Shown: in pieces, positions 1-36,435 of the stretch
Position numbering within the stretch: the first letter of the stretch is position 1
Layout: the number at the start of each line of letters is the position of its first letter
Assembly (NCBI GenBank): GCA_964549615.1
Contig: CAZJVP010000092.1
Location: 1 to 36,435 of the forward strand
Direction: 5' to 3'
Length of the DNA: 36,435 nucleotides
DNA from: an uncultured Thermococci archaeon
GTDB lineage: Archaea; CAYQAE01; CAYVLA01
Position numbers and translations under genes: made by a program
The notes under the pieces: model-generated
The model's database searches: none
Told to the model about the DNA's origin: nothing
The model's input: the letters and a program-made list of their open reading frames with translations, nothing else

Positions 1-1368
1 GGTCTGCCCCATGAAGAAGTCGGCCTCAAGGATCGGCCCGTATCGGGCCTTCCACGATCCGTCGCTTACGACCCGCTGGCTTGAGCCGTCGAAGAACTGG
101 ATGTCCAGCTGCACGAGCAGGCGGGGCTCGCCCCCGTAGAAACCGCGTCTGCCCCAGCCGCCGCAGTAGCCTGCATACCACTCGTCGGCAAGGATTGCTC
201 CGAGCGCGTTGGCACCCCTGCGGATCAGCCGGGTGACATCGTAGGTGCGGTAGTACGCCCTCCTGCGGAAGTCGGACCGGCCGGGCACGAAGAGGTCGTC
301 CGTTATGGGCTTGCCGTTGATGTAGACCTGGCAGGTGCCTAGGGCCGCAACGTGTATGTATGCTTTCTTGGGTCGTTTGGGGGTTTGGAAGGTCTTCCTC
401 AGCAGGGGAAGCGGATAAAGCTCAAGCCCGCTCGGCTCAAGATATCCCCACGGCGCCTCCCCCGCGGCCGCAACCTCCCTTGCCTGGCCCCATCCTGAAT
501 CGTCAAAACCCACGTCGGTCCAGCCGGGCAGGGGCGCCGCGGAGGCCTTCCATTCCTTGTCGGTGAGAAGCTCAAGGGCTCCATCCTCAAACTGTACCAC
601 GAGCTTTCCTAGGAGCCCGGCGGGCCCCGGTTTGCGGTTGGCCGCTTCCACCGCCAGAACATTTCGGCCTGGCCTGAGGCTTGCCGAGAGATCGAAGACG
701 GCCGGGCTTCGCCAGGAATCCTCCTCCGCCTTGCTTTCGCCCAACATGGATCCGTTGACGTAGAGGGCGAACCGGTCATCCGCGGTGAGGAGGAGCTGGG
801 CTTTCTTGACGACCCTATCCTTGGGTATCTCGAGCGTCCTGCGCAGATAGCATGTGCCGGGCGGTGCGTTTTCCCGGGCACCGGCGTCCGTGTGCCAGAT
901 CCACCTGGAGCCCCAGAAGGTGAGAGGATCCCTCACGGTTTTCCTTGGCGGTGCATCGTACCCGATCCATCTCGCTTCCCAGTCATTTTGGTCAAGCGGG
1001 CCCATCGACCAGTGCGAGGGCTCGCTCCACGCCGAGGCTCTGCCTGCCTCGTCCCAGACGCGAACCTTCCACCAACACTCCATTCCGGATGAGAGGGCTC
1101 TTCCCTCGTACGGGATCTGGTTGCAGCGGTCAGAGTCCAGCTTGCCGGTGTCCCAAAGGTCGGCATCCCCCACATCGAGGCGTTCCCGCGTGGTCGCTAC
1201 GAGTATCCGGTATGAGGTCTGCCTCTGCCTCTTTGCCTTCGGATTCGTGGCCTCAAGCCTCCAGCCCAGCCGCGGGCTTTTCTCCTGAAGGCCAAGGGGA
1301 TCCTTCATGTACTCGCAGCGAAGTTCGACCGGTCTGATGGAGCAGCTGGATTTCTTTTGACGTTGCAT
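1..1368 (-). CDS. Alpha-L-rhamnosidase (GH78), N-terminal part; runs off the window start
   Basis: Not in the ORF track. Manual translation from ATG 1368 gives MQRQKKSSCSIRPVELRCEYMKDPLGLQEKSPRLGWRL...YRILVA...DLWDTGK...WWKVRVWDE...W. The window end reads in the same frame as PLLRKTF...AYIHVAALG...YINGK...YYRTYDVT...NALGAILADEWYAG...VVSDGSWKARYGPILEADFFMGQT. These are typical GH78 N-terminal domains. Confidence 0.9.
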   Translation of the reverse strand, partial: MQRQKKSSCSIRPVELRCEYMKDPLGLQEKSPRLGWRLEATNPKAKRQRQTSYRILVATTRERLDVGDADLWDTGKLDSDRCNQIPYEGRALSSGMECWWKVRVWDEAGRASAWSEPSHWSMGPLDQNDWEARWIGYDAPPRKTVRDPLTFWGSRWIWHTDAGARENAPPGTCYLRRTLEIPKDRVVKKAQLLLTADDRFALYVNGSMLGESKAEEDSWRSPAVFDLSASLRPGRNVLAVEAANRKPGPAGLLGKLVVQFEDGALELLTDKEWKASAAPLPGWTDVGFDDSGWGQAREVAAAGEAPWGYLEPSGLELYPLPLLRKTFQTPKRPKKAYIHVAALGTCQVYINGKPITDDLFVPGRSDFRRRAYYRTYDVTRLIRRGANALGAILADEWYAGYCGGWGRRGFYGGEPRLLVQLDIQFFDGSSQRVVSDGSWKARYGPILEADFFMGQT

Positions 1369-2000
1369 GTTGTCCTTGCGGGAGGCAGCGTGCTTAAGCT
1401 TCTTTTGGTGATCGGTGCTCGGGGGCCCATGCGTCATCCCAAAATCATTTCACCCCTTGTTTTGGGCGTGTCGGCGGCCAGGCCAAAGGCGGCCAAGCCA
1501 ACCGATTCAAGAATCCGGTGCATAATGCGGCGCAAAAAGATCCTAGCCGATGCCGCGGAGCTGTTGGAGAAGTCTGAGGCGATCGTCGCAGAAACCGAAA
1601 GCGACACGAACTGATCGAGAGGCCCTCTTTCACCGGCTCAACCCAACTCACCCAGAGCGCATCGCAAGACAAGGGACGCAGCGGAGCAAGACGTCGGGGA
1701 GCCCAAGGCGTTTGCGCCAGCCAGGTCCGGATGCCTCGCCCTCCCGACCTAAGGGGGCGACCCATCCTTCTTCGCCGGCGGATCCTCAAGCCAACCGGGC
1801 TTGGTCATCTCGCCCCTTGGCCTGTGGGGAGGGTGGTGCGGAGGATGCGGGGGCTGCCTAGAACGAAGATGATGGCGTATCTCTCGTTCGGACTCGCGGC
1901 ATTCGTGCGGTGCTCTACATGGTCCGCACGGTTGGTTCATGAATCCTCATAATTCTTAGCATCACCGAGCGAATGGAAACAGCAAGTGTGAAATGGCAAG

Positions 2001-2030
2001 AAAAAATAAATTTATATGTTGACTAGTCAA
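2001..2030 (+). promoter_or_regulatory. Archaeal BRE/TATA promoter followed by a 12-bp perfect palindrome (candidate operator)
   Basis: An A-rich tract and TTTATA (2011-2016), then TTGACTAGTCAA (2019-2030), 26 bp before the ATG at 2056. Confidence 0.7.
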
Positions 2031-2055
2031 GCCGAAGAAAGGTTGGGTAATATCA

Positions 2056-2298
2056 ATGGCATCAGACGAGATAGCTTTTGAGATAGTGGATGAGTCTGAG
2101 TTTCCCCAGCTGAAAAGGAAGAGGAGGAGCAAGTATTCAGGTATTGTGGATGCCGCTCTCAAACTGAGTAAAGGAAAAGTGATCAAGATAAAGGCGGAAG
2201 ACGTGAAGGTGGGTAGCCTTCGCTCGCTCTTGCATAAAGAGAAAGGGAACTACGGCATAGCTGAGAGCGAAGGATACGTCTATATCAGGAAGAAGTAG
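2056..2298 (+). CDS. Small Lys/Arg-rich hypothetical protein (80 aa), putative nucleic-acid-binding
   Basis: Clean ORF with a strong promoter and a KRKRRSKY basic patch. Hand count gives about 46% GC, well below the flanks. Confidence 0.8.
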   Translation: MASDEIAFEIVDESEFPQLKRKRRSKYSGIVDAALKLSKGKVIKIKAEDVKVGSLRSLLHKEKGNYGIAESEGYVYIRKK

Positions 2299-3369
2299 CG
2301 CTGCCTGGCCTAGGCGCCTTTTCAGCGGGCCGGAGAATTCTCGTCCGCCTTGTAGAGACAAGCACCATTTACTTAAAGATAAGGGGCACATCCTTTGCTG
2401 TTAGGTAAAGGAACATACGTTACACTTTTCGGCCTTCCCGCCCCGGCTGCCTTCCACCGAGCGATCAAGCTTGGTATGCCCATCGATGCACAGGACTTCG
2501 AACAAGACATTCGGGAGGCGGGTTTGAGTCCTTTCTCTCCTCCGGGGAGGAAGAAACCTCAGGAAGTCAATCCACCCATTCGAGACACTTGGTCGCGGGC
2601 CGGAGCGCCATAACTCCTCGGACCGAGGCATAGAGAGGTCCTCTGCAGAGTGCAACATATATGTGGGTTTACCCAACAGTCCCTGTCCCAACCTAGTCGT
2701 TCGTTCTGTGCCCTCCCGACCCACCTTTGCCAGAAAACTCGCCGAACCACCCGTGTCCCATAGCCTTCGTGCTTCGACGTGGCTGCCCTCCCCATCCTTG
2801 CCGAGCGTGTTTTCGCGCATCTGCGATCGGGAAAACGGAATCTCACGATACGCACGCTCGCTCCTGGGTAGGGTGCGTCGGATGGGGTGCGTTCTTGAGT
2901 CAACCTAGCCACTGCCGCACTTGCCCCTCGGCGAAGGGGACCTGGATTCTGCATGGGCACACTAGTGGGCCTCCAACTAGTGCTTCCAAACGAACACTTC
3001 CACGTAAACACGGAATCGGTCGCATCCGAACATATCTGCCTGTGCGGATCCCAAGGACGACATGGGAGCTCGCGCGCGCTCCCGCCTCTCATCAAGATGC
3101 GTTTGGATGGGCACTAGTTCCCAAACTGGGTATCTTCCACATTCTCAAACTCCCTGTCTGCAGTGAGCGAGTTGGTCCCGGCGGTGGGAAAGGCGCCACC
3201 ACAGTGCCCGAGCAATGGAGGGCGTTGCCTTCATCCCTGATACGCGGACCGCGCGTCATTTCTCGGGGCCCCGAGCGAGGGCGCTTCCGGCGTTTCGGAG
3301 CGGGCATATCGAGAGCAATGTGTATTTAAGTCCCCGACACGTCGATTTCGACGGCGATTCCGCGATTTC

Positions 3370-5373
3370 TTGTTGGATCGAGGGAATGGCGCTGGACGGG
3401 TGCGGCCGGAAGCACCGGAGCCACATACGTGGGGCGCCCGGCCGAACGCGTTTGCGGGGGATCTGAGGTTGCCCCGTGAGAAACTGGACCGGGGCAAGAG
3501 GCAGGCCAGCCGCGTTGCGCCTGAACATGATTGGCTCAAAGCTATCTTTGACGGGGCAAAGCATGCCCTGGTTCTGCTTGACGAGGACGGGTGCATCCTC
3601 GAAATCAACAGGGCGGGAACCAGGATCTTCGGGGAGGCGAAAGGGAAGCTCCTAGGCAGGCAATTCTCTAAGATCGCCTCACTTGATCCTGCCGATTTCC
3701 GGAAGGTTCTACGGAGTCCCGGCACGACCATCCCGCAGAACGCCATGGAGGTCACCGTGAGGGACGCGCAGGGAAAGCAGATTCGCCTTGAGTGCTGCGG
3801 ATCCGTGGTAAGGCGTCGCGGGGAACGTTGCGTGCTGCTGACCCTGAGGGACGTGACCGGGCCCGGCCGCGAGGTCGAAAAGCTGGCGAGCGAACGTGAC
3901 CAGCTGCGAACCCTGATCGACGCAATGCCTGATCACATATTCATCAAGGACGCGCAGAGCCGGTTCATCACTACCAACGAGTGCCATCTGAAGACGCTGG
4001 GCGCCCAGAAGGCGAAGGACGTGATCAGGAAGACCGACTTTGACTTCTTTCCACGCGAGCTCGCCGAGACATACTACGCTGATGAGCAGGAGGTGGTGCG
4101 CACCGGCCGGCCGCTAGTGGGCAGGGAGGAGGTCGTTATTGATGCGTCCGGAGCAAGGCGATGGTTCCTCACCACCAAGGTGCCGCTCCGCGGGAGGGAC
4201 GGATCGGTCGTCGGAGTTGTCGGGATCAGCCGGGACATAACGGAACGGAAGGTGTTCAGCGACTCGTTGGCGGAGAGCGAGGCTAGATACCGGGAGCTAG
4301 CGGATAGCATCACTGACGTCTTCTTCGCCCTTGATCGAAACCTGAGGTACACCTACTGGAACAAGGCGTCCGAGAAGTTGACCGGGATTGGGGCCCAGGA
4401 TGTGATCGGGAAGAGTATGATGGAGGTGTTCCCAGACACCCCTGAGACCAGGAGGGCGCAGCGGGTCTACAGGGAGGTGTTGGAGACGGGTCGATCCCGC
4501 AGCTTTGTGAGCAAATATACCTCGGGGGGCAGGGAGCACTTCTTCGAGATCGGTGTGTATCCTTCGCGGCGTGGGCTGTCGGTCTTCGCAAGGGACATCA
4601 CCGAGAGGAAGGCGGCTGAAGCCGAGATAAGGCGCTACTCGGAACGTCTAGAGCAGCTGGTCGAGGAGCGGACCCGTGAGTTAAGGGATGCCCAACGCTT
4701 GGCAACGATAGGCGAGGTGACGGCTATGGTCGGCCACGATCTTCGCAACCCCTTGCAGGCGATAGTTAACAGCATCTACCTGGCGAAGAGGAGGACGAAC
4801 TCCCTGATCGTTGCCGACGAGGCTCTGGAAGATAAGAAGGTACTGCAGGATCTCTTGGACGCCATTGGTGAACGCGTGAGGTACATGAACAAGATCGTTT
4901 CCGATCTTCAGGACTACGCCCGACCTATCAAGCTCAAACCGACCGAGACCGACATGCTGCAGTTGGTCAAGGGCGTCATCGCAGACACGGATATCCCTGG
5001 GACGATCACCGTGACCGTGTCGGCCGATGATGGCTTTCCGAATCTGAAGGTCGATCGATATCTGATGAAGCGGGTCTTGGGCAACCTCGTGTTGAACGCG
5101 GTGCAGGCAATGCCGGACGGAGGGCGGCTGTCGGTGATGCTGCGGAGAAAGGGCGATGCTGCGGCGATCGAGGTTTGGGACACCGGCCAGGGAATATCGG
5201 AAGAGGACATGAAGAAGCTCTTCACCCCCCTCTTCACGACCAAATCGCGGGGCCAGGGTTTCGGTCTCTGCGTGTGCAAGAGGTTCGTGGAAGCCCACGA
5301 TGGAAGGATTGAGGTGAAGAGTAGCCCGGGCAAGGGGACGGCCGTGACGGTGCGCCTGCCTCTCGGCCAGTGA
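3370..5373 (+). CDS. Cytoplasmic multi-PAS sensor histidine kinase
   Basis: Three PAS/PAC units (RDVT, SRDITERK, ARDITERK), H-box GHDLRNPLQ, and HATPase motifs NLVLNAVQAM, DTGQGI, FTTK, GFGL. The true start may be TTG 3469. Confidence 0.93.
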   Translation: MLDRGNGAGRVRPEAPEPHTWGARPNAFAGDLRLPREKLDRGKRQASRVAPEHDWLKAIFDGAKHALVLLDEDGCILEINRAGTRIFGEAKGKLLGRQFSKIASLDPADFRKVLRSPGTTIPQNAMEVTVRDAQGKQIRLECCGSVVRRRGERCVLLTLRDVTGPGREVEKLASERDQLRTLIDAMPDHIFIKDAQSRFITTNECHLKTLGAQKAKDVIRKTDFDFFPRELAETYYADEQEVVRTGRPLVGREEVVIDASGARRWFLTTKVPLRGRDGSVVGVVGISRDITERKVFSDSLAESEARYRELADSITDVFFALDRNLRYTYWNKASEKLTGIGAQDVIGKSMMEVFPDTPETRRAQRVYREVLETGRSRSFVSKYTSGGREHFFEIGVYPSRRGLSVFARDITERKAAEAEIRRYSERLEQLVEERTRELRDAQRLATIGEVTAMVGHDLRNPLQAIVNSIYLAKRRTNSLIVADEALEDKKVLQDLLDAIGERVRYMNKIVSDLQDYARPIKLKPTETDMLQLVKGVIADTDIPGTITVTVSADDGFPNLKVDRYLMKRVLGNLVLNAVQAMPDGGRLSVMLRRKGDAAAIEVWDTGQGISEEDMKKLFTPLFTTKSRGQGFGLCVCKRFVEAHDGRIEVKSSPGKGTAVTVRLPLGQ

Positions 5374-5947
5374 TGCCGGAAGCGTGGGCCATCTGCCCAT
5401 TCGGTGGCCCCGGCAGATCGGCTTGGCTGGCTGATCACCGAATACCGTACGTGCTGAATGGCACTGGCATGTAGGAGAAGCGGTTGACGCGAACTGTTGA
5501 TCGAGGGCCGGGCGTCGTCCGTCCACAGCTAGGCATGCCGGTGGCGTCGTATCCGTGTCTCCGGCTGGGGTGCCAGTTCGATCGGGATAGCGGTGCCGGG
5601 GGCTAGGCCTGGTCTCATCTTGTCGTGGCCGGATAGGGCGGCTTGCACGTCGTTGCAGCTTTCCAAAACTCCCTCTAGGTCGGTTGCCGAGTTTCCTGCA
5701 GGAACCTAGGTCTCGGTCAACTATGTCCAGTCGTCCCTCCATAATATGTCCACCACTCGACTACATCCAGCAACCTCTCGATCGTCTCCGATTATACTGA
5801 TCGTAGAAGGGTTGCAGCGTTGGGAGGATTCGTCACCACTTATGTCTAAGTGGTACCAATCAGGGCCCTAACCGGGCTTGGGGGGACTGGGCTGCAACCG
5901 GAATAGGGACTGCGTGCCTATGCTCCTTCGACAGGTTGCCACACCAG

Positions 5948-5973
5948 CCGGGCCCTTTCACCGGGCCCTTTCA
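5948..5973. repeat. 13-bp tandem duplication CCGGGCCCTTTCA x2
   Basis: Exact copies at 5948-5960 and 5961-5973. The duplication creates a TGA in the minus-strand protease remnant. Confidence 0.9.
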
Positions 5974-6603
5974 CCGTTGTGGGCTCTGCGGCGATCCCTT
6001 CCTCTTGAGGAAGTAGATGCCACCGGCGGCAACGACCGCGCACGCGGCTATCACGCCGGCCAGAAGACCTGCGCCCAGCGGTTCGGCGACCTCTCCCGCG
6101 AGCATGGCGCGTTCGCTCTCGTCTATGTATTCCTGGGCGTAGGATGGCCCGGATACAGGGAGAGCACCTCCTTCATCCTTGCGATCGCCTTACGGCAATC
6201 CCTGCCCCAGAAGGCGCTCAGGGCCTCGGCGTATTTCGCCTCGATGGCGCTGTGCTCGTTCTCCACGTTCAGCTCCTTCATGAACTGCTTGCCCAGGTTT
6301 ATCGGCATGAGGAACTTGATCGCCTCCACCCCCGTCTCCGGACCTGCCCCGAAGGTGGCGATCCCGATTACCTCTCCCTTCTCGTTGTAGGCGGGCCCGC
6401 CGCTGTTGCCGTGGTTTATCGCCGCATCGCTCTGAAGCACCTCGACGCCCGTCCTCAACGTCCTCTTGGCGCTGATCACGCCCTGGGTGACGGTTGGCTC
6501 GAGCATCGAGGCCGGCCTGAAGAACTCCTCCGCCTTAGTGCCGGGCTAGCCGATGACGAAGACGGAGTCCCCGACCTTGGAGCTTGCTCGAATCCCCCAG
6601 GAG
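5958..6603 (-). pseudogene. Trypsin-like (HtrA/S1) serine protease remnant with helical region and C-terminal TM anchor
   Basis: Reconstruction: LGDSSKL/(frameshift)KVGDSVFVIG*PG...QSDAAINHGNSGGP...GEVIGIAT...YPGH/(frameshift)YAQEYIDE...GLLAGVIAACAVVAAGGIYFLKRR. In-frame TAG at 6546-6548, two frameshifts, and the N-terminal His/Asp half is missing. Confidence 0.88.
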
Positions 6604-6714
6604 ATACCTCGGGATATGGGTGAAAAGGTAGCGCCTGTATCTTTACAGCTTCCTTCCGTCAACCCTCCCGGTATCCCACCACTCGTTGAACTTGAAGAGC
6701 TCCCGAACCTCGAT
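6604..6714 (-). pseudogene. Probable 5' remnant of an archaeal AAA+ ATPase (AAA_14/DUF4143 type)
   Basis: Translates IEVRELFKFNEWWDTGRVDGRKL*RYRRYLFTHIPRY, resembling the N.WW..G....L..Y.R.LF N-terminus of this family. Internal TAA at 6643-6645. Confidence 0.55.
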
Positions 6715-6728
6715 GAAACCGCATCTCG

Positions 6729-6767
6729 ATGTACTAACACGTAAGTTTTTAGTACATTTCAATGTAC
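6729..6767. promoter_or_regulatory. Two overlapping inverted repeats (candidate operators) upstream of the ATPase remnant
   Basis: ATGTACTAA-N11-TTAGTACAT (6729-6757) and GTACATT-TC-AATGTAC (6752-6767), in an AT-rich tract. Confidence 0.6.
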
Positions 6768-7132
6768 AAATCTCGCAGTGCCCATGGGACGCTCGGTCGA
6801 CGTACCGGGCCAACCTGGAACTCCTCTCGCATTGCTGGGCAAGAGGGAGGAGTGCCCCCAGGCTTCACCGAGAATGGGGGAAGAGGATGGATAGGTGCAA
6901 GATGACACGGCAAAGGGCGCAAGGCAAAGACCAGTCCAAAGCGGAATGCCGTGTCCCTGCTTGTACCTGGGGGTGCGTGAAGGTTTCCAGCAGGCCGCAG
7001 GACAGACTGTCCTGCTTGGCCCAGCCCATTCTCGGAGTTTGAAGGATCCCCCCGCGTTTCGAGAATTGCCGCCGACCACCACCAGAGTAGCACTATGGGA
7101 CGCCGCCCCGCAACGACGGGAGCAGCCCAGAG

Positions 7133-7567
7133 CTAGCCCAAGGATGCCTTGAAATCCTCGGTGGTCATGGTCTCCAGTTCTGCCTTCTCCGCTGCTTGCC
7201 GCAGCCTGGAATCATCCGTGACGAGGATGCTGCCGGAGGTCCTCGCCTCTGCGAGGTAGGAGGCATCGTGGTAGGTCAAGTCAAGAAGACAGGCAAGTTC
7301 CAGGGCCCTGCCTCCGCCGTCCTCGGTGTCCAGCCTTCCCAGCTTCATTGCCCTCATGATCGCGAAAATGTTGCTCAGGAGGTTCCTAGCTTCCCGAGCA
7401 TCCAGCCTTTGCCGCGGGTGACACTCCTTCCATATCGCGTTTCCCACTTCGTAGAAAGCCAGCGACAAGATCAAACCTTCCGATAACAAATGAGGAGCCT
7501 TCCCCTTGAGCTCCCGGACCAGCGTGAAGATGCTGTTTGCGTCGAAGAGGAGCCGGCGGTTTCTCAA
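7133..7567 (-). CDS. vapC: PIN-domain (VapC) toxin
   Basis: Motifs LLFDAN, YEVGNAIWK, LTYHDASYLA and LVTDD supply the four acidic PIN residues. The TTG start overlaps the upstream antitoxin TGA. Confidence 0.9.
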   Translation of the reverse strand: MRNRRLLFDANSIFTLVRELKGKAPHLLSEGLILSLAFYEVGNAIWKECHPRQRLDAREARNLLSNIFAIMRAMKLGRLDTEDGGGRALELACLLDLTYHDASYLAEARTSGSILVTDDSRLRQAAEKAELETMTTEDFKASLG

Positions 7568-7795
7568 CGAGACTCCCTTCCAGCCCGGGCGGCTTCAATG
7601 ATCTCGTCGAGGGGGGATCCTTTCGAGAATGCGCGCTCCATCCTCAGCCCGCTCTTGAAGCCGCTACATCTCCAAGCGCCTGAGCTCCTTCTCCAGAGAT
7701 TGGCGCACTAGGCTGCTCAAGTTCACCCCCAACTCGGTAAGCCTTTTCTTGAGCTCCTCGGGGATCCTTGCCGTGATTGTTACCTGTTTCGTCAT
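7564..7795 (-). pseudogene. vapB: Ribbon-helix-helix antitoxin (VapB-like), disrupted
   Basis: MTKQVTITARIPEELKKRLTELGVNLSSLVRQSLEKELRRLEM*RLQERAEDGARILERIP/(+1)LDEIIEAARAGRESR*. TAG at 7664-7666 and an extra base in the G6 run at 7611-7616. Confidence 0.85.
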
Positions 7796-8544
7796 ACGCA
7801 ATTGTCTCGCAAATTCGTACTGTAAAAGTGTGTCGCTCACCCTCTGTTTCGAGGGGATGTCATGGAGAGCCTTCGAGGCATATCCAAAGGTCCAGCCCCC
7901 TGTCTGCAGGTATGCTGGCGCTATTTGCTGTCGCCAAAGTGGGCCGCATTTTCAAAGAGAGTCCTCCAGCGGACCGCTGGCAGAGGCCTGCGATGAGAAA
8001 CATAGTTCCGATAATGGATGGCTGCGCGTGCGACCAGCTGCCCGACGCTGCAGAGTACAATGATACCGGCTCCGGCATCCTCGGCAAAGTCGCAAGGGTG
8101 CTCAACGGTCTGGCACCGCCCACTTCAGACGGCTGGTCTTGGCAACATCGCACGGATCCAAGGAGTAGATCCGACCTCGCATCCAACTCATCCTTTGGCA
8201 GGACGGCCGAGAGATCAAGGATTCGACGATCGGCCACTGGGAGCTCTTCGGCATCGTGAGCAACAGTTCCTGTTACCTATCCGAATGGCTTTCCGGCTGA
8301 GTTCATCCGTGCCTCGAACGGGCCATCGGGCGGCAAACCTCGGGAAACAAGCCCGCATCCGGCACGGCCGTCATCGAGGAGCTGGGCCGGGAGCCATCAA
8401 GCGAGGTCTTCAAACAAACTGCGAAGCCCTCACTTTCCGCCTTTGTCCTTGAATACATTTTTCATCGGTTTGGAAGGTAGGATTCGTCTACGAGCTGCCT
8501 TTGGTAGCTGCATCTGCACAACAGTGATTAGAGCACTGGAGTCG

Positions 8545-9657
8545 ATGATGCGCTTAGCGTTCTTCACCGAGGTATATCCCCCTCACGTCGGCGGCTGCGA
8601 GACAAGGTTCTCAAGGATAGCTAGGGGGCTGGCATCCCGGGGCAACGAGGTTCATGTGTACACGACGCAGTCTCCTCCGGATTCTCCAGATTATGAGGCG
8701 TCGGATGGGGTTCATGTCCACCGGTTCCACATGCCTGGGACCTACATAGGCGCGTCGGGATCTAGGCCCCCGATGGGCGTCTTGAAGTACTCCGTTGCGT
8801 CAGCCATCAGATCCGGTAGGGATGGGTTTGATCTCTGCTATCTGAGCCAGTGGCCCATGCTGCACACGATCCTCTCCGGTCCCATCTGCTCGGCTGCCCT
8901 TGTCCAGGAGTGGTGCGAGGTCTGGGATAGGACGGTGATTTCCCTTCTGGGCGAAGTTGTGGCATCGCTCTGCAGACATCATGCAGCCGTTTCACGCTTC
9001 ACGAAGAGGAGGGTGATCGAGGTGCTGGGCATTCCTCCCCGGGATGTGCTGGTCATCCCAAACGGGGTTGACTTCTCGGCGTTCTCGGGTCAGCCTTCCC
9101 GCAAGGTGTGGGGAAGGGTTGTCTATGTCGGCAGGCTGGTTCCCCACAAGAACGTGGATATGTTGATTGAGGCCTTTTCCGTTGCTAGGGCGCTGCTCGG
9201 GGATGGGTTGGAGCTTCACATAGTGGGATGCGGTCCTCTGGCGGACAGGTTGCGGTTCGTCGCCAACCGGACCCCTGGGTGTCTTTTCCACGGGTACCTC
9301 CCCGACGCGGAGATGAGGAGGGTCCTTGAGAGTTCTTGGATATTCGTCTCACCTAGCGAGAGGGAAGGCTCGGGCATCACGATCCTAGAGGCGATGGCTG
9401 CCGGCACGCCCGTGCTCGTCCCGGATTTCAGGGACAACGCCGCCAGGGAGCTTGTGGATGGATGCAACGGGGTCGTCTTCAAGCCCCCCGATTCCAGGGC
9501 TCTGGCTGACGCCATGGTGGGCCTGTACAGGGATGAGGATGGGTGGCGTGGGATGAGTAAGCGTTGCAGGGTTGTCGCCAGGAGCTTCGACTGGGACAGG
9601 ATTGTGAGGGAGGCCGAGATCGGCCTTGCCGGGATCGTCGAGGACAGTCGTGGCTGA
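8545..9657 (+). CDS. Glycosyltransferase family 4
   Basis: MMRLAFFTEVYPPHVGGCE start, IPNGVD, VGRLVPHKN, and EGSGITILEAMAAGTPV (EX7E). Start set at ATG 8545. Confidence 0.93.
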   Translation: MMRLAFFTEVYPPHVGGCETRFSRIARGLASRGNEVHVYTTQSPPDSPDYEASDGVHVHRFHMPGTYIGASGSRPPMGVLKYSVASAIRSGRDGFDLCYLSQWPMLHTILSGPICSAALVQEWCEVWDRTVISLLGEVVASLCRHHAAVSRFTKRRVIEVLGIPPRDVLVIPNGVDFSAFSGQPSRKVWGRVVYVGRLVPHKNVDMLIEAFSVARALLGDGLELHIVGCGPLADRLRFVANRTPGCLFHGYLPDAEMRRVLESSWIFVSPSEREGSGITILEAMAAGTPVLVPDFRDNAARELVDGCNGVVFKPPDSRALADAMVGLYRDEDGWRGMSKRCRVVARSFDWDRIVREAEIGLAGIVEDSRG

Positions 9658-9690
9658 GATGGTGCTGGGATTCTCGCCGCCGGGGCCCAG

Positions 9691-10914
9691 ATGCCGGGTG
9701 TTGGGAGTTTGAGGATCGTCCACGTCTACGATGGTCACGAGGCCGTGCTTCCGGGGGAGGGATCGGTTCCCACGGTTGTGTATAACCTTGCCAAGTCCTG
9801 CGCGATGCTGGGCCATGACGTGACCGTTCTGGAGCGGAGGCAGAGCTCGGGTCAGGAAGCGTCGGAGTATAGGGACGGCATCAGATTCCTCCGCATTGGG
9901 TCGAGGCCTCTGGCCGGCGTCCCGTACAGCGAGGTTCGATCCTTTCCGGGGATTGCGAGGCTTGCAGTGGACAGGGCCATCCTCGCCGCAAGGTTCGCTA
10001 GAGCCCTGAGGCGGGAGGAGTTCGACATCGTGCACGTTCATCTTCCCTTTGCCGCGAATCTGCTGGTCTTGCTCGATCCCCGTGTCAGGCGTAGGCTGGT
10101 CTACACTGCGCATCTCGGGGAGGTTGAGTTGAGGCTTGGTTTGGGGAAATCCAGGCGCTTATTGGGCATCGTGTCGCCTGATCTGTTTCTGATGAGGCGT
10201 GCCGCAAGGATCGTTGTGCTCAACAAGGATGTGAAGAGGATGGTCTCTTCGGGGGGGAGGATCAAGAATATAGGGGACATCCTAGTAGTTCCGAACGGGG
10301 TGGAAGAGGTGCCGAATGCGGCCAGCGAGCAGGACACGGTGGAGAGCAGGGGCGGTGTGCTGACCGTACTGTCGGTGGGCACGATCACCCCGAGAAAGGG
10401 TGGCGAAGCTCTTGTGGAGGCCGCAGACATGGTAGTCAATGAAGGGGGACGTCGGGACGTGCTGTTCGTGTTGGCCGGGAACCGGGATCTGGATCGACCG
10501 TACGCGGAGCGCATCATGAGCCTCGTGAGGACGCTGGCGCTGGGCGGCAACGTGGTCCTCCCCGGATACCTCGACCGCCAAGAGCTGTCGCGCCTTCTCT
10601 CGGTCTGCGACATCTTCGTCTCCGCAAGCTTTCAGGAAGGCGATCCTGTTGCGTTGAAGGAGGCTCTTGCAAGGGGAAAGAGTCTTGTGGGCACTAGGAT
10701 CGGGGGAATCGTGCCCCAGATAATAGACGGGTGGAACGGCTTCCTCGCCGAACCAGGGGACAGTACCGGTCTGGCGGCAGCAATAACCCATCTCCTGGAG
10801 AACCCCGGGGAGAGGAGGGTCATGGGCAGGAGAAGCCACAAGCTTGCCTCCACCTTCCGGTGGGAGAGGATCGGAAAGAGATACGTCACGATCTATCAGG
10901 GCGTGGTTGGATGA
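9691..10914 (+). CDS. Glycosyltransferase family 4
   Basis: FDIVHVH, VPNGV, VGTITPRKG, EGDPVALKEALARG, DGWNGFL. Confidence 0.93.
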   Translation: MPGVGSLRIVHVYDGHEAVLPGEGSVPTVVYNLAKSCAMLGHDVTVLERRQSSGQEASEYRDGIRFLRIGSRPLAGVPYSEVRSFPGIARLAVDRAILAARFARALRREEFDIVHVHLPFAANLLVLLDPRVRRRLVYTAHLGEVELRLGLGKSRRLLGIVSPDLFLMRRAARIVVLNKDVKRMVSSGGRIKNIGDILVVPNGVEEVPNAASEQDTVESRGGVLTVLSVGTITPRKGGEALVEAADMVVNEGGRRDVLFVLAGNRDLDRPYAERIMSLVRTLALGGNVVLPGYLDRQELSRLLSVCDIFVSASFQEGDPVALKEALARGKSLVGTRIGGIVPQIIDGWNGFLAEPGDSTGLAAAITHLLENPGERRVMGRRSHKLASTFRWERIGKRYVTIYQGVVG

Positions 10915-11801
10915 GCAATGGCGCCGAAGGCCGGAGAGCCGATCGTAAGCAGGGCGGAGGCGGGAAGGCAGGTCCAGCAAGCCTAGTCGGTGAGGTTGCA
11001 GGAAAAAAGGGCGGCAGCCGCGGATACCGGGCTTCTGGGGACAGGTTCATGGGGCTGACTCCTGGGTCCGCTGATGACACGGGCCACAGGCTAGGAGCCG
11101 TCCTCGAGATCTTCTCCTCCTATCGATTCAATAGGGTCCTCGATCTGGGCTGCGGGGACGGCAACTTCTCTGCACTGTTGAGGGATGCCTGCTGTGCCTC
11201 GGAGATCTACGGGATCGATGCCTCAGAGAAAGGGGTGGAGCTGGCACGGGCAAGGGGAGTTGACGCCTTATGTCTTGATATCGATCATGCGGACCTTCCC
11301 TTCGAGGAGGGTTTCTTCGACGCCGTCTTCGTGGGGGAGACGATCGAGCACCTGTTTGACCCCGACCACATGCTCGACGAGGTTCACAGGGTCCTTGTGC
11401 CCCAGGGCATCCTGGTTCTGACCACGCCGAACCTGGCGTCGATCCATAACCGGTTGGCATTATTGCTCGGGTTTCAGCCCTTCCCCACCAACGTCAGTCT
11501 GAGGCATTCGATCGGGCACATGGTGGAGGCCGAGGGAGATCCCGTGCCGTGTTCCGACCATCTGAGGGTCTTCACGCTGGGATCGTTGAAGGCTATGATC
11601 AGGCTTCACGGCTTCGACATACTTTCGATTAGAGGCTCGACCGCGGCTCGAGGGCCGATTCATCGCGAAGGGCTGCTCTGGAGGATCGTTGCCCGGGCTG
11701 CCTGGGCGATGGATCGAATCATCTCGATGTATCCGCCGCTGAGCTTCAGAGTTATAGTCACGGCTAGGAAGGTGAGCGACTCGGCGGGTGCTGCGACTTG
11801 A
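10911..11801 (+). CDS. Class I SAM-dependent methyltransferase
   Basis: VLDLGCGDG, YGIDAS, FDAVFVGETIEHL, RVLVPQGILVLTTPN. ATGA overlap with the upstream gene at 10911-10914. Confidence 0.9.
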   Translation: MSNGAEGRRADRKQGGGGKAGPASLVGEVAGKKGGSRGYRASGDRFMGLTPGSADDTGHRLGAVLEIFSSYRFNRVLDLGCGDGNFSALLRDACCASEIYGIDASEKGVELARARGVDALCLDIDHADLPFEEGFFDAVFVGETIEHLFDPDHMLDEVHRVLVPQGILVLTTPNLASIHNRLALLLGFQPFPTNVSLRHSIGHMVEAEGDPVPCSDHLRVFTLGSLKAMIRLHGFDILSIRGSTAARGPIHREGLLWRIVARAAWAMDRIISMYPPLSFRVIVTARKVSDSAGAAT

Positions 11802-14044
11802 ACGGGCTGGGGAGGGCGCTAACCCGCCCCCGCTGGGCAGGGACGAGACATGGAGGCATCCCAAGGCTGCCGAGAGATTCATGCCCGCAGCGGATATGGG
11901 ACTGGTTGGCCCTAGTAGTGTTGCTGGCGTTGATCTTTGGCGCAAGGCTCATGGTGCTGAATCGGCATCCATATCCCCCTAGCGAGGATCTCGGCGGCGA
12001 CCTGGTCGTCCTCGACGCGATGCTTTCCCGGGATCCGGTTCGGCCTGATTACAGGTTCCATTCCCCTCCCCTTTATCATCTACTGGTTGTGTGGACGTTC
12101 AACAGGGTGCTGTCGGTATTCGACGCCGCGAAGGTCTACACCGCGCTTGTGCCGACTTTGATGGGGGTTCCCTTCTTTCTGCTTGTCGGCTCGTTTGTAG
12201 GCGGAAGACGTGCTGCCTTGGTGGCCACCGGGTTGTTCACCTTCTCCGAGGCCTTCAACGAGATGATTGCATGGGGCGGGGTTCTCAACACACTGGGGAT
12301 GATCTTCATGATCTTCTTCTCCCTCTTCCTCCTGCGAATCCTCAAAGGCGGCGGGATGCGGGACGGCCTATTAGCCGGGGTCTTCGCATCCCTGACAGCG
12401 GGGACCCATCACCTAACCGCGGTGTATCTCGGCTTTGTGTTCCTGCTGGCTCTGCTTATCATGATCGTTTTGGCGCGGAAAGATGTGAAGGGTAGGTTGA
12501 TCCCACTTTCCCTCGTGGTACTGGTTGGCGGGTTGGCGAGCCTCCCGTATGCGGATGTCTATCTCTGGGGAATGCGGAACACGGTGAACGTGGGCGCCAG
12601 CGCCCAGGATGTCTTGCTCTTCTCGTCACGTCTTCCCCAGGTGATCGGGAATTTGGCGAGGGGAATGCCCACCTTTGCGGTGTTCGTTGCTCTGGGCCTG
12701 GTCTCCCTAGTGTACTTCTTTTCGACCTGCAGAGAGAGATGCGTTCTTGCCGTCGAGTTGTCCCTTATCTTGGCCGTGTTTGCACTCCTTCTCATGCTTA
12801 AGCCGGACACCATGATTCGCGCATCCTATTTTGCCCCGCTGCCCATATTCCTAGCCATCGGGTTCTTCTTCAGCGCAGCGCTCAGATGGGCAGCGAGAGG
12901 CAGGCTTGGTTGCCTGGGTGGGGTTGAGCGTTCTCTTGCCTCGGTGATGGCAGCTCTACTCGTAGCTTTGCCGGTCGGCCTGCTTTCATATGGATCGTAT
13001 AGGCGGTTAGCAACGGCAGTGGACTACTATCAGATACTCAACGACGACGTTGTGGAGGCGCTTGACTGGCTGGCCGAGAACACGGAATCGGATGCCGTCG
13101 TTTACACCAACTATAACGGGCTGAAGTCTTGGATCGAGGGCTACGGCAGGCGTCTGTGCCTCGATTCTAGGCCTCTGGACTACTTGGTGACGAGGGCTGA
13201 ATGGCTGGAGACGGCAGATGCAAACCGGCTCGCGTTGGGCAACTATGGCTTGGAGTCCGAGCGTCTGGCGGTCGCGGATCACTTCCCCTCGGGTTATGAC
13301 AATCCCGGGATCCATCTGAAGATTCCCGGTTACAGCGTTCCCGTGATCTATCTCTACGACGAGTTGCAGACCGCCCAGTTCAGCAAAGTTGGCCACGAGG
13401 AGGAGTTTGTGACCAACCTGCTCTCTGCCCAGGCCAAGCACGCCCAGGAGTGCGCTCCCAACGAACACGGCCTGTCGAGAAGATTCGAATACGGCTGGGA
13501 TTTCGGGGCAGCCAGCAGGGTTGTTGGGGTTGAGGACACTGCTGTGAACGTCCTCTATGAGGTCCATTTCCTCGACAGTAAGGTACGGCTATTCAACCTC
13601 ACGGCCAGCTTCTACCCCGGAGTGGAGGTCTCCGACGTCCGTTTCGACGGGCAGAGCTCGTTCGCCAGCGGCTCGTCCGGTGGGTGGAGGTTTTGGATGG
13701 AGCTGGTTCCTGTCCATGATGAGGGAGTGCCACTTGAGATCGGATATGATTATCATCGTCGTGCCCTAGCTTTTTGCTTCAAACCAGCCTCGAGTTCTTT
13801 CCGGGTCGGCGTACGCCTGACGCTGGGCATTGACCCGGAGGTTGCGGGCTTCACCGAGCCTGCGTCGCTGTGCTGGGATATGTACAAGCTCGTCGATGCC
13901 CTGGGGATCAGCCATATCGTCTTGGACAAGAACCGCTACGCGGAGTTCATCAGGTTCACCAACAACTATCCGGACTTCTCGCACCGGGTCTTCGAGAACG
14001 ATAGGATGCTTGTGCTGGAGATCTCCCGAAAGGCTGGCGGTTGA
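11798..14044 (+). CDS. Polytopic GT-C-fold (PMT/STT3-like) membrane glycosyltransferase
   Basis: About 11-13 hydrophobic segments, an acidic loop after TM1 (SEDLGGD), PPLYH and GTHHLT motifs, and an STT3-like ALDWLAENTESDAVV opening a large soluble C-terminal domain. Confidence 0.72.
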   Translation: MNGLGRALTRPRWAGTRHGGIPRLPRDSCPQRIWDWLALVVLLALIFGARLMVLNRHPYPPSEDLGGDLVVLDAMLSRDPVRPDYRFHSPPLYHLLVVWTFNRVLSVFDAAKVYTALVPTLMGVPFFLLVGSFVGGRRAALVATGLFTFSEAFNEMIAWGGVLNTLGMIFMIFFSLFLLRILKGGGMRDGLLAGVFASLTAGTHHLTAVYLGFVFLLALLIMIVLARKDVKGRLIPLSLVVLVGGLASLPYADVYLWGMRNTVNVGASAQDVLLFSSRLPQVIGNLARGMPTFAVFVALGLVSLVYFFSTCRERCVLAVELSLILAVFALLLMLKPDTMIRASYFAPLPIFLAIGFFFSAALRWAARGRLGCLGGVERSLASVMAALLVALPVGLLSYGSYRRLATAVDYYQILNDDVVEALDWLAENTESDAVVYTNYNGLKSWIEGYGRRLCLDSRPLDYLVTRAEWLETADANRLALGNYGLESERLAVADHFPSGYDNPGIHLKIPGYSVPVIYLYDELQTAQFSKVGHEEEFVTNLLSAQAKHAQECAPNEHGLSRRFEYGWDFGAASRVVGVEDTAVNVLYEVHFLDSKVRLFNLTASFYPGVEVSDVRFDGQSSFASGSSGGWRFWMELVPVHDEGVPLEIGYDYHRRALAFCFKPASSSFRVGVRLTLGIDPEVAGFTEPASLCWDMYKLVDALGISHIVLDKNRYAEFIRFTNNYPDFSHRVFENDRMLVLEISRKAGG

Positions 14045-14091
14045 GGCGGATGGCGCTGCTCCGCCTCGGGGACGTGGATGCTCTTAGAGCC

Positions 14092-14625
14092 CTACTGTCC
14101 AGCTGCGCATCGGTTGTAGAGATCCATGAATCTGTCGCGGTCCGTTCTTACCAGGTCGTATTCGGATAGCCATTTGTCTCTGTCCGCCCGCATGTTCTCG
14201 TATTCCGATAGCCATTTGTCTCGATCGTCTCGCATATTTTCGTATTCCGACAGCCATTTGTCCCTGTCCGCCCGCATGTTCTCGTACAGCAGCATCCACC
14301 TGTCCCGCTCAGCCTTGGCCTGCTCGTAGTTGGCGATCCAGGCGTCGCGCTCGGCCTGGGCAACAGCGAGGCTTTGGAGCGAGCGGTTACGGAGTTCCTC
14401 CATCTCGCCTCTGAGCTGGTAGTACTGCTGCTTCCACGTCGACGCGCTACCGTTAAACATGCTGAGATAGCCGGCCTCGCTGGTCATGAAGATGGTCAAT
14501 GCCCCGAGGAGCAGGGCCGCGATCATCGCTATCAGCATCGGTGCCCTGCTCGGGCGTTCCTCGTCCCGCGAGCCTCTTGGTGGACGGGCCACGGTAGGAA
14601 CCTCCGGCCCTTGTCGTGCCTCCAC
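14092..14625 (-). CDS. Membrane-anchored coiled-coil protein with 14-aa tandem repeats
   Basis: TM segment MLIAMIAALLLGALTIFM followed by about six DRDKWLSEYENMRA-type units. TTTATAA lies upstream on the minus strand near 14659-14666. Confidence 0.8.
   Translation of the reverse strand: MEARQGPEVPTVARPPRGSRDEERPSRAPMLIAMIAALLLGALTIFMTSEAGYLSMFNGSASTWKQQYYQLRGEMEELRNRSLQSLAVAQAERDAWIANYEQAKAERDRWMLLYENMRADRDKWLSEYENMRDDRDKWLSEYENMRADRDKWLSEYDLVRTDRDRFMDLYNRCAAGQ
14114..14365. repeat. Coding tandem repeat, 42-bp period, about 6 units (3 near-identical)
   Basis: Units begin TCGTA at 14156, 14198, 14240, 14282 and 14324. The three core units share TCGTATTCsGAyAGCCATTTGTC. Confidence 0.9.
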
Positions 14626-14854
14626 TATTTCACCCCTGGGGCTATGGGGAATGCCGGAATTATAAAGGGTTCCGTGCGCGACCCCGGTGGGGACGCGATC
14701 TCCGGGTGGGTGTTGGTAGCCAGAGCCCTAGACGCCGTGGCACTTGCTTCGTGGCGCTATTCTGAAGGAATCGGGGTAGATCGGAATACCATCTGGGATG
14801 TGTGCCGAGGACTTTGGATCTTTCCCTTGTCGCTCGTACTTTTCCGTCTATGGC

Positions 14855-14888
14855 TTCCAAGGGGGCGATGCAGATTGGTTGGTTGTTG
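14855..14888 (+). repeat. Left target-site duplication (9 bp) and left terminal inverted repeat (25 bp)
   Basis: TTCCAAGGG | GGCGATGCAGATTGGTTGGTTGTTG. Confidence 0.9.
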
Positions 14889-14904
14889 GTCTGGGGGAGG
14901 AACC

Positions 14905-14937
14905 GAAAGATATTTATACGTTACTGTAGTAACGTAT
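14905..14937 (+). promoter_or_regulatory. IS-internal promoter with overlapping palindromic operator
   Basis: GAAAGA-TATTTATA (BRE/TATA) overlapped by ATACGTTAC-TGTA-GTAACGTAT (14916-14937). ATG at 14942, consistent with a leaderless transcript. Confidence 0.8.
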
Positions 14938-14941
14938 TGTG

Positions 14942-15325
14942 ATGGGTGGCACACTTGAAGGAGAACTCATAGTGTTCTCAGCCAACAAGATGCCCAAGAC
15001 CGAACAGGTCAAGCTCAGCAAACGGCTCTACGGATACAGGGACCGATCACAACGATCCAAGTACCTCTACGACAGGGAAGGGCTGCTGAACAGGATACCC
15101 CACATAATCCCGCTCGGGAGAAAGGCCATCCTGGTCACCAGGGCGGAGGACGCCCAAACCATCATCCAGCTCCTACAGGAGTACGGTGCCCAGATCTATG
15201 CCCGGGCCATCAAACTGGACGAAGAGGACCTCAAGATCCTGTGCAGAGACCTGGAACATCCCCGGGGCCGGGATGGTGGGGAGAGCGGTTTGGATGAGGA
15301 GGCCCAGACCCAAGACGATCAGTAG
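14942..15325 (+). CDS. IS-borne small protein with predicted Cas2/VapD/PaaX-central-like ferredoxin fold
   Basis: Pattern beta(ELIVFS)-helix(KTEQVKLSKRLYG)-insert(KYLYDREGLL)-beta-beta(HIIPLGRKAILV)-helix(EDAQTIIQLLQEYG)-beta(QIYARAI). The ORF is well supported; the fold is inferred. Confidence 0.65.
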   Translation: MGGTLEGELIVFSANKMPKTEQVKLSKRLYGYRDRSQRSKYLYDREGLLNRIPHIIPLGRKAILVTRAEDAQTIIQLLQEYGAQIYARAIKLDEEDLKILCRDLEHPRGRDGGESGLDEEAQTQDDQ

Positions 15326-16700
15326 CCTGTCCCCAGGGCTCCTGAGAGAGTCCATATCCAGCATCCTCCTCCAGCTCCAGGACAAGACCTACGATGATCC
15401 TCCGCCGTGTCCCAGGTGCGGGTCGGAGGATGGGAGGAGGCATGGTAAGAGGAAGCGTATCTACGCCACCATCATCGCCGAGAAAGGCTTCCAGAGGATC
15501 CGCGTCTGGATCAAGAGGTACAGGTGCAAAAGGTGCGGCAAGCATTATCGGTCCAGATCCCCCTTCTACCCGGGCTGTCTCTACGCCCGGCCGGTGGTGG
15601 ACACCTGTCTCTACCTGGCCGCCCACAACCCTTTCTGCAGGGTTGAGGCCATACTGCAGAGCTGGGGGCTACAGATAGATAGGGACACGATCCGGAGCTA
15701 TGTCCGCAGATTCGGCAGAAGGGCAAGAAACATGGCCGGGGTAAGGATCGACACCGCCTCTGTGGCTATAAACCTTGTCAGGCTCCTGTTCGACGCAGCG
15801 GATGTTGAGGAGCTCAAAACAAGGCTGCCCGGGGAGGTGTTCCAGGATGTGGGGGATGAGACCTATCCAGCCGTGAAGGGGGCCAAGAAAAGGCTGAGAC
15901 AGGAGAATGCTGAAAGGGCTCTGAGAGGCGAGAAAGAGAGGCCTTACCCCGAGTCCCATACCCTTGCCTGCGTCTTTGAGGTGTTCCACAATTTCTTCGT
16001 ATCCGTCATGGTCACCTCGACAGCCTTCAACACAATGCTTGCCGATGCTCTTAAGAGGCCTGCCAGGGGCTGTGTGGGGAGCGTGAGGGACGGCTCCAAG
16101 TGCTACAGAGACCCCCACATCGACTGCGTCAACCATAAGGCCAGGAGAATGATCGCCAGGGATGGGGCCTACAGAAGGCTCAAGAGAGAGGCAGAGAGCA
16201 GGGGCCAGATAGAGGAGTACTGCAAGATGTTCTATGGTAGAGTAAGGGAGGAGGAGGCCGCACGGGCGGCCCAGGCTTATCCCGAGCTTGTAGACCGGGA
16301 AGGCCTGTTTGTTGGGGCCTTGTCCACCAACTCCATGGAGGGTGGGAACTGGAGGATCAAGTTCGGGTTAAGGGTTCCCTACCTGGATCCGGCCTCCGAG
16401 GAGGCTAGAACCCTACTCATAGCCTTACAGGACTCTATGAAGACATTTGACGCAGGCAGGCCGTGCGAAAGCTTCGCTCACAGGCATGGCTGTTTTGATT
16501 ACTCATCCGTCATGGCAGAGGCAGACAAAACCTACGATAGGGATCCGGACACATTCCCTGGTCAAGGTAGGCGCAGCGACTCCTCGAGCGATCATGCCCC
16601 AAACCATACCGAGGAGTTCGCTCTCTGGCTCAACAAGGCGGTGGAAAGAGTCCAGCGAACAAGAGACAGAGCCAACAACATCCTCACAACAACCATTTAA
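15294..16700 (+). CDS. DDE transposase with N-terminal zinc ribbon and HTH
   Basis: CPRC...CKRC zinc ribbon, HTH (FCRVEAILQSWGLQIDRDTIRSYVRRFG), catalytic candidates DETY, VRDGSKCY and STNSMEGGN, and CVNH 12 residues after the second Asp. The stop codon lies inside the right TIR. Start is ATG 15294 or 15273. Confidence 0.85.
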   Translation: MRRPRPKTISSLSPGLLRESISSILLQLQDKTYDDPPPCPRCGSEDGRRHGKRKRIYATIIAEKGFQRIRVWIKRYRCKRCGKHYRSRSPFYPGCLYARPVVDTCLYLAAHNPFCRVEAILQSWGLQIDRDTIRSYVRRFGRRARNMAGVRIDTASVAINLVRLLFDAADVEELKTRLPGEVFQDVGDETYPAVKGAKKRLRQENAERALRGEKERPYPESHTLACVFEVFHNFFVSVMVTSTAFNTMLADALKRPARGCVGSVRDGSKCYRDPHIDCVNHKARRMIARDGAYRRLKREAESRGQIEEYCKMFYGRVREEEAARAAQAYPELVDREGLFVGALSTNSMEGGNWRIKFGLRVPYLDPASEEARTLLIALQDSMKTFDAGRPCESFAHRHGCFDYSSVMAEADKTYDRDPDTFPGQGRRSDSSSDHAPNHTEEFALWLNKAVERVQRTRDRANNILTTTI

Positions 16701-16720
16701 TCTGCATCACCTTCCAAGGG
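16687..16720 (-). repeat. Right terminal inverted repeat (25 bp) and right target-site duplication (9 bp)
   Basis: CAACAACCATTTAATCTGCATCACC | TTCCAAGGG. Confidence 0.9.
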
Positions 16721-16724
16721 GGAC

Positions 16725-16740
16725 ACAACCTTTTTAAGCG
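16725..16740 (+). promoter_or_regulatory. TATA-like promoter of the RHH/hypothetical/transaldolase cluster
   Basis: CAACC-TTTTTAAG (TATA-like at 16731-16738), about 30 bp before GTG 16770. Confidence 0.6.
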
Positions 16741-16769
16741 ACACAGGCGCCGCGGTAGGCAGCCGCAGC

Positions 16770-16961
16770 GTGAGGGATTTGGTCCAGCCGGGAGCGCAGT
16801 CCGACCGGCGGAGGGTGCCGGGCCGGAAGAGAACCGTTTCCATCAGGCTGAGCGTAGGGACCCATCAGAGGCTGCGGCGGGCCAAACACCGGTTCGAAGT
16901 GGAAACCTTCGATGAGGCGGTCCGCGCCCTGCTTGACGAACGTGAAAGAATGAAAGGGTGA
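16770..16961 (+). CDS. Small ribbon-helix-helix (antitoxin-like) DNA-binding protein
   Basis: RTVSIRLSVGTHQRLRRAK...ETFDEAVRALLD fits the archaeal RHH pattern. Alternative start GTG 16815. Confidence 0.7.
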   Translation: MRDLVQPGAQSDRRRVPGRKRTVSIRLSVGTHQRLRRAKHRFEVETFDEAVRALLDERERMKG

Positions 16962-17410
16962 AGGGCCGCGGAGGTCGAGCGGAGTTGACTTCAGGCCACG
17001 TGACGGGCGGTCTTCCCAAGCTCGATCCGATCCATGCCCCGAACTTGGTGGGCAGGGCGATGAGGGCCAGGATGTGGCACCGGGTCGAGCTTGGGCATCG
17101 CGCGACCCTGCGGCTCGTCAGGAGGGGTAGGATGGGTTCCTGCGGAGGCTCGGAAAGCCTCGTCATCAGGAGGATGGTCGCAGCGGCAAATGCTGTCCTG
17201 GAGGCCTTGCGAAAGGTCCCGGGGGCGCCACCGTTCCGGGTCCGGGCCTTGTTGGAGGGTATCCGAATGGCGAAATACAGGATGCAGACATACGATGAGC
17301 ACGGCGCGTTCCGCTGGGCGCCCCAAGCCAGGCGATGGCTTGGGGATGAGGACGTTGTGATCCACTTGGGGGCGAACTCGCTGTGTTCTCCCCGATACGG
17401 AGGTCTGTGA
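16958..17410 (+). CDS. Basic helical hypothetical protein
   Basis: GTGA overlap with the RHH gene and ends 1 bp before transaldolase. RAMRARMWHRV...RATLRL...WAPQARRWLGDEDVVIHLG resembles hypotheticals recalled from TACK archaea. Confidence 0.65.
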   Translation: MKGRGGRAELTSGHVTGGLPKLDPIHAPNLVGRAMRARMWHRVELGHRATLRLVRRGRMGSCGGSESLVIRRMVAAANAVLEALRKVPGAPPFRVRALLEGIRMAKYRMQTYDEHGAFRWAPQARRWLGDEDVVIHLGANSLCSPRYGGL

Positions 17411-17411
17411 G

Positions 17412-18179
17412 GTGGAGATCTTCCTAGACACCGCCAATCTGGACGAGATACGGCAGATCCTGCCGTGGGGCATCATATCCGGACTGACGACGAACCAGAA
17501 GATACTGTTGAGGGAGAAAGGGGTCGACTTCCGGCAGCATATGGAGACCATCCTGTCCCTGATCGAGGGGCCCGTGAGCGTCGAGGTTACCTCGTCCCGC
17601 CCCGACGAGTTCATCGATGAGGCGAGGGAGTACGCGTCCTGGGGCGATCAGGTCGTCATAAAGATCCCGATGTACGGCGATGGCCGTGCCCTCGAGGCGG
17701 TTTCGATCCTAGAAAAGGAGGGCATCGCCACGAACGTGACCGCCCTGATGTCGCCCAACCAGGTTCTGCTGGCGGCGTGCGCAGGGGCAACCTATGCAAG
17801 CATATTCTTCAGGCGCATCAGGGACTACGGGGATGACCCAGAGCGGGTGATCACGCAGTCCAGACAGCTGCTTGACTGGGACGGGTTCAAGACGCGGATC
17901 ATCGCCGGAAGCATCCGCGACCCGCAGGACGTCATCCAGGCTGGCGTGGCTGGCGCACATGTGGTGACCATCCCGTACAAGATACTTGTCCAGATGCCGA
18001 TGCACCCCAAGACCGAGGAGACGATCGCGGAGTTCGACCGGGCTTGGGAGGAGTTCCGCCGCGCATCGGTAGTCGAGGCGGATACGGTTGTTGGCAGGAC
18101 GCGGGCAAGGCCGGCCCCTGCGAAACGAGCCATCGTGGGAGGGGCTCGGAGGGAGGTCCTTCCTTCCAGCCGTTTGTGA
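17412..18179 (+). CDS. tal: Transaldolase (short TalC/FSA-like family)
   Basis: IFLDTA, GLTTNQ, GPVSVEV, VVIKIP (Schiff-base Lys), TNVT, GATYASIFFRR, AGSIR, GAHVVTIP, HPKT. Confidence 0.92.
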   Translation: MEIFLDTANLDEIRQILPWGIISGLTTNQKILLREKGVDFRQHMETILSLIEGPVSVEVTSSRPDEFIDEAREYASWGDQVVIKIPMYGDGRALEAVSILEKEGIATNVTALMSPNQVLLAACAGATYASIFFRRIRDYGDDPERVITQSRQLLDWDGFKTRIIAGSIRDPQDVIQAGVAGAHVVTIPYKILVQMPMHPKTEETIAEFDRAWEEFRRASVVEADTVVGRTRARPAPAKRAIVGGARREVLPSSRL

Positions 18180-18276
18180 TGCAGCATGCGACGTGAGCCT
18201 TCATTTCAGGGTTCGAAGGCGGCGAGCTGTATGTCGGCCTCAACACGGATGGGTCATGAGAAAGGGGATTTCTGAG

Positions 18277-18558
18277 ATGCCTAGCGAAAGGGTGCTTGGG
18301 GTCATTGTCCTGGTCTGCAGCTTGGTAGGAATCGCCGCGTACGGGCTGGTGCTGTATACCTACCCGATGGTGGTCCTTCAGCTGACGCTGTTCGTTGCGG
18401 TGGCTGGGGTCCTGCTGATCGTGGCTTGGATAGGTTGGACGATGGCTTCGACTCCGTCGCAGCCGACGCCAAGCGAGAAGTCCATTTCGGGCTCAAACGA
18501 GGAAGCTGAGCAGGGAAAGCCTGGCGTCCAGCCAGCCGTGGGTGAGACGAAGGCTTGA
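18277..18558 (+). CDS. Small two-TM membrane protein with polar tail
   Basis: MPSERVLGVIVLVCSLVGIAAYG...LQLTLFVAVAGVLLIVAWIGWTMASTP. The AWIGW/YTMA.TP motif is recalled from a conserved archaeal small membrane family. Confidence 0.8.
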   Translation: MPSERVLGVIVLVCSLVGIAAYGLVLYTYPMVVLQLTLFVAVAGVLLIVAWIGWTMASTPSQPTPSEKSISGSNEEAEQGKPGVQPAVGETKA

Positions 18559-19089
18559 TGATCTCCCGGACGGTCCTCCGTTTGATCCTAAGGTGTAAGG
18601 GACCGACCTTCCGTGCTACTACTCGAAGTTCGGCGGGTTGGTTTTGAACGCATCTCTGGACAGGTACGTCCAGGTCATGGTGGAGAGGTGGTTTGAGGAG
18701 GACATCCAGGTCAGCTACTCGGTGACCGAGATCGTGCGCCGAGAAGATCAAGCACTCGGCAGTCCGGGAGGCGCTCAGGCTGCCTGGCTTGAGCGGCCAT
18801 CTTGGGTGATCTCCATCTTGGGTCAAGTCATCTTCTCAGGAACCCGGTCGCATGATGGAACTGCTAGGAGGGTGCCTCTTGCGTGCTGCTAGTGCCATGC
18901 TCTTTGCTTACGGCCTGCGAGAGAAACAGGATTCTCTTGTGAGCTGTCGCGTATCTCGGCTTTCACTCTGCTCTGGTTGAGGCACAGGCATCAGACCGAT
19001 CTCTTGGACGGCCGTGCGGGCTCGGCCCGCGCAGGATCATGGCGCACCCCAGGGCGGCTGTTGATCAAGGGGTGGTCTGCCCGGGATGT

Positions 19090-19177
19090 CCCTAGAACTT
19101 GCCTGTCTTCTTGACTTGACCTACCACGATGCTTCCTACCTCGCAGAGGCGAAAGCCTCTGGGAATATCCTCGTCAC
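19090..19177 (+). pseudogene. 88-bp internal fragment of a vapC paralog
   Basis: 79/88 identical to the reverse complement of 7218-7305. Encodes LELACLLDLTYHDASYLAEAKASGNILVT. Confidence 0.9.
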
Positions 19178-19583
19178 CGCCCCGTATTTGCTGAGGCTTC
19201 GAGGGTGTTAGCCGGGCGAAGGGCCATGGACCTGTACGGCGATGAGGAACGCGGGTTGTCGCCGGACTCCCTCATAACTGGGGGACGAGGTAACGGACGC
19301 TTGGCAGTGGCCTGGAGGGCACTAGAGGCAGGGTGTCGCATGCTCGACGATTTCGCTTGCGGGGATCGCAGTAGAAGGAACGGTCGGTCTCGGGGCGCGG
19401 GTCAGGATCGCAGAGCGGATGTTGAGAAACGCGACGGAGAAGCCTTCAGCCCCTATCGGGAGTTCCATGACTGGCGGGAGCGATCAAACGGTTTGGTACG
19501 CCTGCAATCACGCGCGGCAGCGCGAAACTGAATGATCGTGGCAGATTTTTTGAATCGGCACTGGGTCCACAACAACATAGGGT

Positions 19584-19985
19584 GTGTTTGTGGGTGGTTC
19601 TCGTCGGAGAGCCGGCCCCCAGAGGCAGAACAAGGCCAACATCCTCATTGTGGAGAGCGACAAGGCCGTCCTGCGGAGCCTTGCCCCGATTCTGAACTTG
19701 GAAGGTTATGGCGTCACCGCGGTGGAAACCGGCCGCGAAGCCCTGGAGAAATTTAGGGTGCATGCGTTCGATCTGGCCTTGGTGAACCTGCACCTGCCTG
19801 ACATGGATGGGGCGGACCTGATATCGATCATGCACCGTGAGAAGCCAAGGATGGTTCTGCTCATCTTCACGGGCCTGCCAGAGGAGGTGGCGCTTCGGGC
19901 GTTGGAGCGCGGGGCACAGGGATTGATCCTCAAGCCCGCTGATCCCGTGGAGATCCTGGCGATGATAGAGCGACAGCTCGGGTAG
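19584..19985 (+). CDS. Stand-alone receiver domain lacking the phospho-acceptor Asp
   Basis: ILIVESD...GREAL...FDLALVNLHLPDMDG...IFTG...GAQGLILKP. Asn occupies the position of the canonical Asp. Confidence 0.88.
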   Translation: MFVGGSRRRAGPQRQNKANILIVESDKAVLRSLAPILNLEGYGVTAVETGREALEKFRVHAFDLALVNLHLPDMDGADLISIMHREKPRMVLLIFTGLPEEVALRALERGAQGLILKPADPVEILAMIERQLG

Positions 19986-20078
19986 CTGAACCGCGTAGTG
20001 ACGTGGTGGACGGGAACGGTGGGTTCTCTCCAGCCCGCGGGATTCGCCGTGATGCGACCATGTCGAGCACCGGGTCGC

Positions 20079-21215
20079 CTAGGGCTTGGCATCGATTGAA
20101 GCGGATCTAACGATGCGCTCCAGCGTGGCCCGTTCCCAGTCAGGATGCTTCTGGAGACAGGCATTGATTGGGTCAGGCCGGTCCGCCTCGACCTGTCGGC
20201 CCGCACCGAGAGACAGTATCCGCAGGCCCAGAGATACCGTCGCATCGAAGGCGCCGATTGCCCATCTCCTGAGGCGGGGACGAAGGATGAAGATGACTAC
20301 GGTTACCATCAGCCAGACGATGATCAGCCTGGCATAGTCGGGAGCCCTCCTTATGACGACCGTGAACAGCTCCAACGGATTCGTGAGCGCGCGGTGTTCC
20401 TCATCTATGTAGATCCGTTCGATCTCCCACCCCGTGATCAGGCTTATCAGGTTCGCCATGAGGCGCTCGTTGCCCGGCCTTGCGATCATGTCGTTAACGA
20501 AGATGCTGGGATCGGACAGCAGGATCATCCTGCCCTCCCCGTAGGGGATCTCGATCATGACCGGGATCGGTCCCCTCCTCTCGTCTTCCCTCTGCCAGAT
20601 ACCGTCATCGTTTGAGTCGACCCAGCTCATGGGACTTGTCCTTGCCAGCAGCGTGGAGCCGGGCGGCAGAGGCCCCACGAGCCCCGTGGGGCGATTCAGG
20701 TAGAACGATGACATGTTTCGGAGAAGGGGCCGGTCGGCCATGGCGTAGCAGGTCACGATGGCCGGGTCCCTCTCAAAGCAAAGATCGGCCACGGCCTCCC
20801 TGCCGAATCTCAGATCCAGGCCCATCCCCTCAAGAAGGGAGTTGCCCTCGTCGAAGTCGTTAGCCACGATCAGAAGCCCGCCTCGCGCCACGAACCCAGC
20901 GGTGAAGTTGGCGTCCGATCTCGTGAACGGGCGGGTCGGACCGATCACCACAAGCGCGGTGCGAGCATCACTTGGCCTATTGCGGATCGTCCCGAAAGGG
21001 GTGTGAAGCGGGTAAACCTCTTTTCCGCTTGCGAAGAGCCTGAGAGCGAACTGCGAGCAACCACGCCACCCAGTGTTGTAGATCGAGAAGTCGGAGGCGC
21101 TTCTCAGAACGGGCAGGGTGAGGGGCAGGAAGAACACCGACCCAGCACAGAGGTAGACTAGCGCGTAGAGTACGATCCGTCTCGCGCGTCGGGTGATGAA
21201 AGGCCTTCTCGCCAC
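20079..21215 (-). CDS. DUF4350-type membrane-anchored protein
   Basis: N-terminal TM, DFSIYNTGWRGCS, FVARGGLLIVANDF, GEGRMILLSDPSIFVNDM, IDEEH, second TM. Confidence 0.85.
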   Translation of the reverse strand: MARRPFITRRARRIVLYALVYLCAGSVFFLPLTLPVLRSASDFSIYNTGWRGCSQFALRLFASGKEVYPLHTPFGTIRNRPSDARTALVVIGPTRPFTRSDANFTAGFVARGGLLIVANDFDEGNSLLEGMGLDLRFGREAVADLCFERDPAIVTCYAMADRPLLRNMSSFYLNRPTGLVGPLPPGSTLLARTSPMSWVDSNDDGIWQREDERRGPIPVMIEIPYGEGRMILLSDPSIFVNDMIARPGNERLMANLISLITGWEIERIYIDEEHRALTNPLELFTVVIRRAPDYARLIIVWLMVTVVIFILRPRLRRWAIGAFDATVSLGLRILSLGAGRQVEADRPDPINACLQKHPDWERATLERIVRSASIDAKP

Positions 21216-21216
21216 C

Positions 21217-23310
21217 TTACTGCCCTCCCGCCCCTTGCAGGGAAGAGCGCACCGCCCCTAGCGCGCGGTAGAACTCCCTTTGCTCGGCAGGTTCGGTTCG
21301 GCGCCCCGAAAACGCCGCCTTCTCGTATATCTCGGTGGCGGTTCGAAGAGGTTCCAAGATGCTCTGCTTCATGCCCTTGACCCGAGCAAGGGATAGGATC
21401 TCCGTGTGCGTCTTGTTTGCCAGATCGATCAAGAGGACGCGGGAGATCAGCTCGACCAGCTCGGCGTACGCCCTCAGCAACGCCTCGCCGCCCCTGCTGA
21501 CCATTCCCTGCAGCGTCCTCGGCCTCCTATGGGTACTCGCTGCGCCATGGCTGGCGGGGGTCACGGGCTCCGGCATGGACTCAGCTGGGCTCTCCAAGGT
21601 CGTCCCGCCCGGTCGGCCCCCATGCCTCTGAACGATATGGGGTCTGACGCCCCGTGCGAAGGCAAGCCCGGCGAGGATCATCCCGATCGCCGCCACCGAA
21701 AGCATGATCGGGATCCACAACACTCCCGCCGCCCACACCTCCACCTGGATCTCTCGGCTCCGGCTGCCGGAATATGTCCGGTCATCCGGCTCGAACGCGG
21801 CCATGAGTCGGTGCAGGCCCGTTTCATCCTTCGACATCAACGGATTGAGGCTGAAGGACCCCTCATGGTCAGTGGTCGTTGACCACTTCGGCAGGCCGTC
21901 CCATAGAACTAGCACGGTCCTGCCAGGTAGGCCAATTCCCGCCATGTCCATTAGAATCCCGGTGATGGACAGCGTGTCGCCCGCCTTGGTCCTTGGAGGA
22001 GCCATGATGGTGATCCGTGTCGCAAGGGGCTCCGTGCCTTGGGCCGGCGGGAGGACATGGATCGACACGGGCGGCGATGTGCAGGGAAGGTAGAAACCGT
22101 CTCCCCGGAATGCCGAGTGCACAGCGTACGTCCCGGCGGAAGACGGGGTCACCCGCGCAAGGTAGTATCCTTCGTCGTCGGTCTGAACCAGCGTCCGGAT
22201 GGCTGATCCGTCCGATTCGACCAACACTTCTCTTCCCGGGACGCCCCTCCCCCATTCGTCCTGCAGCCTGCCCGAGAGGCTGAGGGTTTGGCCCAGGCCT
22301 GCCTCGGCATGGGATGCGCGCAGGGTGAGGGAGGTACGCATCCTCGCCCCGCCGATCACCGTGACGTAAACCACGTTGGATGAGCAGGGTGAGTAGTTGG
22401 ACGCGGGCGGGGGGTCGAAGTACGCCCGGGCAGGGTAGATGCCCGGAGCGAGGGTTCCCGGTATCGGCCATACAGCCTGGAAGGCGCCCTCGGCAGAGGT
22501 CTGAACGGTGCTCACGGTAGATAGGAACTCGATGTGGACGTTCTCCCCAGGCAGCCCGGCCCCCCCGGCGACGAAAAGGGCCCCCCTGAAGGTGACGTTC
22601 TCGCCGGGTAGCAGCTGATCGGGCTGGGCCAGTAGCTCCAAGGCGGTGAGAAGGATCGCGGGGGCTGGCTCCAGATCCCCCAGCATCGCCGAGTAGATGG
22701 CGAGAAGGGCCCTCAGTTCGGCCAGCCTCTCGAGAAGATGTTCGTAGTGGATGAAGGGCGGGAGCGACCGCACCGAGGACTCCAGCTCCCAGACGCTCAC
22801 ATTCATATCGGCAAGGTGCTTCTCGGCCACAAGAATCCGGATTCGGGCATCGACGCTCGGCCCGGTCGCGTTCAGGGCTTGTGTGAGGCTTTCGTTGAGC
22901 GCGCGATGGCTCTCTGCCACCGATTGGCACGACTTCGAAAGGGCCACCAGGGGGACGGTCGAGTAGGTTTCCAGAAGGATGATCGCGTCAAGTCCCCTGT
23001 TCGCGATGTCATCTCTGAAGGCGCCAAGCTGCACGACGAACCCCTTCAAGGCTTCCGCAGCCTCGATGGCCTCCTCGTGCCTAGCCTCGATGGACTTGGC
23101 GAGGGATCGGTTGGCGTCGTCGCAGAGGGCTTGGTAGAGTGCATGGATCGCGGTCGGGTTGGTCTGAACTAGGTCGTAGTTCTCGTGGTACACCGGTGCT
23201 GCGCCCAGAGCCGTCTTGGCGAGCAGAACGAGCAGGCATGCAAGAAGAGCCGGATTGGCCCACCTTGCCCGCCCGCCCGATGCATCTTTGGGGAGGAACG
23301 TATGGGTCAT
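21217..23310 (-). CDS. Secreted/membrane protein with helical N-domain, three Ig-like repeats, TM and DUF4129-like C-terminus
   Basis: Signal-like segment, three beta-rich units (SG.L.D..G.G.PG..V...T...G.F/Y...A.F), TM, and THTEI...TEIYEKAAFS. Start set at ATG 23310, which overlaps the upstream stop. Confidence 0.8.
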   Translation of the reverse strand: MTHTFLPKDASGGRARWANPALLACLLVLLAKTALGAAPVYHENYDLVQTNPTAIHALYQALCDDANRSLAKSIEARHEEAIEAAEALKGFVVQLGAFRDDIANRGLDAIILLETYSTVPLVALSKSCQSVAESHRALNESLTQALNATGPSVDARIRILVAEKHLADMNVSVWELESSVRSLPPFIHYEHLLERLAELRALLAIYSAMLGDLEPAPAILLTALELLAQPDQLLPGENVTFRGALFVAGGAGLPGENVHIEFLSTVSTVQTSAEGAFQAVWPIPGTLAPGIYPARAYFDPPPASNYSPCSSNVVYVTVIGGARMRTSLTLRASHAEAGLGQTLSLSGRLQDEWGRGVPGREVLVESDGSAIRTLVQTDDEGYYLARVTPSSAGTYAVHSAFRGDGFYLPCTSPPVSIHVLPPAQGTEPLATRITIMAPPRTKAGDTLSITGILMDMAGIGLPGRTVLVLWDGLPKWSTTTDHEGSFSLNPLMSKDETGLHRLMAAFEPDDRTYSGSRSREIQVEVWAAGVLWIPIMLSVAAIGMILAGLAFARGVRPHIVQRHGGRPGGTTLESPAESMPEPVTPASHGAASTHRRPRTLQGMVSRGGEALLRAYAELVELISRVLLIDLANKTHTEILSLARVKGMKQSILEPLRTATEIYEKAAFSGRRTEPAEQREFYRALGAVRSSLQGAGGQ

Positions 23311-23939
23311 CTCGTTCTCACTCTCCGCGGCTGTGCAATGAGGATCGAGGCGAAGACCATCGCGGCTAGGCCGGCCGCAATCGCGGTCTGGAAGGTTGCA
23401 GCCTCCGGGCTTCCAGCGTACTGCCGGAGCAGATCCACATACGAGAAGGAGAGAACAAGCCCACCCAGAACCCCGGCCGCCAGGGCAACGGCCTTGAGAA
23501 GCGGAATAGGCCTGAAGACGACCCTTGCCCTTGCGGTCCCGCCCTCCATGGTCAGGGCCACCTCCAAGAGGAGAAGAAGCGGCATCCCGAGCCCCAGGAC
23601 GGCCAGAGAAACGCTGGATACCTCGCCGATCTCGAGGCTGGAGACCTTGAGCATGTTGGATGAGACGTAGGCCAACGCCCACCATGAAAGGATGGAGATG
23701 GTGCGCCAGGAGAGAACAAGGGAAAAAACAAGGAGGGAGACAGGAAATGCGATCCCGACGAGTTCTAGCGGCCTCTCGGCCCAGTAGGACGCGTACTGCC
23801 CCCCTGATGCGTAGTAAGCCAGGAACAGGAGGACATAGGTCGACGATAGTATGCCTACTGCCCTGACTGCGTCAATCTTGGGATGTACTTGAATGCTTCC
23901 TGACAAGCGGTGGACCTGGCTCGACAAGGCCGCCATCAC
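23307..23939 (-). CDS. Multi-pass membrane protein of the MoxR operon
   Basis: About six hydrophobic segments; 4-bp overlaps with both neighbours. Confidence 0.75.
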   Translation of the reverse strand: MMAALSSQVHRLSGSIQVHPKIDAVRAVGILSSTYVLLFLAYYASGGQYASYWAERPLELVGIAFPVSLLVFSLVLSWRTISILSWWALAYVSSNMLKVSSLEIGEVSSVSLAVLGLGMPLLLLLEVALTMEGGTARARVVFRPIPLLKAVALAAGVLGGLVLSFSYVDLLRQYAGSPEAATFQTAIAAGLAAMVFASILIAQPRRVRTR

Positions 23940-25375
23940 CCCCGTGAGAGCTCTCGGGAGACCTTGGCGATGGCCTCCGTTCCCCTCTCGACCTCTATCA
24001 CTTGGACGCCCATCCTCTCGAGCCTCCGCATCAGTGCCCTCTTGGCTTGGTAGGCGAGGTAGAGCTTCTCAAGGGCCTCTGGGGTGATGGTTTCCCCAGC
24101 CGCATCGAAGGCCGGGCTGAACGGCGTCACGATGACGACCCGATGCCCCCTGCGAAGCGTGATCCGGCAGGATAGGGTGACGGCTTTGGCGTCGGTCTGA
24201 AGGTCCGAGAAGATCAGGACGATTCCCCCCTTCACCCCATCCAGGGTGAGCCGCTCCACAACAGCGTAGATGCCGGCCGCCCTCTCGGGTGAGCTCACCT
24301 TTCTTCGCCCAAAGAAGGGCAGTATCCTTGATATGAACGTCTCGGGGGTTCCCTGAGCGGTTCCGCCTAGGGTCATTGCGGGGGAGGCCTCCACCACCCG
24401 GCTTCCGGGCACCATGGAGATCGTTGAGAGAAGCCTTGCCGGTGCCATCCGCCCTCCGCCCGGGGGCTCGAATCCTAGGATTCTGTGCTCGTCGTAGGCT
24501 CCTAGTCCCACGGGGAACCCGCTTCTAACCAGGTGGGTGGCCAGAAGGATCGCTAGGTGGACTGACTGATCTAGCTTCGACGCCCGACCGGCAGCCCGAG
24601 CGAGCCTCATGGACCTTGAGGAGTCAAGAAAGATGTAGACGCTTGGACGCGTCTCCTCGTATGTCAGCTTGGCCATGAGCTTGGCCAGCCTGGAAGAGGC
24701 CTTCCACTCGATGGATGTGAAGGGATCGTCGGGGAGGTACTGCCTCAGGCCAGCGAACTCATACCCTCCTCCGGCCTTTGAAGACGGGGCGACCGCCTCC
24801 CAGGGGTGCTCCCTGCGGAACACGACGTTCCCGCCCTTGAACTTCTCGATCGGGGGACCAACCTGAACGGTGCGGGGTGCGGACTGTTCGGTCTGGACCG
24901 ACATCAACCCCCTCTCGTCCATCAGTCGGAGCCTGAACCTGTCCAGCACCAGCCGGCCGCGCACGATGGGCCTGACGGTGTAGGAGAGCCTTCCGCCCCT
25001 CATGGGCTCAATGACCTGAGTGGTTCGTATGGATCCAGATGCCATCTCCGCCTCGGGCGGGAGGTCGTCCTCAACCTCGACCCACACCGAGTGGGCGGAG
25101 GCGTTGTAGATCTCTAGGGACGCGGGCATGGCTCTGTCCTGGAACGCCCTCTCCGGGCAGTGCCTAGTCGCGGCTAGCTTGGTGGTTCCCAGCTGCTCGT
25201 TGAAGCTCAAGCGGGCGAATGCTGCGTATGCGAGGATCATGCACGCCACGATGGCTGGGGTTAGGTTGTTCAGGGCATAGCCCTGTGCGAAGAGGAAGAC
25301 TGCGACGGCTACCAACAACTTGCCGTGGGTGGTGAACTCGATCTCGCCGGCCACCGGGTTGGGATTGCTGCTCAA
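23936..25375 (-). CDS. DUF58 domain protein (vWA-like)
   Basis: Two N-terminal TMs, EFAGLRQYLPDD...IEWKASSR, FLDSSRSM, SKLD, IFSDL. Confidence 0.92.
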   Translation of the reverse strand: MSSNPNPVAGEIEFTTHGKLLVAVAVFLFAQGYALNNLTPAIVACMILAYAAFARLSFNEQLGTTKLAATRHCPERAFQDRAMPASLEIYNASAHSVWVEVEDDLPPEAEMASGSIRTTQVIEPMRGGRLSYTVRPIVRGRLVLDRFRLRLMDERGLMSVQTEQSAPRTVQVGPPIEKFKGGNVVFRREHPWEAVAPSSKAGGGYEFAGLRQYLPDDPFTSIEWKASSRLAKLMAKLTYEETRPSVYIFLDSSRSMRLARAAGRASKLDQSVHLAILLATHLVRSGFPVGLGAYDEHRILGFEPPGGGRMAPARLLSTISMVPGSRVVEASPAMTLGGTAQGTPETFISRILPFFGRRKVSSPERAAGIYAVVERLTLDGVKGGIVLIFSDLQTDAKAVTLSCRITLRRGHRVVIVTPFSPAFDAAGETITPEALEKLYLAYQAKRALMRRLERMGVQVIEVERGTEAIAKVSRELSRG

Positions 25376-25406
25376 GAGCCCTTCCCCTCACCTGCCCCGC
25401 CTCGGC

Positions 25407-26468
25407 CTAGCCCCTCGGCACAGGGACCGACGCCAGCACCTGCTCTATGACGGCGTCGGGCGTGACCTCCTCGAGTTCGGCATCCACCGTGAGCTTGAGG
25501 CGGTGCAACAGCACAGGCTTTGCCAAGGCCTTTACGTCGTCTGGGGTCGCGTAGCCCCGCCCGCAGACAAGGGCACGGGCCTTGCACGCCCTGAGGAAGT
25601 GCTCGGCAGCCCTCGGGCTTGCGCCCAGGGAAACGTTGGGGTTCCTTCTGGTTGCCAAGACGAGGTCCCGTATGTACCGAAGGACCAACGTCTCCACATG
25701 GACCATCTTCGTTGCCGAGATGAGGGATGAGATCACCGGCGGTGCTGCGATGAGCCGGGCCTTCGGCGGATCGATCGAGAGGTTCTTCATATGCAGCATC
25801 ATGAGCTCGGCCTCCTCCCCCGGGTAGCCGACCTGGAGTTTGAAGAGGAACCTGTCGATCTGGGCTTCGGGCAAGGGGTAGGTCCCCTCAAGCTCGATGG
25901 GGTTCTGGGTCGCCATGACCATAAACGGGAGGGCCATGGGCAGGGTGGTCCCCTCGATCGTTGCTTGGCGCTCCTGCATGCATTCTAGGAGCGCTGATTG
26001 GGTCTTGGGGGGGCTCCTGTTGATCTCATCGGCTAAGATTATGTTCGAGAAGATCGGGCCTTTGCGCAGGTGGAACGATCCATCGGCCGGGCTGTAGACG
26101 TAGTTTCCCAGGATGTCGGCCGGCAGGAGGTCGGGCGTGAACTGTATCCGAGAGAACGCGAGCCCCATGCATTCTGAGAACCTCTTGATCATGGTGGTCT
26201 TGGCAACGCCCGGGACGCCCTCCAGCACGGCATGTCCCTCTGCCAGGAGGCAGGACAGGAGAAGCTCGCAAATCGTCTCCGCGCCGACCACGGCCTTAGC
26301 CATCTCCTCCTTGAGAGCCGTTGAGAGCGCCAGCCCCTGTCTAACCAGCGATTCGATGTCCCCGCGTTCCCGGGCTATCGTCTCGTCCTCGACCGCCAAC
26401 CGACCTCCTCCAAGTGCCCGGCCCTGAGACTCGACCCTCGGCTCTCCTTGTGGTTGAGCGTTCGACAT
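25407..26468 (-). CDS. moxR: MoxR family AAA+ ATPase
   Basis: LEGVPGVAKT, RIQFTPDLLPADI, LADEINRSPPKTQSALLE, ATQNPIELEGTYPLPEAQIDRF, GASPRA. Confidence 0.96.
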   Translation of the reverse strand: MSNAQPQGEPRVESQGRALGGGRLAVEDETIARERGDIESLVRQGLALSTALKEEMAKAVVGAETICELLLSCLLAEGHAVLEGVPGVAKTTMIKRFSECMGLAFSRIQFTPDLLPADILGNYVYSPADGSFHLRKGPIFSNIILADEINRSPPKTQSALLECMQERQATIEGTTLPMALPFMVMATQNPIELEGTYPLPEAQIDRFLFKLQVGYPGEEAELMMLHMKNLSIDPPKARLIAAPPVISSLISATKMVHVETLVLRYIRDLVLATRRNPNVSLGASPRAAEHFLRACKARALVCGRGYATPDDVKALAKPVLLHRLKLTVDAELEEVTPDAVIEQVLASVPVPRG

Positions 26469-26594
26469 CTTGCCTCCGGGTTGTGCTCGTTCCGCTCTCT
26501 CGGACTAGCTGCAGGGATGAGGCGGCTTGTTGCTGCCAATGGCTTCCCCCGCGATGAGATCTCTCCGGGTCCGGCCCCGTTCGCTTGCATGGCC

Positions 26595-26608
26595 TCCTTA
26601 AAAATTGC
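26595..26608 (-). promoter_or_regulatory. TATA-containing promoter motif upstream of moxR
   Basis: Minus strand GCAATTTTTAAGGA, identical to 28221-28234. Confidence 0.65.
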
Positions 26609-27055
26609 ACATCGATGGGGCATATGTTGGAATCAAGCAGCCCGTGCACAATAGGAATGGGGACCTATCCCAGAGAAACGCAGGCCATTCACATACTTGT
26701 CGGGAAGATCCACGGCGTCCTTCCCTCCAGCCGTCTTGAATGGCCTCCTCCCTAGCTCGACCTCATTTGCAGAAGAAGGCCCGCTCAACAGTACAAACGA
26801 CCAGCTGTCCAGCCAGTCCAATCAGCAGCTATTCCTGACATGTTTGGATCTCCGTCCACTTGGACCGGTAACCATGATAGAGGTACCCTTTCCACTCTTG
26901 TGATCCGTCCTTCCTCGCCTACACATTTTCCCCAAGGAAGATGAATCAGCCCCAACATCGATGGCCCAACTAGGAGGGCTCGAACGCATCTACCCACACA
27001 AAGCTCAAGAGAACCGCGTATCACTACGCGCCAGGTGCCGCTAGTTCAGGAACTC

Positions 27056-27325
27056 CTACGAACTTCTGAGTATGTCAATCACCCTTACCAGAACCACTAT
27101 CAGGAAAACGAGGAAGCCGCTGTAGGCGAAGGTCGATACCTTGTCCCTCAGTGACCGGGTGCCGTAGCCGGAGACGAGCTCCGCGCTTATCAGAAGTCCT
27201 ATTGTCAGCAGGGTGGACAGTATCTGGATCTGGCCTTTCCAATCACGGGCAAGGAGCACGAGGAGCCAAGAGAACGTCACCCAGCCAATCATTCCGATGA
27301 CTGCATGGTCGACAAGCCTTGCCAC
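27056..27325 (-). CDS. Small three-TM membrane protein
   Basis: GTG start 1 bp after the upstream stop; hydrophobic, with LTIGLLISAEL and FLIVVLVRVIDIL. Confidence 0.75.
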   Translation of the reverse strand: MARLVDHAVIGMIGWVTFSWLLVLLARDWKGQIQILSTLLTIGLLISAELVSGYGTRSLRDKVSTFAYSGFLVFLIVVLVRVIDILRSS

Positions 27326-27326
27326 C

Positions 27327-28100
27327 CTATTCCCCCAGCCTAGAAAGCGTGGCCTTGACGACGTCGGCTGCCGCATCGTAGGTCAGCGACTCGAGCCTCA
27401 GGGGTGTGGCCAAGGATCTGGAGAGCCCCTCGGATATGCACGAGCACAGCGGGCAACCTATCTGTCGGCAGGATCTCATGCCTAACGAGCAGAGTTCGGA
27501 GCAGAACGGCGAGGAGATCGAGAAGGTCAACCGCTCTTCGTCGATCTCGACCGATTCTGCTAGGCCCAGCCCCTGAGAGAGGAGAGGAGGGACGAGGGTG
27601 GCAAATCCTCCTGGCTCAAGTTCGTCCAGCTCCACTTCGAGTTCGTCCTCCAACAGAGTGCAGAGTCCATGCCCGGGCGGGGTGATTAGCAGGCCGGCGG
27701 GGCCCGCCGTCCCCGTAAGGAATGTCGGGTCTCCCCGGAGATCGGGTAGGGCAGTATCTTTGGTCGATGCCGGGATGAAGACCCTGGGCTTGCCGACGTG
27801 GCTCTTCGGGAGGTAGATTCCACTACCCTCGATTTGGAGCTCGGTCAGGATGCGATCGAGGTTCTCGAGTCCGGCCGCACAGCTTGAGACGATCGTCTCG
27901 GCCTTGACGTACCTCTCGGTCGACATGGCGGCGGTGTAGATGCCGAGGAAGGTTGCCCCGGCGCCGAGAACCAGAACGGTGTTCTTGGACGTCTCCGCCC
28001 AGCCGAACTCCTCTTCTAGGAAGCCCCATGCCGCATAGGTGGCGAGCAGCGCGATTCCGGTGATGGCGAAGAGGTAGGCGATGATCTTGGCATCTACCAA
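27327..28100 (-). CDS. Membrane-anchored hypothetical protein with Cys-rich V4R-like C-terminus
   Basis: Two N-terminal TMs, GIYLP, GLLITPPGHGL, and C..LC...C.QIGCPLCSCI. Confidence 0.8.
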   Translation of the reverse strand: MVDAKIIAYLFAITGIALLATYAAWGFLEEEFGWAETSKNTVLVLGAGATFLGIYTAAMSTERYVKAETIVSSCAAGLENLDRILTELQIEGSGIYLPKSHVGKPRVFIPASTKDTALPDLRGDPTFLTGTAGPAGLLITPPGHGLCTLLEDELEVELDELEPGGFATLVPPLLSQGLGLAESVEIDEERLTFSISSPFCSELCSLGMRSCRQIGCPLCSCISEGLSRSLATPLRLESLTYDAAADVVKATLSRLGE

Positions 28101-28220
28101 GGGTCATGCCTCCTCGTCTCCCACATGTCCGCTTCCCTCTCCAGGCATCTTCCCCGAACCGATTCTGCGGCCGTTCCACTGGTCGGGAGGAAACCTAGCG
28201 CGATGACGATCGCCTGAGTT

Positions 28221-28234
28221 TCCTTAAAAATTGC
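28221..28234 (-). promoter_or_regulatory. TATA-containing promoter motif upstream of the 28100 gene
   Basis: Minus strand GCAATTTTTAAGGA, identical to 26595-26608. Confidence 0.65.
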
Positions 28235-28944
28235 TCACCGGGCGCGTATCTAGCCCCGCTTGTGGGGTTCCGTTACGTTCCGGCTCGCGCCGAACTTATG
28301 ATTGGAATTGAGCAGCCGCCGCGTTGTCATCGGTCCACGCTTCTTGAGCTGACAATGAGCGACTTGGCATGTACCTCACCGAGTAGGGTTCTCAGAGGCA
28401 GGACCTATCCGAAGGAGCGGAACACAGGCACCCAACACGTAGCTGCCACATTTTCACGGTCTCGGCATCTTAGAGCCCGTGATTGCTATAAATACCATTG
28501 CCCCGGTCGGCGGAGCTGCTCCAGCCTTGGGGTTCCAGCTCATTGCAGCTGGAAGACGATCCACCAAGCTTCGTGGAGCACCCCGCCTTCTCAACCTCTC
28601 ATAGCAACTCCCGCGTGGGTCCAAACAGCCTCTTTGGTCGAGGATGGGCAGGATCAGCGGCAAGATGGCGTGCCTTCTGGTTGTGGATATGGATGTCGAT
28701 CTAGTTCCCGATGACAGTAAATGGCGATGGGAGGGGCGTGCGAGAGCATGGCGCGCTAGGAACCTTGGAACGAGGGCGGGAAGTGACGGACTGCGGGCAT
28801 AAAGCAGGCGTAAGGGCTTCTTCTCACGGCTCGGAATGACGGTGCCGTCTCGTTGTACTCTTAGATGATGGCACCGTAATCCCCATCTCCAGCCCCGGTC
28901 CCGGGCACACTCCGCTTGAGGTCCCATCTGCCTCATGGCGGGAA

Positions 28945-29286
28945 TCAGATACATGAGGAGACTCCGCGCAAGCCACTCCTGGCAAGCCTCTCGAGGGACC
29001 TTGATTTCAGTTGGCCAATGATGCAGTCTAGGACATCCTCGGCAGCCTCCCCAAGCACCAATCTGAGTTGCTTTTCGAAGAGAGCTGGGTCTTGTGTGAG
29101 ATCACATCCCGCCCATCTCATCAGAATCGATTTGATGGGGCGTCCTAGCACCTCGTCCAGGATCTCATCGGCCACGCGCGAGAACTCAGCCTTCGTTGCC
29201 CACTCCTCCACCTGCGCCACAAACGAAGTCCAGCTCTCCTCCTTGAGCACGGCAGCCCGATCCCGAGAAACCTGTTTAGGTTTCAT
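28945..29286 (-). CDS. Small helical hypothetical protein (DUF3227/NitrOD5-like) downstream of a kinase
   Basis: RBS-like GAGGTGA upstream; DEILDEVLG...DPALFEKQLRLVLGEAAEDVLDCII pattern. Confidence 0.6.
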   Translation of the reverse strand: MKPKQVSRDRAAVLKEESWTSFVAQVEEWATKAEFSRVADEILDEVLGRPIKSILMRWAGCDLTQDPALFEKQLRLVLGEAAEDVLDCIIGQLKSRSLERLARSGLRGVSSCI

Positions 29287-29335
29287 CCTGGATCACCTCT
29301 GTGCCTACTTCGTCTCATGGCCCCGCATGATTTTC

Positions 29336-31261
29336 CTAAGATGTCACACTACTTGACGGGTCCGCCCCCGAAGATGGCAGCCTGACTACTATGGTGGTGC
29401 CTTCTCCCTTCTTGCTCTGCGCGAGGATGGTTCCACCATGCGCGGTGACGAGCCTCTTGCACACCGCCAGCCCCAGCCCTTGGCCATCAGGTTTGGTAGT
29501 TTGAAACGGCTTGAAGAGGCTGCCCAGTTGGTCCTCGGGAATGCCCACCCCCGTATCCTTGACGCTGATCAGGCCGAAGCCGTCTTCGGCCCTAAGGTCT
29601 ATCTCCAGCCGGCCTCCCTCGGGGATGGCTTGCAGAGCATTGGTGGCCAGATTCGTCAAGACCCGCCGCATCATAGCCGGGTCAGCCCTTATGGTTGGAA
29701 GACCGTCTTGGGCGGACACTTTCACCGTTACGTTTGCCGGAATGCTAAGCGTGGCGAGGACCTCTCTCACGAGCGCACCGATATCCAGCGCGACTGCGTC
29801 GGGCTTAGGAGCGCGGCTGAGGTCCCGGAGGTCGGCGATTATCCTGCTCATGTAGTCTGCCTGGGTCCGGATCGTCTCGAAGGCTCGTCGAATCTCGTTG
29901 TCGACAGCTTGATCCCTGACTTTGATTTGCTTGAGCCTACTCTCTGCGAGGTATACTGCGTTGACTATCATCTGGAGGGGATTCCTTAGATCGTGCCCGA
30001 CCATTGCAGCAATCTTGCCTATGGTTGCCATGTTTTCCGCCTCCAAAAGTGCGGCGGTCTTCTCCTTCACCACCTCCTCCAGATGCTGAGAGTATCGTGC
30101 GATCTCGTCCTGTATGCGCTTGCGTTCGGTGATATCCCTGTCGATTCCCCGGTAGCCTAGGAACGTGCCGTTAACACCGAAAGCCGGAACCCCGCTCGTC
30201 TCCAAGACGCGTAGTTGGCCGTCCTTGCGTAGGCTCACCCTTTCCAACGCGGTGAAGGGCCGTCTCTCACCGGCTATCTTCTGGCAAATCGCCTTGACAC
30301 GCTTGGCTTCATCGGGCGGCATGAGGTCAAAAGGCGTTTTGCCGACGACCTCGGAAGGGAGATAGCCGAGGAGATCCTTGATCTTGGGGCTGACGTACGT
30401 GTACCTACAGGCAGCATCGACCTCCCAGATGATATCGCTCGATGCTTCGACGAGGTTGCGGAATCGCTGTTCGCTTGCACGTAGTGCCTCCAGCGCCTTG
30501 TTTCGCTTCGCCACCTCTCGCGCGATGCCGAGGACCACCGGCCTACCCTTAATCATGGTTGGGAAGGTCCTGATCTCGACCCTGACGCGGGTCCCATCCT
30601 TCCGTTTTAGTGTGAGCTCGTCAGGCCCCGTTGGCCGGTGCAAACGGCTCATCGCCAGAAGCGCTGCCGCCTTGGGGATCTCGCTTGCCTCGAGTAGCCC
30701 CATCTTCAGGAAGTTCCTGCCGATCAGTTCGTCCCGGCTGTAACCCGTGATCTCCTCGGCCGCCTTGTTCCCGTCAAGGAAGTTGCCGTTCATGTCGTTT
30801 AGGTAGTAGCCATCCGGGGCGTACTCGAAGATGACCCTCAGCCTCTCCTCCGAGTCCCTCAGCTGCTCCTCGCGTCTTCTGTTCTCTGAGATATCCAGGA
30901 CGCCGACAACGGTTCCGACGTAGTTACCGGCCTCATCCAAGATCGGGCATGCGGCAATGAGGGCATGGATGCGGGCTCCATCCTTTCGCAGGAACTCGAA
31001 CTCGTGCCTTTTCAGGTCTTCTCGGACAGAACCCAGTTGGTCCTTGAAGTCAGCTCCCCGTCCATCCACGAAAGAGACAAAATGCTTTCCGAGCATCTCC
31101 TCCTCCGTGTATCCGAGGATCTTGGCCATAGGGGGGTTGACGAAGGCGGTCAGTGAGTCCTTGTCTAGGATCCATATGCCTATGTCGAGGTTTTCAAAGA
31201 TCTTGCGGTACCTCTGCTCGGCGTCCCGAAGATCCGTCCAAACGCTTGGGGATGCGGTCAT
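29336..31261 (-). CDS. Cytoplasmic multi-PAS sensor histidine kinase
   Basis: Three PAS/PAC units, GHDLRNPLQ, NLATNALQA, DTGVGI, FQTTK, GLGL. Confidence 0.95.
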   Translation of the reverse strand: MTASPSVWTDLRDAEQRYRKIFENLDIGIWILDKDSLTAFVNPPMAKILGYTEEEMLGKHFVSFVDGRGADFKDQLGSVREDLKRHEFEFLRKDGARIHALIAACPILDEAGNYVGTVVGVLDISENRRREEQLRDSEERLRVIFEYAPDGYYLNDMNGNFLDGNKAAEEITGYSRDELIGRNFLKMGLLEASEIPKAAALLAMSRLHRPTGPDELTLKRKDGTRVRVEIRTFPTMIKGRPVVLGIAREVAKRNKALEALRASEQRFRNLVEASSDIIWEVDAACRYTYVSPKIKDLLGYLPSEVVGKTPFDLMPPDEAKRVKAICQKIAGERRPFTALERVSLRKDGQLRVLETSGVPAFGVNGTFLGYRGIDRDITERKRIQDEIARYSQHLEEVVKEKTAALLEAENMATIGKIAAMVGHDLRNPLQMIVNAVYLAESRLKQIKVRDQAVDNEIRRAFETIRTQADYMSRIIADLRDLSRAPKPDAVALDIGALVREVLATLSIPANVTVKVSAQDGLPTIRADPAMMRRVLTNLATNALQAIPEGGRLEIDLRAEDGFGLISVKDTGVGIPEDQLGSLFKPFQTTKPDGQGLGLAVCKRLVTAHGGTILAQSKKGEGTTIVVRLPSSGADPSSSVTS

Positions 31262-31350
31262 GCATGGGTCCCTGTCTGAATGCCCGTGATGCGCCTGCTG
31301 GCGAGGAGCTATCCGCCGATCCCAGGTTGATCAGCAGTCGCTAGATTGCC

Positions 31351-31420
31351 TAATAATTATTACGGGTCAGTCTTGCGATATTGCAGAGATATCGACAACA
31401 ATGCTGAATAATAATGAAAA
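31351..31420. promoter_or_regulatory. Divergent promoter region between two kinases, with palindromes
   Basis: TAATAATTATTA (31351-31362), CGATAT-N7-ATATCG (31376-31394), and an AT-rich tract near 31407-31420. Confidence 0.5.
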
Positions 31421-31520
31421 GTCCCCGGAGATTGCGACGTTCGCAGCCCCAGCGGCCCACTCCGACCCTACATTATAGCACGCTCCATGCCCTCAGAGCC
31501 AGAAAGGTGCTGGCCATGCG

Positions 31521-34406
31521 ATGGGGTTAGGCATGCTCGTCACGGGAAGTTCTTTCATACTCCTCCTCGCTGTCGCTTCCACCCTCTCGGCCGTTATTGG
31601 GTACTTCGCCTGGCTGCGCCGCCCAGCTGCTGGCACGGTCGCTCTTGCCCTCCTCATGGCAGGCATCGCCGAATGGTCATTCCTGTACGCACTGGAGCTG
31701 GCCAGCACTAGCCTCGATGTCATGATTCTACTCGCCAAATTGCAGTACGTGGGGATCGTGATCGTGCCGGTCCTATGGGTGGTGTTCGCTCTGAGCTACT
31801 CTGGGCTCTCTGGCTGGCTCACGCGGAGCAACCTGGCCTTAATGTGCTCGGAGCCCATGCTTGTACTCTTGTTGGTATGGACCAATGAGTCCCACGGACT
31901 GGTCTGGCGCAATATGAGGCTTGAGGTACACGGTTCACTTGCAGTGTTCGCAAAGTCCTATGGGCCAGGTTTTCTGGTACATGCGAGCTACTCGTACGTG
32001 CTCATGGTGATTGGGTCTTTGGTCCTTCTGCACTCCATCATACATCTGCCCAAGATGTACCGCGGCCAAATTGGGCTTCTCGTCGTGGGTGCATTTGCTC
32101 CGCTGCTTGGTAATGCCGTGACGATCACCGGCATCAGTCCCCTTCCGTATCTCGACCTGACTCCTCCGGGGTTCGCGATCGCCGGATTGGCAGCGGGGTG
32201 GAGTCTGTTCCGGTACAGGCTCTTCGACATAGCCCCGGTGGCTAGGGATGCAATCTTCGAGAACATGGATGACATAGTGCTTGTCTTGGATTCCCAGGAT
32301 CGGATCGTGGATGCGAATCCCGCTGCCCGAAGGGTCCCCACCCTAGGCGACCTCGCTTCTATCGGACGACCATTGGCGGAAGTGTTGCGCTCTCTCAGTC
32401 CTGACTTGAGCGATCCGCTGAGGGCCTTGCGTCATTGCGTCAAGGGTCGGGAGTACGATGTCCGGGTCTCGCCACTACACGATAGTCGAGGCGAACAGAC
32501 CGGGAGACTGCTCGTGCTCAGGGACATCACCGATCTGGTCCAGGCGCGCGACAAACTTGCTGAGATCAACGAACAGCTTGAGACTATGGTGACGGAGAGG
32601 ACCCGGGACCTAGTGGAAGCCAACCAGGCGCTCAGAGAAGAGGTGGCGAGGAGGACAGAGTCGGAGCAGGAACTGCGGAGCTCGGAGGAGAAGACAAGCG
32701 CGATAATCGAGGCATCGCCGGACTGCATCATCGTTGTCGATCCATCGCTGTCCGTGGTACAGTGCAACCAGGCAACGATTGAGATGCACAGATTCTCGTC
32801 AAAGGATGAAATCATCGGAAAGAGCGCATTGGTGTTTTTCTCCCGGAGGGAAGCGCCGCGCGCGATGGAGGCTCTGGCAACGATGCTTGCCACGGGAAGT
32901 CTGAGGAACCATGAGTTCATGCTCGTCACAAAGGATGGGCGAGAGTTCCCAGGGGAGATCTCGGCCAAGGTGGTCTCGGACGCGTCCGGAAAACCCCTGT
33001 ATTTCGTTCTCATTTCGAAGGATATCAGCAGTAGGAAGAGGACCGAGGAGCTCTTGAAGCGCAGGTTGAGGTTCCAGGAAGTGGTCACGGCGGTTTCCTC
33101 ACGCTTCGTGTGTCCGACCGACTTCGATGAGGCGATTCTGGCATCGCTGAGGGACATAGGCTTGTTCAGCGGAGCCAATAGGAGCTACCTTTTCCTTCTC
33201 AAGCCAGGGGGGTACATGGACAACACGCACGAGTGGTGCGCAGAAGGCGTTGAGCCCCAGAAGGACATGTTGCAGGACTTGCCGAGCGACTCCTTCCCGT
33301 GGTGGATGGCCAGACTGCAGGAGGGGCAGCCGTTATGCATTCCCGACGTCTCTCAGCTCCCACCCGAGGCAAGCAAAGAAAGGGAGATCCTAGAGAGCCA
33401 GGACATCAAGTCGGTCTTGGTCTTGCCCGTGAAGATCAAGGGTGCCTTGGCGGGCTTCCTGGGTTTCGATGATGTGGAAGGGTTAAGGGAATGGGATGAT
33501 CACGATATCGCCATCCTTCGAACGACTTGTGAAATCATCGGCACCGCGTTGGAGCGCAAACTGGCCGAGGAGGAGCTGAGGCGCTACTCCGAGCATCTGG
33601 AGGAAATGGTCGAAGAGAAGTCAAGACGATTGAGGGAGGTGGAACGCCTAGCGGCGATCGGGGAAACTGCCGCGATGGTGGGCCATGATCTGCGCAACCC
33701 TCTCCAAGCTATGATGAACAATCTGTACTTAGCCAAGAAGGCGGTCGATTCAATCGACGATGAAGAAGCGGCGGAAGTTCATGTTGGGCGTCTCTTGGAT
33801 GCCATGCGGGAGCAGGTGAAGTACCTGGACAAGATCGTTTCGGACCTGCAGGATTGCGCCAGTGTGGTCGAGCCGCAGCGAGTCGCTGTCGATGTGGGGT
33901 CGATGCTAGGCGACGTCCTGTCGGAGATCGCCATTCCCAGGGACATAAGGCTCTCGGTTGCCGTCGAGGAAGGCACGGCCATGTGGGCCGATCCAGCGAT
34001 GATGAAGCGAGTCTTGACGAATCTAGTTTTGAACGCGATACAGGCAATGCCCAAGGGGGGCTGCCTAAACGTATCGTGCGGGAGGGAGGGCAGATACACC
34101 GTGATCAGCGTGGCCGACACGGGCATCGGGATTCCCGAAGAATATTTGGGCAAGATATTCGACCCGCTCTTCACGACGAAACCCCAAGGGCAGGGCCTCG
34201 GCCTAGTGGTCTGCAAACGGCTCGTTGAGATCCACGGCGGGGCGATCACGGTGACGAGCAGGGTGGGAGAAGGCTCGGTCTTCAGTGTCAAGATACCCGC
34301 ATGCAGCGAAGAGGCAGCCAAGGGGAGAGCCGAGGAGCGGGAACGGAACGCTCATCAGGGCGCGGGAACTGAGCATGCACGGCGATCGTCCGTGAGGGTT
34401 GCTTGA
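31521..34406 (+). CDS. HisKA_7TM-PAS-PAS-GAF sensor histidine kinase
   Basis: Seven-TM N-terminus (LVWTNESHGLVW, DLTP, RYRLFDIAPVARD), two PAS, GAF (NRSYLF, NTHEWCAEG, GFLGFD), GHDLRNPLQ and HATPase motifs. Confidence 0.95.
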   Translation: MGLGMLVTGSSFILLLAVASTLSAVIGYFAWLRRPAAGTVALALLMAGIAEWSFLYALELASTSLDVMILLAKLQYVGIVIVPVLWVVFALSYSGLSGWLTRSNLALMCSEPMLVLLLVWTNESHGLVWRNMRLEVHGSLAVFAKSYGPGFLVHASYSYVLMVIGSLVLLHSIIHLPKMYRGQIGLLVVGAFAPLLGNAVTITGISPLPYLDLTPPGFAIAGLAAGWSLFRYRLFDIAPVARDAIFENMDDIVLVLDSQDRIVDANPAARRVPTLGDLASIGRPLAEVLRSLSPDLSDPLRALRHCVKGREYDVRVSPLHDSRGEQTGRLLVLRDITDLVQARDKLAEINEQLETMVTERTRDLVEANQALREEVARRTESEQELRSSEEKTSAIIEASPDCIIVVDPSLSVVQCNQATIEMHRFSSKDEIIGKSALVFFSRREAPRAMEALATMLATGSLRNHEFMLVTKDGREFPGEISAKVVSDASGKPLYFVLISKDISSRKRTEELLKRRLRFQEVVTAVSSRFVCPTDFDEAILASLRDIGLFSGANRSYLFLLKPGGYMDNTHEWCAEGVEPQKDMLQDLPSDSFPWWMARLQEGQPLCIPDVSQLPPEASKEREILESQDIKSVLVLPVKIKGALAGFLGFDDVEGLREWDDHDIAILRTTCEIIGTALERKLAEEELRRYSEHLEEMVEEKSRRLREVERLAAIGETAAMVGHDLRNPLQAMMNNLYLAKKAVDSIDDEEAAEVHVGRLLDAMREQVKYLDKIVSDLQDCASVVEPQRVAVDVGSMLGDVLSEIAIPRDIRLSVAVEEGTAMWADPAMMKRVLTNLVLNAIQAMPKGGCLNVSCGREGRYTVISVADTGIGIPEEYLGKIFDPLFTTKPQGQGLGLVVCKRLVEIHGGAITVTSRVGEGSVFSVKIPACSEEAAKGRAEERERNAHQGAGTEHARRSSVRVA

Positions 34407-34651
34407 CGAAGCGACAGCAAAGGATTCCGCGCGTGAGCGGCGCAAAGCTTGGCCGATCTTGAGTTGGTTGCTGGTCCATTATCGCTAGGAGGAGGGCCCT
34501 CAATGCGGATTTGGGAGCGTGGAATCGAGGTTTGATTGACGTATTCTGGGGCATCTCGTTGGCGGTGGCAATCGCGTCTAGCGAACCCGGACCGGGCGGG
34601 ACGCATCCTTAACCTGGGGCCTCGCATCCTTTTGCGATGCCGGACATAGCA

Positions 34652-35107
34652 TCAAACAGTACGCTCCTCGGCCATCAGGTACTTCGTCAAGGACTGGATC
34701 TGGTACAATCCTTGGAGCTTTTTGACGAAGTCGTCGATTTCCTTGATGCCCTTGAACATTGCTTTTATGACGATGATCGTGCCGTTCTCGGCCGAACCTG
34801 CATACTGGATGACCATCCCCGGGATCTGCTCTGCCAGGACGGCATCTGCCGGGGAAATGTACTTCAATACCTTTGAGTAGAGTGGCCCTCCGATCTTCGC
34901 AACCATGACTGCGTTGATGTTGTACCCCAAGTTCCTGTAGTTGATTGTGTATCCCTTAGTTTCCACGATTCCCATATGTTTCAAGCGCTCGATGCGGTAG
35001 TAGACGAAGCTAAGGGGCCGTTTCAGGGTCTGGGATATCTCCTTGGCCGATAGGCCTCGAGATATGAACTGGACGAGTTGGTCATCCAGCTTGGTGAGGG
35101 CGGGCAT
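34652..35107 (-). CDS. Lrp/AsnC family transcriptional regulator
   Basis: LTKLDDQLV...SAKEISQTL...VYYRIERLKHMGIV...INYRNLGY, followed by a RAM-like C-terminus. Confidence 0.85.
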   Translation of the reverse strand: MPALTKLDDQLVQFISRGLSAKEISQTLKRPLSFVYYRIERLKHMGIVETKGYTINYRNLGYNINAVMVAKIGGPLYSKVLKYISPADAVLAEQIPGMVIQYAGSAENGTIIVIKAMFKGIKEIDDFVKKLQGLYQIQSLTKYLMAEERTV

Positions 35108-35230
35108 ATACGGCACCGGACCATTCTTTGGCGGCTCGATCCTAAACTATTGCTTGGCAATCCCGCACAGGTCGACAAGGATCGCAGTAGGTCCCTAGTC
35201 GAGACGGGCGCCGAGAGTCCTCCTTCGGCA

Positions 35231-35677
35231 TCACCTGCTCTGCAGTTTCCGTATGCGGCTCTGGATCCATCTTCGGGCCTGTTCCTGACCCATCTCCTCT
35301 GCCTCGGCTTGCTCGCGGAGTTTGTCGGCTATAACCCTGAGGAGCTCTTCCGGGTTCACGGGCTTCATGAGGTAAGCGTCAGCGCCCAGGTTTAGTGCCC
35401 TGACAGCGTTCTCAAGACTTGCGTGCCCTGTGATCATGATCTTGATCATCCTCGGGATATCCTCGTGCAACTTGGTCAGAAGCTCGGTCCCCTCCATGTC
35501 TGGGAGCTTGATATCCAACAGAGCAATGTTGTAGTACTTCTTCCTGCTTCTCTGGATGGCTTCCAGGCCAGTCTCAGCCGTATCCACATCGTATCCTTCG
35601 GATTTGAGGATCTCCTCGAAGCTCTTGAGGATTGCCCTGTCATCGTCCACGACCAAGATAGCTGTACCCATCCTCAT
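35231..35677 (-). CDS. Stand-alone response regulator receiver with short helical tail
   Basis: ILVVDDD, ALLDIKLPDMEG (phospho-Asp present), ITG, GADAYLMKP. Confidence 0.95.
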   Translation of the reverse strand: MRMGTAILVVDDDRAILKSFEEILKSEGYDVDTAETGLEAIQRSRKKYYNIALLDIKLPDMEGTELLTKLHEDIPRMIKIMITGHASLENAVRALNLGADAYLMKPVNPEELLRVIADKLREQAEAEEMGQEQARRWIQSRIRKLQSR

Positions 35678-36120
35678 CGACTACTCCGCGCGGGATCCTG
35701 GGACCGTTCTTGCCAAGGTTGATGGCAGTGGTCCAGGGCAATGATGCATTGCTAGGAATACGACCGAGGTTGAAAAGTCCTTCGTATGGCTGGTGACTAG
35801 TCCCGCGAGACTCCCAACAATGAAGCACCGGCGCTTAGCTTGTGCGCCGACTGGGAGAAATTCCATGTGCCCTCTGTAGATAATCTTGTTGAATATCGCG
35901 AATATTCTCCGCCGCTCGAGAGCTCTGCCATCTTGCAGCCCAAGGGCCGTCCTCTGTGGCATTCTGCTTGCTCTGGCAAGGGACCCTGCGGGTCGACGAG
36001 GAAGCACCCATCGTCTTCGGAATCGTGAACGCCTGTGTGGATTCGGGGATAATGCTTGGACGGGCGTGCCGTCGGGGCTCCGCACATGGAAGTCCCACCT
36101 CCGGCGTGCCTCTGGAGGAG

Positions 36121-36435
36121 TCAGGGGAGATCCCGGAGGTTGCGCTTTAGCAGGGCGAACTCCCCCGAAGTGAAGGCTCTTGGGGAAGATACAACCAAGA
36201 GAATCGAGTTCGTCGACGCGACAGCATCGACAGCGTCGGACAGCCATCGAATAACCGGTCCAAAGCCGTTGTTTGTCACGAGGTACTCCAGTCCGTCGAT
36301 GAGTACCGCCTTCGGCACATCTTGCTCCCTGAGAAAGGAATCGACAATCTGGCCGACAACGCCGATGCTTGACGATCGGGTGGATCTAGGGTCATCCCTG
36401 CTCGTCGATAGCCAAACGAGGGTAATGTTCGGAAA
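36121..36435 (-). CDS. DUF835 domain protein, C-terminal part; runs off the window end
   Basis: LVWLS...FL...AVLIDGLEYLVTNNGFGPVIRWL...D.V.....LLVV..P.AF...EFALL. Confidence 0.88.
   Translation of the reverse strand, partial: FPNITLVWLSTSRDDPRSTRSSSIGVVGQIVDSFLREQDVPKAVLIDGLEYLVTNNGFGPVIRWLSDAVDAVASTNSILLVVSSPRAFTSGEFALLKRNLRDLP

Follow-up and report, generated by a model that had tools for sequence, protein, structure and literature searches.

Several families of insertion sequences (IS) use accessory proteins or protective 5′ hairpins. In the IS1 family, the ends fit GGnnnTG, the target duplications are of 8–9 bp, and a Zn finger and a helix–turn–helix (HTH) are present; the upstream Zn-finger protein InsA is fused to InsB via a −1 frameshift. 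In the IS66 family, the target duplications are of 8 bp and accessory genes, tnpA and tnpB, occur. Repressors of the transposase encoded by the elements themselves are also known (InsA of IS1, the resolvase of Tn3, and the Mu repressor).

The element described here lies in a stretch of 36,435 nucleotides from an uncultured Thermococci archaeon, called below the window. A first-pass annotation, made from the letters alone, had noticed an intact two-gene IS with 25-nt terminal inverted repeats (21/25 complementary, or 84%) and a perfect 9-bp target duplication; these coordinates were reproduced (Table 1). The small gene, orfA, codes for a protein called F, and the large one for a transposase. 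As in IS66 elements, a small accessory gene is present 5′ of the transposase gene. Unlike in IS66, however, F is unrelated to TnpA and TnpB (HHalign probability 0.0–0.3% against clusters from 20 IS66 loci), and the duplication is of 9 bp, with ends starting with GGYG, instead of 8 bp. As in IS1, the ends fit GGnnnTG, the duplication has 9 bp, and a Zn finger and an HTH are N-terminal in the transposase. On the other hand, F is an α/β protein without a Zn finger, the Zn-ribbon being in the transposase itself, and there is no −1 frameshift: the window transposase is in the +1 frame, with a conserved start of its own. With InsA, the Tn3 resolvase, and the Mu repressor, F would share, as proposed below, the role of a small element-encoded DNA-binding protein that silences the transposase promoter. 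Unlike them, F is neither derived from a transposase nor a recombinase and has no recognised DNA-binding domain; it would act at an archaeal TATA-proximal operator, and F and operator appear to be exchanged between elements as a module.

Anatomy, mobility, and conservation of the element

The IS is intact and covers 1848 bp (14864–16711 in the window). The exact direct repeat reaches 12 nt (14854–14865 and 16711–16722) because the outermost bases of the ends are part of it. The two ends read GGCGATG and GGTGATG, and the end sequence GG[CT]G[AG]TGCAGATT also flanks relatives at 20 other loci. Duplications of 9 bp are present in five further elements (L020, L025, L041, L045, and L086), six with the window IS.

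Table 1. Features of the element, with positions in the window
Feature	Positions	Strand	Basis
Left 9-bp target-site duplication, TTCCAAGGG	14855..14863		Exact repeat; single-copy in the orthologous site of G002 and at the empty-site joint of run X1
IRL, GGCGATGCAGATT...	14864..14888	+	Inverted-repeat pair; core conserved in relatives
Putative archaeal-type promoter: BRE-like CCGAAAG, then TATA (TTTATA, 14913–14918)	14903..14918	+	Conserved block cGAAAGATATTTATAC
Perfect palindrome ATACGTTACT-gt-AGTAACGTAT, proposed operator	14916..14937		Inverted-repeat pair overlapping the 3′ end of the TATA box
orfA (F), 127 aa, proposed autoregulator	14942..15325	+	ORF, homologue alignment, model; mRNA probably leaderless
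Transposase, 468 aa, Zn-ribbon + HTH + DDE core	15294..16700	+	ORF, alignment, fold and profile comparison
IRR	16687..16711	-	Inverted-repeat pair; core conserved in relatives
Right 9-bp target-site duplication, TTCCAAGGG	16712..16720		Exact repeat

The reading frame of F can start either at a GTG (14939, giving 128 aa) or at the ATG of Table 1, with which the Atlas protein entry also starts. That ATG is about 29 nt past the start of TTTATA. The transposase gene overlaps with the gene of F by 32 nt and is in the +1 frame relative to it; its frame is open over 15186–16700, and the conserved start, ATG 15294, gives MRRPRPK as in all relatives. A programmed frameshift fusing F to the transposase was considered and rejected because of the +1 difference between the frames, the varying length of the upstream open frame among relatives, and the MRRP.. 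start, which is kept even in single-gene elements. We propose that the element forms one operon, with promoter, palindrome, F, and then the transposase gene.

The IS has been mobile recently. The orthologous site is uninterrupted in a genome of the same genus (G002), where TTCCAAGGG is single-copy. One metagenome contig of run X1 joins position 14853 to 16711, skipping 1857 bases, which is the empty site; contigs of the same run also show a different left flank of the IS. The left flank of a near-identical copy, L017, corresponds to contig C16 of genome G000 and is uninterrupted there, and another copy (L022, 98.2% identical) has a flank without any match in G000. The first-pass annotation had proposed to look for empty sites and further genomic copies. 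The former are present, in G002 and in run X1; in its own genome, neither a second copy nor solo ends were found, and the sole further trace is a degenerate fragment on contig C57.

The small gene had been taken to be part of the mobile unit, and this is borne out. In the window clade (monophyletic, SH-aLRT 100, 15 rows), F is co-directional with and upstream of the transposase in 17 of the 17 loci whose upstream DNA extends over about 250 nt or more; the remaining four are cut at the transposase start or within 76 nt of it. In all elements of which both inverted ends are present, F lies between them, which argues against a one-off cargo. All window-clade elements that could be examined have retained F, with transposases diverging down to ~60%. 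Its gene invariably opens the operon, behind the only promoter that can be recognised, and the overlap is conserved. In sister elements, the same position contains an unrelated basic ORF of 60–70 aa with its own repeats, or nothing, so that the transposition chemistry has no need of F. A slot occupied by an unrelated ORF or left empty fits a dispensable regulator slot.

Homologues of F also occur within IS5-family elements (at locus L035, F belongs to the adjacent IS5-family element) and beside ordinary metabolic genes without a transposase. The associations are independent, with three architectures and two IS families. We propose that F is a member of a larger, unannotated family of small proteins of archaea, which would also regulate chromosomal genes, and that two or more unrelated IS families have recruited members of it. 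Could F be instead a passenger with no role in the control of transposition, such as a host-type regulator or an addiction-like gene? The chromosomal homologues, and the other IS lineages of the family that manage without F, would agree with that. Such a passenger should nevertheless be quite unlikely, given the retention of F throughout the clade, its place in the operon, and its independent associations; in addition, F matches no toxin, antitoxin, or defence family.

Relationship of the transposase to described families

The transposase is a DDE enzyme of the RNase-H fold; its N-terminal part contains a Zn-ribbon (C39, C42, C78, and C81) and an HTH. The Mutator-like D-D-CxxH-E core noticed at first, together with this Zn-ribbon and HTH, is there with exactly the spacing given: D188 (15855–15857) and D266 (16089–16091) are 78 residues apart, the CVNH motif (278–281; 16125–16136) starts 12 residues after D266, and E349 (16338–16340) follows D266 by 83 residues. 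D188, D266, H281, and E349 are invariant among 37 aligned relatives. The nearest solved fold is that of the IS256-family ISCth4 transposase (PDB 6xgx and 6xg8; Foldseek E 1.3e-6, probability 1.00, ~418 aligned columns), with a TM of the superposition of only 0.34–0.42. In the window protein as in ISCth4, CxxH comes past the second Asp, and helices lie between that Asp and the Glu. Unlike IS256 proteins, it has no match to PF00872 (Transposase_mut), and the HHalign similarity to IS256 is weaker than that to IS66.

It had been suggested that the element might be uncatalogued, and no IS family in Pfam or NCBIfam claims the transposase: it reaches no family threshold there and gives only sub-threshold N-terminal matches (IS66, ISKra4, and ISL3). 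With the IS66 model NF033517, the score is 34.4 bits where the cut-off is 180, and the match covers residues 68–182 only; PF03050 (IS66) does not match the window protein and, in 3 of 38 relatives, matches N-terminal fragments. With the ISKra4 model NF033572, the score is 19.8 bits against a cut-off of 205, and HHalign gives 0.3% (with a profile of two sequences, thus of low power). The HHalign comparison with IS66 reaches 97.8% (E 1.2e-12, 340 columns). It covers the Zn-ribbon, the HTH, DET with the first Asp, DG..Y with the second Asp, and C..H..R, the region of the C-terminal Glu being paired at low confidence. The comparisons with IS256 and ISL3 give 86.7% and 90.9%, and controls among IS66, IS256, and ISL3 give 96.2–97.6%. 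Judged from these profiles, the transposase is a remote IS66 relative, as distant from it as IS66, IS256, and ISL3 are from each other.

The resemblance to IS1 noticed in the first-pass annotation stands for the ends and the 9-bp duplication but not for kinship. Among the IS1 models (PF03400 and NCBIfam), no match was obtained at E ≤ 1, except a 15-bit match to a Zn-finger domain. PF03400 has no match in the 121 genomes searched, so that one IS1 copy from E. coli served as template; HHalign gives 0.1% with InsB and 8.2% with InsA (low power, the template being a single sequence). Membership in IS1 was rejected, since the ends and duplication length are alike without similarity in the IS1 catalytic domain. 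The element might still belong to a group listed in ISfinder, for example an archaeal subgroup under IS1 or ISNCY. Besides the IS1-like ends, duplication, Zn-ribbon, and HTH, the larger two-ORF elements of ISMhu11, an archaeal subgroup of IS1 in the ISfinder tables, would speak for such a placement; the name 'ISMhu11' has no occurrence in the full-text literature searched. We consider the placement unlikely in view of the IS1 model and HHalign results; moreover, the 23 members read from clusters of ten relatives are all without a source name. No description of the family was found in the full-text literature, including the main text of a survey of archaeal IS (PMC13343696), the supplements of which may contain 'new' ISEScan clusters that include the family of this transposase.

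As judged from Pfam, NCBIfam, and the literature, we are dealing with an archaeal IS family that appears unnamed in profile libraries. It is now defined by its ends, duplication length, size classes, and transposase motifs. Since the standard profile libraries are blind to it, annotation pipelines miss its members or call them hypothetical.

The palindrome at the putative promoter and its association with F

The consensus of archaeal promoters combines a BRE and a TATA box. On that basis, the block cGAAAGATATTTATAC, conserved in 12 aligned left ends, would be a BRE/TATA promoter, and the transcription start site is placed likewise. Abutting the TATA box, a perfect palindrome (22 bp in the window) is present in 14 of 14 left ends, with five sequence types at the same place. 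Between elements with the same type of palindrome, the F proteins are 66–96% identical; between elements with different types, they are 31–57% identical, without overlap between the two ranges. The identities between transposases do overlap (64–98% for same-type pairs vs. 57–83% for different-type pairs). In these sequences, the palindrome type tracks the identity of F and not that of the transposase. Only a few bases separate F from the palindrome, and the two would be co-inherited even if they did not interact.

The palindrome is associated with F in every context. In elements with a divergent F, the palindrome has the TATA box on one side and the transposase start on the other. In the IS5-family element at L035, it is 5′ of F, as it is 5′ of F homologues beside metabolic genes. 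In Hadarchaeota, 4 of 9 F homologues have a palindrome with arms of at least 8 nt in a promoter window of 105 nt (0.025 expected per window), and these are four of the six such palindromes in 25.6 kb. For the other five, the promoter window shows no palindrome with arms of 8 nt, and for two of these (L172 and L182) none even with arms of 7 nt. Some half-sites recur across contexts: TACGGTAAT; TACGGTTA and TTACGGTT; TACTGAAG and TACTGAAA.

A symmetric operator at the own promoter, co-varying with the protein, is what characterises an autoregulatory transcription factor, and F appears to have one. With guarded confidence, we read F as an unannotated small archaeal transcription factor recruited as an autoregulator of the IS. 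The BRE/TATA promoter just inside the left end would drive F and then the transposase. A dimer of F would bind the palindrome in a sequence-specific manner, between TATA box and start of transcription, and thereby repress transcription of F itself and of the transposase. Such negative feedback would keep the transposase low once the element is established. It would be F, rather than the transposase or a host factor, that occupies the palindrome, as a dimer and with repression as the effect.

F could also be a transposition cofactor (a scaffold, a target selector, or an end-binding helper), with the palindrome serving as a site for the HTH of the transposase or for a host factor, or as a hairpin blocking the translation of read-through transcripts. 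The gene overlap suggests translational coupling, the two genes keep a strict order throughout the window clade, and accessory proteins and 5′ hairpins have the precedents in IS families mentioned at the outset. Furthermore, the inverted end of the IS5-type element bearing F starts with TACGGTGT, which resembles the half-sites associated with F. We nevertheless think a cofactor improbable. Homologues of F accompany two unrelated transposase families as well as metabolic genes without a transposase, related elements have an unrelated ORF or none in its position, and the palindrome follows F instead of the transposase. Perfect copies of the half-site of the window palindrome occur only twice in the window, both at 14916–14937, and none is at the IS ends. 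As to the hairpin, both arms do change together, a symmetric change that is also expected from a hairpin of RNA or DNA. Against it, the core 8–10 pairs are all Watson–Crick, G–T being restricted to the innermost or outermost pairs (9 of 144 positions scored), and the palindrome is probably upstream of the transcription start.

The first-pass annotation had left the partner role open between regulator, target selector, and scaffold; the comparative data favour a regulator, and a transposase-specific scaffold of the Cas1–Cas2 type is not supported. An autoregulatory F offers a testable function for more than 120 clusters of unannotated small archaeal proteins (the F family), and the probable DNA target of several members is evident from the sequence itself. 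Homologues of F with a length of 89 aa make up roughly 90 clusters. If F binds the palindrome, the matched variants of F and operator would be orthogonal repressor–operator pairs from thermophilic archaea, and they would show insertion sequences tuning and diversifying their own control.

The fold of F

The model of F is a small α/β protein with a basic core (pI 9.1) and an acidic disordered tail. The core, β-α-β-β...β-α-β, belongs to the broad ferredoxin-like class. Among 30 family members, the invariant residues are S37, Y44, R46, G48, and L50, in a β-hairpin, and no acidic residue is invariant. Searches of F for a known DNA-binding domain were negative in Pfam, NCBIfam, PHROGs, PADLOC, and PDB profiles as well as with Foldseek on PDB and BFVD. 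Nothing relevant came out of the PDB profiles, and the Foldseek matches were only generic, non-significant α/β ones. A DNA-binding role would therefore be unprecedented for this fold, within the databases searched.

In Cas2, the active-site Asp sits at the end of strand 1. A Cas2/VapD-like fold had been assigned to F at first, with the idea of a scaffold for an RNase-H-fold integrase, as Cas2 is for Cas1. F does share with Cas2 and VapD its small size and the broad ferredoxin-like class, and Cas2 chains are present in the Foldseek list. The best of them are non-significant (E 0.08–0.11, TM 0.24–0.37) and rank under ribosomal protein S6, CutA1, and designed proteins; Pfam and NCBIfam give no Cas2 or VapD match at E ≤ 1. 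Strand 1 of F (LIVFSAN / IIVYKNR / IISYKLQ) has no conserved Asp or Glu, so that a conserved acidic active site is missing, and the invariant residues are elsewhere, in the β-hairpin. The genomic company also differs: homologues in IS5-family elements and near metabolic genes, hence with unrelated transposases or with none, are hard to reconcile with a scaffold of the Cas1–Cas2 type. The Cas2/VapD assignment is not retained, and a partnership of that type appears very improbable.

A bolder form of the autoregulator reading is that F is the founder of a new class of archaeal transcription factors, with a ferredoxin-like fold and the β-hairpin (GY.D.S..G.Y.Y.R.G.L) as reading head. It would have been captured repeatedly, together with its operator, by unrelated IS families as a plug-in repressor, the five F/operator types, which occur among closely related transposases, being 'immunity groups'. 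This extension is tentative and, taken as a whole, rather doubtful. If true, the immunity groups would let co-resident IS copies escape mutual repression, as phage repressors do.

In the Atlas, only unnamed archaeal clusters resemble F, with scores below 0.9, and these are leads. There, F is structurally similar to the non-Pfam part of proteins of ~195 aa that contain a nucleotidyltransferase domain.

Anatomy and mobility of the element

The insertion sequence (IS) is intergenic and interrupts no gene. The first-pass annotation had described imperfect inverted ends, a perfect 9-bp target duplication and two overlapping ORFs that fill the element, and all three are recovered: the repeat finder returns the same ends as the reading of the sequence, and TTCCAAGGG is present at both flanks. 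As it extends into the terminal bases of both inverted ends, the exact direct repeat measures 12 nt. All transposase relatives start with MRRPRPK.., which corresponds to ATG 15294 in the window; the transposase has therefore 468 residues and its gene overlaps that of the small protein (called F here) by 32 nt. In this numbering, the motif spacing first proposed is exact (D188, D266, C278-VN-H281, and E349), and D188, D266, H281, and E349 are invariant in an alignment of 37 relatives.

Features of the element, its surroundings and related loci
Feature	Sequence	Position	Strand	Remarks
748-aa membrane protein gene, upstream	window	11798-14044		
177-aa repeat-rich ORF, left of IS	window	14092-14625	-	no Pfam match
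Target duplication TTCCAAGGG	window	14855-14863 and 16712-16720		direct repeat flanking both ends
Left inverted end	window	14864-14888		25 nt, 84% (21/25) complementary to right end
Palindrome ATACGTTACT-gt-AGTAACGTAT	window	14916-14937		
Small ORF (F)	window	14939 (GTG) or 14942 (ATG) to 15325	+	
Transposase reading frame	window	15186-16700 (open)		start of relatives at ATG 15294
Right inverted end	window	16687-16711		25 nt, 84% (21/25) complementary to left end
63-aa ORF, right of IS	window	16770-16961		no Pfam match
Transaldolase/FSA gene, after 63-aa ORF	window	17412-18179		
ORF B (example)	L041	1364-1543	-	
Perfect 15-nt inverted repeats	L035	843-857 and 2171-2185		enclose F and IS5-type transposase genes
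Inverted repeats	L176	about 135-149 and 1515-1529		

The 177-aa ORF contains tandem peptide repeats of type RDKWLSEYENMR(A/D)D (about 14126-14329) and a probable N-terminal membrane segment.

The IS is genuine and has been mobile recently. In the window's own genome (G000; 3.2 Mb, 104 contigs) it is single-copy; there are no solo IS ends, and a second contig contains one degenerate fragment. The empty sites proposed for search in the first-pass annotation do occur. In a genome of the same genus (G002), both window flanks are on one contig, about 146 nt apart, with a single copy of the target sequence and without the IS. In a public hot-spring run (X1), one contig joins 14853 directly to 16711, the 1857 missing bases being the IS and one copy of the duplication; another contig spans the right junction, and a further one has the IS left end after a different 30-nt flank. 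Since X1 may be the window's own source sample, these contigs are to be read as polymorphism in that population and not as independent confirmation. Near-identical copies with other left flanks are found in two metagenome contigs, L017 and L022. The first 43 nt of L017 are identical to a G000 contig (C16) that runs through this point without a break; L017 could have been assembled as a chimera of two copies, with a second site still implied. L022 shares 98.2% identity over 1368 nt, and its 2.1-kb flank has no match in G000.

The degenerate fragment of G000 is at C57:23941-24138 (L008), and G002 has similar fragments of related transposases on contigs C78, C52, C19, C157, and C128. Some of these contain in-frame stops and, on C78, an F homolog adjoins a 68-residue N-terminal transposase fragment.

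The transposase family and its relatives

The transposase search gives 21 clusters at 90% identity and, among 1.84 billion representatives, 266 clusters with E ≤ 0.001 (many are fragments). It further gives 117 confirmed metagenome stretches (80 kept) and five genome loci, whose labels are Hadarchaeota/Hadarchaeum, Nitrososphaeria, and one "Deltaproteobacteria" MAG. All of the family has the end core G-Y-G-R-T-G-C/T-A-G-A in common, and 9-bp duplications are seen in L020, L025, L041, L045, L086, and the window. The elements fall into size classes of about 1.42-1.49 kb (transposase only), about 1.59-1.62 kb, about 1.68-1.69 kb, and 1.80-1.99 kb (the window's clade).

Against the Pfam and NCBIfam transposase models, a check proposed at the outset, the transposase has no match at threshold. 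The sub-threshold signals are N-terminal only (IS66 NF033517, 34 bits vs. a cut-off of 180; ISKra4, ISL3, and Zn-ribbon models). The AlphaFold model (37 sequences) is confident, with a mean pLDDT of 89.8, and among solved structures it comes closest to the IS256-family ISCth4 transposase (Foldseek E 1.3e-6, probability 1.00, TM 0.34-0.42). With HHalign and profiles of 19-20 ORFs each from 121 genomes of one bacterial phylum, the family matches IS66 at 97.8% (E 1.2e-12), ISL3 at 90.9% (E 1.1e-6), and IS256 at 86.7% (E 4.3e-6); controls among these three families give 96.2-97.6%. In the alignment to IS66, both CxxC motifs, the HTH, DET/DET, DG..Y/D.y..Y, and C..H..R/C.aH..R are paired, with low confidence around the catalytic Glu. 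The family is therefore placed next to IS66, at inter-family distance, within the IS66/IS256/ISL3 (Mutator-like) assemblage.

The IS1 traits noted at first are real at the DNA level, with GGnnnTG ends and the 9-bp duplication, but the protein does not support IS1 kinship: there is no IS1 model match, and HHalign gives 0.1% with E. coli InsB and 8.2% with InsA (one template served here, PF03400 having no match in the 121 genomes). For ISKra4, HHalign gives 0.3%, with a profile of two sequences.

None of the 23 members read from clusters of ten relatives carries a name in its source, the name "ISMhu11" has 0 occurrences in the full-text literature search, and no description of this family was found in such searches. 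PMC13343696 uses the generic "new" class of ISEScan. The family appears new by Pfam, NCBIfam, source names, and full-text literature, with ISfinder outside the comparison.

Dozens of proteins of ~180-220 aa match only the N-terminal Zn-ribbon/HTH of the transposase (profile positions about 11-140), and DUF6431 is weakly matched in 19 of the 38 relatives that were scanned (best E 1.9e-5). In one protein of 1784 aa, a transposase-type N-terminus is joined to STAND NTPase and TPR domains. In a Hadarchaeum contig with a single-gene relative (L004:1879-4703), two more transposase-like ORFs occur downstream, one with an N-terminal Zn finger; this appears to be an IS-rich patch.

The small protein F and the gene slot

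We counted 21 related loci with ≥60% transposase identity (20 metagenome loci and the genome locus L002). An F homolog lies directly upstream, on the same strand, in 17/17 loci with about 250 nt or more of upstream sequence; in the other four (L002, L033, L061, L075), the sequence breaks off at the transposase start or no more than 76 nt from it. Repeated assembly of the same element accounts for several of the 17, and the distinct elements number about ten. Wherever both inverted ends are present, F is inside them, as first claimed for the window. The clade is monophyletic among 59 full-length transposases (SH-aLRT 100; 14 rows with F and one cut row). In the same element pairs, F diverges faster than the transposase (31-96% vs. 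57-98% identity). By this comparison, F is a component of the element and not cargo.

F has no match in Pfam, NCBIfam, PHROGs, PADLOC, or a PDB profile search. Its model (30 sequences; pLDDT 81.9, >90 over the core) has the topology beta-alpha-beta-beta ... beta-alpha-beta-alpha, followed by a disordered acidic tail. The residues S37, Y44, R46, G48, and L50 are invariant and G32, Y33, D35, and Y42 nearly so, all in the hairpin between strands 2 and 3. In Foldseek against the PDB, nothing reaches E ≤ 0.001; ribosomal protein S6 permutants, CutA1, and designed ferredoxin folds rank first, and a comparison with BFVD is equally unspecific. Cas2 chains in the list have E 0.08-0.11 and TM 0.24-0.37, and there is no conserved acidic residue in strand 1 of the family; the Cas2/VapD likeness first proposed therefore reduces to membership in a very common fold class. 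F is unrelated to TnpA or TnpB of IS66 (probability ≤0.3%). An Atlas model of F (window 14939-15322) aligns structurally (TM 0.65-0.66 by query) with archaeal proteins of ~195 aa, outside their NTP_transf_2/Polbeta (Pfam) domain; these may carry a fused form of the F fold.

The F profile search gives 122 clusters, most about 89 aa and on 1.3-1.9-kb contigs. In the 1.68-kb elements L037/L039 and L052/L054, and in L092, F is upstream of, and in opposite orientation to, the transposase gene, again within the ends. These elements form a clade nested among elements with an unrelated gene, B, at the same place. B, present in at least 11 loci (L040, L041, L042, L046, L048, L053/L055, L056, L058, L069, L073, L077), is a very basic ORF of 60-70 aa that diverges from the transposase gene and has the motif K..GK..YYY... 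and then a helix. It has no Pfam match and no HHalign relation to F (0.5%) or to IS66 accessory proteins. The other lineages of the transposase family have no small gene. IS66-like elements with accessory genes are already known; the variable "regulator slot" of this family appears to be new.

F also occurs outside this IS family. In L035, it is divergent from and adjoins a 334-aa transposase that scores 140.6 bits with the NCBIfam IS5 model (cut-off 140). In L176, F is paired in this way with a distant relative (27-28% identity) of the L035 transposase; in both loci, F lies within the inverted repeats. F homologs are present in 10 of 66 Hadarchaeota genomes. Scans of the ORFs adjoining ten of the 13 matches gave no hit in three cases and, in one, the L176 transposase, below the cut-off of the IS5 models. 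The remaining six encode ordinary enzymes: two AMP-binding acyl-CoA ligases, a 3-hydroxyacyl-CoA dehydrogenase, an ADH-synthase-type aldolase, a class-V aminotransferase, and a TIM-barrel protein. F thus forms a free-standing family of small proteins, which at least two unrelated IS families have acquired, in three gene arrangements. The free-standing homologs (L172-L184) may be local regulators of fatty-acid or CoA metabolism.

A palindrome at the putative promoter

In 12 aligned left ends of the window's clade, a conserved block, cGAAAGATATTTATAC, which we take to be BRE and TATA box by the archaeal consensus, is followed by variable sequence. In 14/14 left ends examined, this variable stretch is a perfect palindrome, TAC-N5-6 ... 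N5-6-GTA, from inside the TATA box to within a few bases of the F start codon. There are five sequence types, and the two half-sites of the window's palindrome are the only perfect copies in its 36 kb. Among 45 pairs from ten elements, those with the same type (n = 9) have 66-96% F identity and 64-98% transposase identity, and those with different types (n = 36) have 31-57% and 57-83%, respectively. The two groups do not overlap in F identity but do in transposase identity. L001 and L018, for instance, differ in palindrome and have only 56% identity in F, with transposases at 83%. Linkage alone would give such co-variation, F and the palindrome being adjacent.

Palindromes accompany F in the other contexts: between TATA box and transposase start with divergent F (ACTGACCTTA|TAAGGTCAGT), upstream of F in the IS5-type element (TACTGAAA..TTTCAGTA), and upstream of chromosomal homologs (TACGGTTA..TAACCGTA, TTACGGTT..AACCGTAA, and others). 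In the Hadarchaeota loci, palindromes with arms ≥8 nt number six in 25.6 kb (0.025 expected per 105 nt); the 105-nt promoter window contains one in 4/9 F homologs and lacks one in 5/9. In B-type elements, B's own inverted or direct repeats sit at the equivalent place, between B and the transposase start. A hairpin would also keep the two arms matched; the recurrence of half-sites across unrelated contexts, the fixed position relative to the TATA box, and the restriction of G-T pairs to innermost or outermost positions (9/144 scored) speak against it, suggestively but not decisively.

Archaeal transcription starts about 25-30 nt downstream of the TATA box, and archaeal repressors block TBP/TFB or RNA polymerase between TATA box and +1. 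With the TATA box at 14913-14918, the predicted start is at or next to ATG 14942; the mRNA would then be leaderless and the palindrome wholly between TATA box and +1. F would be the first product of the element's only promoter, and the overlapping transposase gene is presumably translated from the same mRNA. In the simplest reading, an F dimer would bind the palindrome and shut off the F-transposase operon, so that a burst of expression after insertion would be followed by self-limitation. We infer this whole mechanism (binding, dimer, shut-off) from comparative anatomy. Of the partner roles first suggested, comparative evidence favours that of regulator, and the core of F is basic (pI 9.1), but no known DNA-binding fold is recognised in it. 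Insertion sequences encoding repressors of their own transposase are a known idea (IS1 InsA, Tn3 resolvase); the F family, with putative operators legible from sequence, appears to be new. Five matched F/palindrome types sit on similar transposases, a pattern suggestive of modular exchange of the F-operator unit, which may also keep co-resident elements from mutual repression. In L035, the end sequence of the IS5-type element (843-2185) begins with TACGGTGT and resembles the F-associated half-sites.
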